Shown: positions 1 through 64,000 of the stretch, piece after piece
How positions within the stretch are numbered: position 1 is the first letter of the stretch
Layout of the letters: each line of letters starts with the position of its first letter
Source of the DNA: Clostridiales bacterium
Lineage (GTDB): Bacteria; Bacillota; Clostridia; Christensenellales; Borkfalkiaceae
DNA: 64,000 nucleotides
Assembly: GCA_003538975.1 (NCBI GenBank)
Contig: DPQQ01000007.1
Location: 17,408 to 81,407, forward strand
Direction of reading: 5' to 3'
The notes under the pieces: model-generated
The model's database searches: none
What the model saw: the letters and a program-made list of their open reading frames with translations, nothing else
What the model was told of the DNA's origin: nothing
Program-made: the position numbers and the translations under genes

Positions 1-735
1 TCGAGAGAAGCCTATATAGAATCTTACGTTTCATACTACGACAGCGAAAAAACGTATTTATTCAGAAGCGAAGATTATTCCGGCGTTCCCGAAGGTAAAG
101 AATTCGATGGCGGCATGAGCGGAATCTCTGCGGACACTGCGTATATAAAATTCGACGAATTCAACGGGGACGCGACTTCGCAGATGGCGGGCGCGCTTAA
201 ATATATGCAGAAGCGCGGCAAAACCAAGCTGATACTCGACATGCGCAACAACGGCGGCGGGTATCTCAATATTTTGTGCGACGTCGCTTCGTACTTTATA
301 AACAACGACGGCAAAAAAGAATCGCTCGTCGCGACCGCAAAATACAAAAACGGCAAGGTCGAAGAATACAAAACCTCGGCAAACCGCTATGTGCCTCTCG
401 AAAAACTCACCGTAATGGCGAACGAAGGATCCGCTTCCGCTACCGAGTGCCTTATCGGCGCGCTTATAACTTACGGCGAACTCTCGTACGATAACTTTAT
501 CGTCACGTCGGACGGTACTCCCGATACGGTTAACGGAAACAGAACTTACGGTAAGGGAATAATGCAAAAAACATTTTTGTCGAACCACGGCTCGGCGATA
601 AAGCTTACTTCGGCGTATATTTACTGGCCCGACAAAACGACCAATATCCATAAGAAAGGCATCTTCGCTCCGGCGGAAAACAGCGTAACTTTTGCCGACG
701 GACTTGAAAAGGCTCTCGAAGTATCCGCAAGATAA
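1..735 (+). CDS. S41-family C-terminal processing peptidase, 5' end cut by the window edge
   Basis: The frame is open from nt 1. The DMRNNGGGY motif and overall layout are typical of Ctp/tail-specific proteases. A terminator hairpin follows. Confidence 0.7.
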   Translation, partial: SREAYIESYVSYYDSEKTYLFRSEDYSGVPEGKEFDGGMSGISADTAYIKFDEFNGDATSQMAGALKYMQKRGKTKLILDMRNNGGGYLNILCDVASYFINNDGKKESLVATAKYKNGKVEEYKTSANRYVPLEKLTVMANEGSASATECLIGALITYGELSYDNFIVTSDGTPDTVNGNRTYGKGIMQKTFLSNHGSAIKLTSAYIYWPDKTTNIHKKGIFAPAENSVTFADGLEKALEVSAR

Positions 736-753
736 ATTATAAAGCATTGTTAA

Positions 754-778
754 AGGCTCCCTTTGCGGGAGCCTTTTT
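754..778 (+). terminator. Rho-independent terminator (aaaggctccc-tttgc-gggagccttttt)
   Basis: GC-rich hairpin followed by a T-run immediately after the peptidase stop codon. Confidence 0.8.
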
Positions 779-793
779 AGTACGGTTTAATTA

Positions 794-818
794 TACCTGT
801 ATCGGCTGAAACGCACCG
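794..818 (+). repeat. Dispersed oriented intergenic motif, copy a1 (TACCTGTATCGGCtGAAAcgcACCG)
   Basis: The 17-nt core TACCTGTATCGGCGAAA recurs at 830, 50488, 52192, 53841 and 63464, always on the + strand and always intergenic. Confidence 0.6.
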
Positions 819-829
819 TTTATATTATA

Positions 830-850
830 TGTATCGGCGAAAGAGTACCG
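830..850 (+). repeat. Dispersed motif, copy a2 (TGTATCGGCGAAAgagtACCG), tandem with a1
   Basis: Second half-copy lies 12 nt downstream of a1 and has the same tail ...GAAA-N4-ACCG. Confidence 0.55.
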
Positions 851-872
851 TAAAAGGATATAAAAATACTCT

Positions 873-1277
873 TTAAGCCTTCTTATCGTTAAAATACGCC
901 GCCATAAACGGATAAATTTCACGTCCGGCAACTTTTTTGAGATTAAAATGTTTTTCTCTCTTTGCGGTCTTGACTTCATAGCTTTCGGCGGAGCTTACAA
1001 AAGACCTTTCGTTTTGCGACGTAAAGCCGGAGTCTGCGTTGTTGTTGCGATTATCGTCTGCGGACGGCGAAAAGGCGGAAAAAAGTCCGCCGGAAAGATC
1101 CTTTCCGAAAAATTCCATGATCGCAGATACGGCTTTTATTATTACGTCCGCGTCGAGATCGGAAAAAGTTTTTCTCAAGTCGAAGTTGTTTTCTTTAAAT
1201 TTCAGATAAACCGGCTTTACCGCGTCGATAAAGTCGGCTCCGAACAAAAGATTAAGAACAGTTTCCGAAATTTTCAT
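873..1277 (-). CDS. Hypothetical protein (134 aa)
   Basis: Long ORF with no recognisable motif. It is divergent from the ORF at 1391. Confidence 0.45.
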   Translation of the reverse strand: MKISETVLNLLFGADFIDAVKPVYLKFKENNFDLRKTFSDLDADVIIKAVSAIMEFFGKDLSGGLFSAFSPSADDNRNNNADSGFTSQNERSFVSSAESYEVKTAKREKHFNLKKVAGREIYPFMAAYFNDKKA

Positions 1278-1390
1278 ACTCGCCCTATGACATTATATTA
1301 TACGCGCCGCATAAAATGTTTATGTAAACAACTTAAAAGCGGATTTTCGTTCGGACCATACGGCGGGAACGAAAATAGAAAGGGGGACGA

Positions 1391-1699
1391 ATGGAATATA
1401 ACGATATGAGAGAGTCTTCGGGAAAAGCGGAAAACGGTAACGCTGCGGGAAGCGGCGATAAAAAAGCCGCGGGAAACGATTCATTATTAAAAGTTTTTAT
1501 GGAAATGCTAAAAAAATTCGACGGCAAGTCTGAAGAAGATCTGATAAACGCGATTACCGCCGAAGCCAACGCGCGCCGCGCCGCCGGAACGCTTTCGGAT
1601 AAAGAGATCGACAAATTCAATGCCGTGGTTTCGCCGTTTCTTCCGCCCGACAAGCGCAAACGCCTTAACTTTATCTGCGCAAAAATAAAAAACAGCTGA
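1391..1699 (+). CDS. Hypothetical small Lys/Ala-rich protein (102 aa)
   Basis: RBS gaaaggggga lies 7 nt upstream of the ATG. A clean terminator follows. Confidence 0.5.
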   Translation: MEYNDMRESSGKAENGNAAGSGDKKAAGNDSLLKVFMEMLKKFDGKSEEDLINAITAEANARRAAGTLSDKEIDKFNAVVSPFLPPDKRKRLNFICAKIKNS

Positions 1700-1717
1700 T
1701 AAAAAGCAAAAAGAAAA

Positions 1718-1746
1718 GACCTTGCCCGCTTGGCAAGGTCTTTTGA
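1718..1746 (+). terminator. Rho-independent terminator (gaccttgcc-cgctt-ggcaaggtc-tttt)
   Basis: Perfect 9-bp stem plus a T-run. Confidence 0.85.
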
Positions 1747-1800
1747 GTTGCGGTTGTTTTTATATTGCTATAAGTCGTAAAATCTTCAAATTCGTTTAAG

Positions 1801-2028
1801 TCAATATTCTTTTTTGCCGATGAGATAGTCTAAAGAGACGTCGTAAACTTCGGCGATCGAGATAAAAACGGGAAGAGACGGGAGAGCTTTTCCTCGTTCG
1901 TAAGCCTGATACGACTGGTAGGTTATTCCGAGCTTGTCCGCGACTTCTTTCTGGGTGAACTTCGACGACTGACGAAGATTTTTTATCGTCAGAGAAAAAT
2001 TTTTAAGATATTCTTCCGTATTCGACAT
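1801..2028 (-). CDS. XRE-family HTH transcriptional regulator (75 aa)
   Basis: QKEVADKLGITYQSYQAYERG is a Cro/C1-type helix-turn-helix. It is divergent from a second XRE gene. Confidence 0.85.
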   Translation of the reverse strand: MSNTEEYLKNFSLTIKNLRQSSKFTQKEVADKLGITYQSYQAYERGKALPSLPVFISIAEVYDVSLDYLIGKKEY

Positions 2029-2096
2029 TATTCCCCCTTATTTTCGCTTTTATAAATTATTTTTCAACGAACGGTTTAAGTATTTTCGGTTTTCTA

Positions 2097-2128
2097 TTGA
2101 ATTATACAAAGTAAAGTGATATAATATC
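2097..2128 (+). promoter_or_regulatory. Sigma-A-type promoter (TTGAAT-N17-TATAAT) in the divergent XRE intergenic region
   Basis: Hexamer match read by eye. The 17-bp palindrome at 2135 begins about 7 nt downstream of the -10 box. Confidence 0.4.
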
Positions 2129-2134
2129 GATGAA

Positions 2135-2151
2135 TACAGTTATTAACTGTA
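2135..2151. promoter_or_regulatory. Perfect 17-bp palindrome TACAGTTA-t-TAACTGTA, candidate XRE operator
   Basis: Perfect 8+1+8 inverted repeat between the divergent HTH genes. Confidence 0.5.
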
Positions 2152-2297
2152 TTACGCGGCAATTTTTGGCTTAAAAACGTATAAACGGCGGCAAAATCAA
2201 CCATTTTTATATCGATTCAACCAACGGTTTAGCGTTTGTTCAATACATTTCGTCCGACTTGTGGTATGATTTTTTTGAAGCAAAAGGAGGACCGGCT

Positions 2298-3134
2298 ATG
2301 GCAAATTACGGAGCGGCAATTCAAAAATTAAGAAAAGAAAAAGGTTACACGCAGAGCGAACTCGGAAATATGCTGAGCGTTTCTGCGCAGGCGGTAAGTA
2401 AGTGGGAAAATAATTTTTCGCAACCCGATCTCGATACGATACAGGAACTCGCGGGGGTATTCGATATTACGGTAGACGATTTTATGCGGCTCAGCAACGG
2501 CGAAGATATTTCGGACGTGCAAAAAGAAGCTGCTGCTACCGAAGAAACGGCAACTGTTTACGAACCCGTTGCAGATAGCAAAGTATCGGATGACGTCGGA
2601 GCTTTGAATGGCAATACGGGAGGAACGGTTTCTTCGGGGGCTGAACTTACGCAGAACAAAAAGACTACGCCGAATTATTACGATTCGATAAAACAAACCG
2701 AAAGCGGTAAAAAATCAAAAGTAAAAATAGACGGCTGGAGACTTTTCGGTCTTATATGCGCCGCGGTCTTAGGTATAGCATGCATGATAACGCTTATCTG
2801 TATGAAAGAAAACGTATTCTTGTCGATACTTTCGGGGTACGGACTATTTGCTCTTATCGCTTCGATAGGACACGACTGCTGGGCGGACGACGTGTTTTTG
2901 TGGGCGTGGGATAAGTCTATTCATATGCCGGGTATAATATTTTCGCTCGACTTTAACGGAATCGTATTCATGCTTGTGTATAAATTCATTATTGCGCCGA
3001 TAGTATCGTTTATTATTTCGGTGCTGCTCGGAATTTTAGGCTCGATGATAGCGATGTTCGTGGCGATAGTCAGTTATCCGTTTTTCGCTCCGAGATTGTT
3101 CAGAGAAACTTTTTTGGGAGAAGATCAGGTTTAA
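2298..3134 (+). CDS. Membrane-anchored XRE-family HTH regulator (N-terminal HTH, linker, C-terminal polytopic membrane domain)
   Basis: RBS aaaggagg precedes the ATG at 2298. YTQSELGNMLSVSAQAVSKWE is the HTH. The C-terminal roughly 120 aa is strongly hydrophobic. Confidence 0.75.
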   Translation: MANYGAAIQKLRKEKGYTQSELGNMLSVSAQAVSKWENNFSQPDLDTIQELAGVFDITVDDFMRLSNGEDISDVQKEAAATEETATVYEPVADSKVSDDVGALNGNTGGTVSSGAELTQNKKTTPNYYDSIKQTESGKKSKVKIDGWRLFGLICAAVLGIACMITLICMKENVFLSILSGYGLFALIASIGHDCWADDVFLWAWDKSIHMPGIIFSLDFNGIVFMLVYKFIIAPIVSFIISVLLGILGSMIAMFVAIVSYPFFAPRLFRETFLGEDQV

Positions 3135-3223
3135 CAAACAGATAAAAAAAAATAAAACCGATTAAAAAATCAATGACCGCAGAATATGCGGAAAATAAAA
3201 GGGGAAACCCGAAGGAGAAATAT

Positions 3224-6200
3224 ATGAAGAAGGTATTGATGATTTTACTTGCCGTTATATTCTCGCTGGCGGCGATATTCGCGGCGGCGTGCGGCAAAAA
3301 AGGCGATTCGTCCGGTAACGGCTCGGGAGAACCGGGCGGAGGAACTTCAGGCGGCGGCCAGCAGGAGCAGGAAAAACAGATAGAAGAGACTAAGACTGAA
3401 ACTCTGGAATCCGCTTCCGCAATGTATTCGTCGGCATCCGTTCAGAGTATGAGCGCGGAAGAAAAGTTTACCGTAGATATTTATTACAGTTACTTTTTAG
3501 GCGAAATTTCAGACTTTACCGGCAGTATAGAAGAAGTAAAAGCGCATACGGCAGAACTTCTGAGAGAGTTCGAAGAAATAATACAAAACATTTCGAAAAA
3601 AGCAGAAACGCTTGCGGAAGTAAAACAAAAGGCATTGACCGAAATCAAAGCGGTTTACGATTCCGCGGCGATGCTCGCAGGCGGCGCGAAAAATTACGTT
3701 ACCGCGGCTTATAACGAGATAAAAACCGAAATCGAATCCGCAACGAAGGAGAAAATCCCGGAACTTGTAGCAAAGTTCAAGGCGGAAGCGTACGAATATT
3801 TTAAGGAAAAGGTAGAATTTGCAGCCGAAGAAATAAAGTCGCTCGCAGAAGCGGAGCTTAACAGAATTGTAAACGAAATAAAAACTAAAATCGAAGATTC
3901 TGAAATTACGGCGAAGATAACCGAATATTACGCTTTGGCAAAAGAAAAAATCGAAGCGGCTGCGGGTACGGACATAGACGGAATTATCGCGGCGGTTAAA
4001 TCGGAAGCGGCTTCAAAGACGAAAGAATTTGCCGCGGAACAAATTTCGAAATATAAAACAGCGGTAAAAACATACATAGACGGTATCGTGAACACAGCGC
4101 TCTCTAAAATAGAAGATCAGGAACTTAAAACCGATCTTACGAATTATTACAATGCGGAAACTAAAAAGCTCGAAGCCATAAGCAGCATAGATACGGCAAA
4201 AATAACGGCGGAAGAAATTAAGGCTGATACCGAAGAGTTTGTTAAAACTCAGATCAAAAAACAGGTAGATAAATTTAAGACCGCCGCCAAAGAAAAGTTA
4301 GACGGCTCAGTAAACGCGGCTCTTTCTAAAATAGAAGATCAGGAACTTAAAGCCGACCTTACGAATTTTTATAATACCGAATCCGCAAAGCTTGCTGCCG
4401 TAAATAACATAGACACAGCAAAAGCGACCGTCCGGGAAATAGTTTCCGACACCGAAACGTTTGTTAAAAATCAGCTTTCAAAGCAGGTCGAAAAATATAA
4501 GACTGCGGCGAAAGCGTATATAGATAAGATCGTAAACGCAGCGCTCTCTAAAATAGAAGATCAGGAACTTAAAACCGATCTTACGAATTATTATAACGCC
4601 GAAACTAAAAAGCTCGAAGCTATAAACAGCATAGATACGTCAAAAACAACGGCGGAAGAAATTAAGGTCGATACCGAAGAGTTTATTAAAACTCAAATCA
4701 AAAAACAGGTAGATAAATTTAAGACCGCAGCCATGGAAAAACTTAACGAAGCTCATAACGCTGCGATAAGTAAGCTTAAAAGCGAAAGCGCAAAGGAAAA
4801 ACTTACGGTTGCTTATAACAATTCGATTAAAGGATTCGATGCAATAATCGATATAGACACGGCGAAAGCGGCTCTTGATAACGCCGTAGCGGAATACAAA
4901 ACCGCGGCGGAAGGAATAATAAAAGACGAAATATCCGTTTTTGTCGAGTCGGCGAAAGAAAAAATTAAAAAAGTTTACGATACAGCTTCGAAGCCGTTGA
5001 CCGCACAGGCTAAAGATAAGCTCGAAGAAATTTATAACGACGCTATCGCCGATCTTAAAACGATAAAGACGGCAGACGATGTCGAAAGAGTTATGTCCGA
5101 CTTTGAAACCGCCGCTAAAGAATACGTTATAGAAGCGTTGAATGCGATTTTCGAAAAAATGGGCGAAGTTCCCGATCCGTGGCAATTTCTTCCGGAAAGT
5201 TTCGGCGTGAAAAATATGCTTGTTTCTGAGAATAATATCCCCGATTACGTTGATTTTACCGCGGTAAGCGCGATTCCGCAGAATTATATAGGCAAAGGTT
5301 TGAACGTCGTTTATAAAGCTCTCAATAAAACGACGACGGCAATAGGCTATGTAAATAAGGTTCACGCCGTATTTAATACTGTCGGCAGCGTTTACAACAC
5401 GATTTTAGAAAACGCCGACGGGCAGGATCTTACGATAGAAGCCGGTTCGGTTGTTCTTACGATAAAGTTAACGACCGATAGCTATAAGATTCTCGCTAAA
5501 ATAGGTCCCGTTGAAGTCGAACTGTATTCCTATCTCGATAAAACTTATTACGGGGCGAGAGTGCAGCTTGCTTCAAATACGGTAGCTAAATATACCGTAA
5601 CCGAAAAAGAATTTATAATGGCAATAGATATAGCGGATACCTACGTTACGCATATTTCTTTCGTAAAAGAAGGCGGGACGACAGTGGGACACGTTTACGA
5701 AACTATCGTAGCGCAGGATAAAACCCTTACTTCGACGAGTTCGCTTGTTACCGTGAAAGACGGCTTTACCACCGTTGTCGGCAACAAGGGCGACTTTATC
5801 CCAACGAGCGGCGGCATTAACTGCGAAGTTTATGAAAATTCTACGGGAAGATTTGTCGGAAGCGAAGTATACGAAGAAATAAGCGATAACAAATTTTACG
5901 ATACACTTTGGTATAATTTAAGAGATATTGAAGGAATAAATACCGTTAAAAAGGAAGACAAGGCAAACGGAACGAACGCCGATACCATATACATAAACGG
6001 CGCGACCGACACTATACACACCAAGTTTGTCAGCATTACCGATTTTTCGAGAAGATTCGATATAGAATTTAAAAAAGTTTATGCGTTTACCTATAACGAA
6101 GAAACCGAAGAATACGACAGCGTAGAGTTCGAAGTGCCGATGATGTTTGTCCAGGAAAAACATGCCGATACGTTCGCAAGCGATTTCGAAGACAAAAATA

Positions 6201-6355
6201 AAAACTCCGTGGAAAGCGGGACAGTCGGAATAATTGCTTCCGAAGCGACTAAGACCGCAGTAAATTATGGGTATCATACGCTTGTAGAAAGCTATAAGAA
6301 GATAAAAGATCTTATAACTTATCAGAACGTGGTGGATTTTTGTAAACAGAAATAA
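3224..6355 (+). CDS. Large surface lipoprotein (about 1044 aa): signal peptide with lipobox, Gly-rich linker, long alpha-helical repeat region, non-repetitive C-terminal half
   Basis: MKKVLMILLAVIFSLAAIFAAACGKK is a lipoprotein signal. Three 74-aa tandem units begin KTAxK..ID.IVN.ALSKIEDQELK.DLTN.YN. A terminator follows. Confidence 0.8.
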   Translation: MKKVLMILLAVIFSLAAIFAAACGKKGDSSGNGSGEPGGGTSGGGQQEQEKQIEETKTETLESASAMYSSASVQSMSAEEKFTVDIYYSYFLGEISDFTGSIEEVKAHTAELLREFEEIIQNISKKAETLAEVKQKALTEIKAVYDSAAMLAGGAKNYVTAAYNEIKTEIESATKEKIPELVAKFKAEAYEYFKEKVEFAAEEIKSLAEAELNRIVNEIKTKIEDSEITAKITEYYALAKEKIEAAAGTDIDGIIAAVKSEAASKTKEFAAEQISKYKTAVKTYIDGIVNTALSKIEDQELKTDLTNYYNAETKKLEAISSIDTAKITAEEIKADTEEFVKTQIKKQVDKFKTAAKEKLDGSVNAALSKIEDQELKADLTNFYNTESAKLAAVNNIDTAKATVREIVSDTETFVKNQLSKQVEKYKTAAKAYIDKIVNAALSKIEDQELKTDLTNYYNAETKKLEAINSIDTSKTTAEEIKVDTEEFIKTQIKKQVDKFKTAAMEKLNEAHNAAISKLKSESAKEKLTVAYNNSIKGFDAIIDIDTAKAALDNAVAEYKTAAEGIIKDEISVFVESAKEKIKKVYDTASKPLTAQAKDKLEEIYNDAIADLKTIKTADDVERVMSDFETAAKEYVIEALNAIFEKMGEVPDPWQFLPESFGVKNMLVSENNIPDYVDFTAVSAIPQNYIGKGLNVVYKALNKTTTAIGYVNKVHAVFNTVGSVYNTILENADGQDLTIEAGSVVLTIKLTTDSYKILAKIGPVEVELYSYLDKTYYGARVQLASNTVAKYTVTEKEFIMAIDIADTYVTHISFVKEGGTTVGHVYETIVAQDKTLTSTSSLVTVKDGFTTVVGNKGDFIPTSGGINCEVYENSTGRFVGSEVYEEISDNKFYDTLWYNLRDIEGINTVKKEDKANGTNADTIYINGATDTIHTKFVSITDFSRRFDIEFKKVYAFTYNEETEEYDSVEFEVPMMFVQEKHADTFASDFEDKNKNSVESGTVGIIASEATKTAVNYGYHTLVESYKKIKDLITYQNVVDFCKQK
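4055..4720 (+). repeat. Three tandem 222-bp in-frame repeats inside the lipoprotein gene; units 1 and 3 are about 93% identical at nucleotide level
   Basis: Direct read of the sequence. The three units span 4055-4276, 4277-4498 and 4499-4720, and older degenerate copies lie on both sides. Confidence 0.85.
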
Positions 6356-6371
6356 CAATTAAACAGTATAA

Positions 6372-6400
6372 AAAGAACCGCGTTTTGCGGTTCTTTTTAT
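6372..6400 (+). terminator. Rho-independent terminator (gaaccgc-gttt-tgcggttc-ttttt)
   Basis: Hairpin plus T-run after the lipoprotein stop. Likely bidirectional with the convergent gene. Confidence 0.85.
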
Positions 6401-6449
6401 AGCTTGAAATGGTTTTATTAAAATAATTTTCGGTAAAAACTCTGTGAGA

Positions 6450-7607
6450 TTATCCCTTTCTCGATTGGATCGAGCGGACGGCGAAGAGAAAGGCGTCGAG
6501 TTCCGCCGCCAAGTTTTTTGGGGAGAGAGACGCTCTTACGAGTCCCGTTTTGTCGGTTTTTAAAAATTTATGTAAAAGCGGCGCGCAGTGGAAGCCGCCG
6601 CGGACGGCTATGTCGAACTCGGAACTTAATATATCCGCAAAAGAATTGCTGTTCGTTCCGCTTGCAGAAAACGATACTATTCCGCACGGGTTAGGTTTGG
6701 AATAAAGCTTTATTCCTTTAACCATGGACAGCCTTTCGCACAGGTATGCCGTTCTCGAAAGTAAAAGTTCGCCGTTTCGCTCGGCGTTTTTTTCGGTTTC
6801 TTCGGCGGCTTCTTTAAGCGAAGCTATCGCCGGGAGATTCAGTGAGCCCGCCTCTAATCGTTCGGGATAAAACATCGGTTGGGTGAGAAGAAACGTTTCC
6901 GTTCCGGTACCGCCCGATCTGGTCGGTAAAACGTCCGCTTTTTCGCTTATTATAAGCGCGCCGCTTCCGGAAATCGCTCCTAAAGCTTTATGTCCCGCAA
7001 GGCACAAAAGGTCTATATCTGAAGCGGTTACGTCGATTTTTTTATGCCCCGCAAGCTGAGCCCCGTCAACAAGGAATAAAATTTTATTGCCGCCCGTTCT
7101 CGTTTCGTTCAGGTTTTTTATGCCTTTGCCGATTGCGGTTATGTCCGGGGTTTCGCCGGTCACGTTCGAAGCGCCCGTTACCGCCACGAGATATGTATCG
7201 TCCGTTACCGAGCGGAGAATTTTTTCGGTAAGGCTCGCCGCGGAATCGGGTTCGACTACCGTCAGGGAAATAAGACCTTGCTTTTCGAGAGTGAACAGCG
7301 GTCTTAAAACCGAATTGTGTTCGAGAGCGGTCGTGACTACGTTGCCGCCCTTTTTTACCGTTCCGTTTATTGCAGCATTGAGAGCGGTCGTGCAGCCGTC
7401 GGTGAAGATCACCTTGTCGGCGTTTTCGGCATTGAAAGCGCTTTTTAAGGCAAGTCTTGCGGAGCAGACGACTTCGGCAGCCTTCACCGCAAGACGGTGT
7501 CCGCTACGACCGGGGTTGGCGGTAAGATATTTCAGAGTCGTTACGGCGGCTTCCGTCACGTCATAACTTAAAAAGCCGTTTGTCGCGGCGTTATCGAGAT
7601 AGATCAT
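6450..7607 (-). CDS. Class V aminotransferase / cysteine desulfurase family protein
   Basis: The fold-type I PLP layout is present, with HKALGAISGSGAL providing the PLP lysine and a GGFHCAP motif near the C-terminus. Confidence 0.85.
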   Translation of the reverse strand: MIYLDNAATNGFLSYDVTEAAVTTLKYLTANPGRSGHRLAVKAAEVVCSARLALKSAFNAENADKVIFTDGCTTALNAAINGTVKKGGNVVTTALEHNSVLRPLFTLEKQGLISLTVVEPDSAASLTEKILRSVTDDTYLVAVTGASNVTGETPDITAIGKGIKNLNETRTGGNKILFLVDGAQLAGHKKIDVTASDIDLLCLAGHKALGAISGSGALIISEKADVLPTRSGGTGTETFLLTQPMFYPERLEAGSLNLPAIASLKEAAEETEKNAERNGELLLSRTAYLCERLSMVKGIKLYSKPNPCGIVSFSASGTNSNSFADILSSEFDIAVRGGFHCAPLLHKFLKTDKTGLVRASLSPKNLAAELDAFLFAVRSIQSRKG

Positions 7608-7784
7608 TTTTCTCCTTAAAATTCACATGTTATGCGGCGTTTTTTATCGCCGCAAGAGCTTATACGCCTTTATTTAACAAAAGGCAAATTTCTTTAATAA
7701 TATATAATATACGGGCGTATTTTATGATATTTAATAAAAAATATCGTAGTTATTTGCCGAATATCGGTCACAAAGGAGAAATCA

Positions 7785-8002
7785 TGGGTTTTTATATCGC
7801 AATTTTCAGATCCCGAAACGACGCCGTGATATTAAGCGACGAACTTAAAAAAAGGGGCGTAAACGCAAAAATAATTCCGACTCCCGAACGCGCCGCCGTG
7901 GGGTGCGGACTTTCGGTTAAATTTTACGGCGACGAATACGCCGTAATCGCTCTTGCGAGAAGACTTCGCCTGTCGGGGTTTGCCGGAATAATAAGAGCGT
8001 GA
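7785..8002 (+). CDS. DUF3343-like small protein (putative Se/S carrier-like), 72 aa
   Basis: RBS aaaggag is present. The protein reads MGFYIAIFRSRNDAVILSDELKKRGVNAKIIPTPERAAVGCGLSVKF. It is divergent from the desulfurase-family gene. Confidence 0.55.
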
Positions 8003-8003
8003 T

Positions 8004-8032
8004 CTTTAAAGGCGGTCTGACCGCCTTTAAAG
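8004..8032. other. Perfect 14+1+14 inverted repeat (ctttaaaggcggtc-t-gaccgcctttaaag) with no flanking U-tract
   Basis: Read directly. It begins 2 nt after the stop codon. Confidence 0.5.
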
Positions 8033-8225
8033 TATAAAAACCGATAAAAATGGTTTTGTACGCCGTTTTTTTGAGCTTTTATCAAAACGATTGCTAATTT
8101 TACCCGATTGTGGTATCATATTTACCTGAATAAGCGCAGATTTTCGGTTTTTACGCCGTAAAAACAGATACGACGTCTGATAAGTCCGGAAACTCGTTAT
8201 TCCGAACGCAAAAAGGAAGTGGGGT

Positions 8226-8867
8226 ATGATGGACAAGCAGGTAGCTTCGAAAATAATAGAAGAGCTGTCGGAACATTATCCGGACAAGCCCGCCCTTAAC
8301 TTCGGCAGCGTATACGAACTGCTCGTTGCGGTAATACTTTCGGCGCAGTGTACCGACGAAAGAGTGAATAAAGTTACAGGGGAGCTTTTTAAGGACTATA
8401 ATACGCCCGGAAAGATGATAACGCTTACTGCGGACGAACTCGGCAAAAAAATCTTTTCGTGCGGACTTTATAAAAGCAAGGCGGAGCATATTTTATCGGC
8501 GTCGAAGGATATTATAGAGCGTTTCGGCGGAGAGGTTCCCTCTTCCAAAGAAGAGCTTATGTCCCTTGCGGGAGTCGGACGGAAAACCGCGAACGTTGTT
8601 TATTCGGTTGGGTTTAAGGGTAACGCGATAGCCGTCGATACGCATGTTTTCAGACTTGCGAACAGAACGGGACTTGCGCCGTTTTCCACTCCCGAAAAGG
8701 TCGAAAACGGACTTATGGACATTTTGGACGAAACTGTATGGTCGAAAGCGCACCATTATCTTATATATCACGGGCGTAACGTATGTAAATCGCAAAATCC
8801 CGATTGCGAAAATTGTTGTATAAAAGACTTATGCGAAAAGCATATGGATTATAAAAAATTAAAGTAA
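8226..8867 (+). CDS. nth: Endonuclease III
   Basis: The HhH-GPD motif LAGVGRKTANVV is present, together with a C-terminal C-x6-C-x2-C-x5-C 4Fe-4S cluster. Confidence 0.9.
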   Translation: MMDKQVASKIIEELSEHYPDKPALNFGSVYELLVAVILSAQCTDERVNKVTGELFKDYNTPGKMITLTADELGKKIFSCGLYKSKAEHILSASKDIIERFGGEVPSSKEELMSLAGVGRKTANVVYSVGFKGNAIAVDTHVFRLANRTGLAPFSTPEKVENGLMDILDETVWSKAHHYLIYHGRNVCKSQNPDCENCCIKDLCEKHMDYKKLK

Positions 8868-8900
8868 AAAGCGTAAAGATAACATCTTAAGAGGCTGAAA

Positions 8901-10163
8901 ATGTTTGTAGACAGAGTAAAAATCATAGTAAAAGCCGGTAACGGCGGCGACGGAGCGACTTCGTTTCTGCACTTCAAAGGCGTGGTGAACGGCGGACCGG
9001 ACGGCGGAGACGGCGGAAAGGGCGGCGACGTCATAATCGTAGCCGACAAAAAAGTTTCGAGTCTTCTCGAATTTTATTATAAAACCAAATTCTTTGCGGG
9101 TAACGGCGAAAACGGTTCGTCCAAGAACTGTTTCGGCAAGGCGGGCGACGATATAGTTCTGCACGTTCCTTTAGGCACCGTGGTTTACGACGAAGAAACC
9201 GGTTCCGTTGTACAGGACTTTTTCTATGACGGGCAGAAGAAAACCATTCTTACCGGCGGCGAAGGCGGTAAAGGCAATGCGAGATTCGTAACCAGCAGAA
9301 GACACGCTCCGCACTTTTCGCAGAGCGGCGAACAGACCGAACGCGTAAACCTTATCATGGAGCTTAAAACCATTGCGGACGTAGGTCTTATAGGCTTCCC
9401 GAACGTAGGAAAGTCAACTCTTTTATCCAAAGTAACCGCGGCGAGACCGAAGATAGCCAATTATCACTTCACGACGTTATCGCCCAATCTCGGCGTGGTA
9501 AAATATTACGACGACAGCTTTACTATGGCGGATATTCCCGGACTTATCGAAGGCGCTTCGGAAGGCGCGGGACTCGGCATAGACTTTTTAAAGCATATCG
9601 AAAGAACAAGAATGCTCGTTCACGTCGTCGATATTTCGGGTTCGGAAGGCAGAGATCCTTATGAAGATTATAAAAAAATCAATAAGGAACTTGCGTCTTA
9701 TAGTAAAGAACTCGCTTCGCTGAAACAGATTATCGCGCTCAATAAGTGCGATTTTCCGGGGGCGGAAGAAAATATCAAAAACTTTAAAAAACACGTACGC
9801 GGCAAAAAAATCGTACCGATAACCGCAATAACGGGAGAAGGAACGAAAGAGCTTTTGGACGCGATATGGGCGGAACTTTCCGTTCTGCCGCCGCTTAAAC
9901 CGCTCGAATACGAAGAATTCGAATACGCAAAACCCGAATCTTTATCTTACGAAATAGAACAGACAGAGCCGGACGTTTTCGAAATAACGGGCACGCTCGT
10001 GGACGTACTTAAAAGAAACGTAGTCGTTTCGGACATGCACTCTTTCGCGTACATGCAGAAGGTGCTTAAGGACAGGGGAATATTCAAAGAACTCAGAAAA
10101 ATGGGTGCAAAAGAAGGCTCGACGATCGTTATTGCCGATACCGAATTTGAATATTACGACTAA
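8901..10163 (+). CDS. obg: GTPase Obg
   Basis: Gly-rich Obg fold GNGGDGATSF...GGPDGGDGGKGG is present, with the GFPNVGKST P-loop and a C-terminal OCT domain. Confidence 0.95.
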   Translation: MFVDRVKIIVKAGNGGDGATSFLHFKGVVNGGPDGGDGGKGGDVIIVADKKVSSLLEFYYKTKFFAGNGENGSSKNCFGKAGDDIVLHVPLGTVVYDEETGSVVQDFFYDGQKKTILTGGEGGKGNARFVTSRRHAPHFSQSGEQTERVNLIMELKTIADVGLIGFPNVGKSTLLSKVTAARPKIANYHFTTLSPNLGVVKYYDDSFTMADIPGLIEGASEGAGLGIDFLKHIERTRMLVHVVDISGSEGRDPYEDYKKINKELASYSKELASLKQIIALNKCDFPGAEENIKNFKKHVRGKKIVPITAITGEGTKELLDAIWAELSVLPPLKPLEYEEFEYAKPESLSYEIEQTEPDVFEITGTLVDVLKRNVVVSDMHSFAYMQKVLKDRGIFKELRKMGAKEGSTIVIADTEFEYYD

Positions 10164-10295
10164 TTTACGCCGCTTTATAAGCGACCTGTGTCGCCGAAAT
10201 ATAACCAAATATTTCATAAAGCAAATATAACCAAAGTTTTCATAAAATAATTATTGAACAGTATAAAAACAGTCTTTGAAAGTTAAGGAGAAAAA

Positions 10296-10595
10296 ATGTT
10301 TACATCAAAAGAAAGAGCGAAGTTAAGAGCTATCGCTTCGACCGAAGATACTATAATGCAGGTAGGTAAGTCCGGTATAAGCGATAATCTCGTCGCCGCG
10401 CTCTCGGACGCGCTTAATGCGAGAGAGCTTATAAAAATTTCGGTACTCGACAACAGTCCCGATGAAGTAACAGCCGTCGGCAGGGAACTGTCGGAAAAGC
10501 TGAACGCGGAATTTGTGTGCGCCATAGGCAAAAAAGTGGTTTTGTACCGTTATTCCGATAAAAAGGGCGTAAAACACGTCGAATATAAGGCTTAA
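10296..10595 (+). CDS. yhbY: YhbY/CRS1 family RNA-binding protein
   Basis: The 99-aa CRM domain reads KLRAIA...VGKSGISDNLV. It keeps the Bacillus obg-yhbY-nadD-yqeK-rsfS neighbourhood. Confidence 0.85.
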   Translation: MFTSKERAKLRAIASTEDTIMQVGKSGISDNLVAALSDALNARELIKISVLDNSPDEVTAVGRELSEKLNAEFVCAIGKKVVLYRYSDKKGVKHVEYKA

Positions 10596-10648
10596 TCGTT
10601 TCTGGCTTTAATCGGACGGAATATCCGGCAGCATAATACGCAAAATAT

Positions 10649-10680
10649 AAGCGGGAGAGTTTTCTTCCGCTTGTTATTTT
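10649..10680 (+). terminator. Candidate terminator (aagcggga-gagttttc-ttccgctt-gttatttt)
   Basis: Hairpin with one mismatch, followed by a T-rich tract. Confidence 0.45.
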
Positions 10681-10881
10681 AAATGATATTACCGCTTAAT
10701 CGTAACGAATAATATTGAACGCCGGCTTATAGTCTGAATATAATTTTGATTTATACCGAAATATTCGCAATAATATTTATACGATAACTTAAATTTAAAT
10801 GTCGAAAATATTCGTTTTATAAAAAAAGTAACGGAATTCTTAAAAAAGTAAAAAAATATTTTAAAAAAGTGGCAAAAACGG

Positions 10882-10910
10882 TTGACATAGCGAATATTAT
10901 AGGATATAAT
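10882..10910 (+). promoter_or_regulatory. Perfect consensus sigma-A promoter TTGACA-N17-TATAAT
   Basis: Both hexamers are exact with a 17-bp spacer. It lies about 130 nt upstream of the ATG at 11041. Confidence 0.55.
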
Positions 10911-11040
10911 GGCATTAAATTCTTAAAAGAAAGTATATTTTTACTTTTTTACAGTCGGTTTTCATCCGGCGAAAAACGACTATCCGAGAGATATGGTTTA
11001 TAAAAAGTAAAGTATATAAATTCGTAAAAGGAGGAAAAAT

Positions 11041-12303
11041 ATGAACGCAAAAAAGAAAGCTCTTAAAGAGACGGCGGCAAATCAGATGCCAGAAAAGAAG
11101 CAGGAAGTAATCTATATAGACGACTTGTTCAACAAAAAAACAGACAACACTTACGTTACCCTTCCGGATACTTCGACAGAAGCGAAGAATACCGACGAAG
11201 TAATGAAGGCGGCTAAAAAGAGACTTAATCTCGAAGGCTGGATACAGGCGCTTTTGTCGGGCGGCATAGTTGCTCTTCTTGCAACGTTTGCGGTTTCGAT
11301 GGTATTCTGGGCGATAGGCGCATCTAAATACTGGATAGCGTTCATAGTTCTCGGTGCGGTTTTCGCCGCAGCGACGCCGATTTTCTTCTTCTGTAAATAT
11401 CGTCCCGACGAAAAGGCGGTCGCGAAAAGATTGGACGAGCTCGGACTTGACGAAAGAGTTCTTACGATGGAAGAGCTTAAAGGCAACGATTCGTTCATGG
11501 CGAAACGTCAGAGAACCGATACCGTACGTTCGTTAGGAAAGGTAAAAGCAAATCTCCTTAAAATAGTCGCTTCGGTACCGCTTATTATATTATGCACTAC
11601 CGCGTTTATACTCGGCGGCGGTATGACTACCGTTTCGGGACTTACGGCTGCGGGGTATGTAAAGAGCGGCAAAGATATAGCTCAGGATATAGACGACGCC
11701 AATAAACCCGTTTATGAAGTAAAATATAGCGTTGAGGCAAGAGAAGCCTCACAGGAGGACAGCTTTTTTGGTGGATTCTCTATTATGTTCGACGTTCATA
11801 AAGGCGTGGGCGGAGAGATCATCGGTGAAGAAGAACAGCTGGTAACTCAAGGCGAAGACGCTACTGAAGTAACAGTAGTAGAATATGAAGGTTACGTATT
11901 TTACGCATGGTCAGACGGCGTTCAATCGCCAACGAGAACAGATTTAAATGTTCAGGGCGATATAAGCATTACGGCTATATTCGTAAAAATGGACGAGAAT
12001 GAAGATAGTGACGGTAACGGCGATGGCGATCCTTCCGACGGCGAACCCAGTGAGAAGGAACCTGGAGACAAGGAACCGAGCGATAATAACAGCGACGGCA
12101 ACGGAAAAGACGATACTAACTTGGACAACACTGCAAGTACCGATTCGAGAAACCAGGTTTTGAACGGAAAAACATATTACGGCGGAAAGAATTACGACGA
12201 AGCTAAAAGCGAAGCTTCTGATAAAGCATCCAAAGACGGCAACATGTCTTCCGATAAGAAAAATCTTATAAACGATTATTTCGAAGCCATCAAGAAAAAC
12301 TAA
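11041..12303 (+). CDS. Hypothetical membrane protein with an acidic low-complexity C-terminus (420 aa)
   Basis: RBS aaaggagg is present. Two pairs of transmembrane helices are followed by a D/E/S/G-rich tail. Confidence 0.6.
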   Translation: MNAKKKALKETAANQMPEKKQEVIYIDDLFNKKTDNTYVTLPDTSTEAKNTDEVMKAAKKRLNLEGWIQALLSGGIVALLATFAVSMVFWAIGASKYWIAFIVLGAVFAAATPIFFFCKYRPDEKAVAKRLDELGLDERVLTMEELKGNDSFMAKRQRTDTVRSLGKVKANLLKIVASVPLIILCTTAFILGGGMTTVSGLTAAGYVKSGKDIAQDIDDANKPVYEVKYSVEAREASQEDSFFGGFSIMFDVHKGVGGEIIGEEEQLVTQGEDATEVTVVEYEGYVFYAWSDGVQSPTRTDLNVQGDISITAIFVKMDENEDSDGNGDGDPSDGEPSEKEPGDKEPSDNNSDGNGKDDTNLDNTASTDSRNQVLNGKTYYGGKNYDEAKSEASDKASKDGNMSSDKKNLINDYFEAIKKN

Positions 12304-12316
12304 ACGATAAAAAGTA

Positions 12317-12350
12317 AAATCGCCGGACAATCCGGCGATTTTTAGTTTTT
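12317..12350 (+). terminator. Rho-independent terminator (aaatcgccgga-caa-tccggcgattt-tt)
   Basis: Perfect 11-bp stem plus a T-run. Confidence 0.85.
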
Positions 12351-12464
12351 GATAAAAAATCAAAATCGATTGTATTTTTATTTTGTATTTAATGAAGAAT
12401 TTATAAAAAGTTATTTTTTACTGCGGCCGGCGAATTCAGACAAAATTAAAAAATTTAAGTACGC

Positions 12465-12493
12465 TTGCAATTCCGCCCGCGGCGGTTTATAAT
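12465..12493 (+). promoter_or_regulatory. Sigma-A-type promoter TTGCAA-N17-TATAAT upstream of the ECF sigma gene
   Basis: Hexamers read directly. The leader to the start codon is long and AT-rich. Confidence 0.45.
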
Positions 12494-12616
12494 AAACTAA
12501 TAAGGCTTTATACCTTATAAAACAATATAAAATAAAAATTTAAATAAAATATTATAATAATTTATTACAATAATTGCGATAAAACTTGAATCTGAAAAGT
12601 TATTATATCGAAGAGG

Positions 12617-13258
12617 TTGAAAGTGGAGTTAACGACAATACAAAATACGCGCGATTTATGCCGTAATATTGATTTCAGCGAAAATCCGGAAGCGTTAGCT
12701 TGTCCTTCGCCCGAATTCAGGGGAAGGAACGACTACGTCGAAGCTCTGATAGCAGCGGTTGCCGAAGGCAATAAAAACGCTCTCGCCGCGCTTTATAAAG
12801 AAGTTTCTACCGACGTATACGCTTACGCTCTTTCAAAAACAAAAAACAAGGCGGACGCCGAAGACGTTTTGTCGGACACGTTCGTTCAGATTTATAAATA
12901 CGCCAAAAGATACGAAAATATGGGAAAGCCCATGGCATGGATACTGACCATAGCCACAAACCTTATAAATCGCCAGTTCAATCTTAAAAACAGAAGCGTT
13001 TCGCTCGAAGATAATCAGATTGCGGTTGACGGATCTAATTATATCGAGAGTTCCGAACAGACGACGGTCAACAATCTTTACGTTAAAGAAATGCTTGCAA
13101 AACTTAACGAAGAAGAAAGAGAAGTGGTGGTTCTTCATCTCGTATCGGGGCTTAAACACAGAGAAATAGCGAAGATGCTCGATAAACCGTTATCAACGAT
13201 TTTATCCAAATATAACAGAGCGATAGCCAAACTGAAAACCGTAAAGGGGAGTGTATGA
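12617..13258 (+). CDS. ECF-family RNA polymerase sigma factor (sigma-70 regions 2 and 4)
   Basis: Region 2 reads DAEDVLSDTFVQIYKY and the region 4 HTH reads LKHREIAKMLDKPLSTILSKYNRA. The start is the TTG from the ORF track, or the GTG one codon in, which has an AAGAGG RBS. Confidence 0.85.
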   Translation: MKVELTTIQNTRDLCRNIDFSENPEALACPSPEFRGRNDYVEALIAAVAEGNKNALAALYKEVSTDVYAYALSKTKNKADAEDVLSDTFVQIYKYAKRYENMGKPMAWILTIATNLINRQFNLKNRSVSLEDNQIAVDGSNYIESSEQTTVNNLYVKEMLAKLNEEEREVVVLHLVSGLKHREIAKMLDKPLSTILSKYNRAIAKLKTVKGSV

Positions 13259-14364
13259 ATAAAGATTTAAACGACAAATTAAAATCTGCGTTCGAATCCG
13301 AAACCCCCGACGTTTTAGCGGAAGTAATGGCTCGTCTGGACGATACCGTTCAGCTCGAAAAGGAACCGATCGTTTTAAGTGCGGTTACTTCCTCGAAAAA
13401 AGGGAAGCATGCCGAAAGAAGATTCAAATATAAACCGGCTTTCACCTTTTTAAGAAGTTGCGCTTACACCGCGATGATCGCCGCGGGCGTAATTATCGGG
13501 GGATTCGCAACGTTCGGATACAATCCGACGGAATACGCAATGACTGCTTCCGCTACGAGCGTTTATATAGACGTCAATCCGAGTATAGAGTTTTCGCTCG
13601 ACGAAGACGCAAACGTTTTAAGCGCGACGGCAATAAATAAAGACGGCGAAGAAGTATTAAACGGTATCGATCTTAAAAAAGAAGAATTCGGAACGATGAT
13701 AAAAACCGTTCTTCACGAAATGTATCAAAGCGGTTATATTCAGAGCGATTCGACGACGGTTCTTTTGAGTGTAGAAGGATCCGTTTCCGATAATTTTGTC
13801 CGCGGAATGGTAGGATCGGTTAACGAAGCGTTTAGAAAGTCCGGTAAAAAGTGCGCCGTAATCGCACAGAGAATAGCTCCCGGCGAAGACGTGATAAAAG
13901 ACGCAAAAGACAAAGGCGTTTCGGTAGGCAAGTATTCGCTTGTCAGAAAGTTGATAGACAAAGGAGCGGTTGCTCCTGATGTGAACGACGACAGAAATTT
14001 ATTCGGCGATCCGATTTCGGAACTTTGCAATATGCCTATAAAGGATCTGAGTCTTATGTATTCGACTTATGTAAATTACGCCGCCGGCGGAGATCCTTTT
14101 TCGGGCGACGTCGTGTATAAATCAGACGATTTTAATTTTTCCGGATATTGTGCCGTAAATAACGCGCTTACAAACGTACTTTCGAGAGAAGGCAAAACAC
14201 AGGAAGACGTTTTAAGCAAACGTATTTACGCCATAGCGGAGTTTCGCGGGGGAACGCCCGTAATGTACTATTATGTGTATATAAAATACGAATCCTCCCC
14301 TAATATTGAACATTTTTACAAGATAGACGCTTTAAGCGGAACGATTTCAGGAACCTGCGCATAA
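13255..14364 (+). CDS. Putative anti-sigma factor (short cytoplasmic N-terminus, one TM helix, large extracytoplasmic domain)
   Basis: The ATGA start/stop overlap with the sigma gene implies translational coupling. The single TM helix lies about 65 aa into the protein. Confidence 0.6.
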   Translation: MNKDLNDKLKSAFESETPDVLAEVMARLDDTVQLEKEPIVLSAVTSSKKGKHAERRFKYKPAFTFLRSCAYTAMIAAGVIIGGFATFGYNPTEYAMTASATSVYIDVNPSIEFSLDEDANVLSATAINKDGEEVLNGIDLKKEEFGTMIKTVLHEMYQSGYIQSDSTTVLLSVEGSVSDNFVRGMVGSVNEAFRKSGKKCAVIAQRIAPGEDVIKDAKDKGVSVGKYSLVRKLIDKGAVAPDVNDDRNLFGDPISELCNMPIKDLSLMYSTYVNYAAGGDPFSGDVVYKSDDFNFSGYCAVNNALTNVLSREGKTQEDVLSKRIYAIAEFRGGTPVMYYYVYIKYESSPNIEHFYKIDALSGTISGTCA

Positions 14365-14570
14365 CGAAAACGGTAAGGTTTCAGACATACAGGTCTTGTA
14401 AAAACGGTATACGCGATATGCGTTATTTAAAAAGCTTACCCCTCGGCAGTGTAAACTGCCGTACCCCTCCATAACCTTCCTCTCTAAGGATAAAAAGCCC
14501 GCGCGAAAGTACGGGTTTTTTATTTTAAAACTTTTTATCGGTTTTAAAAGAGCCGTTTAATTCCGTTTGA

Positions 14571-15413
14571 TTATATATCCGTCCCGCCGTAAAAGCGCGA
14601 AAACGCCGCCGAGATTACCAGAAAAAGCGAAAAAGTTACATAGTACGCTTTAAGCGGTGTAAAAAACGATAAAAACGCAAGCGTTATGCCCGCAAAAAGA
14701 AACTTGGAAGAGTTTTTCTTTTTTAAAAACTTTTTCAAAAATTCTTTGAACGAAAATTTTTTCTTTTCTTTTTCATACGCTATATCCGGGAAGTACCCCG
14801 AAGAGTCGAAAAAGTCGAAGGTCTTTTCCATATCCAAGACGGTTAAAAAGTTCAGCTTTTTCAAAAGAGTTTTCGCTTCTTCGGTTAGCTTGTCGCAAAA
14901 AAGCAAAGAGCTTTCGTAACTTGTAAAATCGTTTATGTTATTTGTCCGCATCGGGCAATGTTTTCTGGTCGTTTTAGCTATTTTTAACAGATCGTCCGCA
15001 GTAACTCCAGAATAATTAAAAATAGAAAAAATGCGTTTCCCGTCCAAGTACAAGTTCTTTTTTTTGTACGCTACGTCTATGTTTTTACGCTTTGCCGCCT
15101 TTTCGAGTTCGCAGAATATTGAAAAACGATCGGACAGACGGAAAAACTCTTTAAGAGCGGCTTCTTTCAATATATTTTCGGACTTTTTAATAAAAAGGGC
15201 GTTTTTGTTTTTAAGACGGAAAAACGAAAATATTCCCGCCGTGAAAGCTAAAACTATGCTTACTGCGATAAGAGTTTTTCCTTTAAAAAAGTACGCGCCC
15301 GTTACCATAAAAAGAGCGAGAGCCGCAAAAAAATAAAATACGGAGTCGCCTATGATTTTAAAAAGTTTAATCAAGATTGCGATAATTTTCCTTTTTTTAC
15401 GATTTATTACCAA
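14571..15413 (-). CDS. Hypothetical AT-rich membrane protein, possibly with a NERD/PD-(D/E)xK-like central domain
   Basis: TM helices flank a Lys-rich core containing D...LDGK. Codon usage is AT-skewed relative to neighbouring genes. Confidence 0.45.
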   Translation of the reverse strand: MVINRKKRKIIAILIKLFKIIGDSVFYFFAALALFMVTGAYFFKGKTLIAVSIVLAFTAGIFSFFRLKNKNALFIKKSENILKEAALKEFFRLSDRFSIFCELEKAAKRKNIDVAYKKKNLYLDGKRIFSIFNYSGVTADDLLKIAKTTRKHCPMRTNNINDFTSYESSLLFCDKLTEEAKTLLKKLNFLTVLDMEKTFDFFDSSGYFPDIAYEKEKKKFSFKEFLKKFLKKKNSSKFLFAGITLAFLSFFTPLKAYYVTFSLFLVISAAFSRFYGGTDI

Positions 15414-15586
15414 AAGAATAAAAATTATACTTTTACCGCACGTATGCCGGCAAGTTTTATTTGATAAAAATAGTTTTTAATAAAAGTAGCGGCAGACCTT
15501 GTAAAAAAATCGTTTAAATGGTATAATTTTATCGTCGGAGGAGCTTGCTTTTTTGAGGCGGAGCGTAATCCGGCAAAGGAAAACAT

Positions 15587-16714
15587 ATGAAGATAGGATT
15601 ATTCGGCGGAACGTTCGATCCCGTTCACGACGAACACGTTAAAATCGTAACCACCGCCATAGCCGAACTTAATCTGGATAAGGTAATCGTTCTTCCTGCG
15701 TACGTCTCGCCTTTTAAAGACAGAGCGGACACAAGTTCCGAAGAAGACCGCCTTAATATGGTAAGGCTCGCTTTTGACGGAATCGAAAGGGTTGAAGTTT
15801 CCGATTACGAAATAAAAAAGGCCGCCGTCAGTTATACGAGCGAGACGGTAACCTATTTTAACAAGCTGTATAAAAAGGACGATCTGTATTTTATAATGGG
15901 CGAAGACAGCCTTAAAACTTTCAGGAAATGGAACCGCCCCGACGTTATCGTAAAAAATGCCGAAATAGTCGTTTGCGGAAGATACGGAAGTTACGTCGAT
16001 TTTGACGCCGAACAGAATTACTTCGACCTTCATTACGGTAAAAAGTTTATAAAGACGGATTACGAAGGCTCTTCGGTATCGTCCACCAAAGTAAGAACGT
16101 ATTCGAGACTTAACATTCCGCTCGGCGGCATGGTCCCCGAAAAGGTCGGAAAGTATATTAAAGAAAAGAATCTCTACGGAGTGAACGATTATACCGAATA
16201 TTTAAGATCGGTTCTTACCGAAAAGAGACTTATCCACACCGCAAACGTCGTTACCGCCGCGCTTATAAAAGGAAAAGAATTAAAGCTCGATTCCGAAAAA
16301 GTCGAACTTGCGGCAACGCTTCACGACCATGCGAAGTATCTCGATCCCGAAAATTACAAAAACTTCAGATACAAAGGAATTCCGCAGCAGGTCGTACACG
16401 CGTATCTCGGCGCGTATCTTGCCGAAACCGAACTCGGAATTACGGACAGGGACGTTCTGGACGCGATAAAATATCACACGACCGCAAAGGCAGGCATGAC
16501 GGACCTTCAGAAGCTTATTTTTACTGCGGACATGATTGAAGACGGCAGAGATTACGACGGAGTCGAAAGACTCAGGGAGCTTTTTTATACCGAGGCTCTG
16601 GACGTATCCTTCAAGGCGTGCTTAAAAGAAGAATGCGAACATCTCGCCGCGAAAGGTTACGAACTTTTCGTAGAAACGCTGAACGCGGCTAAATACTACT
16701 TAAAAAACAAATAA
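15587..16714 (+). CDS. nadD: Bifunctional fusion: nicotinate-nucleotide adenylyltransferase NadD (N-terminal) with HD-domain phosphohydrolase YqeK (C-terminal)
   Basis: GGTFDPVH is the nucleotidyltransferase motif. The C-terminal HD domain carries LHDHAKY. There is no stop codon between the two halves. Confidence 0.9.
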   Translation: MKIGLFGGTFDPVHDEHVKIVTTAIAELNLDKVIVLPAYVSPFKDRADTSSEEDRLNMVRLAFDGIERVEVSDYEIKKAAVSYTSETVTYFNKLYKKDDLYFIMGEDSLKTFRKWNRPDVIVKNAEIVVCGRYGSYVDFDAEQNYFDLHYGKKFIKTDYEGSSVSSTKVRTYSRLNIPLGGMVPEKVGKYIKEKNLYGVNDYTEYLRSVLTEKRLIHTANVVTAALIKGKELKLDSEKVELAATLHDHAKYLDPENYKNFRYKGIPQQVVHAYLGAYLAETELGITDRDVLDAIKYHTTAKAGMTDLQKLIFTADMIEDGRDYDGVERLRELFYTEALDVSFKACLKEECEHLAAKGYELFVETLNAAKYYLKNK

Positions 16715-16747
16715 AAAAAAGCCGCTTTGGCGGCGAGCGGAGAAAAT

Positions 16748-17107
16748 ATGACATCAAAAGAACTTTCAAGAAAAATAGGCGAATTTTTACTCGAAAAAAA
16801 AGCGTCCGACGTTATGAGCATCGACATCGAAGAAAAGAGCATAGTAGCGGACTATTACGTTCTCGCAACGGCTAAGTCTTCGCCTCACGTAAAAGCGCTT
16901 TCGGAATATCTCGAAGAAGAAATGGATAAGTACGGCGTTTCTGCCGTAAGAAGAGAAGGCACCCGCGAAGGCAGATGGGCGGTAATAGACTTCGGCGACG
17001 TAGTTGTTCATATTTTCAACGACGAAACGAGACTTTTTTATAATCTCGAAAAGCTCTGGGGCGACGGCGGAAACGTTTATAAATTCACCGACGACGATAA
17101 AGAATAA
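16748..17107 (+). CDS. rsfS: Ribosomal silencing factor RsfS (Iojap)
   Basis: The DYYVLATAKSSPHVKALSEY...WAVIDFGDVVVHIF stretch matches the family. RBS ggagaaaat precedes the ATG at 16748. Confidence 0.85.
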   Translation: MTSKELSRKIGEFLLEKKASDVMSIDIEEKSIVADYYVLATAKSSPHVKALSEYLEEEMDKYGVSAVRREGTREGRWAVIDFGDVVVHIFNDETRLFYNLEKLWGDGGNVYKFTDDDKE

Positions 17108-17187
17108 GTTTTTCGGAAGCTGTTTCGGTCGTGCCGTTTTGACAGAATATTGCCGGATAAACCAAAAAGCGGCAAAATCAAAGTAAT

Positions 17188-17451
17188 TTAATCCCGGTTT
17201 CCGGACGACTTTTTAAATGAAATTCTCGTAATTCCGTCCGGATCTATCACTATGGTTTTGCCCTGTTGCCTTTTCCTTTTAGGTTTGACAGGCGGCTTTT
17301 GTTCTTTCTCAGGCTCTTTGCGGGTGCGCTTAAAATCAAAGCGTATCCCTAAGAAGTCGAAAGCGGCTTTCATGCCGAAAACGATTATAAAACTTATTAT
17401 AAAAATAAATACGGTCCATAAAAAACCGTTTATCACGTTCAGACTTTCCAT
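17188..17451 (-). CDS. Hypothetical small membrane protein (87 aa)
   Basis: One TM helix is followed by a basic tail. There is no homology anchor. Confidence 0.35.
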   Translation of the reverse strand: MESLNVINGFLWTVFIFIISFIIVFGMKAAFDFLGIRFDFKRTRKEPEKEQKPPVKPKRKRQQGKTIVIDPDGITRISFKKSSGNRD

Positions 17452-17639
17452 AACGCAAGTTTAGCAATAAATATAGCGAAAATCATGTAAAAAAACGGCG
17501 CAATATGTAAAAAGACGGAGAAACGTTCAAATAAACCGAAAAAGTTATTCAAGTTCTTGCATATCGCGAAAAAATGTGATATAAAATAACTGTACTGTTC
17601 CGGACGGCTGAAAACATGTCCGGGCAAGAAAACAAAATA

Positions 17640-17787
17640 ATTTTAAATTCTTTGGGGTGAGGCGTAATTCCTTACCGGCAGTATAGTCTGCGAGCCTTGC
17701 GGCACGATTCGGTGCGATTCCGAAACCGACGGTAACAGTCCGGATGGTAAAAGAATCGTTTTTTCGCGCCCCGAAAGGGGCTTTTTT
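17640..17787 (+). promoter_or_regulatory. FMN riboswitch (RFN element) with terminator / RBS-sequestering hairpin
   Basis: ggggtgaGGcgtAATTCCttACCGGCaGTAtAGTCtGCGAg...GATTCCGaaaCCGACgGTaAcAGTCCGGATGgtaAAAGAa matches the RFN consensus. The hairpin cgcgcccc-gaaa-ggggc-tttttt abuts the ATG. A TTGCAT-N17-TATAAA promoter lies at about 17565. Confidence 0.85.
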
Positions 17788-18798
17788 ATGAAAAAAATTT
17801 TCACTGTAAGAAACATTTCCGGCATGGCGGTATTTGCCGCGCTCGCTTATCTCATAAGCTTTATCGAAATTCCGATTTTCCCGTCGGCGAGCTTTCTGAA
17901 GCTCGACTTCGCCAACGTGTTTATCATGCTCGGCGGGTTTATGTACGGGGTTATACCGGGCATTATAATAAGCGCGATAAAAGAATTTTTGTGCTTTATC
18001 ACAAAGTCTTCGACGGGCGGCGTAGGGGAAATCGCGAACTTTCTGACGACGCTTGCGTTTATCGCTCTGCCCGCAACTCTTTACAGATTCAAAAAGGGAC
18101 TGAAGGTTGTTATTCCGTCGCTTATAGCCGCGTGCTTTTTGCAGACGGGGGCGAGCCTTCTTGCAAACAGATTTATCAACTTTCCGCTGTTCGGAATAGC
18201 GAATTTATTCGGAAGCTTTTTCTGGATAATCATAGCGTTTAATATGATAAAAAGCGTTTCGGTTTCGATAATAACCGTGCTTTTGTATAAGAGGGTTAAC
18301 GTGCTGTTCAAAAAAATTCATTTAAAAACCGACGATTCTTCCGCTCCTGCTTCGGACGAGGCAAAAAAGAATAAAAAATCCCGCTATAATGCGGACGAAT
18401 TTATTTCAAAGTCCGAAAAGGAAACGATAGCTTTTGCCGAAAATCTGGCTAAAACCCTGGAGGGCGGCGATACGGTAAGTTTGTCCGGCGATCTTGGCGC
18501 CGGCAAAACCGCGTTTACCAAAGGTCTCGCAAAGGGACTCGGAATAACGGATCCCGTTACCAGCCCCACTTACGCATATCTTAACGTTTACGGCGATAAG
18601 CTGTATCATTTCGATTTTTATAGGCTTCACAGCGGCGAGCAGGCGGAAGCCCTGGGACTTACCGAATACTTTAACGCGGATAACGTATGCGTAGTCGAAT
18701 GGGGCGAAAACGTTAAAGAAATTCTCCCGGAAAGAATGATAAAAATAAATATCGAAAAGCTCGGTAAAAATAAGCGCAGAATAACCGTGACAAGATAA
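17788..18798 (+). CDS. In-frame fusion: ECF-transporter S component (RibU-like riboflavin transporter, residues 1-175) joined to tRNA t6A biosynthesis protein TsaE (residues 205-336)
   Basis: The N-terminal six-TM S component sits behind the FMN riboswitch. The C-terminus has the TsaE motifs GDLGAGKTAFTKGL, SPTYAY and YHFDFYRL...EWGE. There is no in-frame start codon or RBS in the linker. Confidence 0.8.
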   Translation: MKKIFTVRNISGMAVFAALAYLISFIEIPIFPSASFLKLDFANVFIMLGGFMYGVIPGIIISAIKEFLCFITKSSTGGVGEIANFLTTLAFIALPATLYRFKKGLKVVIPSLIAACFLQTGASLLANRFINFPLFGIANLFGSFFWIIIAFNMIKSVSVSIITVLLYKRVNVLFKKIHLKTDDSSAPASDEAKKNKKSRYNADEFISKSEKETIAFAENLAKTLEGGDTVSLSGDLGAGKTAFTKGLAKGLGITDPVTSPTYAYLNVYGDKLYHFDFYRLHSGEQAEALGLTEYFNADNVCVVEWGENVKEILPERMIKINIEKLGKNKRRITVTR

Positions 18799-18913
18799 CC
18801 GCGGTTTGCTTTTGCGGGTAACGGTTCGTCGAAACCGATCCGTAATTTATAATAAAGGAAAGAATTCTAATTATAAAACGAGCATATAGGCGGCGGATAA
18901 AACGGAGAGATAT

Positions 18914-19519
18914 ATGAATTATATAGCGATAGACACATCCGACAAACATCTTACGATAATAGTAAAAAAAGACGGAAAGTTTTACGAATTTTTTACCGAA
19001 GACAGCGGTAAAAAACACTCCGTTATGCTTATGCCCGAACTCGAAAAGCTTCTTCTCGAAGCGGATATGTCCGTAAAAGACGCCGATTTTTACGCGTGCG
19101 TTACGGGGGCGGGATCGTTCACCGGAATAAGGATAGGCATATCCACAGTAAAAGCGTTTATGCTTTCTTCCGGCAAGCCGTGTCTTGCGGTAACTTCGTT
19201 CGACACGCTCGCATACAATAAACAAGGTAAAGTTCTCGCTGTGATAGACGCAAATCACGACGCATATTACGTCGCGGGATACGATGGCGGCAAAGTAATT
19301 CTTCCGCCGTCGTTTATGCAAAAATCGGAAGTCGAAAAAATAGTCCCGGAGTACGAAATTATTGTTTCATCCACGGTAACGCCTTTCGGCGGAGAGATAG
19401 TATCGAGATCAGGCGGACTTAAAAAGGCAATCGAAAGTAAAGAAACGGAACTTTCTTCCGATCCGGAATCGCTCGTTCCCGTTTACGTCAGAAAGTCGCA
19501 GGCGGAGGAAGGCAGATGA
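18914..19519 (+). CDS. tsaB: tRNA threonylcarbamoyladenosine biosynthesis protein TsaB
   Basis: YIAIDTS...GAGSFTGIRIGIS matches the YeaZ family. It follows tsaE as in the Bacillus ydiBCD locus. Confidence 0.9.
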   Translation: MNYIAIDTSDKHLTIIVKKDGKFYEFFTEDSGKKHSVMLMPELEKLLLEADMSVKDADFYACVTGAGSFTGIRIGISTVKAFMLSSGKPCLAVTSFDTLAYNKQGKVLAVIDANHDAYYVAGYDGGKVILPPSFMQKSEVEKIVPEYEIIVSSTVTPFGGEIVSRSGGLKKAIESKETELSSDPESLVPVYVRKSQAEEGR

Positions 19520-20058
19520 CCGCCGAAGAAAAAATCAATGAAGACTTAACGAGTCTTTCGGGTTATACGATAAGAGATATAGATGCATCGGATATAGAGA
19601 ATATCGCCGCCATGCATAAAGAAAATTTTTCGGACTGCTGGACGGCCGATATGATAAAAGGCTCGTTTTACTCGGACGGGTTTTACGGCGGTCTTATAGA
19701 AACATATGACAATCGGGAACAACAAACCGGAACCTGTATCGTTGAAAACGTTCCGCAATCCGAAGATAATACGAAAAAAATCGCCTGTACGGTTATGTTT
19801 TCTTCGGTACTGTGCGAAGCGGAACTATTATCCGTGGTGACAGAGCGATCTTTCAGAAGAAAAGGTCTCGGAGAACTTTTATTAAAAAGATATTTTGATA
19901 AGCTGAAAGCGGACGGAGAAAAGACGATTTTTTTAGAAGTCAGAGAGAGTAACAAAGCGGCGATTTCGCTTTACGATAAGCTCGGCTTCGTAAAAATATC
20001 CGAAAGAAAAAAATATTACGGTGAAGAGACCGCTGTCATAATGCGGAAGGAGTTATAA
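19516..20058 (+). CDS. rimI: Ribosomal-protein-alanine N-acetyltransferase RimI (GNAT)
   Basis: An ATGA overlap with tsaB is present. The GNAT motif reads RRKGLGELLL...IFLEVRESNKAAISLYDKLGF. Confidence 0.8.
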   Translation: MTAEEKINEDLTSLSGYTIRDIDASDIENIAAMHKENFSDCWTADMIKGSFYSDGFYGGLIETYDNREQQTGTCIVENVPQSEDNTKKIACTVMFSSVLCEAELLSVVTERSFRRKGLGELLLKRYFDKLKADGEKTIFLEVRESNKAAISLYDKLGFVKISERKKYYGEETAVIMRKEL

Positions 20059-20103
20059 ACGGACGTAAAAGTTAATTCCGTTACCGCCGAAAAAGAAAGT
20101 CTT

Positions 20104-20808
20104 TTGTTTTTGCACGGCTACCTTGCCGATAAAAGGACTTTTTATCATCAACTTAAATTTTTCGAAAAGTTTTATCCGTGTTACGCGTTCGATATGTCGG
20201 GATTCGGGACTTCTCCCGAGCCGTCTTATCCTTACGATTTGTCCGATTATCGCGACGAAGTATTTTCGTACATAGATAAAAACGGTCTTAAAAACGTTTC
20301 GGTTATAGCCCACTCTTTCGGCGCGAGAGTCGCCGTAAAGTGCGAACTTTTTAAGCCGACCTTTAATAAACTCGTTCTGACCGGCGCGGCTGGACTCAAA
20401 CCCAAGTTCAATCTGAAAACGTTTGTAAAAAAGACTTATTATAAAACGGTAAAAAATTTTTTGAGCGAAGAGAAAAAACTCAACTTTTTTTCGGAAGATT
20501 ATAAAAATTCTTCGCCGCTCATGCGCAAAAGCCTCATAAAAATAGTGAACGAGACTTTCGATAAATCTCTGACCGTTTTTAAACCGGAAACGCTTTTTAT
20601 CTTCGGCGAAAACGATACCGCAACTCCCGTTTATATGGGTAAAAGGTATCTTAAAAAGACGCCGGAAGGGAAACTCGTTATTATGAAAAACGCCGGGCAT
20701 TTCGCATTCATCGACCGCCCGGACGCATTCAACGAAGAAGTTTTCGCTTTTTTAACGGATAGCGCCGCTTCCCGTTGCGGTTATAAAAACAGAATAAAGA
20801 TAATCTGA
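20104..20808 (+). CDS. Alpha/beta-fold hydrolase
   Basis: The oxyanion motif LFLHG is present, with the nucleophile elbow AHSFGA and a C-terminal GHF motif. It begins at a TTG start. Confidence 0.7.
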   Translation: MFLHGYLADKRTFYHQLKFFEKFYPCYAFDMSGFGTSPEPSYPYDLSDYRDEVFSYIDKNGLKNVSVIAHSFGARVAVKCELFKPTFNKLVLTGAAGLKPKFNLKTFVKKTYYKTVKNFLSEEKKLNFFSEDYKNSSPLMRKSLIKIVNETFDKSLTVFKPETLFIFGENDTATPVYMGKRYLKKTPEGKLVIMKNAGHFAFIDRPDAFNEEVFAFLTDSAASRCGYKNRIKII

Positions 20809-20983
20809 CGGTATTCTACCGGATAAAGAGAAGGGAACTATTGAGCGAAAAGACGGAAAAGAGCCGTTAAATATTCGGGTTATAAAAGCCGATTTTAACT
20901 TAAAAACAAAACACAGATAGCGGAAAATCTTTCGTAATCGTAAATCTTAATCCGACAGGTATTCTTGTCGGAACGGAGGAAAA

Positions 20984-22630
20984 ATGTTCGGACTTACAAA
21001 TACTCTCGTATATATTGCAATAAGCGTTCTGAACGCGATACTTTTGTTCTTCGCGTCGGGGAAGTTTCTTTTAGGCATGCAGCAGTTAGGATATAAAGGC
21101 TACCGCTACATACGCTGGGTTCTTTCGAGAAAAAACACCTATCTTTCGAGATTGTATCTCTTATCGCTGCTCGGATTTTTATTCTTTATGATTTTAGGAA
21201 TAACTTTCGCTCCCGTAGTCGGCGATAAGTTTTATTCGTATACGGGGTTTGTCGCGTATATCTTCTTTATTTCGGTTTATATCGGGACGGAGAAGAACGT
21301 AAACGAAAAACTTCCGCTCAAAAAAACGAGAAGACTTATCCGTCTCGAGGTCGTTTATACCATTCTTCTCGCGCTGCTTTCTTTCGCGCTGGTACTTCTC
21401 ATAAACGCGATAGGTCTTTCGTTTACCGGCAAGACGGAAGAAGTATACGATATATTAAAGTACGCTTTCGTCGCGCTTACGCCGATGTTCGTTCCGTTTA
21501 TACTTTATCTCGCTTATGCGATGACGAAGCCTTTCGAAGACGCAAATAACCGCCGCTACGTCAAAAAGACAAAAGAAGTCTTAAAACAGTCCGATATAAT
21601 AAAAATAGGCATTACGGGCAGTTACGGCAAGACGAGCGTAAAAGAAATTTTGAAAACCATTCTTTCGGTAAAATACAGAGTTCTCGCAACGCCCGAGTCT
21701 TATAACACGCCTCTCGGAATAGCTCTTTCGGTAAAACAGCTCGATTCCACTTATGACGTGTTCATTGCGGAAATGGGCGCGAGGCAAGTCGGCGATATAA
21801 GAGACCTTGCAAGGCTTGTCGATCCCGATATAGCCGTCCTGACCGGAGTGAACGAACAGCATCTCGAGAGCTTCGGCACGGCGGAAGACATAAAAAATAC
21901 AAAGTTCGAACTTTTCGATAACTTAAAGCCGGGAGGAAAGGCTTTCTTTAACGTAGAGGGCGAAGCCGCAAAGGAACTTTCGGAAAGATTTAAGGGCGAA
22001 AAGTATTGCATTTCGGCGGAGAACGGTCCCGTTACCGCAAAAAACGTTACCGTCGGGAGGGACGGACTCACCTTTGACGTATGTATCGAAGGTGAAAAGC
22101 CTTTCAGAGTTTCAACCACGCTTTTAGGCAAACATTCGGTATCTAATATTCTTCTCGCGATAGCCGTCGCATATAATATGGGGCTTACTCCAAAAGAACT
22201 TTTTGTCGGAGTAACGAGACTTTATTCGATAAAGCATCGCTTGCAGGTTCTTCCGAATTTCGGCGGAGTAACCCTTATAGACGACAGTTACAACTCTAAC
22301 TTCGACGGAGCGAAAAGCGCGCTGGAAGCGATAAAAGATTTCGACGGAAGAAAAGTTATAATCACACCGGGACTCGTCGAACTCGGCAGAAATCAGTTCG
22401 AACTTAACTTTAAACTCGGAGAAGAAATAGCGAAGGTCTGCGACGTTCTTATAGTTTCGGCAAAAACCAATGCGGAAGCTCTTATCGAAGGTTTCAGAAG
22501 CGGCGGCGGGGATAACAATAAAATACACTACTTCAAAAACGTCGGACTAGTAAAGGACCATCTAAAAGAGTTTGTCGAAAAGGGCGACGTAGTTCTTTTT
22601 GAAAACGACCTTCCCGATACTTACGAATAA
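20984..22630 (+). CDS. murF: MurF-like UDP-MurNAc-tripeptide--D-Ala-D-Ala ligase whose N-terminal roughly 190 aa form a polytopic membrane domain
   Basis: The Mur ligase P-loop is IGITGSYGKTS. The MurF-type C-domain reads LIDDSYNSN. ddl lies immediately downstream. The N-terminus has about 5 TM helices instead of the usual soluble domain 1. Confidence 0.75.
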   Translation: MFGLTNTLVYIAISVLNAILLFFASGKFLLGMQQLGYKGYRYIRWVLSRKNTYLSRLYLLSLLGFLFFMILGITFAPVVGDKFYSYTGFVAYIFFISVYIGTEKNVNEKLPLKKTRRLIRLEVVYTILLALLSFALVLLINAIGLSFTGKTEEVYDILKYAFVALTPMFVPFILYLAYAMTKPFEDANNRRYVKKTKEVLKQSDIIKIGITGSYGKTSVKEILKTILSVKYRVLATPESYNTPLGIALSVKQLDSTYDVFIAEMGARQVGDIRDLARLVDPDIAVLTGVNEQHLESFGTAEDIKNTKFELFDNLKPGGKAFFNVEGEAAKELSERFKGEKYCISAENGPVTAKNVTVGRDGLTFDVCIEGEKPFRVSTTLLGKHSVSNILLAIAVAYNMGLTPKELFVGVTRLYSIKHRLQVLPNFGGVTLIDDSYNSNFDGAKSALEAIKDFDGRKVIITPGLVELGRNQFELNFKLGEEIAKVCDVLIVSAKTNAEALIEGFRSGGGDNNKIHYFKNVGLVKDHLKEFVEKGDVVLFENDLPDTYE

Positions 22631-22759
22631 GTTTGAGGATATTGTTCCGCATTTAATACGCATTTTATACGAGCGTAAATTCATATAAGCGAAAGATTTT
22701 TCTATCTTAAGACAAATAATAAAGGCACCGAAGACGTAAAAAACGGAGGTGCTTTTTTA

Positions 22760-23881
22760 ATGAAAAATATTTTATTCGTATTCGGCGGAAGATCGTGCGA
22801 GAGCGACGTTTCCGTTTTGACGGGGCTTCTTGCGATGAGCGCGGCGGACGGCGGAAAATATAAAGCGGTCCCGCTTTATATTTCAGCTTCCGGCGAATTC
22901 TTTACCGGCGATAAACTTAAAAGTCTCGAAACGTTTAAAAAAGCGGACGGCGATTTTAGTAAGGTTGCCGTAAAAGCGACTTTTGTTCCGCCCGACAAAG
23001 CCGTTTATACTATCAGAAAGGGCAAACTTATCCGCGGCGAAGTTATTTCCGCAATAGTCGATTGTTGCCACGGCGGCGCAGGCGAAGACGGTTCGCTTTC
23101 CGGGTATTTCGCTTTTTTCGGCGTTCCCGTATGTTCGCCAGGCGTTCTCGCCGGAGCGGTTTCGATGGATAAGGCTGCGACCAAGACGTTTTTAAAAGCC
23201 ATCGGAGTTTTAACGCCGGACTTTATAAAAGTTCCTGCAATAGAAGACAGAGACGAAGCGGTAAAAACCGTAAAGAAAAGGCTCGGCTACCCGGTTATAG
23301 TAAAGCCTTTGACTCTCGGCTCGAGCGTGGGGATAGGAGTAGCATTAAACGAAGCCGAACTTAACGAAAGAATGAATTACGCGTACCGTTTCGACGATAC
23401 CGTTATCGTCGAAGAATACCTTGCGGGAGCTGAAGAGTTTAACTGTGCGGCATATAAAAAGGACGGTAAAGTCGTCGTTTCGGAGTGCGAAAGGCCTGTT
23501 TTTAAGGGCAATATATTATCTTTCAACGACAAATATCTTTGCGGCAAACGGGAATTCCCAGCAAAGATAAAAAAGGAGCTTTCCGACAAAATAAAAGCGG
23601 TTACTTTAAAGGTATACGGCGCTCTCTCTTTTACGGGAATAATCAGAATAGATTATCTTTATCATAGTGGCAAGCTTTATTTAAATGAAATAAATTCCGT
23701 TCCCGGTTCGCTCGCCTTATATCTGTTCTCGGAAGATCCCAAAAACTTCAAAACGGTGATAACCGATATTATAGAAGAAGGCGAAAGGGAATTCAACCGC
23801 AAAAATTCCGCGATAAAGAGCATAAGAACGGGAATATTTTCGTCTTCCGGGAGCAAGGGCTCGAAGGGCGCGAAAAGATAA
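22760..23881 (+). CDS. ddl: D-alanine--D-alanine ligase
   Basis: VFGGRSCESDVS leads into an ATP-grasp domain with EINSVPG, plus a short Ser/Gly/Lys tail. Confidence 0.9.
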   Translation: MKNILFVFGGRSCESDVSVLTGLLAMSAADGGKYKAVPLYISASGEFFTGDKLKSLETFKKADGDFSKVAVKATFVPPDKAVYTIRKGKLIRGEVISAIVDCCHGGAGEDGSLSGYFAFFGVPVCSPGVLAGAVSMDKAATKTFLKAIGVLTPDFIKVPAIEDRDEAVKTVKKRLGYPVIVKPLTLGSSVGIGVALNEAELNERMNYAYRFDDTVIVEEYLAGAEEFNCAAYKKDGKVVVSECERPVFKGNILSFNDKYLCGKREFPAKIKKELSDKIKAVTLKVYGALSFTGIIRIDYLYHSGKLYLNEINSVPGSLALYLFSEDPKNFKTVITDIIEEGEREFNRKNSAIKSIRTGIFSSSGSKGSKGAKR

Positions 23882-24018
23882 AAAGCCGATTTTCGGGCGG
23901 GTTGTTTTCCGTAAAGAAAGAGAATTTTGTCGAAGTATCGGGTAATGGAATAATTCCGGAATAAAAACAAAAAATCGTTCATAAGATTTCGTGTAGATAA
24001 AAAAGCGGAGGAAACATT

Positions 24019-25164
24019 ATGGACGAAGAAACAAAATACGCCGACATGGTCGAGATACCCGTGGATACCTGCACCGTTACGGTCAAAAAGTCCGCTAAGC
24101 GCGGACGGAAAAAGGCTTCTGCCGAAAAGCTCAAACAAAAAGTAATAGACAAGGTGAACGAGTCCGAAACGTCCGAGGTCGAAGCGGAGAGCTTTAATGC
24201 GGCAACCGAAGTTCTTCCGGAACTTAAGGTAAGCGATATAAAAATAACGGAAGAATCTGAAAATAATCCGGATGTCGGCGCGGATTCGGCGATACAGGAC
24301 GAACTTACCGTAGCCGAAACGACGGAATCAGAACAGGAGACGGACGGACTTGCCGAGCTTAAAAAGGCTATCGAAGAAGCCGCCGAACCCGAAAAACCGA
24401 AGGCGAAAAAAGAGAGCTTTATCAAAAGACTTTTCGGTAAAAAAAGGAAGAGCCAAAAATCGGATAAAGATTTATCCGTTGATATAGCTGCCGAAGGGAC
24501 GGCCGAACCCGCCGCAGAATCAGCCGGGAATACCGTATCGGAAGATTCTTTATCTCAGACTATGGAACGGAATAAAGAAGAAACAGGGCAATCGGCAGAA
24601 TACGAACCGACCGTAAATATAACCGAAAAGGAAGTAAAACCCAAAAAATTCAGATGGAGAACGGTTGCCGAAGTTTCGGCAGCGTCGGTTCTTATCGTTT
24701 CGGTAATAACCGCGAGCGTTTTCGGGGGCAAGTTCGGAATAAACAAACTTTTTTCAAAGGTGTTCGGCAAAACTCCGTCGGAACCCGTTCCTTATACCGA
24801 ATATCTTGCGACTCTTCCGTGTATGTCCGGTAGCGTCAGTCTGGAAAACGGCGTTATAAGCATAGTCAAAAAGGGTTCGGTTTATCCGTCGCTAGACGGC
24901 AAAGTTACTTCGGTTACGTCCGAAAACGGTAAATATTCGATTGAAGTCGAATATGCGGAAAATCTGAAATCCGTTTATACCGGGCTCGATCACGCGTATA
25001 ATTCCGTAGGAGACAAGGTTTACCGCAAAGTTCCGCTCGGTTACAGCATAGGCGAAAAATATACGCTGTGTTTTTATTCCGGGGAAGAGCTTATAAAAGA
25101 TTACGAAGTCGATTCCGACAAGATCGTGTGGAAGCCCGCGGACGGCGGAGAAATCAGGAAGTGA
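24019..25164 (+). CDS. SpoIVFA-like protein: acidic cytoplasmic N-terminus, one TM helix, degenerate LytM/M23 C-domain
   Basis: The M23-like beta pattern (GKVTSV..YSIEV.Y...SVY.GLDHAY.SVGDKV.R...LGY) lacks the catalytic His residues. The gene overlaps the downstream M50 protease gene. Confidence 0.5.
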   Translation: MDEETKYADMVEIPVDTCTVTVKKSAKRGRKKASAEKLKQKVIDKVNESETSEVEAESFNAATEVLPELKVSDIKITEESENNPDVGADSAIQDELTVAETTESEQETDGLAELKKAIEEAAEPEKPKAKKESFIKRLFGKKRKSQKSDKDLSVDIAAEGTAEPAAESAGNTVSEDSLSQTMERNKEETGQSAEYEPTVNITEKEVKPKKFRWRTVAEVSAASVLIVSVITASVFGGKFGINKLFSKVFGKTPSEPVPYTEYLATLPCMSGSVSLENGVISIVKKGSVYPSLDGKVTSVTSENGKYSIEVEYAENLKSVYTGLDHAYNSVGDKVYRKVPLGYSIGEKYTLCFYSGEELIKDYEVDSDKIVWKPADGGEIRK

Positions 25165-26117
25165 AGAGCAACGTTTTTGCTGGCGGCGGCAAAAAACAAA
25201 AAAACAAGTTAAAAACCGCCGCAAAAAAATCAAACGGCAAAACAAGCGGAGTGAATATTTCTTTTCACCCGCTTTTTTTCGTGTTCGGTCTTTATTATGC
25301 GGTTACTGGCAAGCTTTTAACGTTTATAATATACGCTGTCTCGGCGATTATGCACGAATTCGGTCATGCCGCCGCGGCTAAGCGAAGGGGATACGTTTTA
25401 AACTCGATAACTCTGAACGCTTACGGCGCGCGAATATCGGGCAATTTTTCGTCGCTTAAAAAGTCCGACGGTCTCGCTATCGCCGCCGCGGGGCCGCTGT
25501 TCAGCCTTTTTATAGCGTTTTTTACGGCGGGGAGCTGGTGGTTTTTCCCCGAAACCTATCCGTTTACCGAAATGATTTACGAAGCGAATTTGTCTTTGGG
25601 CTTGGTAAATCTCATCCCGATAAAGCCGCTCGACGGCGGTAAAATAACCGATATTTTAACCGAAGAACTTTTCGGAAAAAAAGCTAAAAAAATAATCTCG
25701 GTTTCGTTCGGAATCATATCGTTTTCGGCTCTTTTACTGCTGTTTTTTTATCTGGCGGCGAAAAAGAACATCGTCAATGTTTCCATTATATTTTTCGGGG
25801 CGTTTATTCTTACCGGCAGTATAGAAAAGGACGGAGCTTCGGAATACGTTTTACGGCGGGCGGGACTAAGAAGAGAAGACCTTTATCGCGGAGTCGCCGT
25901 TTTAAGGTTTGCGGTTTCGGATAAGACGACGGTAAAGAGGCTTTTCGCACTGTCCGATTTTTCGCTTAAAAACGAATTCGACGTGTATGACGATAAAGGG
26001 TTTATCGGTACGGTTTCGGACGAAGACGTCGAAGCCGCCGCCGAAAGACGTTCGATTTATATAACGGCGGGCGACGTTATCGAAGAAACCCGATTGCCCG
26101 ATACAATGAAAAAATAA
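25161..26117 (+). CDS. Site-2 protease, M50B family (SpoIVFB-like) with a C-terminal CBS-like domain
   Basis: The GTG start overlaps the upstream stop as GTGA, with GGAG 10 nt upstream. HEFGHAAAA is the zinc motif. NLIPIKPLDGG is the second M50 motif. Confidence 0.75.
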   Translation: MKSNVFAGGGKKQKNKLKTAAKKSNGKTSGVNISFHPLFFVFGLYYAVTGKLLTFIIYAVSAIMHEFGHAAAAKRRGYVLNSITLNAYGARISGNFSSLKKSDGLAIAAAGPLFSLFIAFFTAGSWWFFPETYPFTEMIYEANLSLGLVNLIPIKPLDGGKITDILTEELFGKKAKKIISVSFGIISFSALLLLFFYLAAKKNIVNVSIIFFGAFILTGSIEKDGASEYVLRRAGLRREDLYRGVAVLRFAVSDKTTVKRLFALSDFSLKNEFDVYDDKGFIGTVSDEDVEAAAERRSIYITAGDVIEETRLPDTMKK

Positions 26118-26203
26118 CAAAAACGGGTTGAAAACCGACGTAAAAAGGGGTATAATCAAAGTGTAAATAAAAAGGACAAGCTTTATGGCTTAAAGGAGAA
26201 ATA

Positions 26204-26734
26204 ATGTTTTCGGAACTTGTTTTGAAAAGACAGAGTACGAGAGAGTACGTCGGCGCGCCGGTTGATAAAGAAACGGTGCTTAAAATTCTCGATACGGCAA
26301 GACTCGCGCCGTCTGCCTGCGACGCCCAGCCATGGGTGATGCACGCAGTCGTTACGCCCGAAACCGTTTCGAAAATCGCCAAGGCGGTCAACGTTCTCGG
26401 AGCTAACGGCTTCGCTAAAAACGCCGGAGCTTTCGTCGTTATAGAAGAAAAACCGGCGGGTATTCTCGACGGACCGGTAAAGATGACCGCAAGCAAAAAA
26501 TTTTCGCCATACGATACGGGGATACTCACGGCGCATATCGTTCTTGCGGCGGAAGATATCGGGGTTAAGTCCTGCATACTCGGAATGTTCGACAAGGACG
26601 AAATAATAAAAACGCTCGGTCTCGACAAAAACGCGAAGATAGCTCTCGTAGTCGCTCTCGGATATTCCGAAGAAAATTATCCGATAAGAAACAAAAACAG
26701 AAAACCCGCCGAAAAGACGATAAAGGTTTATTGA
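26204..26734 (+). CDS. Nitroreductase family protein
   Basis: RQSTREY...ARLAPSACDAQPW matches the FMN-binding nitroreductase fold. Confidence 0.8.
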   Translation: MFSELVLKRQSTREYVGAPVDKETVLKILDTARLAPSACDAQPWVMHAVVTPETVSKIAKAVNVLGANGFAKNAGAFVVIEEKPAGILDGPVKMTASKKFSPYDTGILTAHIVLAAEDIGVKSCILGMFDKDEIIKTLGLDKNAKIALVVALGYSEENYPIRNKNRKPAEKTIKVY

Positions 26735-26800
26735 AGCGGCAAGGTTCCGTTTTAGGCATTGCGTTTTATAAAAAAGTTAGTTTTAATAGGGGGATAAAAG

Positions 26801-26899
26801 ATGAGTTCGGAAACTTTGGATACTATAATTATAATTTGTGCGGTAATAATAGTGGGATGTCTCGGCTATATCATATACAGATTTTTTAAAAAAGACTGA
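26801..26899 (+). CDS. Possible 32-aa single-TM peptide (MSSETLDTIIIICAVIIVGCLGYIIYRFFKKD)
   Basis: RBS agggggat lies 7 nt upstream. It is below the ORF-track cutoff. Confidence 0.3.
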   Translation: MSSETLDTIIIICAVIIVGCLGYIIYRFFKKD

Positions 26900-27175
26900 T
26901 TTTTTACCGGTATTGCGGCTACTATGGCGTTGTATTTAAATGAATATCAGTATTTTCGATTTAAAATTTAAAATATAATATAAACGTTTCGGCAATGTTT
27001 TGGCGAAAGTTCCGTTAAAATTAAAAAAGTTATAATCGGAATAGTTTATCGTTTTTTTGCCTATAAAACGCGTAAAAAATCTTGTGGTAAAAGAAAAAAC
27101 GAACCGCAATATTTTGAGCTTATATATATAAATAAAAAATATATAATAAAAAAAGTAAAAAAACGGTAAAAAAAC

Positions 27176-27204
27176 TTGACAACGGTGATTGCATTTGATA
27201 AAAT
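27176..27204 (+). promoter_or_regulatory. Sigma-A promoter TTGACA-N17-TAAAAT for the rpmG-secE-nusG transcript
   Basis: Hexamers read directly. Confidence 0.55.
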
Positions 27205-27260
27205 CAATAAGCACTCCGGAAAAAGGGGTGTAATTTTTTGAGAAAATTATAGGTGAAGTT

Positions 27261-27425
27261 ATGGCAACGAAAGGAGCAAGAAGCAAAATAACGCTCGTAT
27301 GTACGGAATGCAAACAGAGAAATTACGATACTTTCAAAAACAAAAAGAACGACCCCGACAGAATCGAGATCAAAAAGTATTGCAAATTCTGCCAGAAGCA
27401 TACCGTCCACAAGGAAGGTAAATAA
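27261..27425 (+). CDS. rpmG: 50S ribosomal protein L33
   Basis: [30 protein letters not shown]...[12 protein letters not shown] carries the zinc ribbon. It is below the ORF-track cutoff. RBS aggtgaag is present. Confidence 0.9.
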
Positions 27426-27492
27426 TTAACGTTTATTTCGTTCCGTGAAGGGCGGACGAACCGACGAATTTATTCCGCCACGAGGTGCAAAA

Positions 27493-27801
27493 ATGGAAAA
27501 AGAAAAAAAACTCACGACCGACGCGGTTACGGCGAATTCTAAGGCCGACGAAATAACCACCGCAGACGAAAAGAAGAAAAAAGCTAATCAGAAAGCCGCT
27601 AAAAAGGCGAAAAAGAAAGGCGGTTTCGGTAAAAAAGTCAAAGACGTATTTTCCGAAATCAAACTTGTTTCGTGGCCGACTTTCGGTAAAGTCGTAAAAC
27701 AGACGGGTATAGTAATTCTCGTCGTAGTAGCGTTTTTGGCTTGTATCGCTTTATTCGACTGGCCGTTGAGCGTCCTTCTTAAAACTTTGACGAAAAACTG
27801 A
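27493..27801 (+). CDS. secE: Preprotein translocase subunit SecE
   Basis: A Lys-rich N-terminus is followed by a single TM helix (EIKLVSWPTF...GIVILVVVAFLACIALFD). It lies between rpmG and nusG. Confidence 0.85.
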   Translation: MEKEKKLTTDAVTANSKADEITTADEKKKKANQKAAKKAKKKGGFGKKVKDVFSEIKLVSWPTFGKVVKQTGIVILVVVAFLACIALFDWPLSVLLKTLTKN

Positions 27802-27813
27802 TTAAGGTGAGAT

Positions 27814-28386
27814 ATGGCTATCGAAGACAAGATTGAAGAAGCTAAATGGTACGTCATTCACACTTATTCGAGTTACGAAACGATGGTTAAGGACAACCTC
27901 GAAAAAATTATCGAAAACAACAATCTTCAGGATAAAATTTTCGAGATAGCGATCCCCACCGAAGAAACCATGGAAGAAAAGGCAAACGGCAAGAAGAAAA
28001 TTTTCGAAAGAAAAAAATTCCCCGCGTACGTCTTTTTGAAAATGATATTCTCGAACGATCTCTGGTACCTTATCACCAACATAAGAGGCGTTACCGGATT
28101 CGTAGGTCCCCAGGGCAGACCGATGCCGCTTACCGCGGACGAAGTTATGCGTTTAGGTCTTACCAAAGTCGCGGTCGACGTTGATTTCGAAGTCGGCGAC
28201 GACGTAACGGTTATGTCCGGTCCGCTCGAATCGTTCTCCGGTAAAATCGTCGAACTCAACGACCTTACGCAGAAAGCTAAGGTAAACGTCGTTATGTTCG
28301 GAAGAAGCACCGAAGTAGAACTCGATTACGTTCAGATCAAAAAGACTCCGAAGAACGTAGAAGTCGAAGAAAAGACGGAAGAATAA
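27814..28386 (+). CDS. nusG: Transcription termination/antitermination factor NusG
   Basis: The NGN domain WYVIHTYSSYE is present, followed by a KOW domain. Confidence 0.95.
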   Translation: MAIEDKIEEAKWYVIHTYSSYETMVKDNLEKIIENNNLQDKIFEIAIPTEETMEEKANGKKKIFERKKFPAYVFLKMIFSNDLWYLITNIRGVTGFVGPQGRPMPLTADEVMRLGLTKVAVDVDFEVGDDVTVMSGPLESFSGKIVELNDLTQKAKVNVVMFGRSTEVELDYVQIKKTPKNVEVEEKTEE

Positions 28387-28440
28387 ACCATAGAAATACG
28401 GTTATAAAATTACGAATTCCGACGCGTAAAAGCGTCGTTA

Positions 28441-28511
28441 TTTAGTGGGAGTAACGCCAAATCCAATTTACCGGCGTTACGTTATTCACCACGGCATGGA
28501 GGAAACACATT
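28441..28511 (+). promoter_or_regulatory. rplK leader carrying TTTAGTGGGAG ... CACggCATGGAGGA (candidate L1 autoregulatory site)
   Basis: The same motif pair recurs upstream of rplA at 28942. A terminator (gacgc-gtaaaa-gcgtc) precedes it. Confidence 0.4.
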
Positions 28512-28937
28512 ATGGCAAAGAAAGTTACTGCGATTGTCAAATTGCAATTACCCGCAGGCAAGGCGACCCCGGGCCCCCCGGTAGGTTCGACCTTAGGTCC
28601 TCACGGTATCAATATTCCCGGTTTCACTAAGGAATTCAACGCCAAGACGCAGGATCAGGCAGGACTTATAATCCCGGTCGTTATGACCATTTATCAGGAT
28701 CGTTCGTTCACGTTCGTATTAAAGACTCCGCCGGCAGCAGTTCTTATCAAAAAGGCTTGCGGCATTGCGAAGGCTTCGGGCGCACCGAACAAAAATAAGG
28801 TTGCCAAGATCACCAGAGCTCAGGTAGAAGAAATTGCCAAGACGAAGATGCCTGACATTAACGCTACTACCCTTGAAGCTGCCGCGAGCATGATCGCAGG
28901 TACTGCAAGAAGCATGGGCGTAGAAGTCGTAGACTAA
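28512..28937 (+). CDS. rplK: 50S ribosomal protein L11
   Basis: The protein begins [34 protein letters not shown]. Confidence 0.95.
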
Positions 28938-28941
28938 TTGT

Positions 28942-28986
28942 TTTAGTGGGAGAGCACCGCTCGACAAGACCACATGGAGGATTTAA
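28942..28986 (+). promoter_or_regulatory. rplK-rplA intergenic copy of TTTAGTGGGAG ... CACATGGAGGA
   Basis: Direct comparison with the site at 28441. Confidence 0.4.
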
Positions 28987-29676
28987 ATGAAACACGGAAA
29001 AAAATATCTTGATAGCGCAAAAACTATCGACAGAACTAAATTATACGATGCAGGCGAAGCGTTGGATCTCGTAGTAAACGGTTCCAAAGCAAAATTCGAC
29101 GAAACGGTTGAACTTCACGTCAGACTCGGCGTTGATCCGAAACAGGCTGACCAGCAGGTCAGAGGCGTTATCGTCCTTCCCAACGGAACTGGCAAAACCG
29201 TAAGAGTTTTGGTTCTCGCAAAGGGTGAAAAGGCTGACATTGCCAAAGAAGCGGGCGCGGATTTCGTAGGCGCCGAAGAAATGGTTCAGAAAATTCAGAC
29301 CGAAAACTGGTTCGATTACGACGTAATCATCACGACTCCCGATATGATGGGCGTTGTTGGACGTATCGGTAAGATCTTAGGACCCAAGGGCTTAATGCCC
29401 AACCCCAAGTCCGGTACCGTTACCATGGACGTAGCCAAGGCTGTCAAAGACGCCAAAGCAGGTAAAGTCGAATACAGACTCGACAAGACCGCAATCATCC
29501 ACTGCATTATCGGTAAGAAGAGCTTCGGTAAAGAAAAACTTCTCGAAAACTATGAAGCGCTTATGGACGCGATCATCAAAGCAAAACCCGCTGCGGCTAA
29601 AGGTTTGTATGTAAAGAGCGTTGCTCTCGCAAGCACCATGGGCCCCGGCGTAAGAGTCGTTGCAAGACAGGCTTAA
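28987..29676 (+). CDS. rplA: 50S ribosomal protein L1
   Basis: The protein begins [12 protein letters not shown]... and continues as a full-length L1. Confidence 0.95.
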
Positions 29677-29795
29677 CGGCTTACCGGTCGTAAATAAATT
29701 CGTATATATTTTATAATATTTAATCATTATATAATATATAGACGGATTTATGCTTCGGCGAGAAATTATTATTCCGCCAAAACTGCGATAAACGA

Positions 29796-29824
29796 TTGAC
29801 AAACGCAAAGTTTGGTTATATAAT
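29796..29824 (+). promoter_or_regulatory. Perfect consensus sigma-A promoter TTGACA-N17-TATAAT for rplJL
   Basis: Exact hexamers with a 17-bp spacer. Confidence 0.6.
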
Positions 29825-30024
29825 TTATTGCGTAAAACGAAATAACCGCAGACAGCAGGTGAACGTAATGTTCTCAATATCCCGCCGAGGTAAACCTTAA
29901 GACTTAAAATTTAAGTCCCGTTGTCCTTGGCGTCAGCGGGACTTTCTTTTTCGTCCTAAGGGACATAAAATAAAAAACTTAACGGTTTAGTTACTTACGT
30001 TAAATAAAACAGGAGGTAAACACA
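29825..30024 (+). promoter_or_regulatory. rplJ (L10) leader, with attenuator-like hairpin gtcccg-ttgtccttggcgtcag-cgggac + tttcttttt
   Basis: The position and structure fit the Firmicute L10-leader autoregulatory RNA. No covariance-model search was run. Confidence 0.55.
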
Positions 30025-30525
30025 GTGTCGGCAAATATCGAACTTAAAAAAGAAGTCGTTGCTTCCATTTCGGAAAAGATCAAGAATTCCAAATCGGTAG
30101 TTCTCGTTCATTTCCACGGACTTACGGTTGCGGAAGACACCGCTATAAGAAACGAATTCAGAAAAGCGGAAGTAGAATATAAAGTCTACAAGAACACGCT
30201 CGTAAGAAAGGCATTCGATCTTCTCGGTATCAACAATTTCGACAACGACCTTAACGGACCTACCGCCGTTGCTTTCGGCAATGACGAAACGGGCGCTGCA
30301 AAGCAGGTTGTCGAAGCAGCTAAAAAATATGCGGACAAAGTAAACGTAAAGAGCGGTTATATCGCAGGCGAATACGAAGACGAAGCTGGCGTTAAAAAGT
30401 ACGCGGCTATTCCCTCGAAACCCGAACTTTACTCTATGCTTGCCGGAACCCTTTCGAACTTCACGAGAGGACTTGCAGTCGCGATCAAGGCGGTTGCGGA
30501 CAAACAAGCCGAAGCTCAGGCTTAA
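30025..30525 (+). CDS. rplJ: 50S ribosomal protein L10
   Basis: GTG start. The protein begins MSANIELKKEVVASISEKIKNSKSVVLVHFHGLTVAE. Confidence 0.95.
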   Translation: MSANIELKKEVVASISEKIKNSKSVVLVHFHGLTVAEDTAIRNEFRKAEVEYKVYKNTLVRKAFDLLGINNFDNDLNGPTAVAFGNDETGAAKQVVEAAKKYADKVNVKSGYIAGEYEDEAGVKKYAAIPSKPELYSMLAGTLSNFTRGLAVAIKAVADKQAEAQA

Positions 30526-30572
30526 TTCGGGCTGAAATAATTTTAATTTAAGAATTTAAGGAGAACAAAATC

Positions 30573-30941
30573 ATGGCAGATATCAATAAGATGATCGAAG
30601 AGATCAAAGGTATGACCGTCGTTGAACTTAACGACTTAGTAAAAGCTATCGAAACCGAATTCGGCGTAAGCGCGGCTGCTCCCGTAGCGGTTGCAGGCGT
30701 TGCTGCTGCAGCAGCTCCCGCTGAAGAAGAAAAGACCGAATTCAAAGTAAGCATCAAGAGCGCAGGCGCTAACAAGATCGCAGTTATCAAAGCTGTAAGA
30801 GAATTCACCGGCCTCGGACTCGTTGAAGCTAAACAGCTCGTTGAAAAACTCGGCGTAATCAAAGAAAACGCTTCCAAGGAAGAAGCGGCTAAGATCGCTG
30901 ACGCTTTAAAGGCGGCAGGCGCAGAAGCGGCTATCGACTAA
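30573..30941 (+). CDS. rplL: 50S ribosomal protein L7/L12
   Basis: The protein begins [27 protein letters not shown], with an Ala-rich hinge. Confidence 0.95.
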
Positions 30942-30967
30942 TTCGATTATTTAATTTAAGTAACCGT

Positions 30968-31005
30968 AATCCCGCGTGGCATAATAGCCATGCGGGATTT
31001 TGTTT
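30968..31005 (+). terminator. Rho-independent terminator (aatcccgcgtggc-ataat-agccatgcgggatt-ttgttt)
   Basis: Long near-perfect stem plus a T-run. Confidence 0.85.
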
Positions 31006-31257
31006 ACGGTAAAAACCATTAAAACCGAACGCGATAAAACGGTGTCGTATTTTGTTATTATCTTGAAAAAATGTCCTTATAAGAGCGATATAAAAGAGTT
31101 AAAAACGAAAATAATTTGAATATACGTTGACATTAGGGTAGTTTTATTATAAAATTATTATAGTATTTAAATAACAAAATATTTACGGTAATAAACGGAC
31201 GGGCGGTTTAAAAATAAAACCTTCCGGCCGGAATATATCCTTATACAGGAGAAAGAA

Positions 31258-32220
31258 ATGAAAAAGTTTATCACAAAATTACTCGTTCTCGTAACGGCTG
31301 TAGTTTGCTGCTGCTCTTTCGCTGCATGCAAAACTACCGAGCCGACTTCCGTAGCTACGGTCAAGGTAACCGTTTATAAGGGCGCAGGCGCAAGCGAAGA
31401 AGTAACCTTAAAATTCGACCTTTACAAAAAACTTGCCCCCAAAAGCGTAGAAAAGATTACAGCCGCAGCCAACAGCGGTTACTATGACAATATGTTTTTC
31501 TACGAAGCCGCAACCAAGGCGGGTTCGAGCTTTACGGGCGTTAAAGCATTCGGCGAAGTCAAATACGTAAACGGCAAGGTAACTCTTACCGGTGCGGATG
31601 AAAACGGCGAAATCGTAGTAGGCAATCAGGACGTTGAAAACAACCGCTATATTCCCGGAGAATTTGCCAACGGCGGCACCGTAGGTTCCGATAAAGAAGC
31701 CAAGATCGGCAGCGTTCTCGTATGGCACTGGGGCGAAGCGAACGAAAGCGGCACTCTCAGTCAGTCGCAGTTCAATACCGGATACGAATATACTTCCGAT
31801 TTCGGTATGCTTATGATCCCGACCGTTTCAGGTCAGTTCAAAGATACCGAAAACGGTTCCACCACCGTTACCGTTGCGGGCGACGTTCAGGACGACTATA
31901 AGGACGCATTGAGACTTATTCTCGGCTTAACCGTAGACAGCGAATCTTACGACAACTACGATTCCGAAAATATGGAAACTTATCATATTTTCTATTCGCT
32001 CGAAACCGCTGCGGACGGAACCAAAACGCTTGTCAAAAAGCTCCTTACCGCCGACGAATACGAAGACCTTACGCAGGAAGATCTCGACAAGATTTATAAT
32101 CCGCTCGATAAGGATATGGTTATCGCGGGTTACGACTATTCCAAGTATCAGGAAAGAACGGTAAAAGCTCCCAAGTATGAATACAGAATCGTTATAAACT
32201 CCGTAACCGTAAAGAAATAA
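31258..32220 (+). CDS. Lipoprotein, possibly cyclophilin-like (320 aa)
   Basis: The lipobox reads VVCCCSFAAC. LYKKLAPKSVEKITAAANSGYYDNMFFY loosely resembles the cyclophilin ...APKTVENF...GY...FHR core. Confidence 0.5.
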   Translation: MKKFITKLLVLVTAVVCCCSFAACKTTEPTSVATVKVTVYKGAGASEEVTLKFDLYKKLAPKSVEKITAAANSGYYDNMFFYEAATKAGSSFTGVKAFGEVKYVNGKVTLTGADENGEIVVGNQDVENNRYIPGEFANGGTVGSDKEAKIGSVLVWHWGEANESGTLSQSQFNTGYEYTSDFGMLMIPTVSGQFKDTENGSTTVTVAGDVQDDYKDALRLILGLTVDSESYDNYDSENMETYHIFYSLETAADGTKTLVKKLLTADEYEDLTQEDLDKIYNPLDKDMVIAGYDYSKYQERTVKAPKYEYRIVINSVTVKK

Positions 32221-32237
32221 AATTGAATAAAAGCATA

Positions 32238-32266
32238 AAAGGCTCGCTTTCTGCGAGCCTTTTTTA
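32238..32266 (+). terminator. Rho-independent terminator (ggctcgc-tttct-gcgagcc-tttttt)
   Basis: Perfect stem plus a T-run. Confidence 0.85.
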
Positions 32267-32345
32267 CTGTCTCTTAAAAATTTTTTGTATATTAAAGTAC
32301 TGTTACGGCAATAATTATTCCGTAAAAATCAAACGGAGAATTTGT

Positions 32346-32663
32346 ATGAAAACTTCCGGGAATTATATAAAAGACTACTATTTGAACGTGCAGAAAAAAG
32401 GAGAGTATCTGAATTGGGACTCGGCTCCCGACGCTTTCGAGCCGAAAGCGTTTTGCGGGTTAAGGGCGGCGGTGCTCGGCGATAGCGAGTTCCGCTCGGT
32501 AAAAAAAGAAATAAACTTTATGATTTACCGTCTTTTGAAGAACGGAAAGAAAAAGGAAGCCGCGCTTAAAAAGGAGATAGCTGCGTTAAAAACCGAAAAC
32601 GCAGAATTAAAGCAAAAAATCAGCGACTTGAACGGCGAAAACGGCGACTCGCAAATGGCTTAA
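32346..32663 (+). CDS. Hypothetical coiled-coil protein (105 aa)
   Basis: The internal ATG has an RBS aaacggag. The C-terminal heptad segment reads KKEIAALKTENAELKQKISDL. Confidence 0.5.
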   Translation: MKTSGNYIKDYYLNVQKKGEYLNWDSAPDAFEPKAFCGLRAAVLGDSEFRSVKKEINFMIYRLLKNGKKKEAALKKEIAALKTENAELKQKISDLNGENGDSQMA

Positions 32664-32712
32664 AAACCGAATAAAAATTGACTACTCGCAAAAAAGCGGA
32701 TATAATATAGGT

Positions 32713-33858
32713 ATGAAAGAAATTTACCTTGACAATTCCGCAACCACGCCGCTTTCGGAAGAAGTTCTTGCGGCGATGACTCCGTATCTTACGGGGAATT
32801 TCGGCAACCCGGACAGTCTTCATTCTTACGGGCGTTCGGCAGTCAAAGCCGTTGACGAAGCGAGAGATCTTATTGCGGAATGTCTGCATGCGAAATCAAA
32901 CGAAATATATTTTACGTCGGGAGCGACCGAGAGTGATAACTGGGCGCTTAAAGGAACGCTCGCCGCGAGTAAAAAGGGCAAGCACGCTCTCGTAAGTTCG
33001 ATAGAACATCCCGCGCTTATCAAACCCGCAAACTATCTTAAAACCCGCGGCTATGATATAGATTTTATTCCCGCCGACAAAAGCGGAATAATAGACGTAG
33101 ACTTCTTAAAAAGATCCGTCCGGGGCGATACCGTCATAGTCTGCTGCATGACCGCAAATAACGAAATCGGAACGATTCAGCCGGTGGACGAAGTGGTTAA
33201 AGCCGCAAAATCCGTAGGAGCTTACGCCATGACGGACGCCGTGCAGGCGGTAGGTGCGCTCGATATATCGGTAGATAAGACCGGGGTGGATATGCTTTCG
33301 CTCTCCGCGCATAAGTTTTACGGCCCTAAAGGCGTTGGGCTTTTATACGTGAAAACGGGAGTGAAAATCGATCCGCTTGTCGAAGGCGGCGAGCAGGAGC
33401 GAAAAAAACGCGGCGGCACGACAAACGTCGCGGGGGTTGTAGGTATGTCGGTTGCTTTAAAAAGAGCGATCGACGACAGAGAAGTCAATTCGGCTAAAAT
33501 TTTAGCCTTGCGCGAACGCTTTGTAGACGAAGTTCTGTTTGGCATAAGCGGCGTAAAGTTAAACGGCGACAGAGAAAAAAGGCTGCCGCTCAACGCTGAC
33601 TTTTCGTTCGAAGGAGTAAACGGCGAAGCTCTTTTATATAATCTCGATTTGGCGGGGATAGCCGCTTCTAACGGTTCGGCATGTTCTTCCGGTACGGTGG
33701 AGCCGTCGCACGTTTTGTCCGCAATAGGACTGAGCGCAAAAGAAGCTTCGTCTTCCGTACGGTTCACGTTTGGCAAAAACAACACGGCAGAAGAAGTGGA
33801 TTTCGCCGCAAAAACGCTTAAAACATGCGTAGAAAGGCTAAGAAATCTGCAAAAATAA
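32713..33858 (+). CDS. Cysteine desulfurase (NifS/IscS-type)
   Basis: The protein begins IYLDNSATTP. SAHKFYGPKGVGLLYV carries the PLP lysine. SSGSAC provides the active-site cysteine. Confidence 0.9.
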   Translation: MKEIYLDNSATTPLSEEVLAAMTPYLTGNFGNPDSLHSYGRSAVKAVDEARDLIAECLHAKSNEIYFTSGATESDNWALKGTLAASKKGKHALVSSIEHPALIKPANYLKTRGYDIDFIPADKSGIIDVDFLKRSVRGDTVIVCCMTANNEIGTIQPVDEVVKAAKSVGAYAMTDAVQAVGALDISVDKTGVDMLSLSAHKFYGPKGVGLLYVKTGVKIDPLVEGGEQERKKRGGTTNVAGVVGMSVALKRAIDDREVNSAKILALRERFVDEVLFGISGVKLNGDREKRLPLNADFSFEGVNGEALLYNLDLAGIAASNGSACSSGTVEPSHVLSAIGLSAKEASSSVRFTFGKNNTAEEVDFAAKTLKTCVERLRNLQK

Positions 33859-33981
33859 AGTTTTTCCTCGCAAAAAAGCGGTAAAAACAACATAAAAACA
33901 CTGCATAATAAATAAAAATTTACGCATACTGATATTGCCGGGAACCGAAAATAAAGACTGAAAATCCGGCAAAGGGGAAGT

Positions 33982-34149
33982 ATGGAAAGTAAATTTTGTT
34001 TAGGGTTAGCCCTCGGGATGCTCGGAGGCGCGCTTGTAATAGCCAATTCGCAAAAGGCTAAAAAAGCCGTGACCACTGCGCAGAATAAAATTCTCGATAA
34101 AATTACCGAACTCAAAAACAAAACTTCGGAACAATCGGAGGAAGAATAA
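33982..34149 (+). CDS. Hypothetical 55-aa protein with a hydrophobic N-terminus
   Basis: RBS aaagggga is present. The protein begins MESKFCLGLALGMLGGALVIANSQKAKKAV. It is below the ORF-track cutoff. Confidence 0.35.
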   Translation: MESKFCLGLALGMLGGALVIANSQKAKKAVTTAQNKILDKITELKNKTSEQSEEE

Positions 34150-34232
34150 CTTTTCCGAGGCGGTTTTATAAAGATAAAATCATATAAAAGGCAAACCGAC
34201 TTAAAACAGAATAAATAAGGGAGTTCCCTTAA

Positions 34233-34265
34233 AAACGTCTCCGCCGTCCGCGGAGACGTTTTTAA
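34233..34265 (+). terminator. Rho-independent terminator (aaacgtctccgc-cgtc-cgcggagacgttt-tt)
   Basis: Perfect 13-bp stem. Confidence 0.8.
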
Positions 34266-34380
34266 GAGTAAGCAAAATCCTTATGAAAAAAAGGAATTAA
34301 AACTTAACTTTACGATAATAAAAAACGCGTAAGCCGAAAAAAATATTGAAATTCCGTTTTATATATGTTATACTTTAATC

Positions 34381-35187
34381 GTGGACAGATTTATAGCCTT
34401 TGATTTGGGCGAAAAAAGAATAGGCGTAGCGGTGTCGGATCCTTTCAACAAATACGCTTTGCCGATGAGTACTTATCATCGCAAAAACTTAAAGACAGAC
34501 CTTGCCGCCCTTAAAAAGCTGATCGAAGAAAAGCGCGCCACCGCCATAGTATGCGGGCTCCCCGTGAATTTCGACGGAACCGAGAGCATACAGACCGACC
34601 GGGCGAAGTTCTTTATCGAAAAACTTAAAGAAGTTACCGGTTTACCCGTTTACACGGTGGACGAAAGGTGTACTTCGATCGAAGCGCACGAAACGCTAAA
34701 AGAAGAAAATTATTCTTACAAAGAGAGTATGCGGTATGTGGACACGCTTGCCGCCACGCTTATTTTGGAAGATTATTTAAATAACAATTATAAAAAGGAG
34801 CAAAAAATGGAAGAGAAGGAAAAAACTACCGGTTGCTGCGACTGCGGCGAAGACGATTGCGACTGCTGCGACGAAGAAGCTATATATCTCGAATCCGACG
34901 ACGGAAGCAAGATTAAATGCTACTACTTGGGCGACCTTGAACACAAAGGCAAAAACTACGTTGCGTTCCAGACCGCAGAACCCGTCGAAGGCGAAGAAGA
35001 AGGCTGCGTTTATATTTACGAAGATTTAGGCGGAGACGAAGAAATGAATCTTGCGCCCATAACGGACGACGCGCTTTTAGACGAAGTTTACGAAGCGTTT
35101 TGCGAATCTTTCGACGAAGACGACGAATGTGACGGTTGCGAAGAAGAATCCTGCGATTGCTGCGATCATAACCACGACCACGAATAA
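34381..35187 (+). CDS. ruvX: In-frame fusion of Holliday-junction-resolvase-like RuvX/YqgF with a DUF1292 (YrzB-like) domain; the DUF1292 part is flanked by Cys/Asp/Glu-rich tracts
   Basis: The GTG start gives MDRFIAFDLGEKRIGVAVSD. There is no stop after LILEDYLNN. An internal AAGGAG-N7-ATG (MEEKEKTT) sits at the domain boundary. The tracts read GCCDCGEDDCDCCDEE and CDGCEEESCDCCDHNHDHE. Confidence 0.8.
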   Translation: MDRFIAFDLGEKRIGVAVSDPFNKYALPMSTYHRKNLKTDLAALKKLIEEKRATAIVCGLPVNFDGTESIQTDRAKFFIEKLKEVTGLPVYTVDERCTSIEAHETLKEENYSYKESMRYVDTLAATLILEDYLNNNYKKEQKMEEKEKTTGCCDCGEDDCDCCDEEAIYLESDDGSKIKCYYLGDLEHKGKNYVAFQTAEPVEGEEEGCVYIYEDLGGDEEMNLAPITDDALLDEVYEAFCESFDEDDECDGCEEESCDCCDHNHDHE

Positions 35188-35378
35188 TCAAATAAAATGC
35201 CGTTCCTTTTCGGGAGCGGCTTTTTATTTTGCTTTTTTAGTAGCAGTGAATACCGGCGAAAATATTATAAAATTTACGGTAAACAATTATCTACCGCCGA
35301 AAAACGTTTTGTCAAAACAAAAAACGGTGTTATGATATATTCAAAATTATCGCAAGACTATTCAGGAAAACGATTGAT

Positions 35379-36770
35379 ATGCAAAAAACCGACGCTAAAA
35401 AAATGATGGTCGAAGGACCGCTTTTTAAAAATATTCTGCTGTTTTCGATACCGCTTATATTTTCACAGGTATTGCAGGTATTGTTCAATATGGCGGACGT
35501 CGCCGTCGTCGGAAAGTTTTCGGGCGATATTCCGCTCGGCGCGGTCAGTTCGACTTCTACTCTCGTAGTGCTTCTTACCGGTTTTCTGATAGGTCTCGGC
35601 AGCGGCATAAACGTTAAAATAGCGCAGTATTACGGAGCGAAAAAGGAAGAGGACGTAAAACAAACCGTTTCGACTTCGTTTATAATTTCCGTAGTCGCTG
35701 GCTTTATAATTTTAATCGCAACGTTCTTCTTCGGCAGATTCTTTCTCGAAGTATTAAAAACGGACGAGAAACTTATCGACAAAGCCACGCTTTATCTTAA
35801 AATATATGCTTTCGGCATGCCTGCTCTCGGAATATTCAACTTCGGCAACGGCGTTTTGTCGGCTACCGGCGATACAAAAAGACCGCTTGTATATCTTACG
35901 ATTGCGGGCGTACTCAATATAGGGCTTAACTTCTTTTTCGTTCTCGTATTCAAAATGGACGTCGACGGGGTGTCGCTTGCGAGTATTATTTCGCAATACG
36001 TTTCGGCGGCTCTCGTAATTATCAGAATGATAAAAATAAAAACCTGCTACAAGCTCGACTTCAAAGATTTCGTGGTAAGCGGTAAAAAAACGCTCGAAGT
36101 TTTATATCTCGGTATTCCGGCGGGTATACAGAACGCAATCTTTTCGATAGCGAATTTATTTATTCAGGGCGCCGTAAACTCTTTCTCGACCGACGTTATT
36201 TCGGGCGTAGGCGCGGCTATGAACGCCGATACCATAATTTATAACGTAATGGGCGCGTTTTATACGGCGTGTTCGTCGTTCATCGGACAGAATTACGGTG
36301 CGGGGAACAAGGACAGAATGCTCAAAAGCTACTTTATATGTACTTTTTACTCTTTTATGATCGCGCTTATTTTAGGAGCGTTTTTGTTCTTCAAGGGTGA
36401 TTTGTTCTTAAGAATATTTACCGATACTCCCGCCGTTATAGAAGCCGGTATGGAAAAAATAAGAATAATGGCGTTTGCATTCAGCGTTTCGGCGTTTATG
36501 GACTGCACGATAGCGGCTTCGAGAGGAATCGGCAAAACTCTCGCTCCGACCATTATAGTTATTTTAGGTTCGTGCGTTTTCAGAGTGATATGGATATTTA
36601 CCGTGTTTGCGCACTTTAAAACGCTTACGTCGCTCTTCCTTTTATATCTGTTCTCGTGGGCGATTACCGCCGTTGCGGAAATTATTTACTTTATAATAGC
36701 TTTCAGAAAAACTTCGTGTTCGCTTAAAACCGCAGATACCGGGAATACGGATACACCCGTAGCGGCGTAA
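35379..36770 (+). CDS. MATE family efflux transporter
   Basis: Twelve TM helices in two 6-TM halves, with the NorM-type N-terminus PLFKNILLFSIPLIFSQVLQ. Confidence 0.9.
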   Translation: MQKTDAKKMMVEGPLFKNILLFSIPLIFSQVLQVLFNMADVAVVGKFSGDIPLGAVSSTSTLVVLLTGFLIGLGSGINVKIAQYYGAKKEEDVKQTVSTSFIISVVAGFIILIATFFFGRFFLEVLKTDEKLIDKATLYLKIYAFGMPALGIFNFGNGVLSATGDTKRPLVYLTIAGVLNIGLNFFFVLVFKMDVDGVSLASIISQYVSAALVIIRMIKIKTCYKLDFKDFVVSGKKTLEVLYLGIPAGIQNAIFSIANLFIQGAVNSFSTDVISGVGAAMNADTIIYNVMGAFYTACSSFIGQNYGAGNKDRMLKSYFICTFYSFMIALILGAFLFFKGDLFLRIFTDTPAVIEAGMEKIRIMAFAFSVSAFMDCTIAASRGIGKTLAPTIIVILGSCVFRVIWIFTVFAHFKTLTSLFLLYLFSWAITAVAEIIYFIIAFRKTSCSLKTADTGNTDTPVAA

Positions 36771-36808
36771 AAAGTACGCTTAAAAATTTTGCAAATTTAA
36801 ATTCACGC

Positions 36809-37011
36809 TTGACAATAAAAGCTTCATATGATAAAATCGTCTTAGTTTATGGGGAGTAGCCGGCGAAGCGCGATTTAACCCTATATAAAAAGCTTCGCGA
36901 TTAAATCGCTAACACGGGCGTTACGCCCCGGTTTAATTTTAAATGGCGAGACCGTACCGTTTTTTCGGTATGGTCTTTTTTATTTATACGGCTTTCCCTC
37001 AAGGAGGAAGA
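36809..37011 (+). promoter_or_regulatory. Promoter (TTGACA-N17-TAAAAT) and about 170-nt structured leader with intrinsic terminator (gaccgtaccg-ttttttc-ggtatggtc-tttttt) ending 30 nt before oadB
   Basis: Hexamers and hairpins read directly. The arrangement looks like a riboswitch or attenuator. The class was not identified. Confidence 0.5.
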
Positions 37012-38127
37012 ATGGAATTTTTAACGGAAGCGATCTCGCTTATCACCTGGAAAATCGTCCTTATGTGGGTAATCGGCGGGGTGCTTATCTATCTTGCGAT
37101 AAAAAAGGATATGGAACCCGCTCTTTTGTTGCCGATAGGTTTCGGCGCAATACTCGTGAATATCCCGCTGTCCAACGTCATAGGCGCGGACGGCGGCTCG
37201 ACGGGCATTATAGAGTGGCTTTTTAATATCGGCATCGAAGCGTCAGAAGCTCTGCCGATACTGCTTTTTATAGGAATAGGGGCGATGATAGACTTCGAAC
37301 CGCTTATATCCAATCCGAAGCTTATGATACTCGGAGCATTCGCACAGCTCGGAATATTCCTTACTATCATAATGGCGGTGCTCTTAGGCTTTCCGCTTAA
37401 AGACGCAGCCTCTGTCGGAATAATAGGTGCGGCGGACGGACCTACGTCTATTCTCGTCGCAATAAAGCTCGGCAGCCGATACGTAGGACCTATTACGGTA
37501 GCGGCATATTCGTATATGGCTCTCGTTCCGATAATTCAGCCGGCTGTGATAAAGTGCATAACTACCAAAAAAGAACGCCGCATAAGAATGGAATATTCAA
37601 CGAAAAAGGTCTCTAAAACGGTTAAAATATTGTTTCCGATAGCGGTTACCGTCGTTTCGGGACTTATCGCGCCAAAGAGCCTCGCGCTTATAGGTTTTCT
37701 GATGTTCGGCAATCTCTTGAACGAATGCGGAGTTCTCTCTTCTCTCGCGGATACGGCGAAAAATACCTTATGCAATCTGGTAACGCTCCTTCTTGGAATA
37801 ACGATAGCTTTCCAGATGCAGGCGGATAAGTTTTTGTCGAAAGAAACGCTTATGATAATGGCTCTCGGCCTTTTTGCTTTCGTGTTCGATACCGTGGGCG
37901 GTGTTATGTGCGCCAAAGTTATGAATCTGTTCTGCAAAAATAAAATAAACCCGATGGTAGGCGCAGCTGGAATTTCGGCATTTCCGATGTCCGCGAGAGT
38001 TGTTCATAAAATGGGACTTAAAGAAGACAACACCAACTTTTTGCTTATGCACGCCGTCGGAGCGAACGTTTCGGGACAGATAGCTTCGGCAATATGCGGC
38101 GGACTTATAATAGGTCTTATAGTTTAA
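37012..38127 (+). CDS. Sodium-ion-translocating decarboxylase beta subunit (OadB/GcdB/MmdB family)
   Basis: The 371-aa polytopic protein carries the family signatures GAADGPTS and MGLKEDNTNFLLMHA. RBS caaggagg is present. Confidence 0.85.
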   Translation: MEFLTEAISLITWKIVLMWVIGGVLIYLAIKKDMEPALLLPIGFGAILVNIPLSNVIGADGGSTGIIEWLFNIGIEASEALPILLFIGIGAMIDFEPLISNPKLMILGAFAQLGIFLTIIMAVLLGFPLKDAASVGIIGAADGPTSILVAIKLGSRYVGPITVAAYSYMALVPIIQPAVIKCITTKKERRIRMEYSTKKVSKTVKILFPIAVTVVSGLIAPKSLALIGFLMFGNLLNECGVLSSLADTAKNTLCNLVTLLLGITIAFQMQADKFLSKETLMIMALGLFAFVFDTVGGVMCAKVMNLFCKNKINPMVGAAGISAFPMSARVVHKMGLKEDNTNFLLMHAVGANVSGQIASAICGGLIIGLIV

Positions 38128-38139
38128 GGAGAAATAAAA

Positions 38140-38322
38140 ATGTTAAGCAACTTATTGTATTCGGTAAATAAAAACGACTTTTTTTCGTCTCTCGGTATTC
38201 TGTGGAAGGGACTTCTCGCGATGGTTATAGTAGTCTCGCTGATAATTTTCGCTACGTTTATACTGAAACTCGTTTTCCCGGTAAAAGAAAAACAAAATAA
38301 AGATACCGAAGAAAAGCAGTAA
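38140..38322 (+). CDS. Small single-TM protein, OadG-like gamma subunit candidate (60 aa)
   Basis: It lies 12 nt after oadB with an RBS aaggag. One TM helix is followed by an acidic tail. Confidence 0.5.
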   Translation: MLSNLLYSVNKNDFFSSLGILWKGLLAMVIVVSLIIFATFILKLVFPVKEKQNKDTEEKQ

Positions 38323-38371
38323 ACGGGTGGAAAGTTATTCGCAGAAAAAAATAATAAAAAATTTTAAAAAA

Positions 38372-38398
38372 TTAGCACTCAACACTTGACAGTGCTAA
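38372..38398 (+). promoter_or_regulatory. CIRCE element 1 (TTAGCACTC-N9-cAGTGCTAA) overlapping the clpB -35 box
   Basis: There is one mismatch to the HrcA operator consensus TTAGCACTC-N9-GAGTGCTAA. A TTGACA-N17-TATATA promoter lies at 38386-38414. Confidence 0.8.
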
Positions 38399-38430
38399 TT
38401 TTTTGTTGTATATAATATGGTATAAAAAGG

Positions 38431-38457
38431 CTGGCACTCTTACACATAGAGTGCTAA
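38431..38457 (+). promoter_or_regulatory. CIRCE element 2 (cTgGCACTC-N9-GAGTGCTAA) in the clpB leader
   Basis: The right half is perfect and the left half has two mismatches. Confidence 0.7.
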
Positions 38458-38575
38458 AAAGAATTTGTTTTCCGCTACCGTGTAACGGGGAGCGAATAAA
38501 GACCTTACATTAAGTTTCTTCTTTATAATAAAAAAATATAAAAGGGGAACAAGGAAGAATAAGGAGGTAAAATAT

Positions 38576-41158
38576 ATGAATTTCGATAAATACACTCAGA
38601 ATTCCGCTCTTGCGGTCGAGGCGGCTAAAAAGTACGCCGTCGAAAACGGCAATCAGGAGATAAAAGAAGCGCATTTGTTATACGGACTTTTAACGCTCGA
38701 CGACTCGTTTCTGAAAGAGCTTTTAGACGGGAACTTTAATTTAAGATCGGACGAAGTTTTAAGAAGAACAGACGCCGCGGTCGCAAAGTACCCCAAGATC
38801 TCCAACGTAAGCGGACTTTATATAGATTCCAGACTTAACGAAGCTTTGACCGACGCCGAAAAAGCCGCGGCGGAAATGAAAGACGATTATATTTCGGTAG
38901 AACATCTTTTTATCGGGATGATTGATAAACCCGACGACGATATGAAGGAGATATTCGCCGCGATGGGTATGGAAAAGAACAAATTTCTTTCCGCGCTCGA
39001 AAAGGTAAGGGGCGGGCAGAGAGTTACGGGCGAAAATCCGGAAGCTACTTACAACGCCATGAAAAAGTACGGCATCGACCTTGTCGAAACGGCGAGAGCG
39101 AATAAACTCGATCCCGTTATCGGCAGAGATTCCGAAATCCGTAACGTTATAAGAATTTTGTCGCGTAAGACGAAGAACAACCCCGTTCTGATCGGCGAAG
39201 CCGGCGTAGGTAAAACCGCTATCGTCGAAGGTCTTGCTCAGAGGATAGTAAAAGGCGACGTTCCGCAGAGTCTTATGGGTAAAACTATATTCTCGCTCGA
39301 TATGGGATCTCTCGTCGCCGGCGCGAAATACCGCGGCGAATTCGAAGAAAGACTTAAAGCCGTTCTTAACGAAGTCAAAAAGTCCGAAGGTAAAATCATA
39401 CTCTTTATCGACGAACTTCACCTTATCGTCGGCGCGGGTAAAACCGATGGCGCGATGGACGCGGGCAATATTTTAAAGCCCATGCTCGCAAGGGGCGAAC
39501 TCCACTGCATCGGCGCGACCACTCTCGACGAGTACAGAAAGTATATCGAAAAGGATCCCGCTCTCGAAAGAAGATTCCAGCCCGTTTTAGCAGGCGAACC
39601 TACCGTTGAAGATACCATCTCTATTTTAAGAGGTCTTAAAGAAAGATACGAGGTATTCCACGGCGTAAAGATTGCGGATAACGCGCTCGTCGCCGCGGCA
39701 ACGCTTTCGAACAGATATATTACGGACAGATTTTTGCCCGACAAGGCTATCGATCTTGTGGACGAAGCATGCGCGATGATAAGAACCGAAATAGACTCTT
39801 CTCCCGCGGAAATGGACGAAATCAAACATAAAATCGTTCAGCACGAGATCGAAATAACTTCGCTTAAAAAAGAAACGGATAAACTCTCCGCCGAAAGACT
39901 TAAAGAACTCGAAAAAGAACTTGCGGATCTTAAGGACAAATACAATGCCTACGAAGCTAAATTAAAAAACGAAAAGGCGGCTATCGAAAAAGTTCATAAG
40001 GCAAAGGAAGAACTCAACAAAGCCAAAGCCGAAATGGAAAAGGCTGAAAGAGAATACGACCTTAACAAGGCTGCCGAACTCAAATATTCGGTAATTCCGA
40101 AACTCGAAAAAGAAATCGCCGAAGAAGAAAAGAACGGATCGGGCAAGACCGAACTCGTAAAGAGCAAGGTAACCGAGGACGAAATCGCCGAGATCGTCGC
40201 CCGTAAGACAGGTATCCCCGTAAGCAAACTCGTCGAAGGCGAAAGAGAAAAACTTTTACACCTTGACGACGTTCTTCACGAAAGGGTAATCGGTCAGGAC
40301 GAAGCGGTAACCAAGGTTTCGGAAGCGATACTTCGTTCGAGAGCCGGTATAGCCGATCCCGACAGACCTATAGGGAGCTTTATGTTCTTAGGTCCGACCG
40401 GCGTAGGCAAGACCGAACTTGCGAAAACTCTCGCCAAAACTCTATTCGACGACGAAAACAGCATGGTCAGAATCGATATGACCGAGTATATGGAAAAATT
40501 CAGCGTCTCGAGACTTATCGGCGCGCCTCCGGGATACGTCGGATACGATGAAGGCGGTCAGCTTACCGAGGCGGTAAGAAGAAGACCTTACTCCGTCGTA
40601 TTGTTCGATGAAATCGAAAAGGCCCATCCCGACGTCTTTAATATTCTTCTTCAGGTACTCGACGACGGCAGAATAACCGATTCGCAGGGCAGAACGGTAG
40701 ACTTCAAAAACACGGTAATCATCCTTACTTCCAACATCGGCGCGCCCGCCATACTTAACGGACTCAAACCCGACGGCACCATAAGCAAAGAAGCCATGGA
40801 CGAAGTAACTACCGAACTCAAAGCGGCTTTCAGACCGGAATTTCTGAACAGACTCGACGATATAATCTTCTTTAAACCGCTTACCGAAAAGGAAATAGGA
40901 GGCATAGTAAATCTTCTTCTTAAGAAGGTCGAAGGCAGGCTTTCGGACAGACAGGTTACGCTAAACGTTACCGACGCGGCTAAAAAATATATCGTTAAAA
41001 ACGGTTACGATGTCGCTTACGGCGCGAGACCGCTTAAAAGATTTATCGAACACAACGTCGAAACCATGGTTGCTAAGGAGCTTATATTAAAGGATATCGC
41101 TCCCGGTACGACTATAACCGTAGATTCCGACGGCGAAAAACTTTTTGTGAAGGAATAA
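38576..41158 (+). CDS. clpB: ATP-dependent chaperone ClpB
   Basis: Two AAA+ modules (GEAGVGKT and GPTGVGKT) are joined by a long coiled-coil middle domain. The protein is 860 aa. Confidence 0.95.
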
Positions 41159-41195
41159 TCGGGCGTTCTGCCTTATAAAAAATTACAACTAAACG

Positions 41196-41228
41196 AAAAA
41201 GGCACGGTTTCGACGAACCGTGCCTTTT
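41196..41228 (+). terminator. Rho-independent terminator (aaaaaggcacggtt-tcgacg-aaccgtgcctttt)
   Basis: Perfect stem plus a T-run. Confidence 0.85.
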
Positions 41229-41521
41229 GAAATACTGCCGGAAATGAAAAACAGCAATATAAAAAACGTAAATTCCGTCGTAAAAAAGAGAATAATGCGC
41301 AAACATACGTTTCCGTACGACCTAAAAATCTCTGAAATATATAAAATATCGTTAATTTTTTAGGCATTTAAAGTTGATTTTAATATATAAATATGGTAAA
41401 ATAATTTCGCTAAAAAATTCACACCCGAAACGGAACGGCTTATCGTGCGGCAAAAATTCTATTTCATTTGCCGTGGCGCCGGTTATTTTACGTCGGGGAG
41501 GATTAACGGAGGTATAATTTT

Positions 41522-42289
41522 ATGGCAGTAATTACTATGAAGCAGTTACTCGAAGCAGGCGTCCATTTCGGACATCAGACAAGACGTTGGAACCCGAAGA
41601 TGAAAAAGTACATCTACGGCGAAAGAAACGGTATTCACATCATCAACCTTGAACAGACCGTAGAACTTATCGAAAAGGACGCATATCCCTTTATCGTCGA
41701 AACCGTTAAAGAAGGCAAGTCGGTACTTTTCGTAGGAACCAAGAAACAGGCTCAGGAAGCTATCAAGACCGAAGCGGAACGCTGCGGAATGTTCTACGTT
41801 AACGAAAGATGGCTCGGCGGTACTCTTACAAACTTCAAGACCATCAGATCGAGAATCGACAGACTCAACAAGCTCGACAATATGGAAAAGAGCGGCGAAT
41901 TCGAACTTCTTCCCAAGAAAGAAGTAGCTCTTTTAAAGACCGAAAGAGATAAACTTCAGGCAAATCTCGGAGGCATCAGAGAAATGAGAAATCTTCCCGG
42001 CGTAATGTTCATCGTTGACCCCGCGGACGAAGATATCGCAGTTAAAGAAGCTAAAAAACTTAACATTCCCATCGTAGCGATCACCGATACGAATTGCGAT
42101 CCCGACCTTATCGATCACGTAATTCCCGGCAACGACGACGCCATAAGAGCGGTTAAGCTCATCGCTTCCGTAATCGCGGATGCGGTTATCGAAGCCAAAG
42201 GCGGCGAACAGATGGAAGAAACCGCTACGGAAGCTGCCGAAGCTCCCGTCGAAGAAGCTGCTGCCGAAACTGCGGAAAAAGCCGAATAA
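41522..42289 (+). CDS. rpsB: 30S ribosomal protein S2
   Basis: The protein begins [27 protein letters not shown]. Confidence 0.95.
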
Positions 42290-42360
42290 TTCTATGCGGG
42301 CGGGTTTATAAAACATAAGTCCGCCACTATAAAAAAATATATAACGGAGGAACCATAACT

Positions 42361-43227
42361 ATGTACACGATGGAAGACGTAAAAACGTTGAGAGAAAGAA
42401 CCGGCGCGGGCATTTCGGATTGTTCGAAAGCTCTTAAAGAAAACGACGGCGATATGGAAAAGGCTATAGATTATTTAAGAGAAAAAGGAATCGCTACCGC
42501 AGCTAAAAAGTCGGGCAGAATCGCTTCCGAAGGTATCTGCTATGCCGAAGTTAAAGGAAACACCGCCGTTTTACTCGAAGTAAACTGCGAATCCGACTTC
42601 GTATCGAAGGGCGATCTTTTCAAAGCTTTCGCCAAAGAAGTTGCAGAATATATCTTTAATAACGACGTAAAAGACGTTGAAGAAGTAAAGACCGCTATGG
42701 AAGCCAAGACCACCGAAGCTATCCAGAAGATCGGCGAAAACATCAAAATCAGACGTTTCGATAAATACGTATCGGATAACGCCGTAGACAGCTATATCCA
42801 CATGGGCGGCAAGATCGGCGTTCTCGTAGAATGCGCTGCCGGCGTTTCGAAAGAAACCCTTCACGACGTAGCTCTTCAGATCGCTGCGGCTAAACCCTTA
42901 TACGTTAAGGAAGACGAAGTTCCCGCGGACGTTCTTGAAAAAGAAAAAGAAATCCTTTTGATGCAGATTAAAAACGATCCGAAGCTTGCGGCTAAACCCC
43001 AGCAGGTTATCGAAAAGATGGTTGAAGGCAAAATCAAAAAGTATTATGAAGAAAACTGTCTTAACGATCAGGCTTTCGTAAAAGATCCTTCCTTAAAAGT
43101 CAAAGATCTTCTTGCGAAAGAAAATTCTTACGTAATCAGGTTCACCAGATTCGAAATGGGCGAAGGTCTCGAAAAGAAGTCGAACGACTTCGCTGCCGAA
43201 GTTGCCGAACAGATGGCTAAGAAATAA
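42361..43227 (+). CDS. tsf: Elongation factor Ts
   Basis: The UBA-like N-terminus reads LRERTGAGISDCSKAL. Confidence 0.95.
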   Translation: MYTMEDVKTLRERTGAGISDCSKALKENDGDMEKAIDYLREKGIATAAKKSGRIASEGICYAEVKGNTAVLLEVNCESDFVSKGDLFKAFAKEVAEYIFNNDVKDVEEVKTAMEAKTTEAIQKIGENIKIRRFDKYVSDNAVDSYIHMGGKIGVLVECAAGVSKETLHDVALQIAAAKPLYVKEDEVPADVLEKEKEILLMQIKNDPKLAAKPQQVIEKMVEGKIKKYYEENCLNDQAFVKDPSLKVKDLLAKENSYVIRFTRFEMGEGLEKKSNDFAAEVAEQMAKK

Positions 43228-43242
43228 GCTTTAATAAGAATA

Positions 43243-43272
43243 AAAAGCCGACGGGATCGCCGGCTTTTTTGT
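43243..43272 (+). terminator. Rho-independent terminator after tsf
   Basis: The sequence is aaaagccg-acgggatcg-ccggcttttttg. Confidence 0.7.
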
Positions 43273-43380
43273 TGTCATATAATCAAAAACCGTATTCTGC
43301 TGCGGCAAAAAAGAATTTATCCGGATAAAAACGGTTTTGAATTTAATTATATTTTAAATGGTATGGACAAAAACTTTTAA

Positions 43381-44181
<801 letters not shown>

Positions 44182-44270
44182 CCTTAAGGTTATATAAAAA
44201 GGTTATATAAATAAATTTATACTATAAAAACATAAATCATAAATAATATATAAAAATCAAGGAGAAAATT

Positions 44271-44846
44271 ATGGCAATCGAAAACGAACAGTACGAAATG
44301 ATGATATTGGACACCGAAGAACGCGCCGAAAAGGCTGTTTCGGTACTTAAAAGCGAATACGCGAGTATCCGCGCCGGCAGAGCTAATCCGCATATTTTAG
44401 ACAAGGTTTTAGTAGATTATTACGGAACTCCTTCACCTATCAATCAGGTAGGCAACATTACCGTTTCGGACGCAAGATGTCTCGTCATCGCTCCGTGGGA
44501 CGCGAGTATGCTTAAAGTTATCGAAAAGCAGCTTATAGCCGAAAATCTCGGAATAAATCCCACCAACGACGGTAAGGTAATAAGACTCGTATTCCCGGTT
44601 CTTACCGAAGAAAGAAGAAAAGATCTCGTTAAAGAAGTCAAAAAACTTTGCGAAGACGCCAAGGTTGCGGTAAGAAACATCAGAAGAGAAGCGATGGACG
44701 TTCTTAAAAAACTCAAAAACAACAAGGAAGTATCCGAAGACGATTTTGCCGCCGGCGAAAAGGAAGTCGAAAAGATAATTTCAAAGTATATCGAAGCCAT
44801 CGACAAAGCAGAAGCGGATAAAGAAAAGGACGTTTTAACCGTCTGA
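44271..44846 (+). CDS. frr: Ribosome recycling factor
   Basis: The 191-aa protein reads SEYASIRAGRANPHILD. Confidence 0.95.
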   Translation: MAIENEQYEMMILDTEERAEKAVSVLKSEYASIRAGRANPHILDKVLVDYYGTPSPINQVGNITVSDARCLVIAPWDASMLKVIEKQLIAENLGINPTNDGKVIRLVFPVLTEERRKDLVKEVKKLCEDAKVAVRNIRREAMDVLKKLKNNKEVSEDDFAAGEKEVEKIISKYIEAIDKAEADKEKDVLTV

Positions 44847-44880
44847 TAAAGATTATTCATTATCGCAGAAGGAAGAGAAA

Positions 44881-45618
44881 ATGCTGTTTTTTAACAAGAA
44901 GAAAAAGGCTAAAGAAAACACGGACGGCGAAACTGCGGTTAATACCTTTCCTTATCACGTTGCGATAATCATGGACGGAAACGGAAGATGGGCTTCCGCT
45001 TCGGGCAAGCCGCGTTCGTACGGTCATAAAATCGGGGCCGAAAACGTCGAAAGAATAGTTTCGCACGCCTTCGTAAGAGGCGTAAAAGCTCTTTCGTTAT
45101 ACGCATTTTCTTCCGAAAATTGGTCCCGTCCCGAGAAAGAAGTAGATAAAATATTCTCGCTTATCGTTTCGTTTCTTAAAAAGTATATAAAAAAGGCGGA
45201 AGATAACGGCGTAAAGGTCGTCTTTTCGGGAGATCTTACGGCTCTTCCCAAAAAGCTTTTGTCGGAAGCGGAAGAAGTTATAAACGGAACGAAATGTAAC
45301 GATAAGTTCGTTCTCAACATCGCGCTTAACTACGGCGCGCGGACCGAAATCGCCAGGGCGGCAAGCCTTGCGGTTAAAAACGGCGAACCCGTTACGCCCG
45401 AAACCGTGTCAAAATACTTGTATACGGCGGATATAGGCGATCCCGAACTTATAATAAGGACGGGAGGGGAACTCAGACTTTCGAACTTTATGCTGTTTCA
45501 GGCGGCGTACTCCGAGCTCTATTTCACAAAGGTTATGTGGCCGGACTTCAACGAAGAGGAATTCGATAAAGCTCTGAAAGATTTTTCGAAACGCAAACGC
45601 CGTTTCGGCGGGATATAA
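44881..45618 (+). CDS. uppS: Undecaprenyl diphosphate synthase
   Basis: HVAIIMDGNGRWA is present, with the C-terminal RFGG motif. Confidence 0.9.
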   Translation: MLFFNKKKKAKENTDGETAVNTFPYHVAIIMDGNGRWASASGKPRSYGHKIGAENVERIVSHAFVRGVKALSLYAFSSENWSRPEKEVDKIFSLIVSFLKKYIKKAEDNGVKVVFSGDLTALPKKLLSEAEEVINGTKCNDKFVLNIALNYGARTEIARAASLAVKNGEPVTPETVSKYLYTADIGDPELIIRTGGELRLSNFMLFQAAYSELYFTKVMWPDFNEEEFDKALKDFSKRKRRFGGI

Positions 45619-45705
45619 TAGCGGAATATAATTGAGGTATATAAAATTATACCGTTTGGAATCCCTTGCGGAATTAAAAATTAAGCCGCGGGGTGCGGAG
45701 AACAG

Positions 45706-46572
45706 ATGAAAAGTAATTTTTTAACGAGGGTAATAACGGGACTCGCGCTTGTTTTGTTTACCGTTTCGTTTTTCTTTTTAAGGAACATAAGCGTTAAATT
45801 ATTCGATATTTACACGGCGTTTCTCATAATAGTCGGAACGTACGAACTGTCGTCGAAGTTGTTTCTTTTCAAAATAACCAAAAACGAAGACGGTAAAGAG
45901 GTAAAAACGCTGGATACCGACGGAGCGTCGGTTACGGCTTTCGTGATAACGATGCTTTCGGCATTTTTAGTGGTGCCGGCTTTCGACTGTTTGAAGCCGC
46001 TCACGGCATACTGTGTGATAATGGCGGAAGCCGCTATTATAGCGATAGTTTCGATCTTTTCAAAAGAAAAGGGCAAACTCGCTTTGAAAGGGCTTTTGAC
46101 CGCGGTTTATCCGAAGCTTATAATGACGGCGTTTTTATATGCGAATTCGCTTAAAAACAATTCTCTTTTAGCTCTTATTCTTATATTTACGATAGCTCCT
46201 GCGACGGACGTTATGGCGTATCTTGTGGGATCTGCGGTAAAAGGCAAAAAGCTTTGCCCGAAAATCAGTCCGAATAAGACGATTTCGGGAGCAATAGGCG
46301 GACTTTCGGGCGGGATAATCGTGGCGGTCGCGCTGTCGTTTATATTAAAACCCGTAACCGACGTAAAACTCGTATGGCTTGTCTTTGCAGCACTCGGCAT
46401 ATTCGGTTCGGTGTTAACGCAGATAGGCGATCTCACCGAAAGTTATATTAAAAGAAAACTCGGCGTAAAAGATATGGGATTTATTTTCCCGGGACACGGC
46501 GGAGTTCTCGACAGATTCGACGGAATCTCGTTCGCGGCGGTTCTCGTTACGATAGTCGTAGGTCTTTTATAA
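45706..46572 (+). CDS. cdsA: Phosphatidate cytidylyltransferase
   Basis: A polytopic protein with SPNKTISGAIGG...GDLTESYIKR. Confidence 0.9.
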   Translation: MKSNFLTRVITGLALVLFTVSFFFLRNISVKLFDIYTAFLIIVGTYELSSKLFLFKITKNEDGKEVKTLDTDGASVTAFVITMLSAFLVVPAFDCLKPLTAYCVIMAEAAIIAIVSIFSKEKGKLALKGLLTAVYPKLIMTAFLYANSLKNNSLLALILIFTIAPATDVMAYLVGSAVKGKKLCPKISPNKTISGAIGGLSGGIIVAVALSFILKPVTDVKLVWLVFAALGIFGSVLTQIGDLTESYIKRKLGVKDMGFIFPGHGGVLDRFDGISFAAVLVTIVVGLL

Positions 46573-46697
46573 TAAAAACGTTTTCGGGCGGAAAGAAGAA
46601 TTTTCGCCCGAATTTTTTAGAAATGCGGAGCGGCCGACAGAAATCGGACAATCGGTTTTACTTACTCTCCGCAAATAACGGCGACGGTTTTGCTAAA

Positions 46698-47870
46698 ATG
46701 AAAAAGAAAATTGCTCTTTTAGGTTCTACCGGCTCCATCGGCAGGCAGACTTTGAACGTAATAAGGCGTAACCCCGACTTGTTCGAGGTCGTTTCGCTTG
46801 CGGCGGGAAACAATACGGAGTTGCTTTTATCGCAGGCGGCAGAATTTTCGCCCGACGTTATTACGTTAAAGAGCGAAGCCGGTCTGAAAAAATTAAATAT
46901 CGATTTAAAAAACGGCAATAATTACGGAGTAAAAGAAGTTTACTTCGGAAGCGAAGCTTATATTGAAGCGATTACGGACGAAGCCGATCTTGTCGTTATC
47001 GCTCTCGTCGGATTCGATGGGCTAAAAGCCGTTCTGAAAGCGGCAGAAAAGGGCAAGGACATAGCTCTCGCCAATAAAGAAAGTCTCGTTGTCGGTGGAA
47101 AATTTATAATGGATGCGATAAATTCGTCGGGAATAAGACTTAATCCGATAGACAGCGAACATTCCGCAATATGGCAATGTCTCGGTTTTGACAGGACAAC
47201 GCCTTTTAAAAAGCTGATTTTAACGGCTTCGGGAGGAGCTTTCAGAGATAAGACGATTGAAGAACTTAAAACCGTAACGGCAAAGGAAGCGCTTAAACAC
47301 CCGAACTGGAATATGGGCGATAAAATAACCGTAGACTGCGCGACGATGGTGAACAAAGCCTTCGAGGTAATCGAAGCGAACAGACTTTATAACGCTGACT
47401 TTTCGAAAATAGAAGCGGTCATGCACAGGGAGAGCATTATTCACTCAATGGTCGAGTTTTGCGATAATTCCGTTATGGCGCAGCTTTCGTACCCGTCGAT
47501 GGAAATTCCTATATCTCTCGCGTTGACGGACGGCAAAAGGCTCGCGCAAAATGTGGACGAACTCGACTTTTTTAAGATTAAAACGCTTGACTTCGAGGAA
47601 ATCGACGGTAAAAAATTTCCTTGCTTTCCGATAGGGATAGAAGCCGGGAGAAAAGGCGGGCTATATCCCGCAGTGTTCAACGGCGCAAACGAAGCCGCCA
47701 ATCTCGCTTTCAGACAGGGCGTCATATCGTATCCCGATATTTACGCTATAATAGAAGGCGCGCTTTCGGCATATACTGTAAAAGAGTCCGTGTCGCTCGA
47801 ATCGATAGAACGGGCGAACGAATTTGCGACAGGGTTTGCCGAAAAATTTATAAAAAACAAATTAAATTAA
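46698..47870 (+). CDS. dxr: 1-deoxy-D-xylulose 5-phosphate reductoisomerase
   Basis: KKIALLGSTGSIGRQTL matches the family. The internal ATG at 46698 gives the standard N-terminus. Confidence 0.9.
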   Translation: MKKKIALLGSTGSIGRQTLNVIRRNPDLFEVVSLAAGNNTELLLSQAAEFSPDVITLKSEAGLKKLNIDLKNGNNYGVKEVYFGSEAYIEAITDEADLVVIALVGFDGLKAVLKAAEKGKDIALANKESLVVGGKFIMDAINSSGIRLNPIDSEHSAIWQCLGFDRTTPFKKLILTASGGAFRDKTIEELKTVTAKEALKHPNWNMGDKITVDCATMVNKAFEVIEANRLYNADFSKIEAVMHRESIIHSMVEFCDNSVMAQLSYPSMEIPISLALTDGKRLAQNVDELDFFKIKTLDFEEIDGKKFPCFPIGIEAGRKGGLYPAVFNGANEAANLAFRQGVISYPDIYAIIEGALSAYTVKESVSLESIERANEFATGFAEKFIKNKLN

Positions 47871-47904
47871 ATAAAAATCGGAACATTCCGAAAAAGGGTA
47901 AAAC

Positions 47905-48951
47905 ATGGCGTCGAATATGCTTGCGTCCTTTGCGGACGTATGGGGCAAAATATGGCCGATACTCGTTGCGATACTCATACTTTTGCTTATGATAACGGTA
48001 CATGAGTTCGGACATTATATAGTCGGTAAAATTTTTAAATTCAAAATAGACGAATTTGCGATAGGCTTCGGTCCGGCAATAGTCAGAAAACAAAAAAAGA
48101 ACGGCGAATATTTTTCAATAAGGGCGTTGCCGCTCGGCGGTTACTGCGCCTTTCACGGAGAAGACAACGAAGCCGTCGAAGAAGGCGACTTCAATTCCAA
48201 ACCGCCGTGGCAGAGGATACTCGTTCTGATTGCCGGGGCGACGATGAACCTTCTTCTTGCGCTTGTTGTGTCCGGAATGTTTCTCGGAATTTACGGCGCG
48301 CCGATGTATAAAATAGTTTCGACCGACGATTACGAAGCGCAGGCTTTTATGGCGGGCGATATAATATTGCAGATCGAAGACAAGGATATGTACGCCACAT
48401 TCGACGATTTTGCAAAGTATACTTCGGGTAAATCTGTGGGCGACAGCATAAAATTCACCGTTTTACGAGACGGCAAAAAGGTTAAAATTTCGGCTGCTTT
48501 ACACGAGAACGACGAAGGCAAAACCGTCATCGGCATAACGATGGGTGGCGAATACGTTAAATTCGGATTTTTCGAGACGATAGGAAGAACATTCGCCTAC
48601 ACGTTCAAACTCGGCATGTCGATATTGTCCGTTCTCGGCGGACTTATAACGGGCAAGGTAGGAATTTCGTCGATGGGCGGTACGTTTTCAACGATAACGG
48701 CTACGGCTCAGGGCGTCAAAAATTACGGGTTCCCGTTCCTTTTGCAGATAACAGCTTTAATCGGAGTCAATCTCGGAGTTTTTAATCTTCTTCCTATTCC
48801 GGCTCTCGACGGATCAAAAGTAGTATTTACGACGATAGAGTGGATAAGAGGCAAACCTATAAACCGCAACGTAGAAGCGGTTATTCATCTTATAGGATTT
48901 GTTCTCTTAATCGGTTTTGCCGTGCTTGTCGACCTGCAACATTGTTTCTGA
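47905..48951 (+). CDS. rseP: RIP metalloprotease RseP/RasP (M50 with PDZ)
   Basis: The zinc motif HEFGHYIVGK and the second M50 motif NLLPIPALDGS are both present. Confidence 0.9.
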   Translation: MASNMLASFADVWGKIWPILVAILILLLMITVHEFGHYIVGKIFKFKIDEFAIGFGPAIVRKQKKNGEYFSIRALPLGGYCAFHGEDNEAVEEGDFNSKPPWQRILVLIAGATMNLLLALVVSGMFLGIYGAPMYKIVSTDDYEAQAFMAGDIILQIEDKDMYATFDDFAKYTSGKSVGDSIKFTVLRDGKKVKISAALHENDEGKTVIGITMGGEYVKFGFFETIGRTFAYTFKLGMSILSVLGGLITGKVGISSMGGTFSTITATAQGVKNYGFPFLLQITALIGVNLGVFNLLPIPALDGSKVVFTTIEWIRGKPINRNVEAVIHLIGFVLLIGFAVLVDLQHCF

Positions 48952-49097
48952 CGGGCGGAACGTATTTAATAAAAATAAAAAAGAGGCTTGCTTACCGGCA
49001 GGTCTTTTTTATTTGTTTATCATAAAATCCATATCCCCGAAAATATAATTATTACGAATAATCCGCTAATCCGCGATATTTTTTAAGGGGAAAAGAA

Positions 49098-50462
49098 ATG
49101 AGGTGTTTATATTATAAAGAAAATTTTGACGAAAGAGTAAACGAAATTTTGGATAATCTGATAAGAAGATGCCCGAACGAGCCTATGTTCGCGAAAACGG
49201 TAAAAGAGTATTTTTACTCTCTTAAGCCGCTTTATAAAAGCAGCCCCGAACTTTTTTACTGCGGTATTCCCGAAAGAATTACCGAACCCGAAAAAACGAT
49301 TATCTTCAGAGTTCCGTGGACGGACGATAAAGGGGAGATAAGGGTGAACCGCGGGTACAGAGTAAAATTTTCGACCGTTCTCGGCGCAGGCAAGGGCGGA
49401 CTTCGATTTAAAAGCGGCGTAAATCTCGACGAGATCAAAACCCTTGCGTTTTCGCAGGTGTTCAAAAATGCGCTCACCGGGCTTCCGATGGGCGGGGCGA
49501 AAGGAGGCGCGGACTTCGATCCCAAGGGTAAATCGGGCGGCGAAGTAATGCGGTTCTGCCAGTCGTTCGTCAAAGGACTTTATAACGGTATAGGGGAAGA
49601 GAAGGATATTCCCGCCGGGGATATGGGGGTAGGCGAGCGCGAAATAGGCTATATGTTCGGCGAATATAAGCGGCTTACCGAGAGATTTGGCTGCTTCTTC
49701 ACGGGAAAGGGAATAAATTACGGCGGTCTTAAATTACGCAAAGAAGCTACCGGATACGGTCTTGTTTATTTTGTGAACGAAATATTAAAAGATATCGGCG
49801 AAGAATTTTCGGGTAAACGAGCGGTTGTTTCCGGATCCGGAAACGTTGCCTTATACGCGATAAAAAAAGCAATATCGCTCGGCGCGACGGTCGTCGCCGC
49901 ATCGGATTCCGACGGGGTTATTTACGATAAAAACGGAATAGATTTCGAACTTTTAAGAAAGATCAAAGAAGAAAAACGGGGCAGAATAAGAGAGTACATG
50001 GCGGTTAAAAAGAGAGCCGTATACTACGATAACCCGAAAGACATATGGAGAATAAAGTGCGATTTCGCCTTTCCGTGCGCCACTCAGAACGAGCTTGACG
50101 AAGAGGATGCCGAAGCTCTTATAAAGAACGGCTGTAAGCTTATAGCCGAAGGCGCGAACCTGCCTTGTACGGGAGCGGCGATCGAAAAATTCAAAAAAAG
50201 CGGAATTGTCTTTGCCCCGTTCAAAGCCGCAAATGCCGGCGGCGTGGCGGCGAGCGGGTTTGAGATTATACAAAACTCCGCACACTTTTATTTTACCGAA
50301 GAAGAGTCGGATAAAATGCTCAAAGAAATAATGAGAAATATCTATATAACCTGCCGCGACGCGGCAAAGGATAACGGAGCGGAAGGCGATTTGTCGACGG
50401 GAGCGAATATAGCTTCGTATAAAAAAGTCGCTGCAGCGGTTCTTGCCGAAGGTTGCGTCTGA
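49098..50462 (+). CDS. gdhA: NADP-specific glutamate dehydrogenase
   Basis: GGAKGG is present, with a GSGNVA Rossmann motif, in a 454-aa protein. Confidence 0.9.
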   Translation: MRCLYYKENFDERVNEILDNLIRRCPNEPMFAKTVKEYFYSLKPLYKSSPELFYCGIPERITEPEKTIIFRVPWTDDKGEIRVNRGYRVKFSTVLGAGKGGLRFKSGVNLDEIKTLAFSQVFKNALTGLPMGGAKGGADFDPKGKSGGEVMRFCQSFVKGLYNGIGEEKDIPAGDMGVGEREIGYMFGEYKRLTERFGCFFTGKGINYGGLKLRKEATGYGLVYFVNEILKDIGEEFSGKRAVVSGSGNVALYAIKKAISLGATVVAASDSDGVIYDKNGIDFELLRKIKEEKRGRIREYMAVKKRAVYYDNPKDIWRIKCDFAFPCATQNELDEEDAEALIKNGCKLIAEGANLPCTGAAIEKFKKSGIVFAPFKAANAGGVAASGFEIIQNSAHFYFTEEESDKMLKEIMRNIYITCRDAAKDNGAEGDLSTGANIASYKKVAAAVLAEGCV

Positions 50463-50487
50463 AAGCTAAAAAGGAATCTTTTTATAC

Positions 50488-50511
50488 TACCTGTATCGTT
50501 CAAACGCAACC
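50488..50511 (+). repeat. Dispersed motif copy b (TACCTGTATCGttcAAAcgcAACC)
   Basis: It lies in a convergent intergenic region. Confidence 0.5.
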
Positions 50512-50604
50512 ATAAATTTTATAAATCAAGCCGAATGTATCTTTGAAACTTAACCATAAAAAACGAGCGGCTTAAAATATCCGCCCGTCTTAATATAAAA
50601 ATAT

Positions 50605-51873
50605 TTATCTTTCGAACTTAAAGTCCTGCCATTTGCCGCCGTTTAAGCGGTGGATTTCTTCCGTGGCGAGTAAAAACTTGATAACAGAAGGAGTTTTAGG
50701 GTAAAACTCAACGAAATTGCCGTCTAAAAATGTGTAAAATCTCGACGTGTCGGTACACATTCCGTACGTGGGAAGGTTAAGACTGTCGATGTGAAATTTG
50801 TACGGTTCGCCGTTTTTATCGCCGTCGTAAGTGAGCCCGCTTCTGTCTATCGTGAGTTTGCCTTTGCCGACCTTTTCGGAAGTAGCTGCGCCTTTTACAA
50901 GGTGATTCTCAGGGAGAACGCCGAGTTCGACTTCGTCCGAGAATGAAAAATCGGGATTTTTGATTTCTTCCCTGACAATCGCGCGTTCGCCATTGAACCA
51001 TTCGGTCTGGGTTTCCGGGATAACGCAGGTATCGTCAAAAGGAATCATATCGTACTTGTCGTTTATTCTCGCGCCGTTGCCGCAGCGGGTGCAGCGGATT
51101 TCATTTCCTTTCGCGGTCATTGTGAATTCGCCGCCGCATTTGGGACACTTATATAGTAAGGTTTCGAGACCTTCGGCGACGTTATCGCCGACTTTGTAAC
51201 GGTACCCGTGTATTTTATTCCAGGCGTATGCGTCGTGGTATAAAGTTTCGTTTATTTTGTCTTCGATTTCTTCTGGCGTAAGGCTTTTAAGATCTTCCGG
51301 CGTAAAAAGTTTGCCGTAAGTTACGTCGACTCTGCCGGGGCGTTCGTTTAAAGCGTACTTCGGAGTCGTAAGATAGCCGCCTTCGATTTTAGAGTAGTAA
51401 ACGGGAAGGTTAAAATGCTTCAGAAACTTGCCCGTGCCTATTGCGACAGGCTGATTCGCGCCAGAAATAGAGCTCATTCTTTCCGGAAAGATCGCGATAT
51501 TGCCGCCCTCTTTTATTATTCTTGTCGCTTTTTTTATCGAAAGCGTATCGGCGACAAAATTCTTTTTGGGAATAAGATGCAGGAGCTTTGAGATCATAAC
51601 GAATTGTTTTCTGTAAAACTCGTTATAACCTACGATAAAGTTGTATTTGTTCGGAAGCGGGGTAAAGGCGTTGAAAAAATAGTCTATTCTCGAAGTGTGG
51701 TTGCTTATAAAAATATGCTGTTCTTTTACCTTTTTCATTCCGACGTCGTCGTGAATATGCACGCCGTACTTTCTTTTCATTATCGGCGTTAAAACCGCTC
51801 CTAAAAACGCATACGCGAAGCCCGGCTTTTTTACTTTTGCCGTTCTCAATCTTTCTTCGTTTGTCTTTTTCAT
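50605..51873 (-). CDS. Lysophospholipid (PlsC-family) acyltransferase with a C-terminal extension bearing a CPKC...CTRC zinc ribbon
   Basis: The H(X)4D acyltransferase motif is NHTSRIDY and the second motif is FPERMSS. The C-terminal roughly 190 aa are extra relative to typical PlsC. Confidence 0.7.
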   Translation of the reverse strand: MKKTNEERLRTAKVKKPGFAYAFLGAVLTPIMKRKYGVHIHDDVGMKKVKEQHIFISNHTSRIDYFFNAFTPLPNKYNFIVGYNEFYRKQFVMISKLLHLIPKKNFVADTLSIKKATRIIKEGGNIAIFPERMSSISGANQPVAIGTGKFLKHFNLPVYYSKIEGGYLTTPKYALNERPGRVDVTYGKLFTPEDLKSLTPEEIEDKINETLYHDAYAWNKIHGYRYKVGDNVAEGLETLLYKCPKCGGEFTMTAKGNEIRCTRCGNGARINDKYDMIPFDDTCVIPETQTEWFNGERAIVREEIKNPDFSFSDEVELGVLPENHLVKGAATSEKVGKGKLTIDRSGLTYDGDKNGEPYKFHIDSLNLPTYGMCTDTSRFYTFLDGNFVEFYPKTPSVIKFLLATEEIHRLNGGKWQDFKFER

Positions 51874-52125
51874 TCGTAATCCCTTCCTGTCTGATTTTCT
51901 GTTATCAAAAACGCTTTATAAAAAGTATAACAAATTATCGCCTGTAAAATCAATTTTATCGGGCGGAAAAAGAATTAAAATAAAAGACACTTTCGGCTTT
52001 TGTGCGTAAAAAATACGAAAATATTTATAACGCGGCAGAATAGCGGACAAAATCGGCGGCGGATTTGACGATAAATCCGATCGGATTTTAAAGATAAAAG
52101 GAATCGTTTATATATGAAGAGATTA

Positions 52126-52156
52126 AAAAGACGCAACTTCAAATTGCGTCTTTTTA
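52126..52156. terminator. Bidirectional terminator hairpin (aaaagacgcaa-cttcaaa-ttgcgtcttttt)
   Basis: It has A/T runs on both sides and lies just downstream of pyk on the minus strand. Confidence 0.8.
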
Positions 52157-52191
52157 ATTGTTTATTTAAGTTTCACACAAGTTTTTATCCG

Positions 52192-52218
52192 ACCTGTATC
52201 GGCGAAATATATCCGCCG
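52192..52218 (+). repeat. Dispersed motif copy c (ACCTGTATCGGCGAAAtatatCCGCCG)
   Basis: It lies between the pyk 3' end and the plsC-like 5' end. Confidence 0.55.
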
Positions 52219-52232
52219 CATTGAACATACGA

Positions 52233-53645
52233 TTAAAGAGTCTGTATGCTTATAAGGTTCGAATTACCTACTTTGCCGTTCGGGGTACCCGCTGTTATAA
52301 CCACTTTATCGCCTTTTTTAGCGATTCCGCTTTTAACGGCGCACTGCTTGGCAAAGTATAAAAGTATGTCGAGAGAAGAATATTCCTCGCTCATCACGGG
52401 AGTTACGCCCCAGGAAAGAGCGAGCTTTCTGAAAGCTTTTTTATCGGTGGTCATACCGATGATAGGTTCTTCGGGACGGAATCTCGAAACCATTCTCGCA
52501 GTCATACCCGTTCTCGTGCAGACAACGAGAGCTTTTGCGTTAAGGTCGCGCGCAAGCATGCACGCCGAGTGAGAAAGAGCTATCTGATCGGAAGAGATGA
52601 CAAACGATTCTTCGGGAATTACCTGAATGTAAACCCTGTTGTGCTCTGCCTGTTCCGCAATTTTAGCCATAGCGCGTACGGCGTCGACGGGATATTCGCC
52701 GGCGGCGGTTTCGCCGGAAAGCATAACGGCGCTAGTTCCGTCGTAAACGGCGTTCGCAACGTCCGAGATTTCCGCTCTCGTGGGGCGTTTGTTGTGAGTC
52801 ATGGATTCGAGCATTTCGGTCGCGGTGATACAGCGTTTACCGAGAATACGGCTCATGTCTATTATGTGTTTCTGAATGTTCGGAAGTTCTTCGTAGGGGA
52901 TTTCGACTCCGAGATCGCCTCTCGCAACCATGACGCCGTCGGAAGCTTTTAATATGCTTTCGAGATTGTTCACGCCCGTTCTGTTTTCGATTTTGGCGAT
53001 AAGGTCTATATCCGCACCGCCGTTTTCCGCAAGGAATTTGCGGGCGGTTTCGATATCTTCTTTACAGGATACGAAGGATAACGCGATAAAGTCCACGCCG
53101 CAGTCGATTCCGAAAAGGAGATCTTTTTTATCCTGTTCGGACAAAAAGTCGAGCTTTAAGTGCTTGTTGGGGAAGAACATGCTTCTGTGATCGGAAGTTT
53201 CTCCGCCGACGAGTACGGTAGTCAGAACGTCGTTTCCTTTTACTTCGTCTACGACGAACGACATAAGTCCGTTATTCAAAAGGATTTTGTCGCCTTTTTG
53301 CATGGACTCGGGAAGATTTTTATATGAAACCGAAACCTTTGTTTCGTCGCCTAAAATATCGTCCGAAGTGAATGTGAACTTGTCGCCCTTTTTAAGAACT
53401 ATTTTACCGTTTTTGTATCTGCCCGTTCTGAATTCCGGTCCCTTGGTGTCGAGCATTATCGGAAGGGGAATGCCGCGTTCTTCTCTTATCTTTTTTACTA
53501 TGTTGATTTTTTTAAGCTGTTCTTCGTGCGTCCCGTGCGAAAAGTTCAGGCGGCAAACGTTCATGCCGGCGTCGTACATAGCCGAAATAACTTCTTCGGT
53601 ATCGCTTGCGGGACCTAATGTGCATACTATTTTGGTCTTTTTCAT
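52233..53645 (-). CDS. pyk: Pyruvate kinase
   Basis: MKKTKIVCTLGPAS...GVMVARGDLGVE matches the family. The protein is 470 aa. Confidence 0.95.
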   Translation of the reverse strand: MKKTKIVCTLGPASDTEEVISAMYDAGMNVCRLNFSHGTHEEQLKKINIVKKIREERGIPLPIMLDTKGPEFRTGRYKNGKIVLKKGDKFTFTSDDILGDETKVSVSYKNLPESMQKGDKILLNNGLMSFVVDEVKGNDVLTTVLVGGETSDHRSMFFPNKHLKLDFLSEQDKKDLLFGIDCGVDFIALSFVSCKEDIETARKFLAENGGADIDLIAKIENRTGVNNLESILKASDGVMVARGDLGVEIPYEELPNIQKHIIDMSRILGKRCITATEMLESMTHNKRPTRAEISDVANAVYDGTSAVMLSGETAAGEYPVDAVRAMAKIAEQAEHNRVYIQVIPEESFVISSDQIALSHSACMLARDLNAKALVVCTRTGMTARMVSRFRPEEPIIGMTTDKKAFRKLALSWGVTPVMSEEYSSLDILLYFAKQCAVKSGIAKKGDKVVITAGTPNGKVGNSNLISIQTL

Positions 53646-53782
53646 ATTGTCTCCGTAATTTTTAGTTTTGCTTCTATATTTATAACCGATTTATTATATA
53701 AGAAAATTGCTTTAAACGCAAGAATTTTTAAATAATATGTAATACCAATGCAATTCGGACGACCGGTAAAATAAAAAATAAA

Positions 53783-53816
53783 GTCCCGCGGATTTTTACG
53801 GGACCTGATTTTTTTA
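53783..53816. terminator. Hairpin gtcccg-cggattttta-cgggac with flanking T/A runs (terminator for the minus-strand S-component gene)
   Basis: Read directly. Confidence 0.6.
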
Positions 53817-53840
53817 TTTGTTTTTGTACCGTTATAAACT

Positions 53841-53865
53841 TACCTGTATCGCCGAAACCGTACCG
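53841..53865 (+). repeat. Dispersed motif copy d (TACCTGTATCGccGAAAccgtACCG)
   Basis: It lies upstream of pyk. Confidence 0.55.
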
Positions 53866-53935
53866 ATATTTATAGAGAGTATGATAAATTCATATAAACG
53901 TATTTCCGAAACAGCTCCGTTAATCCATATAGAGA

Positions 53936-54469
53936 CTATGCGGCTTCGTCTTTTTCTTGTTCTTCCGTCTTTTCGGGATAGACAAACTTTTTGACGGGGG
54001 TAACGTACAGTAAAAGCGTTCCGAAGACAGCGCCTATGCCCGCCTGTAAAAATTCGAACGGGAGCTTCATGATGGCGTATTCGAGAGTGCTGTAAACGAA
54101 AATTTTGCCTAACGTATAGCCTCCGACCATTATTATCATGCCGACAAAAACGGCAAGAACCGAGCGCCAGAGTTTAGGGAGCCTGCCTTTATAGCCGCCC
54201 GATATAAGAGCTATAGCGACCGCCTGCACGCCGTGCGTTACCAAAGATACGAACATGGGGGCGGGATAAAAAATCATATCGCCGAGAAACGCGCCCACGC
54301 CGCCGACCACAAATGCAAGGAAAGGATCCAGAAACAGAGCCGCAAAGCATATTACTATATCGTTAAGATATACGTGACCGCCGGGTACTGGTACTCCGAA
54401 GGACGAAAGAGCCACGTTCATCGCCGTGAAAACCGCTGCGAGACATATTTTTTTAATCGAAATTTTCAT
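53936..54469 (-). CDS. ECF transporter S component (vitamin-specific substrate-capture subunit, 177 aa)
   Basis: Start MKISIKKICLAAVFTAMNVALSSF has an RBS aaaggaa. Six hydrophobic segments are present. No riboswitch lies upstream. Confidence 0.7.
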   Translation of the reverse strand: MKISIKKICLAAVFTAMNVALSSFGVPVPGGHVYLNDIVICFAALFLDPFLAFVVGGVGAFLGDMIFYPAPMFVSLVTHGVQAVAIALISGGYKGRLPKLWRSVLAVFVGMIIMVGGYTLGKIFVYSTLEYAIMKLPFEFLQAGIGAVFGTLLLYVTPVKKFVYPEKTEEQEKDEAA

Positions 54470-54675
54470 ATTTATTCCTTTTTCCGCCTTAAAGAAGCGG
54501 TTGACTTTTTTACCGCAAAAGTATATCATATATTTGGATATATAAAATAACCAAATAAAATATTTTTTATATAACCAGATTCAATATCCGTCCGCGGTAA
54601 ACGCAGCGGAATTATTTTATAGAAAGCAAAAATTATAAAGATCTATCCGCCGGTAAACGGCGGTCGGTATATTTT

Positions 54676-55785
54676 ATGAAAAAGTACGTTAAAGTTTACA
54701 ATTCGGTAAAAAAAGACATAGTTAATGAAAATCTTTTATACGGCGAAAAGCTCCCGTCCAAGCGTAACGCCGCATTTATATTCGGCGTGAGCGTTATCAC
54801 CGTCGAAAGGGCGTACGCCGCTCTCGCGAGCGAAGGTTATATAGATTCGAAAGAAAAAAGCGGGTATTTTGTTACCTATTCGCCCGATATGTTTACGATA
54901 AAAAGCGGAAAGGCCGAAGAAAATTTTAATATAAACAAGTTCGCCCGTAAGGAAGAAGAGAAAAACGCGGTCAGTAACGAAGCGGAAGAATATTTTCCGT
55001 TCTCGGTATACGCTTCGGCGGTGAGAGCGGTGCTTTCCGATTACGGCGAAAGTCTGATGAAAAGAACCGACGGCAGCGGCTCTGAAGTTTTGAAAACGGC
55101 AATAAAAAACTATCTTAAAGTTTATAAAAATATCGAAACCGCCGAAAAAAACATTATAATCGGAGCGGGGGCGGAATATCTTTACGGCTTGATTGTCGAG
55201 CTTATCGGCAAGAATAAAATTTTCGCCGTCGAAACGCCTTCTTACGGCGGCATAAAAAAGACCTATCTGTCGATGGGAGTAAAAGTCGAAGAGCTGGCTC
55301 TTCGCGCGGACGGAATAGATTCCGGCGAGCTTGAAAAAAGCCGGGCGGACGTACTGCACGTCACTCCTTATAAAAGCTATCCCACGATGATTTCGGCAAC
55401 GGCATCCAAGCGCGCCGAATATTTAAGTCACGTGTGTAAAACGGGCGGCTATATAGTCGAAGACGATTACGAATCCGAATTTTCGAATATCGCAAAACCC
55501 ACCGAAACGCTTTTCGGCGAAGCTGCGGAACAGTCCGAAAATTCGGATAAAAAAGCACGGGTTATTTATGTAAACACTTTCACTAAAACGATATGCCCGT
55601 CGGTAAGAGTTGCGTATATGATTCTGCCGGAAGATCTTTCGGACGAATATTATAAAAAGTTCGGCTTCCGTTCGTGTCCCGTGCCGTCGCTCGAGCAATA
55701 CGCCGTCGCTAAAATTTTGTCGGACGGCAGCTTCGTAAGGCATATAAACAGAGTGCGCCGTACACGCAGACAAAACCGGCAGTAA
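54676..55785 (+). CDS. MocR/GntR-family transcriptional regulator (N-terminal HTH plus aminotransferase-like PLP domain)
   Basis: The GntR HTH is LPSKRNAAFIFGVSVITVERAY. A FTKT lysine motif sits in the C-terminal fold-type I domain. Confidence 0.75.
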   Translation: MKKYVKVYNSVKKDIVNENLLYGEKLPSKRNAAFIFGVSVITVERAYAALASEGYIDSKEKSGYFVTYSPDMFTIKSGKAEENFNINKFARKEEEKNAVSNEAEEYFPFSVYASAVRAVLSDYGESLMKRTDGSGSEVLKTAIKNYLKVYKNIETAEKNIIIGAGAEYLYGLIVELIGKNKIFAVETPSYGGIKKTYLSMGVKVEELALRADGIDSGELEKSRADVLHVTPYKSYPTMISATASKRAEYLSHVCKTGGYIVEDDYESEFSNIAKPTETLFGEAAEQSENSDKKARVIYVNTFTKTICPSVRVAYMILPEDLSDEYYKKFGFRSCPVPSLEQYAVAKILSDGSFVRHINRVRRTRRQNRQ

Positions 55786-55893
55786 AAAAATGTCGGCAAA
55801 TTTATATAAAACGTCCGAAAAACTTGCGTAAATTGAAAAAAGTTTATAAAATATTTTTAAGAGAATAAAAAGCAAAAATTATTTTAAGGAAAA

Positions 55894-56799
55894 ATGGAAA
55901 AAGAAGAAAACCTGCAATTTCGTGAGAAAAACGAAAAAGCACCCGAAAAGAATAAGACCAAAAAGACTAAAATCGCGCTTAAAATAGTTGCGGTTATTTT
56001 TGCGGTACTTCTTATTTTTATTTTTACCTGCTGGATATTGTATATAATTTCCGACAAAAATATCGTTCGCTGGCGCCCCGATTACGAAATGGCCGATATT
56101 TCCGCCGTTCTCGAAAAGGATAATCTCACAAAAGAAGATTATTCGTTTTTATACGAGCAGACGGGACTTACCGAAATCGGCATACAAAGAGCGTTAAACA
56201 GGGGCGAAGCCGGTAAAAAACGTATACTTAAAATTCAGGAAGAGTTTTTTACCGAATATAAGGTAAAAAATTCGGAATTCGATCCGTTTATGTGTACCGA
56301 TTACATCGACAGATACACGACCAATATTTATCTCGAAGATGGCGATATAATAGTAAGCGCGTCCACGCACCTGTCGTGCATGAGAATAGGTCACGCCGGT
56401 CTTGTCACTAACGGCGAAAATAACGAAGTTTTACAGGCGGTGGCTTACGGCGAACCGAGCGAAATCGGATTTATGACAGACTTTACCGACCGAGTAAACT
56501 ATATGGTTTTAAGGCCGAAGTTTTCGGAAGAAGTCCGTAAATCGGTTGCGGAATATGCCGAAAAAAACCTTTGCGGTATAAAATACAGCGCGTTTGTCGG
56601 CAGTTTTAACAAAAAATCCGCAAAAAAGACGCAGTGCGCGCACATAGTGTGGTTCGCATACGCAAAGTGCGGGTATAATCTGCTTAAAAAGAATACAACT
56701 CTCGTTCTCCCGTACGATCTTGCGAATTCCGATATGGTAGAAGTCGTTCAGGTATCGGGCTTTAATCCTTATACCTTGTGGGAAAATCTTATGTTTTAG
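55894..56799 (+). CDS. Membrane-anchored hypothetical protein, possibly a permuted papain-like (YiiX/DUF830-type) hydrolase
   Basis: The N-terminus is Lys-rich and followed by a TM helix. GDIIVSASTHLSCMRIGHAGLV and TQCAHIVWFAYAKCG supply Cys/His candidates. Confidence 0.45.
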   Translation: MEKEENLQFREKNEKAPEKNKTKKTKIALKIVAVIFAVLLIFIFTCWILYIISDKNIVRWRPDYEMADISAVLEKDNLTKEDYSFLYEQTGLTEIGIQRALNRGEAGKKRILKIQEEFFTEYKVKNSEFDPFMCTDYIDRYTTNIYLEDGDIIVSASTHLSCMRIGHAGLVTNGENNEVLQAVAYGEPSEIGFMTDFTDRVNYMVLRPKFSEEVRKSVAEYAEKNLCGIKYSAFVGSFNKKSAKKTQCAHIVWFAYAKCGYNLLKKNTTLVLPYDLANSDMVEVVQVSGFNPYTLWENLMF

Positions 56800-56941
56800 T
56801 TTGTTATAGTCCGCATGGTTATCTTTTGACCGCACTCCCGGACGGCGAAGCCATAGTAAAAGCAATAATTTGAGGCACGAATATGGACATCGCCGATAAA
56901 AAATGGTATAATGCGGGTATCTTATAAATGCGGAGCTGATT

Positions 56942-57886
56942 ATGAAATCACCTAAAAACAAGACGATAGATTTTACTCTCGAAGAAGGCAAGCCATTTTT
57001 AGGCAGATGCGTAAAAGTAAATTCTGCGGTGACCACAGATAAAATTCTCGATAAAACCATACTCGGCGACACGCTTTGCACTCTCGGGTTTTTCCCCGAA
57101 AAGAGCGTTGATCTGCTTATAGCCGATCCTTACTATAATCTCGATAAAAGTTTCCACGGGAATAAATTTTCGAAATTAAAGGGTAACGAATACGCCGAAT
57201 ATACCGAAAGCTGGATAAAAAAGATAATACCGCTGTTAAAGCCGACCGCTTCGGTTTACGTCTGTTGCGACTGGCAGTCGAGCCTGCAGATAGGAACGGT
57301 CCTTAATAAATATTTTAACGTTATCAACAGAATAACCTGGCAAAGGGAAAAGGGACGCGGCGCACGTAAAAACTGGAAAAATTCGCTTGAAGACATATGG
57401 TTCGCAACGGTTTCGGACGAATACACCTTTAATGTAAGCGACGTTATGTCGCGGCGGAAGGTGCTTGCCCCGTATAAGGTCGAAGGTAAACCCAAAGATT
57501 GGGAAGCAACCGCCGAAGGCAATTTCAGAAATACTTATCCGTCGAACTTCTGGGACGATATTTCTATTCCGTACTGGTCTATGCCCGAAAATACGGCTCA
57601 TCCCACTCAAAAACCCGAAAAACTTTTGGCAAAGCTCATACTTGCCAGCAGTAACAAAGGGGACGTGGTTCTGGATCCGTTTTTAGGTTCGGGTACGACT
57701 TCCGTCGTCGCAAAAAAGTTAGGGCGGCATTATATAGGCATCGAACAGAATCCGCTGTATTGCGCATGGGCGGAATACAGATTGGAGCAGGCGGAAGGCG
57801 ATAAAACGATACAAGGGTATTCCGACGGAGTTTTTTGGGGAAGGAACACTTCCTCCGTCCGAAGAAAAGGGAAAACTGAAAAATAA
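56942..57886 (+). CDS. Orphan beta-class DNA methyltransferase (N6-adenine or N4-cytosine)
   Basis: Motif IV DLLIADPYYN comes first, then HPTQKPEKLLAKLI, then motif I VLDPFLGSGTT. No restriction-endonuclease-like neighbour is present. Confidence 0.85.
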   Translation: MKSPKNKTIDFTLEEGKPFLGRCVKVNSAVTTDKILDKTILGDTLCTLGFFPEKSVDLLIADPYYNLDKSFHGNKFSKLKGNEYAEYTESWIKKIIPLLKPTASVYVCCDWQSSLQIGTVLNKYFNVINRITWQREKGRGARKNWKNSLEDIWFATVSDEYTFNVSDVMSRRKVLAPYKVEGKPKDWEATAEGNFRNTYPSNFWDDISIPYWSMPENTAHPTQKPEKLLAKLILASSNKGDVVLDPFLGSGTTSVVAKKLGRHYIGIEQNPLYCAWAEYRLEQAEGDKTIQGYSDGVFWGRNTSSVRRKGKTEK

Positions 57887-57904
57887 AATAATTAAATACC
57901 GAAA

Positions 57905-57937
57905 AACGGACTTGAGATAAAAATCAAGCCCGTTTTT
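57905..57937 (+). terminator. Rho-independent terminator (aaacggacttga-gataaaaa-tcaagcccgttt-tt)
   Basis: Hairpin with one mismatch, then a T-run. Confidence 0.75.
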
Positions 57938-58121
57938 GTTATATTATGGCTGAATCGGTTCGGCAGACTTGCGGGTAAAATCCGTTATCGGCGAAAGCAA
58001 AAACGGACGGCGAAGATTTTTCGGATTTTTATTTTTTAAGATTTAAGATATTGATTAAAAAATTTTAATATGCTACAATAAAGTAGCTACACAATTTAAT
58101 CATAGGATTTTCGGTATTGAA

Positions 58122-58284
58122 GGGCATATTATACCCTTTTTTTGACCATAACCAAATTATTGAATTTGATAAAAACTCAAATTCCACTAAAAAGGTTATG
58201 GCAATACCGTAATACCGATTAGATTGTGTAGCGACAACGGAGTTTGCGTTTTTTGTGCGGCAGCTTCGGTTGTCGCACTTTTTG
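58122..58284 (+). repeat. Leader element copy A (about 160 nt): GGG..CAT..TACCCTTTTT box, palindrome GAATTTG-N9-CAAATTC, then CGGAGTTTGCGTTTTTTGTGCGGCAGCTTCGGTTGTCGCACTTTTT hairpin
   Basis: A second copy at 60284-60444 matches the last 52 nt at 51/52 positions. Confidence 0.8.
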
Positions 58285-58372
58285 TTTAAGGGGGATGTAA
58301 ACATGTGATAATCGGAAAAGGTAAGGAAGGTTTGTGAATAAAATTAAGAAAAGAGAGAGAGGAGTTATTTAA

Positions 58373-60010
58373 ATGAAAAAGAATTTTCAGGTTATATTTT
58401 TAAGCATAATAATGCTTATATCCATGTGTTTTGCGGTTACTGGGTGCAAAAAGAAGGACAACCCGTCCGGTAAAAACAAGGAATACGCCGTTTCGTTCTA
58501 CGTGGACGACGTGTTGGTGAAAACCGTTAAGTCAAAAGGAAACGAAGAAATAGATTTCCCCGAAGATCCGTCCAAAGAAGGCTACTTTTTTGCGGGGTGG
58601 GGTTGCACGTTTTCGAACGGTTATATCGAAAAATATTTTACTTCGGAATATTATAAAAACATACCGATGGGCGAAGATATAAAAGTTTTTGCTCAATGGA
58701 AGAAGAAAATCACCATACATTTCGAAATGAACGGCGGTTATTATCAGAATCACAACGAACCGGGCGAAATTCCGACAGGTCCGCTCCCCGATGAGATAAT
58801 ACGCGAAGGGCAGAAATCTCTCCGTATCAACACCGTAATAGAAAAGGCCAACAACGCCGCTTTCGCGGGATGGTACGACAATCCCGAACTCGAAGGCGAC
58901 AGAATAACCGATCCGTACTATCCGACCGAAAGCGTAACGCTTTACGCCGCATGGGTTGACGAAGCGAACGTTGTTACCGAAAGCGGATTCAAACTTTCTT
59001 ACTACGACGGCTTAGGAGGCTATTATACCGAAGGGTATTTCGGCGAAGACGTAACCGAACTTGTTATTCCGTCTTCTTATAAAGGCGTACCCGTCGTAGA
59101 GATATGGAGTCCGTTTTATTTTAAGGATTATCAGGTTTTCAACAGAACGATTACTTCGATAAAAACTTCAAAAAATCTTAAGGTGATAAAAGATAACGCA
59201 TTTCAGCTTTGCAGCGCGCTTACTTCGGTAACGATCAGCGACACCGTAGAAGAAATAGGGGACAATGCGTTCGACGTGAATTCTCTTGCGAACATCACCA
59301 TGGGCAAAAACGTGAAGTACATAGGCGCAAACGCCTTCGGTAACGTAAACAACTACAATGCGCCGGCATGGGCGAAAAGCCTCCCCGACGGTCCCGTGTA
59401 TTTAGGCAACGTTTTCTACGGATATAAGGGAATCATAAACGGATCTTTCGAGATAAAAAGCGGGACGACGGCGATTGCCGGAAATGCGTTTTACGGACAG
59501 AATCAAATGACTTCGGTAACCATTCCGCAGGGCGTCGAAATTATAGGCAGATATGCTTTCGGAGGCTGTACGCAGTTAAAAACGATAAATATGCCGGGTA
59601 CCATGACGGATATTTACGCTTACGCATTTTATAACTGTACTTCGCTTGAAAGTTTTGTTATGCCGGATTCGGTAACTTCGATAAAAGACGGTATATTCTC
59701 GGGTTGTACGAGCTTAAAAAGCGTAACGCTTTCAGAAAATCTTACAAGGCTCGAATACGGCATGTTCGAAAACTGCCCGATAACGGAACTTATCGTTCCC
59801 GAAAAGGTAGTTTTTATCGGCAACGCTTTTACAGGGAATACGACTTTGCAAAAGGTAACTATTAAGAAAGCCGAAATAGACTTCGGCGAACTGGCTATGG
59901 ATTACGTTCCCGACAGCGTAACCGCCATTTATGTGCAGGAAAATCTTGTCGAAGCCTTCAAGTCGCAATATCCCGCTCACGCGGATAAATTTTTCGCGAT
60001 AGAAAAATAA
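58373..60010 (+). CDS. Surface lipoprotein with Listeria/Bacteroides-type (Flg_new) repeats and BspA-type leucine-rich repeats
   Basis: The lipobox is MCFAVTGCKK. FAGWGC and AGWYDNPELEGDRI are Flg_new repeats. The C-terminal LRR units follow the pattern ...IGxxAFxxCxxLxSVxIP.... Confidence 0.8.
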   Translation: MKKNFQVIFLSIIMLISMCFAVTGCKKKDNPSGKNKEYAVSFYVDDVLVKTVKSKGNEEIDFPEDPSKEGYFFAGWGCTFSNGYIEKYFTSEYYKNIPMGEDIKVFAQWKKKITIHFEMNGGYYQNHNEPGEIPTGPLPDEIIREGQKSLRINTVIEKANNAAFAGWYDNPELEGDRITDPYYPTESVTLYAAWVDEANVVTESGFKLSYYDGLGGYYTEGYFGEDVTELVIPSSYKGVPVVEIWSPFYFKDYQVFNRTITSIKTSKNLKVIKDNAFQLCSALTSVTISDTVEEIGDNAFDVNSLANITMGKNVKYIGANAFGNVNNYNAPAWAKSLPDGPVYLGNVFYGYKGIINGSFEIKSGTTAIAGNAFYGQNQMTSVTIPQGVEIIGRYAFGGCTQLKTINMPGTMTDIYAYAFYNCTSLESFVMPDSVTSIKDGIFSGCTSLKSVTLSENLTRLEYGMFENCPITELIVPEKVVFIGNAFTGNTTLQKVTIKKAEIDFGELAMDYVPDSVTAIYVQENLVEAFKSQYPAHADKFFAIEK

Positions 60011-60049
60011 AAATTCAGTCAGATTTCAGTCAAAAAAAGATTGTTCTAT

Positions 60050-60085
60050 AAAAACAAGCCCGACCAAATAGTCGGGCTTGTTTTT
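60050..60085 (+). terminator. Rho-independent terminator (aaaacaagcccgac-caaata-gtcgggcttgttttt)
   Basis: Perfect stem. Confidence 0.85.
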
Positions 60086-60283
60086 ATATGGTATGGTTTT
60101 GCCATAACCGTTCCAGCCGAATATCCGCCTTGAACGATATAAAACGAAACTCTTATTTTGAAGTTTTTGATTTATATTCTTAAAAATTTAACAAAACGAT
60201 TGAATTATCTGAAATAATATGATACACTGAAAATGCCAAATCAAACGAATCCTTATTTTGCAAGGACTCTTTATATTTTTATA

Positions 60284-60444
60284 GGGGTGCATTGTACCCT
60301 TTTATATGACACATCATAGAATTTGATAAAAATGCAAATTCCATTCGGTGTGTTGTAAGTTAGTTCTTGCATAGAATCCGTTTGGTTTGGCGACTATCGG
60401 AGTTTGCGTTTTTTGTGCGGCAACTTCGGTTGTCGCACTTTTTA
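60284..60444 (+). repeat. Leader element copy B
   Basis: See copy A. It lies immediately upstream of the RBS aggaggg and the ATG at 60463. Confidence 0.8.
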
Positions 60445-60462
60445 TTTTTAGGAGGGAAAAAT

Positions 60463-60894
60463 ATGTTTAAATTGAAGAAGGTGGTTTTTTCATTTATAGG
60501 AACCTTACTGATTCTTCTAATTGCAAGTTTTTTTGTTGCATGCGGCGATGATGTCGAAGAAACCGAAAACAATTATCCTGTTGTAGGCATTTGGCACGCA
60601 CAAGCAACGTGGAGAGAAGATAATCCTTATAATTATGGTGGTGATATATGTAAATTGGATATTTGGTTTGATTTTAGAGAAGACGGAACGTTAAAAAATA
60701 AATTAATATTATTAGTTAATGGATATACCTTGAGCGATACTGATTGGATAATTGCTAATCTTACTTGGTCTGTCAAAGATAATGTTATTACATTATCGAA
60801 TGGTAAGCAGTTTGTGATTGTTGACGATGAATTTAATGATATATATCCTGATCCTAAAATGATATTACATTATAAAAAGGAATTGTCTGAATAA
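60463..60894 (+). CDS. Hypothetical lipoprotein (143 aa) with low-GC foreign codon usage
   Basis: The lipobox is LIASFFVACGDD. GC content is about 33%, against about 47% in the surrounding genes. Confidence 0.65.
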   Translation: MFKLKKVVFSFIGTLLILLIASFFVACGDDVEETENNYPVVGIWHAQATWREDNPYNYGGDICKLDIWFDFREDGTLKNKLILLVNGYTLSDTDWIIANLTWSVKDNVITLSNGKQFVIVDDEFNDIYPDPKMILHYKKELSE

Positions 60895-60918
60895 ATTTTA
60901 AACATAAGGAGACTTATA

Positions 60919-61689
60919 ATGGGAAGATATTGGAAAGTAAATTGTCCATATTGTAATGCAGAGATTGCACAGGGACATGGTTATGGGGACAAAGTCCCCG
61001 ATGTTTGGGTACCATTTATCCGCTGTGAGATTTGTGGCGGTTTGATAAAAACGGGTAGTAGTGAATATTTGACTATTCCGGTGGAAAAACGGATACGGCT
61101 AAAAAGAACAACAAAAAATTGTGAATATATAGAACAATCGTTAGATAGAACAAACAATGAAGAGTATGTAGCTTTTTTGCAAAAAAATGGTTTTATAATA
61201 TATCCGATAACCAACATAGATAAAGATAGTTTTGAAGATGTTCGGTTCGATTTATATATAAATAATCAGCCGTCTACGAGTGCTACACAATCGTTATATA
61301 ATGTGGGGATTTTAATCGAAGAAGAAAAATTGGACAAAGAAACCGGCGGAATAAAAAAAGAAATTTTAGAGAAAAATCAACAAGCCTATGATTTAAATCA
61401 AAAAATTTCGCGATGGAGCGTAGGCATAGGTTTTGCTGTTGGAATTGTTTTTACTGTTTTATTCGGGAGTATAAACCCAAATAGCTATCTCTTTCTAATC
61501 GGTATTATAATGGGGATTGGGAGTGCGGTCGCGGTATGTTTTGGAATGGAGAATTATTACAAAAATAAAGATCAACAACCAAATAATTCTGCCGCTCAAA
61601 AAAATAAAGAACCATATGATAACGGTATTGTTAGTAAAGAAAAATATCAAGAAAAAGAACGTAAAATCATCGATGATAACGAGAAATAA
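60919..61689 (+). CDS. Hypothetical protein: N-terminal CxxC...CxxC zinc ribbon, coiled region, two C-terminal TM helices; low GC
   Basis: The zinc ribbon is CPYC...CEIC. The C-terminal TM segments read WSVGIGFAVGIVFTVLF and LFLIGIIMGIGSAVAVCF. Confidence 0.6.
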   Translation: MGRYWKVNCPYCNAEIAQGHGYGDKVPDVWVPFIRCEICGGLIKTGSSEYLTIPVEKRIRLKRTTKNCEYIEQSLDRTNNEEYVAFLQKNGFIIYPITNIDKDSFEDVRFDLYINNQPSTSATQSLYNVGILIEEEKLDKETGGIKKEILEKNQQAYDLNQKISRWSVGIGFAVGIVFTVLFGSINPNSYLFLIGIIMGIGSAVAVCFGMENYYKNKDQQPNNSAAQKNKEPYDNGIVSKEKYQEKERKIIDDNEK

Positions 61690-61910
61690 TTATGAATTAT
61701 AAGAAATGTTCTTGGAGTGATGAATTAAATTACATAAGCGATGATGAATAACTTTGTGGAATGTGTAGACCACAAATAAAAATTACGTACGACTCATGCA
61801 AAAGTTGTAGAAACTGATTTTTCTCATATTATACGCGAGCGTATATATGGTGGCAATTCTTGCAAAATTTATAAAAAGTTTTGTAATACGCTTGGTTGGA
61901 AAAAACAAAA

Positions 61911-61948
61911 AAGCAAGTCGAATCTTATTGATTCGACTTGCTTTTTTA
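61911..61948. terminator. Bidirectional terminator (gcaagtcgaatc-ttattg-attcgacttgc) with T-run on + and A-run on the other side
   Basis: It sits at the 3' end of the minus-strand tRNA pair. Confidence 0.8.
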
Positions 61949-61949
61949 G

Positions 61950-62032
61950 TGGTGCGGATAAAGGGATTTGAACCCATACGGTTGCCCACAGGAACCTGAA
62001 ACCTGCGCGTCTGCCAATTTCGCCATATCCGC
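61950..62032 (-). tRNA. tRNA-Leu (anticodon CAG), type II with a long variable arm
   Basis: Reverse complement of the + strand: GCGGATATGGCGAAATTGGCAGACGCGCAGGTTTCAGGTTCCTGTGGGCAACCGTATGGGTTCAAATCCCTTTATCCGCACCA. The acceptor stem is 7 bp, the anticodon loop is TTCAGGT, and CCA is encoded. Confidence 0.8.
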
Positions 62033-62058
62033 ATGACTTTGCCGGAAAATCCGGCGTA

Positions 62059-62132
62059 TGGAGCAGGTGAAGGGAGTCGAACCCTCGAGTGTTGCTTGGG
62101 AAGCAACCGTTTTGCCGTTAAATTACACCTGC
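62059..62132 (-). tRNA. tRNA-Gly (anticodon CCC)
   Basis: Reverse complement of the + strand: GCAGGTGTAATTTAACGGCAAAACGGTTGCTTCCCAAGCAACACTCGAGGGTTCGACTCCCTTCACCTGCTCCA. The anticodon stem is GTTGC/GCAAC and the loop is TTCCCAA. Confidence 0.8.
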
Positions 62133-62374
62133 GACGACCGATTTATAATTATTCGGCTTAGCTAATATATATTATCACAAAACTTCGCGAAAAAAAAGCA
62201 AATTGTAAAACTTTTTGCGACTTTAAAAAAACGGATGAAAATTCGCGGTGAAAAATCAAAATTTTTTATAAAAAGACAAATTATAAAGGGTTTATAAAAA
62301 TTTGCGTTAACTCTTGCATTAAAAAACAAAATATTGTATAATATAACAAAAGATAAACTCCAAGGAGGGTTAAA

Positions 62375-63436
62375 ATGGCTTTATTTGCAAAAATAATCGA
62401 ATGGTCCGACGATACAAAGGATACTCTCGTATATAAATATCCCCTTAAAAAAGCGGGAAGAGAACTCAACAACAAGAGTAAACTTATCGTAAGAGAATCG
62501 CAGGAAGCGGTATTTGTTCATAAAGGACAGATATGCGACATTTTCCCTGCGGGTTCGTACGATCTCGGCACGGATATATTCCCGATACTTTCTAAACTCG
62601 CGGGCTGGCGTTACGGATTCCAGTCGCCGATCACCTGCGACATTTATTACGTTAACACGAAGCAGTTCACCAATCAGAAGTGGGGAACTTCTAACCCGAT
62701 TATCGTAAGAGATCCCGAATTCGGCATGGTAAGAGTCAAAGGTTACGGCTCGTATTCGTTTAAAGTTCAGAACGTAGAAACGTTCCTTAAAGAGCTTTTC
62801 GGAACCAACTCGTCTTTCGTTACCGAAGATATTACCGGCTGGCTTAAAACGCTCGTCGTTTCGTACATAACCGACGCTATCGGCGAAAGTAAAATTTCGA
62901 TTCTCGATATGGCGGGCAACACGCTCGAATTCAATACCATAATCAAGAACAACGTTCAGGAAAAGTTCGACGAAATCGGCTTGAGACTTGAAAACTTCGT
63001 CGTTGAAAATCTTTCGCTCCCGCAGGAAGTCGAAAAGAGAATCGACGAACGTTCCGGCTACGGCGTATTGAGCGGCGCTACCGACACCATGATGAAGGTT
63101 GCCGCAGCGGACGCAATGAAGGAAGCCGCAAAGAATCCGGGAATGGGCGGTACGTTTATGGGCGCAGGGGTAGGTCTCGGCGCAGGAGTTGGCGTTGGCA
63201 AAATTTTCAGCGACGCGCTTAACTCTAAAGAAGAACAGGCTAAACCGCAGACGGCTGCGGCTCCCGCGGCGACCGCTACGAAAGCTTGCCCCAAGTGCGG
63301 CGCGAGCGTTCCCGCAAATTCAAAGTTCTGTCCCGAATGCGGCGAAAAGATGCCCGTGGCTAAATTCTGTCCCGAATGCGGCGCAAAGGTAGACGCAGGC
63401 GCTAAATTCTGCCCCGAATGCGGAAAGAAGCTTTAA
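62375..63436 (+). CDS. SPFH/band-7 domain protein with three C-terminal KFCPECG zinc-ribbon repeats
   Basis: The N-terminal SPFH-like domain begins MALFAKIIEWSDD...VFVHKGQ. A Gly/Ala-rich linker follows. There are three CPxCG ribbons. A TTGCAT...TGTATAAT promoter lies upstream. Confidence 0.75.
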   Translation: MALFAKIIEWSDDTKDTLVYKYPLKKAGRELNNKSKLIVRESQEAVFVHKGQICDIFPAGSYDLGTDIFPILSKLAGWRYGFQSPITCDIYYVNTKQFTNQKWGTSNPIIVRDPEFGMVRVKGYGSYSFKVQNVETFLKELFGTNSSFVTEDITGWLKTLVVSYITDAIGESKISILDMAGNTLEFNTIIKNNVQEKFDEIGLRLENFVVENLSLPQEVEKRIDERSGYGVLSGATDTMMKVAAADAMKEAAKNPGMGGTFMGAGVGLGAGVGVGKIFSDALNSKEEQAKPQTAAAPAATATKACPKCGASVPANSKFCPECGEKMPVAKFCPECGAKVDAGAKFCPECGKKL

Positions 63437-63463
63437 TAATCGTTTAATCGCTTTGTTTTACAG

Positions 63464-63493
63464 TACCTGTATCGGCGAAACTTAACCGAAACG
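63464..63493 (+). repeat. Dispersed motif copy e (TACCTGTATCGGCGAAActtaACCGaaacgg)
   Basis: It lies downstream of the SPFH gene. Confidence 0.55.
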
Positions 63494-63658
63494 GTTTACT
63501 TGCGATTTATACCGAAAAATAATAGTAAAAGCGGCGTTGCGGTACGGATTCAAAGAGACATGTTACTCAAAAGCCGACCAAGTAAGAAGTAAAGCGATTA
63601 AAACATAAAAATAAGCAAAACATATTTATAGGGGCGATCGCCCCGAAGGAGATACATT

Positions 63659-63859
63659 ATGAAAAAGGAAATCACGGGAGATACCAAAATTATCGACGTA
63701 CTCGATATTAACCCCAATGCGGGCGAAATATTGATGGCTCACGGAATGCACTGCTTAGGATGCGCTCTCGCTCACGGCGAAACCGTAGCCGAGGCCGTAG
63801 GCGTTCACGGCGAAGATCTCGAACTTCTTCTCGAAGAATTAAATAACGTAGAAGAATAA
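63659..63859 (+). CDS. DUF1858-type small redox protein (CxxC)
   Basis: GMHCLGCALAHGETVAEA is the family signature. RBS gaaggag is present. Confidence 0.7.
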   Translation: MKKEITGDTKIIDVLDINPNAGEILMAHGMHCLGCALAHGETVAEAVGVHGEDLELLLEELNNVEE

Positions 63860-63975
63860 CAAATTTCGGTATATTATCCGAAAAATAAAAACGCAAGGCA
63901 ATCCAAAGCCCGGGTTCCGGACGCGGGTTGCCTTCTTAAATAAAACTGAAAAATCAGAAAAGTCAAGGGAGAGGT

Positions 63976-64000
63976 ATGACAGACGATTTTTTTGACGATT
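63976..64000 (+). CDS. Start of an unidentified CDS cut by the window edge
   Basis: RBS aagggagagg precedes ATG at 63976 (MTDDFFDD...). Confidence 0.3.

Follow-up and report, generated by a model that had tools for sequence, protein, structure and literature searches.

The window, a 64-kb stretch of DNA from a gut Clostridia genome, carries an FMN riboswitch followed by a single open reading frame (ORF) in which a RibU-type transporter domain runs into a TsaE domain, with tsaB and a rimI-like gene behind it. The features are as follows:

17557-17585, + strand: candidate promoter of the riboswitch unit, read from the sequence (TTGCAT, 17 nt, TATAAA preceded by TGa, extended -10-like)
17644-17759, + strand: FMN riboswitch aptamer (RF00050, 98.9 bits, E = 1.1e-21, model positions 1-138)
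17768-17787, + strand: expression platform, GC hairpin GCCCCGAAAGGGGC (17768-17781) plus T6 run, predicted intrinsic terminator
17788-18798, + strand: ribU::tsaE fusion gene, single ORF, 336 aa
17788-18318, + strand: RibU-type ECF S-component domain, aa 1-177, six transmembrane (TM) helices (PF12822, PDB RibU matches, model helices)
18319-18399, + strand: linker, aa 178-204, predicted disordered, differing between relatives in both length and sequence (AF2 model, alignment)
18385-18390, + strand: putative relic -10 box TATAAT of the ancestral tsaE promoter, codons Tyr200-Asn201 (from comparing the DNA of split and fused relatives)
18400-18795, + strand: TsaE domain, aa 205-336, with Walker A GDLGAGKT (18487-18510), SPT, HFDFYR and EW (PF02367, TIGR00150)
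18799-18913, + strand: 115-nt spacer before tsaB, with a weak hairpin lacking a T-run, an isolated TATAAT (18848-18853) and the Shine-Dalgarno (SD) sequence GGAGAG
18914-19519, + strand: tsaB (TIGR03725, 120.6 bits against a cut-off of 69.3; PF00814)
19516-20058, + strand: rimI-like GNAT acetyltransferase gene, overlapping tsaB by 4 nt (TIGR01575, PF00583)

The aptamer matches the full RF00050 model at a score above the gathering threshold of 66.2 (110.7 bits with the custom model R1), so the Rfam check called for in an earlier note on this DNA bears out its reading of the leader as an FMN riboswitch. The terminator or ribosome-binding-site-sequestering hairpin proposed there is also present: the platform hairpin is followed by TTTTTT and directly by the fusion ATG at 17788, and its loop and 3' arm hold the SD-like AAAGGGG, with which it can potentially double as a sequestor of the ribosome-binding site. 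Homologous terminator-type platforms were found at 22 of 24 related loci, and the riboswitch is probably of the OFF type, with FMN inducing termination at 17768-17787. Folding of the whole leader gave no significant extra stability in minimum free energy over shuffled sequences (z = -1.26), and the structure of the leader therefore rests on the covariance model. The promoter at 17557-17585 may drive the riboswitch unit, a reading we infer only from its sequence; a consensus scan did not call it, and its -35 element matches at 3 of 6 positions. To our knowledge, earlier FMN regulon surveys list riboflavin biosynthesis and transport genes only. Among these, ribU was the typical FMN-regulated transporter of Firmicutes in a 2013 regulon survey (PMC3766115). 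The window resembles such riboswitch-ribU (ypaA) units of Bacillus subtilis and Lactococcus lactis in aptamer family, terminator-type OFF platform and transporter family, but here the ORF runs on into a complete TsaE and then to tsaB and rimI.

The N-terminal half of the protein matches PF12822 (ECF_trnsprt) over aa 13-167 with 66.2 bits (cut-off 30.7). Membership in PF07155 ("ECF-type riboflavin transporter") was rejected at 18.3, under the cut-off of 26.7, so that the riboflavin assignment rests on RibU homology and on the riboswitch. Among solved ECF S components, sequence matches were to RibU only (5KC0, E = 1.2e-19; 3P5N, E = 1.6e-17), and in fold comparison the TM scores were 0.92 (TmRibU) and 0.86 with RibU structures and 0.43-0.68 with ThiT, FolT, BioY and PanT. 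The first 175 residues had been described in the earlier note as a RibU-type S component; the domain is now placed at aa 1-177. Residues A14 and A18 are kept in at least 90% of 31 fusions compared and form an AxxxA motif in TM helix 1, which we take from the ThiT and ECF literature to be the docking motif onto EcfT. No EcfAA'T module was seen among the window ORFs scanned, which cover part of the 64 kb. The RibU half probably still does its canonical job with riboflavin.

The C-terminal half is a complete TsaE domain in the same frame, as had been claimed, with 138.7 bits to PF02367 over aa 208-331 (cut-off 26.6) and 133.5 bits to the TIGR00150 equivalog (cut-off 60.1). Residues G234, G237-T241, S259-T261, H274, D276, Y278, R279, E304 and W305 are invariant in the 31 fusions, and the fold is the same as that of YdiB (5NP9), YjeE (1HTW) and TmTsaE (6N9A_E), with 35-44% identity to solved TsaE structures. 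Canonical TsaE is soluble, stands alone, measures about 150 aa and has a start codon of its own; this domain lacks one and sits C-terminally on a membrane protein, joined to six TM helices. What the window encodes is a new architecture containing a TsaE domain, not a canonical TsaE protein; the TsaE part probably still does the canonical t6A job. In the AF2 model the two domains have pLDDT above 90, and aa 184-201 of the linker fall below 50.

Directly downstream, both in the window and in all nine fused lineages examined, lie tsaB and the rimI-like gene. The tsaB-rimI order given in the earlier note stands; the rimI-like gene scores 79.6 with TIGR01575, just under the cut-off of 86.4, with its position kept in all related loci. 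Conserved synteny at the fusion loci, which points to a housekeeping copy of tsaE, reads obg-nadD/HD-rsfS-...-fusion-(yhbY)-tsaB-rimI-hydrolase-murF, and in most lineages the fusion stop codon is overlapped by 4-8 nt by tsaB or yhbY. Gene order and TsaE fold and motifs are thus those of the canonical tsaE-tsaB-rimI(-tsaD) operon (ydiB-ydiC-ydiD-ydiE in B. subtilis), except that tsaD is absent from the operon and from the window.

A lost stop codon or a frameshift introduced during sequencing or assembly could have falsely fused two genes, and such a one-base error was the fallback explanation of the earlier note. Distant relatives do carry separate ribU and tsaE, some only 2-16 nt apart, where a single wrong base could mimic a fusion. 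The identical 336-aa protein, however, is encoded by at least 21 contigs that stem from independent samples and assemblers, its 90%-identity cluster has 79 members, and the same single ORF is found in about 117 diverged clusters at 90% identity, which reach down to 38% identity and match both Pfam domains with a coverage of about 99%. Clustering at 50% identity leaves about 30 representatives that cover both halves. Across the 31 fusions, the linker varies by in-frame indels while the TsaE motifs are invariant, and in the window lineage no ATG stands at the point where tsaE, if separate, would have to begin. An artefact is so improbable on these observations that we set it aside: the RibU-TsaE fusion in one ORF (17788-18798) is confirmed as real and is present in more than 100 related lineages. 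The closest relatives (59-99% identity), which the earlier note had suggested checking, are likewise fused, without an internal start. That note knew of no precedent. This holds for the literature searched, where nothing joins RibU or an FMN riboswitch to TsaE, YjeE or YdiB and the architecture is undescribed; it does not hold for databases, where a large family is labelled simply "TsaE", a label that conceals the transporter half.

Separate, adjacent ribU and tsaE genes were found in at least 15 species-representative genomes. Among the matches listed, this conserved module, an FMN riboswitch and ribU with tsaE-tsaB-rimI behind them as separate genes, is shared by Clostridia, Tissierellia and Thermosediminibacterales (e.g., Soehngenia longivitae, Thermovorax subterraneus DSM 21563, Anaerococcus, Ca. 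Scatosoma, Ca. Gallimonas and Christensenellaceae MAGs), and the riboswitch lies 5' of ribU in 13 of the 14 split loci. Full-length genome matches could be mistaken for fusions; an ORF check resolved all of those listed but one (L008) into two adjacent genes. These split loci share with the window the riboswitch, the gene pair and its order and largely the same neighborhood, and differ in having two ORFs, with tsaE under a promoter of its own. By comparison, none of about 58 unrelated tsaE loci checked has such a riboswitch at tsaE (one, L035, has a riboswitch on the opposite strand).

The promoter of the split tsaE has the form TTGCAA-N17-TATAAT. Of 17 split loci, 10 have an exact TATAAT and one more a TAGAAT at a distance of 6-9 nt upstream of the tsaE ATG, with a TTGCAA-like -35 element; in some loci the promoter lies 17-40 nt before the ATG. 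A promoter scan scores it 10/12 in two loci (L013 and L089), and the same TATAAT-ATG geometry was seen in only 2 of 59 control loci. A promoter so close to the start implies that the tsaE mRNA of split relatives is probably leaderless or nearly so. In one split subclade, a 15-bp hairpin with a T-run overlaps the tsaE promoter. Traces of this element persist inside the fused ORFs: 25 fused clusters keep the encoded motif "YNxxM", 10, including the window's, keep "YN" only, and 74 have neither. About a fifth of fused lineages thereby retain both promoter and Met in frame. In the window, the TATAAT at 18385-18390 remains, the -35 element has decayed (AGGCAA, 20-nt spacer) and GAA stands in place of the ancestral ATG.

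These comparisons indicate that the split arrangement is the ancestral state. Split relatives with an internal promoter, which the earlier note would have counted against a fusion, do exist at 33-57% identity, while the closest relatives are fused; being ancestral, the split loci do not contradict the fusion. Nor did the fusion arise once. Monophyly of the fused proteins was recovered in 0 of 100 bootstraps and the number of state changes was at least 4 (median 6), which rules out a single origin and suggests that fused and split states have interchanged at least four times on the tree, a simple neighbor-joining tree in which internal support is moderate, some key groupings having 58-64%.

Given a real fused ORF, free TsaE might also be made from it by internal initiation, by transcription from the relic TATAAT or by proteolysis, and both tether and flavin control would then be partial. 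The earlier note saw no stop, ribosome-binding site or alternative start between the two halves. With respect to stops and canonical starts it was right, as the ORF has no in-frame stop and no ATG, GTG or TTG from aa 173 to aa 231, but it overlooked the TATAAT in the linker and the GTG codon of aa 172 (18301), which lies 5 nt behind an AAGAGGG and from which a soluble TsaE with a 33-aa N-terminal tail could in principle be made. Against this, AAGAGG is merely the codons of the conserved Lys-Arg that ends TM6, and Y167 and K168 are invariant among the 31 fusions. Dual products are plausible in the fifth of fused lineages that keep the internal promoter and in-frame Met. Translation of a leaderless mRNA requires a 5' AUG, however, and there is none at this place in the window, where the ancestral Met is replaced, the -35 element decayed and the spacer stretched to 20 nt. 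A consensus promoter scan of the + strand called no promoter in the linker or in the spacer before tsaB, and no terminator in the latter. Its count of internal promoters in the window, 6 against 3.7 ± 1.7 expected, was not informative. The disordered linker would be accessible to proteases, but among the fusions compared it shows no conserved cleavage motif; it ranges from 9 to 47 aa without conservation and with indels always in frame. Finally, 74 clusters with neither Met nor TATAAT keep TsaE intact. We therefore regard additional free TsaE in the window organism as unlikely.

A further reading casts the fused TsaE as a co-opted paralogue that regulates or energizes RibU or the ECF transporter, with the housekeeping tsaE encoded elsewhere. 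By Rosetta-stone logic, a conserved fusion often signals a functional interaction, and ribU and tsaE are adjacent in all three of the Bacillota lineages named above. The fused copy nevertheless occupies the canonical tsaE slot before tsaB-rimI, often with translational coupling, has an equivalog-level TIGR00150 score and invariant TsaE signature motifs, and the promoter of tsaE in split relatives does not depend on ribU. The 64-kb window holds no second tsaE or ribU, and no second TsaE was found in any of the ±5-kb flanks of related loci. A paralogue role is accordingly given little credence. The t6A pathway does have a known Rosetta-stone fusion, Kae1-Bud32 of some archaea (Methanocaldococcus MJ1130), which likewise places a t6A subunit on one polypeptide with another protein; Kae1 and Bud32 are partners in the same complex, whereas TsaE is joined here to a functionally unrelated vitamin transporter.

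We consider it probable overall that the protein is a selectively maintained two-domain product of a neighbor-gene merger, with TsaE made in the window organism only as the tail of RibU. The RibU half would be a six-helix riboflavin S component with both ends in the cytoplasm. A flexible stretch of about 27 aa would connect it to a complete TsaE on the cytoplasmic side, TsaE being the ATPase subunit of TsaBDE, the complex responsible for t6A in tRNA. The starting point would be the older Bacillota arrangement, with an FMN-riboswitch-controlled ribU immediately 5' of tsaE-tsaB-rimI and tsaE transcribed independently of the riboswitch from its own sigma-70-type promoter. Loss of the ribU stop codon would then have placed the two genes in one frame. 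Some lineages, with promoter and Met still inside the ORF, probably produce free TsaE alongside the fusion; in most, the window's included, the Met and the -35 element would have been lost subsequently. Because its own promoter and start codon are gone, TsaE is apparently made in the window organism only as a domain that is, by prediction, tethered to the membrane. It would come only from transcripts of the riboswitch promoter that escape the terminator at 17768-17787. High FMN would lower the output of RibU-TsaE and probably also that of the co-directional tsaB-rimI, and the basal read-through would presumably meet the demand for TsaE, whose action on TsaBD is catalytic. Flavin control of the t6A genes, as read in the earlier note, thus finds support in the sequence of the window lineage for TsaE. 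For tsaB and rimI we infer it only, since the 115-nt spacer and relic -10 boxes allow weak internal promoters: the TATAAT boxes at 18385 and 18848 might still fire and weaken riboswitch control of the two genes.

Selection might instead have favored the fusion as a signaling link from nutrient to translation, placing TsaE, t6A and translation under flavin status at the membrane. The majority of fusions are obligate, the internal promoter has disappeared repeatedly, many lineages show an overlap between the fusion and downstream t6A genes, and the riboswitch is kept in 8 of 9 fused lineages. Yet the ninth (P0081, L081/82) lacks the riboswitch altogether, so that its control is not obligatory for the fusion. 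The frequency of both fusion and fission points to weak selection on the state itself, and in some split lineages the hairpin and T-run over the tsaE promoter insulate tsaE from ribU transcription. The t6A pathway comprises TsaC/Sua5 and TsaBDE and uses no flavin, and we know of no biochemical link between flavin and t6A synthesis. Adaptive coupling seems distinctly unlikely to us; most likely, the fusion is a tolerated outcome of gene adjacency and not a designed flavin-t6A link.

No subunit of the bacterial t6A machinery is less well understood than TsaE, and the current view has it cycling on and off TsaBD, permitting multiple turnovers. A large family in which it is permanently tethered would be a natural test of how much free diffusion that cycle needs. 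The locus also places a vitamin-sensing riboswitch ahead of a gene that serves a tRNA modification found almost universally and often essential. We speculate, while holding it unlikely, that in cells with an obligate fusion the only TsaE is anchored in the membrane at a dosage set by the FMN riboswitch, that flavin thereby tunes t6A and decoding, and that the family holds "gene-within-a-gene" intermediates, in which a promoter and leaderless start are read within the fusion ORF as Leu-Ala-Lys...Tyr-Asn-x-x-Met. If so, TsaBD must visit the membrane to be reset between turnovers, and a previously unknown link would run from nutrient to tRNA modification. The series from split through dual-product to obligate-fusion loci is a clean, datable example of how neighboring genes merge, in which the merging tsaE gives up its own promoter and takes on the regulation of its neighbor.

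The earlier note read the DNA behind the FMN riboswitch as a single 336-aa ORF joining a riboflavin-type S component to a complete TsaE, the ATPase subunit of the t6A tRNA-modification machinery (TsaBDE). The features of the locus bear this reading out.

Features of the ribU::tsaE locus
17644-17759 (+): FMN riboswitch aptamer, full-length match to the Rfam covariance model (RF00050; 98.9 bits against a gathering score of 66.2, E = 1.1e-21)
17768-17781 (+): GC hairpin GCCCCGAAAGGGGC, 8 bases past the aptamer, then TTTTTT and immediately the ATG at 17788
17788-18798 (+): ribU::tsaE, one frame of 336 codons
From 115 nt past the fusion stop (+): tsaB (TIGR03725, 120.6 bits)
Overlapping tsaB by 4 nt (+): rimI-like GNAT gene (TIGR01575, 79.6, slightly below the cut-off of 86.4)

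The ECF S-component family PF12822 matches residues 13-167 (66 bits), and the TsaE half is matched by PF02367 at residues 208-331 (139 bits) and by the NCBIfam equivalog TIGR00150 (133.5 bits; cut-off 60.1). The S component is specifically RibU-like: among S components, RibU alone was matched in a sequence search against solved structures (5KC0, E = 1.2e-19; 3P5N, E = 1.6e-17), and the AlphaFold model aligned to RibU of T. maritima and S. aureus with TM scores of 0.92 and 0.86, compared to 0.43-0.68 for ThiT, FolT, BioY, and PanT. In the model, six transmembrane helices lead through a disordered linker (aa 184-201, pLDDT <50) to the TsaE fold, which matches YdiB of B. subtilis, YjeE of H. influenzae, and the TsaE of T. 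maritima within its TsaB2D2E2 complex. Given the even helix count, the Lys/Arg-rich flanks at both ends of the membrane part, the positive-inside rule, and the published RibU topology, the TsaE domain is predicted to be cytoplasmic. The riboswitch, the RibU half, and the TsaE half are each recognized as members of their families; the TsaE trait that the fusion lacks is that of a stand-alone soluble protein.

An alternative explanation, that an assembly error removed a stop codon, is contradicted by the spread of the architecture. Independent metagenome assemblies, from human gut and other sources, encode the identical protein with the same neighbors on at least 21 contigs (28 index blocks), and the 90% cluster of this protein has 79 members. 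Relatives carry the same fusion: among the best 120 database matches, ~117 clusters at 90% identity combine the two Pfam domains in a single protein (~99% coverage, 38% to 99% identity), and an exhaustive search found ~30 representatives at 50% identity that cover both halves, down to ~31% identity. An alignment of 31 varied fusions shows invariant Walker A (G234, G237-T241), SPT (259-261), HxDxYR (274-279), and EW (304-305) motifs, and the AxxxA pair of the first transmembrane helix (A14/A18) is at least 90% conserved. Linker length ranges from ~9 to 47 residues, and the indels responsible all keep the frame. Together, the invariant motifs and in-frame indels indicate that purifying selection maintains the two domains and keeps them in one continuous frame.

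The hairpin past the aptamer fits its proposed role as terminator and RBS sequestor, since AAAGGGG, the sole purine-rich SD-like sequence before the ATG, lies in its loop and 3' arm. Nearly all related loci have a GC hairpin followed by a T-run, which argues for transcription attenuation as the conserved mode; in many cases the 3' arm also serves as the SD. Riboswitches above the gathering score lie immediately 5' of ribU in 13 of 14 loci with adjacent split ribU-tsaE (two neighboring genes) and were present in 8 of the 9 fused lineages examined as DNA. A fused lineage without one is P0081 (loci L081/L082, fusion at 5001-6002), in which the ORF begins 3 nt past an HD_4-domain gene in an operon that looks constitutive. 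With a custom covariance model, no such riboswitch was found at ~58 unrelated stand-alone tsaE loci; in a Christensenellaceae MAG (L035), one lies on the opposite strand (4744-4871), diverging from tsaE (ATG at ~5010).

A scan of species-representative genomes yielded at least 15 loci matching both halves, and in every listed locus except L008 these were two adjacent genes, ribU and a tsaE that has an ATG of its own, separated by 2-80 nt; in three more loci ribU lies 0.5-2 kb upstream. Split carriers include the cultured Soehngenia longivitae (Tissierellia) and Thermovorax subterraneus (Thermosediminibacterales), as well as Anaerococcus, Christensenellaceae, Ca. Scatosoma, Ca. Gallimonas, and Ca. 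Fimimonas. A clostridial-type split locus without a riboswitch in a record titled Parasutterella excrementihominis (L003), a betaproteobacterial label, is probably mis-binned or mislabelled. In one split subclade (L010, L012, L014, L015), RibU is extended at its C-terminus by ~60 aa that finish in an additional hydrophobic helix (e.g., ...AIALASVIAAVLLLLLFALLRYFLWD); with a seventh transmembrane helix, the C-terminus would lie outside the cell, an arrangement incompatible with a fused cytoplasmic TsaE.

Split loci appear to transcribe tsaE from its own promoter. An exact TATAAT lies 6-9 nt before the tsaE ATG in 10 of 17 split loci (TAGAAT in one more), with a -35 of TTGCAA, TTTACA, or TTGCCA type ~17 nt above and no space for an SD; in L013 the consensus scanner independently called TTGCAA-17-TATAAT (10/12). 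This TATAAT-ATG geometry recurs at just 2 of 59 unrelated tsaE loci. In standard promoter geometry, transcription starts ~7 nt past the -10, so these mRNAs should begin at or beside the AUG and be leaderless, and ancestral tsaE-tsaB-rimI transcription would have been independent of the riboswitch. Within a single subclade (L010, L012-L015), the -10 and tsaE start codon are overlapped by a long hairpin (in L013, a 15-bp inverted repeat at 5600-5635) and a T-run, which encodes Val-Phe-Leu of 'MAVFLS'. This looks like a ribU terminator superimposed on the tsaE promoter, which would further insulate tsaE; alternatively, the repeat could be an operator for a dimeric repressor.

Relics of this promoter persist within fused genes. 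Two fused lineages (P0078/L083 and P0086/L089) keep the whole TTGCAA-N17-TATAAT-N6-ATG in frame, translated as ...(L/F)AK...VYNxxM..., and probably make both RibU-TsaE and free TsaE. By protein trace, 25 fused clusters retain 'YNxxM', 10 'YN' only, 10 Met only, and 74 neither. The window falls in the 'YN' only class: it retains TATAAT at 18385-18390 (Tyr200-Asn201), with AGGCAA as the -35, a 20-nt spacer, and GAA at the ancestral ATG position, and a consensus scan of the window called no promoter there. The earlier claim that no alternative start separates the halves holds for residues 173 to 231, where in-frame ATG, GTG, and TTG are all absent, with one reservation, GTG172 (18301), which AAGAGGG precedes; the same bases also encode the conserved Lys-Arg closing the sixth transmembrane helix. 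Elsewhere in the window, a class-V aminotransferase gene (NifS/IscS-like, 32713-33858, +) starts with TATAAT-ATAGGT-ATG (32698-32715), a geometry shared with ancestral tsaE that suggests the organism uses leaderless mRNAs.

In a neighbor-joining tree (314 columns, 32 fused proteins and 15 split pairs), the fused state was monophyletic in 0 of 100 bootstraps and at least four fused/split transitions were required (median 6). We regard the fusion as a tolerated result of tight gene adjacency, because the state flips often, the riboswitch was lost in one fused lineage, and tsaE appears insulated from ribU in some split lineages. The same three observations make it improbable that the fusion is an evolved flavin-t6A circuit.

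All fused lineages share the synteny obg - nadD/HD - rsfS - ... - fusion - (yhbY) - tsaB - rimI - alpha/beta-hydrolase - murF-like, and in most tsaB or yhbY overlaps the fusion stop by 4-8 nt; fused TsaE therefore sits in the canonical operon slot. Of the downstream order proposed earlier, tsaB stands, but the GNAT gene is rimI-like by position, its score falling short of the cut-off. A second neighbor-gene fusion in the cluster joins a nadD-like cytidylyltransferase domain to a YqeK-like HD domain (15587-16714, +; 375 aa) and is found in every related locus (376-383 aa). Between obg and nadD, genes for an InlB-B-repeat protein, an ECF-type sigma factor, and an RsgI-like anti-sigma factor (11041-14364, +) interrupt the otherwise conserved synteny. 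Between rsfS and the riboswitch lies an 87-aa ORF (17188-17451, -), hydrophobic at its N-terminus and basic at its tail, for which Pfam gave no match; all same-species contigs have it called as a gene, and L085 and L090 have a similar-sized ORF (81-86 aa) in the same place. For a 1060-aa ORF (3173-6355, +), a Pfam search at E<=1e-5 gave no match. A ribosomal protein L10 leader (RF00557, 64.6 bits; 29828-29956, +) and two tRNA genes (61953-62032 and 62062-62132, both -) are as expected of a housekeeping region.

In a survey of riboswitch regulons, the only genes listed as FMN-controlled are those for riboflavin biosynthesis and transport (PMC3766115), whereas the riboswitch here heads ribU::tsaE. 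The lack of precedent noted earlier extends to the literature, in which our search found no paper connecting RibU or an FMN riboswitch with TsaE/YjeE/YdiB, but not to the databases, where the architecture is widespread and public records label the fused proteins simply TsaE. We rate it as undescribed yet widespread, with an unusually legible evolutionary history.

We propose that a promoter near 17557-17585 (read by eye, uncalled by the scan) would drive a transcript whose leader folds as the FMN aptamer. When FMN binds, the terminator (17768-17787) would form and transcription would end ahead of the ATG; without FMN, RNA polymerase would enter ribU::tsaE and probably run on into tsaB and the rimI-like gene, as no convincing terminator follows the fusion stop in the window. 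The product would reside in the membrane as a RibU S component, with TsaE held on the cytoplasmic side by a flexible tether ~27 residues long. TsaE of this organism would then be both membrane-bound and riboswitch-dependent. Since TsaE acts catalytically on TsaBD, basal read-through may suffice for its supply, and in the case of riboflavin auxotrophy, the riboswitch would seldom be fully OFF.

Follow-up and report, generated by a model that had tools for sequence, protein, structure and literature searches.

A large family of putative 5′ leader RNAs in gut Clostridia, with two members upstream of different genes in one genomic window

Two repeats in the 64-kb stretch of DNA that we analysed (the window) are, judging from sequence comparison, members of a large and uncatalogued family of ~200-nt 5′ leader RNAs of gut Clostridia. 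The best explanation, which we hold to be rather probable, is a new class of leaders with their own promoters that would act in cis on the adjacent gene by conditional termination, through several layers of attenuation.

Two leaders in the window and their relatives

Both repeats were confirmed upstream of two different genes, where the first-pass annotation had placed them: copy A at 58086-58290 and copy B at 60235-60450 (~205-216 nt each; all features given here are on the + strand). The estimate of ~160 nt was too short, because an outer stem, with a different sequence in each copy, closes the fold further upstream, so that the elements start 36-49 nt earlier, at 58086 and 60235. Block 3 of the annotation, CGGAGTTTGCGTTTTTTGTGCGGCA, is present at two places only in the window, 58238 and 60398 (chance expectation 0). 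Its near-identity with a single mismatch was upheld, but over 46 nt (45/46) rather than 52 nt (51/52). The palindromic block 2 likewise has exactly two occurrences, at 58162 and 60319. A terminator scan of the window recovered both hairpins, at 58255-58278 and 60415-60438. Copy B scored 178.7 bits and copy A 159.1 bits with a covariance model whose training alignment included them both, and a search of the 64 kb with this model found no third copy.

The 5′ domain of copy A (58086..58232; RNA fold z = -4.6) was delimited from the fold, the model alignment and family covariation. In this predicted fold, P1 pairs 58086-58101 with 58217-58232 and P2 pairs 58112-58119 with 58202-58209. The P3 hairpin (58120-58138) corresponds to block 1 of the annotation, and the P4 arm (58146-58201) carries block 2 as its apex hairpin, GAAUUUG-AUAAAAACU-CAAAUUC (58162-58184). 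An invariant linker, which is the first part of block 3, follows at 58231..58254; it contains the putative antiterminator 5′ strand, GCGACAACGGAGU, and at 58239-58253 the segment GGAGUUUGCGUUUUU, which is complementary to the P4 apex. The predicted intrinsic terminator (10-bp stem, UUCG loop and U5 tract) lies at 58255..58283.

Copy B is built in the same way. Its 5′ domain (60235..60391, from the fold and the model alignment; z = -6.6) consists of P1 (60235-60252 with 60374-60391), P2 (60260-60267 with 60363-60370), P3 (60284-60299) and a P4 arm at ~60306-60357 with its apex at 60319-60341. The invariant linker (60390..60414) holds the antiterminator 5′ strand GCGACUAUCGGAGU, with GGAGUUUGCGUUUUU at 60399-60413, and a predicted terminator with U tract, supported by the terminator scan and family covariation, follows at 60415..60443. 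In both elements the terminator ends just ahead of a ribosome-binding site.

Copy A precedes a lipoprotein gene with BspA-type LRR_5 and Listeria-Bacteroides repeat domains (58373..60010), at a spacing from leader to start codon of 87 nt compared with a family median of ~20 nt. Reading of the sequence at 58288..58308 revealed, in copy A only, an AAGGGGG ribosome-binding site and two start-stop mini-ORFs (ATG-TAA, 58295-58300; ATG-TGA, 58303-58308). The annotation had described the latter correctly apart from the spacer to ATG-TGA, which is 8 nt, not 9. These mini-ORFs occupy the position where other family members begin their cargo gene. They are known from copy A and close relatives, and no equivalent was seen by eye in a few other members with long spacers. 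Copy B precedes two genes, which together with the ribosome-binding site AGGAGGG (60450-60456) span 60450..61689 at a GC content of 0.33 and encode a 143-aa lipoprotein (60463-60894) and a 256-aa zinc-ribbon-like membrane protein (60919-61689). A search for the exact cargo protein of copy B elsewhere matched only the same locus.

The annotation had also raised the prospect that only two copies exist, devoid of structural covariation. Instead, scans of species genomes and of metagenomes each returned at least 120 loci, with strong covariation, nearly all in metagenome-assembled genomes (MAGs) of gut Clostridia. Hosts among the matches listed were Oscillospiraceae, Acutalibacteraceae and relatives, mostly Oscillospirales. 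About 95 full-length independent matches to the covariance model scored 130-196 bits. As a lower bound on multi-copy genomes, two copies each were present in the window and in loci L061, L158 and L181, and four MAGs had matches on two contigs each. Rfam 15, including its T-box, GEMM-I/II, ydaO, PyrR, Gut-1 and Clostridiales-1 models, gave no sense-strand match on the window copies or on the elements of 18 canonical loci, either at the gathering threshold or at E <= 10, which agrees with the earlier description of an uncharacterised leader. Literature searches that included the core sequence as text found no family name, and the candidate list of PMC8040213 is not comparable by sequence.

Fold, promoter and competing helices

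Covariation strongly supports a predicted RNA fold of the sense strand, in which P1/P2 form a long outer stem, P3 varies, and the long P4 arm ends in an invariant apex. In the training set 89.5% of the cells were paired, against at most 41% when the alignment was slid, with double changes in 30 of the 50 pairs. The independent set gave 91.8%, against 33-42% in slid controls, with double changes in 39 of the 50 pairs and a covariation of 0.441 compared with 0.134 after shuffling (0/500). The predicted duplex energy of P4 was -12.8 kcal/mol with its own arm and -4.1 kcal/mol in cross-sequence combinations. Moreover, G-U outnumbered A-C in the stems about fourfold (456 vs. 112), which points to RNA of the sense strand. 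The P4 apex loop is invariant across the family; P3 and the junctions are poorly conserved, and a block-1-like sequence is found in only 102 of the 177 members. An ORF runs through block 3 in copy B, but a leader peptide or other protein-coding function was rejected, since members differ there by 1-nt indels and have no synonymous-site variation, and since the W-T-G ahead of P1 lies upstream of the predicted transcription start.

The promoter scan identified a promoter for copy A at 58051..58079 (-35 TTGATT, 17-nt spacer, TG-extended -10 TACAAT). The corresponding copy B promoter at 60200..60228 (TTGAAT, 17-nt spacer, TG-extended TACACT) was read by eye and from the family profile; the scan did not list it, TACACT having 4/6 matches. 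Counted from the first base of P1, the -10 hexamer lies at -12..-7 across the family, with TTG at -35 in 133 of the 175 members and TGnTAnnnT within 20 nt upstream of P1 in 142 of the 175. A sigma-70-type promoter at a fixed distance is thereby predicted for each leader, with the first base of P1 as +1. Of the 191 leaders, 177 are followed by an ORF on their own strand, and the median gap is ~20 nt. The elements occupy the 5′-UTR position between promoter and gene that is typical of attenuation leaders.

Both window copies, and the family as a whole, have the predicted hallmarks of an intrinsic (Rho-independent) terminator. The hairpins with their T5 tracts, at 58255-58283 and 60415-60443, have 10-bp stems with six G-C pairs; the annotation had recognised the terminator, but as an 8-bp stem with an 8-nt loop instead of 10 bp with a UUCG tetraloop. 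Family-wide the stem is 99.2% paired, with a covariation of 0.384. The competing antiterminator that had been proposed also found support: its 14 pairs are 90.7% paired, with 15 double-change cells where 5 were expected. U-A to A-U swaps occur in 11 sequences, single compensations in L054 and L202, and none of 500 shuffles reached the observed covariation. The two would be mutually exclusive helices, as in attenuation leaders. The isolated 3′ module folds as the antiterminator in 96 of the 97 members, with predicted energies of -22.3 kcal/mol for the antiterminator and -17.5 kcal/mol for the terminator hairpin, and the minimum-energy fold of copy B is likewise the antiterminator.

The antiterminator strand is also complementary to the apex of P4 over 15 nt, and the conservation of this match suggests that a third pairing competes with the other two. 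Over its 15 positions, 99.3% and 99.2% of the cells in two samples were standard pairs, compared with 28-61% when slid. As one side was fixed by the search pattern in each sample and neither contained a compensatory double change, these values speak for conserved complementarity only. Variation within the apex region is greatest at Y16 and C25, which carry pyrimidines only and face G in the linker. The predicted apex-linker duplex (-18.1 kcal/mol) is stronger than the apex hairpin (-4.0 kcal/mol). P4 arm length did not correlate with the length of the P1/P2 stack (r = -0.06), which lends no geometric support to a model in which the arm folds back. Furthermore, L071, L082, L089 and L091 lack P3/P4 or the entire 5′ domain but retain an unchanged linker, which may thus function independently of P4. 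The near-invariance of ~35 nt across families is in itself unusual for a pure RNA switch.

Taken together, the leader would probably operate as follows. The sigma-70-type promoter would fire, the transcript would begin at the first base of the outer stem P1, and the leader would act in cis on the directly downstream gene by conditional transcription termination. In the OFF state the invariant 3′ module would fold as the intrinsic terminator; in the ON state the strand GCGACUAUCGGAGU would form the antiterminator by pairing with the loop and the 3′ arm of the terminator. As a third layer, we infer that GGAGUUUGCGUUUUU could instead base-pair with the invariant P4 apex, across its loop and 3′ arm (AAAAAYGCAAAUUCC). 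This pairing would sequester the antiterminator strand, so that the terminator forms, and closure of the apex hairpin would release the strand again. The chain would thus run from apex hairpin to anti-antiterminator to antiterminator to terminator. What the analysis demonstrates is that the copies belong to the family, how they fold, that they sit behind a promoter in the 5′ UTR, and that terminator and antiterminator strands are complementary. Termination and read-through at the U tracts are predictions of this model, and the direction of regulation and the nature of the effector are put forward in the same conditional sense as the apex-linker pairing.

Cargo, strain variation and alternative explanations

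The annotation had described a regulatory front end attached to varied surface-protein cargo, and the leaders indeed precede many different genes, often for surface proteins or lipoproteins. Cargo types include BspA-type LRR proteins, lipoproteins, zinc-ribbon proteins and fatty-acid ligase/acyltransferase operons. The most frequent cargo family is LRR_5 (14/107 and 6/85, or 20/192 overall), AMP-binding proteins account for 10 of the 192, and a long-chain fatty-acid ligase with a PlsC-type acyltransferase recurs as an operon downstream of ~24 leaders. About half of the first ORFs have signal, lipobox or transmembrane N-termini. Such varied cargo gives no pointer to a signal, and clustering of 1384 neighbouring ORFs from 1.7 Mb of flanks revealed no regulator that recurs beside the leaders; the clusters were cargo families and syntenic housekeeping genes only (SpoIVB, Spo0A, UvrB, ABC ATPase).

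This bias towards envelope functions, including the fatty-acid operon, would suit a classical metabolite or second-messenger riboswitch, with P1-P4 as aptamer and a ligand that stabilises either the closed P4 apex or an apex-linker pseudoknot. Such a ligand would coordinate a regulon of cell-envelope and surface-protein genes, as c-di-GMP riboswitches do ahead of Clostridioides adhesins. A covarying multi-helix domain directly followed by the terminator/antiterminator platform, as riboswitches have, and the presence of several copies per genome fit this explanation as well. We nevertheless consider it unlikely. The invariant parts are the helices that swap partners, the reverse of most aptamers, whereas the junctions, P3 and block-1-like sequences vary. 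Variants without the aptamer retain the platform. Moreover, with more than 50 Pfam families among the cargo there is no single metabolic theme, and the gene associations do not point to one ligand. Within the preferred reading, conditional termination in cis, we regard a protein or kinetic input, for example RNA polymerase pausing at the U tract, as somewhat more likely than a small-molecule pocket, because the exchanging helices are invariant and the junctions and P3 poorly conserved.

The predominance of the antiterminator among minimum-energy folds would also be expected if the element were a constitutive expression module, in which a strong promoter and a protective 5′-terminal stem are combined with 3′ hairpins that default to the antiterminator for stability or translation. 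Pairing of the first transcribed base in P1, the minimal variants that keep the 3′ module only and the attachment to unrelated cargo are consistent with such a module. It appears improbable, however, in view of the perfect terminator, paired, covarying and followed by a U tract, which every member keeps although it would only be harmful, and in view of the elaborate P4 arm and invariant apex, which are preserved by compensatory change. The summed predicted energy of the apex-linker pairing and the terminator, ~-31.6 kcal/mol before any pseudoknot penalty, is also more favourable than that of the antiterminator state (-22.3 kcal/mol).

We give very little weight to the idea that the elements are free-standing genes for trans-acting small RNAs, each consisting of a promoter, a ~195-nt RNA and a terminator, with downstream genes that are independent or only secondarily coupled. 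Their own promoter and strong terminator, several paralogues per genome with an identical 3′ module, and a single-stranded A-rich apex loop as possible seed would allow for it. It is opposed by the same-strand ORFs noted above, which have a ribosome-binding site and start codon a median of ~20 nt beyond the U tract, and by the cargo of copy B, in whose sequence no separate promoter is evident.

A reading of the repeats at the DNA level, as a palindromic operator, an invertible promoter with inverted repeats, a MITE or an integron-like cassette site, is hardly credible and was largely refuted. What recommends it is that the P1 arms form long inverted repeats around ~120 bp with a perfect 7-bp palindrome inside, and that units are gained and lost between strains beside a tRNA gene. 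A strain with 99% identity lacks the unit 60151..61949, which comprises promoter B, leader B, the two genes and a terminator, and has 53 nt instead; the right end of this unit adjoins the 3′ end of tRNA-Leu(CAG). Leaders are enriched downstream of tRNA genes, with a tRNA within 1 kb upstream in 25 of the 153. The unit is present or absent as one whole, direct repeats were not found at the strain indel, and the cassette exchange that the annotation had envisaged is not borne out, as no recombination sites or machinery were found.

The palindrome GAATTTG-N9-CAAATTC, which had looked like an operator, lies ~77-99 nt inside the predicted transcript, where it caps an RNA arm that covaries. An operator was rejected because of this position, because the 9-nt spacer, itself asymmetric, is invariant and always in one orientation, and because the excess of G-U over A-C is strand-specific. 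Inversion was rejected because the ~115 first-scan copies checked all had blocks 2 and 3 on one strand, with block 2 upstream, and because the promoter is outside the repeats. The element is not the end of a known mobile element or a MITE either: its internal arms are not identical from copy to copy but differ and covary, and searches gave zero exact matches in viral contigs, zero matches in plasmids and one partial match of 53 nt in phage. Integron attC sites were discarded since the P1 arms GCCAAAC/GTTTGGC are unlike the core sites RYYYAAC/GTTRRRY and the units carry their own promoters; the flanks in the window contain no integrase.

Significance and comparison with known systems

The leaders may constitute a new class of riboswitch or riboregulator, in which one intracellular signal governs surface and envelope genes through a four-layer switch with a hairpin apex as decoy, a possibility that we advance tentatively. 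If so, it would rank among the more abundant uncatalogued classes of the human and ruminant gut, and would place a variable surface and envelope set (BspA-type adhesins, lipoproteins, wall hydrolases, fatty-acid incorporation enzymes) under one signal. A single leader on several genes per genome in more than 100 species would define a regulon of surface proteins that face the host, among them BspA-like LRR adhesins, lectin and collagen-like proteins and lipoproteins, together with enzymes that remodel membrane lipids. The anaerobes concerned, Oscillospiraceae, Acutalibacteraceae and relatives, abound in the gut but are mostly uncultured, and to our knowledge almost nothing has been established about their regulatory biology. 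The ~200-nt leader offers a tractable experimental handle for finding the controlling signal, the promoter-leader module could be used in expression or reporter constructs for these organisms, and the near-invariant 35-nt core is a handy marker for such genes in metagenomes.

Orphan riboswitch candidates from gut metagenomes, such as Gut-1 and Clostridiales-1 in Rfam and the thousands of unnamed candidates of PMC8040213, were, like this family, found by comparison, mainly in uncultured gut Firmicutes. The gut leader is not among the Rfam-curated orphan motifs. In L113 a Gut-1 motif adjoins the leader but is distinct from it.

S-box (SAM-I) leaders and PyrR-controlled pyr leaders are anti-antiterminator attenuators of Firmicutes. 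The gut leader resembles them in its nested helices, in a more stable antiterminator that forms on the terminator 3′ arm, in an upstream element that could sequester the antiterminator strand, and in its layout, with a promoter of its own and a U-tract terminator immediately ahead of the gene. In contrast, it has no sequence or model similarity to them (no Rfam match at E <= 10), its putative sequestering partner is a distant hairpin apex in a pseudoknot-type arrangement rather than an adjacent helix, and its cargo consists of heterogeneous surface and accessory genes instead of one pathway.

The c-di-GMP-I/II riboswitches occur in many copies per Clostridioides difficile genome, upstream of genes for adhesins, pili, flagella and proteases. 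They share with the gut leader the pattern of multi-copy cis leaders that would place diverse surface-protein genes under one signal via transcription termination, but the GEMM-I and GEMM-II models do not match, and the architecture and conserved nucleotides are unrelated. T-box leaders likewise open with a long stem domain, after which comes a highly conserved antiterminator strand in competition with the terminator; its 5′ strand is nearly invariant across genes and species. However, the T-box model does not match, the apex loop of the gut leader is invariant and without a gene-specific codon, and its cargo is not made up of aminoacyl-tRNA synthetase or amino-acid genes.

In RfaH/ops (JUMPstart) and LoaP leaders, a NusG paralogue reads a signal in the DNA or a small RNA hairpin. 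These systems resemble the gut leader in that a short, near-invariant leader is common to horizontally acquired surface and accessory operons and serves for passing terminators. The gut leader differs in having a covarying RNA domain of ~150 nt and an explicit terminator/antiterminator pair.

Fold and layout of the leader

Two copies of a structured leader had been proposed in the window, and both were recovered there. The core of block 3, which comprises the linker and the terminator, occurred exactly twice in 64 kb (58238 and 60398; 0 expected by chance), as did the block-2 palindrome at the apex of stem P4 (58162 and 60319). RNA folding of copies A and B gave z = -4.6 and -6.6 relative to shuffled sequences. 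In each copy a long outer stem closes the fold, with a wholly different sequence in A and B; hence the elements start at 58086 and 60235, further upstream than the first-pass annotation had placed them, and extend to 58290 and 60450, respectively. Pairwise alignment showed 45 of 46 identical positions across CGGAG...CTTTTT, which upholds the near-identity reported for block 3 over a shorter extent than the original 51 of 52, and unrelated sequence between the identity islands at blocks 1 and 2. At 58255-58278 and 60415-60438, the terminator scan likewise returned the expected hairpin and U tract (T5), in which a UUCG loop caps a stem of 10 bp instead of 8 bp.

Both window copies share a rare terminator-stem variant, GGCARC...GUUGUCGC, which was found in few other family members (e.g. 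L013, L054, L123, L181, L213 and L239; L-numbers denote loci from our species-genome and metagenome scans). Independent copies would hardly be expected to coincide in this way; the shared variant is a hint of concerted evolution, or of co-adaptation inside a genome. In copy A, two start-stop mini-ORFs (ATG-TAA and ATG-TGA; 58288-58308) occupy the canonical position of ribosome-binding site and start, and the leucine-rich repeat (LRR) lipoprotein gene starts 64 nt beyond them with its own ribosome-binding site. The mini-ORFs could be a translational device or be left over from a former cargo junction. The window also carries two ordinary annotated RNA families on the forward strand, an FMN riboswitch (17644-17759; 98.9 bits) and a ribosomal protein L10 leader (29828-29956; 64.6 bits).

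All members share one layout from 5' to 3': a promoter, the P1 5' arm (GCCAAACYAA...), a variable region that often contains hairpin P3 (rGGGAUAUUAUACCCUUUU), the long arm P4 with its tip UGAAUUUGAUAAAAAYGCAAAUUCC, the P1 3' arm (...UURGUUUGGC), the linker GACUAUCGGAGUUUGCGUUUUUU and the terminator, followed by a ribosome-binding site and a start codon. To evaluate the fold, 96 members were aligned with MAFFT and a consensus was taken from per-sequence folds. Standard pairs filled 89.5% of cells (at most 41% once partners were slid), double changes occurred in 30 of 50 pairs, and the covariation score was 0.262 against 0.142 in shuffled alignments (0 of 500 shuffles). An independent, model-fitted metagenome alignment gave 91.8% paired cells (33-42% slid), double changes in 39 of 50 pairs and a covariation of 0.441 against 0.134, so that the covariation sought across copies proved strong. 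Arms from the same molecule paired better than arms from different molecules, both at the P4 base (-12.8 vs -4.1 kcal/mol) and in P1-distal/P2 (-18.1 vs -10.3 kcal/mol). Near-invariant parts were the outermost 10 bp of P1, the entire P4 apex with its stem and loop, and the linker; P1-distal, P2 and the P4 base varied freely, with compensation, and just 102 of the 177 members had sequence resembling block 1/P3. The stems contained 456 G-U against 112 A-C combinations; this excess identifies the strand and speaks for RNA and against DNA symmetry. The alignments thus strongly support a sense-strand RNA structure.

The position of the leader is equally regular. Sigma-70-type promoters with a TG-extended -10 precede copy A (58051-58079; promoter scan) and copy B (60200-60228; read from the sequence). 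Among 175 distinct regions upstream of P1, 133 had TTG at -35 and 142 had TGnTAnnnT within 20 nt of P1; the -10 hexamer fell at -12 to -7 in 138. This fixed spacing predicts the first G of P1 as +1, and the first base of the RNA would hence be paired. The next ORF lay on the same strand in 177 of the 191 leaders with enough downstream sequence, at a median gap of about 20 nt. Together, these positions make the leader a 5' UTR with its own promoter.

Predicted competing helices in the 3' module

The 3' module was aligned from loci found through block 2, which left block 3 unbiased. The linker was present within at most five edits in 101 of 111 loci with enough downstream sequence, and exactly in 21. 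The terminator stem was 99.2% paired, with a covariation of 0.384 and covarying forms such as GUGCGU..GGCGCAC, GGCGCU..AGCGCC and AUGCG..CGCAU. An antiterminator can form between GCGACUAUCGGAGU and ACUUCGGURGNCGC, i.e., the terminator loop and 3' arm. Its 14 pairs were 90.7% paired, with an A-mismatch usual at one position; 15 double-change cells were found where 5 were expected, chiefly from the exchange of U-A for A-U in 11 sequences, and compensations included UGGAG with CUUCAG (L054) and CGGGG with CUCCG (L202). The isolated 3' module adopted the antiterminator fold in 96 of 97 members (-22.3 vs -17.5 kcal/mol for the terminator hairpin). The terminator/antiterminator pair suggested in the first-pass annotation is therefore supported at the level of the family.

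From conserved complementarity, we propose a third layer in which the P4 apex pairs with the linker. GGAGUUUGCGUUUUU is complementary to the apex loop and 3' arm, AAAAAYGCAAAUUCC, over 15 positions with two G-U pairs, and standard pairs filled 99.3% and 99.2% of cells in two samples, compared to 28-61% when slid. Variation in the apex region was greatest at two positions (U/C, C/U), which carried pyrimidines only and were precisely those opposite G; wherever a linker had A opposite the apex Y (three cases), that Y was U. Double compensations are not visible for these pairs because each sample had one side fixed. The predicted apex-linker duplex (-18.1 kcal/mol) is more stable than the apex hairpin (-4.0 kcal/mol). 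It can coexist with the terminator but not with the antiterminator, which also uses GGAGU and GCG. In summed energies relative to the folded 5' domain, a closed apex plus antiterminator amounts to -22.3 kcal/mol, and apex-linker pairing plus terminator to about -31.6 kcal/mol with no pseudoknot penalty included. The size of that penalty would decide if these states are close enough in energy for a bistable switch.

Distribution, cargo and turnover

An exact 22-mer from block 3 gave at least 120 matches in a one-genome-per-species collection, and the block-2 pattern at least 120 in metagenomes, far from a family of two copies. Among the matches listed, hosts of the 22-mer were nearly all gut metagenome-assembled genomes, and host labels were Oscillospiraceae, Acutalibacteraceae, Faecousia, Fimenecus, Ruminococcus, Eubacteriales and Clostridia. 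A covariance model built from the 96-member alignment found only copies A and B in the window (178.7 and 159.1 bits, both training members; next best 25), and about 95 full-length members among independent metagenome loci (130-196 bits). The core had no exact match in IMG/VR contigs and no match in plasmids. An unannotated human faecal 'Bacteriophage sp.' record (MT835503.1, 485-537) matched the 3' module only, at 88.7% over 53 nt.

The genes behind the leaders, here called cargo, were surveyed as Pfam families of first ORFs in two non-redundant sets of 107 and 85 proteins, and were very diverse. BspA-type LRR_5 led (14/107 and 6/85), followed by AMP-binding proteins (9/107 and 1/85; long-chain-fatty-acid-CoA-ligase-like in NCBIfam) and PlsC-type acyltransferases (6/107 and 1/85); a ligase and acyltransferase operon of varying gene order stood behind about 24 leaders. 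Other families were DUF6591, zinc ribbons, SPFH, collagen repeats, dockerin, lectin, GH25 and CHAP wall hydrolases, ECF-type sigma factors, Ltp lipoprotein and GIY-YIG, among others. About half of the first ORFs had signal, lipobox or transmembrane N-termini. No dedicated regulator recurred among the neighbouring genes surveyed. One arrangement recurs in L037 and about ten further loci: the leader and an LRR surface-protein gene come immediately after spoIVB, which is usually found next to spo0A. At 62375-63436 (forward strand), the window encodes, without a leader, an SPFH protein (Band_7_1) whose C-terminus bears double zinc ribbons; homologues stand directly behind one in L005, L021 and one metagenome locus. 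Tandem leaders, each with its own small ORF, occur down to 290 nt apart (L158, 32-254 and 546-758; L061, 1548-1742 and 2486-2708; L181, 4226-4443 and 6366-6570).

A tRNA lay within 1 kb upstream of 25 of 153 leaders, where we estimate a few percent from typical tRNA density, and 27 of 29 upstream tRNAs were on the same strand. These included 14 tRNA-Arg (13 same-strand, mostly anticodon CCT) with different cargo behind the leader. Same-strand tRNA-Arg(CCT) was the strongest enrichment, typically 200-300 nt from the leader. The tRNA-downstream site thus looks like a hot spot (e.g. L012, L026, L034, L052, L057, L063, L072, L077, L081, L084, L100 and L107). In L113, two matches to Gut-1 RNA (RF01706), another orphan gut RNA, lie back to back at the same variable spot, between tRNA-Leu and the leader (3904-3980, forward; 3994-4066, reverse).

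Gain and loss could be followed in the window's own species. Window 60151-61949 is absent from L242, a 99%-identical strain with 53 nt in its place (7241-7293), and present in L241. This 1.8-kb unit holds promoter and leader B, the two low-GC genes and their terminator, and on the right it abuts the 3' end of tRNA-Leu(CAG); neither direct repeats nor an integrase were found at the indel. Since promoter, leader and genes are absent together, the unit of gain and loss includes the leader. Cassette exchange, as first envisaged, with a fixed front end and swapped cargo at one site, was not seen. L048 (MGYG-HGUT-03503) carries a near-identical copy A with its LRR gene, which diverges past window 59559 (396 vs 545 aa). 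Relative to window 56802-56858, L048 also has about 1.6 kb extra (1355-3019) between a 301-aa gene and an N6/N4 DNA methylase gene. Reduced members are decayed or minimal forms: some retain the P1 hairpin and 3' module (L071, L082), some only the 3' module, behind a different promoter (L089, L091), and others only the 5' domain, lacking linker and terminator (L133, L173, L195).

Interpretation and relation to known leaders

The sequence evidence supports a new family of putative cis-acting transcription-attenuation leaders, which would act through helices that exclude one another in series: the apex hairpin, the apex-linker pairing, the antiterminator and the terminator. As input, a protein or a kinetic effect (pausing at the U6 tract) is slightly favoured over the small-molecule pocket of a riboswitch, because the helices that exchange are the invariant parts of the RNA and its junctions are loose. 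Among the remaining alternatives, we rank a constitutive stabiliser first and a free-standing small RNA second. A DNA-level element is largely refuted, among other things by the excess of G-U over A-C in the stems.

Neither the window copies nor canonical members matched any Rfam 15 family, even with the cut-off relaxed to E <= 10, in line with the first-pass expectation of an uncharacterised element. No published name was found in the literature, where large candidate lists are not searchable by sequence, and the family may be anonymous within such lists. Leaders with a terminator and an antiterminator are a well-known kind of element; what stands out in this family is its abundance in gut Clostridia, its invariant core of about 35 nt and its heterogeneous surface-gene cargo.
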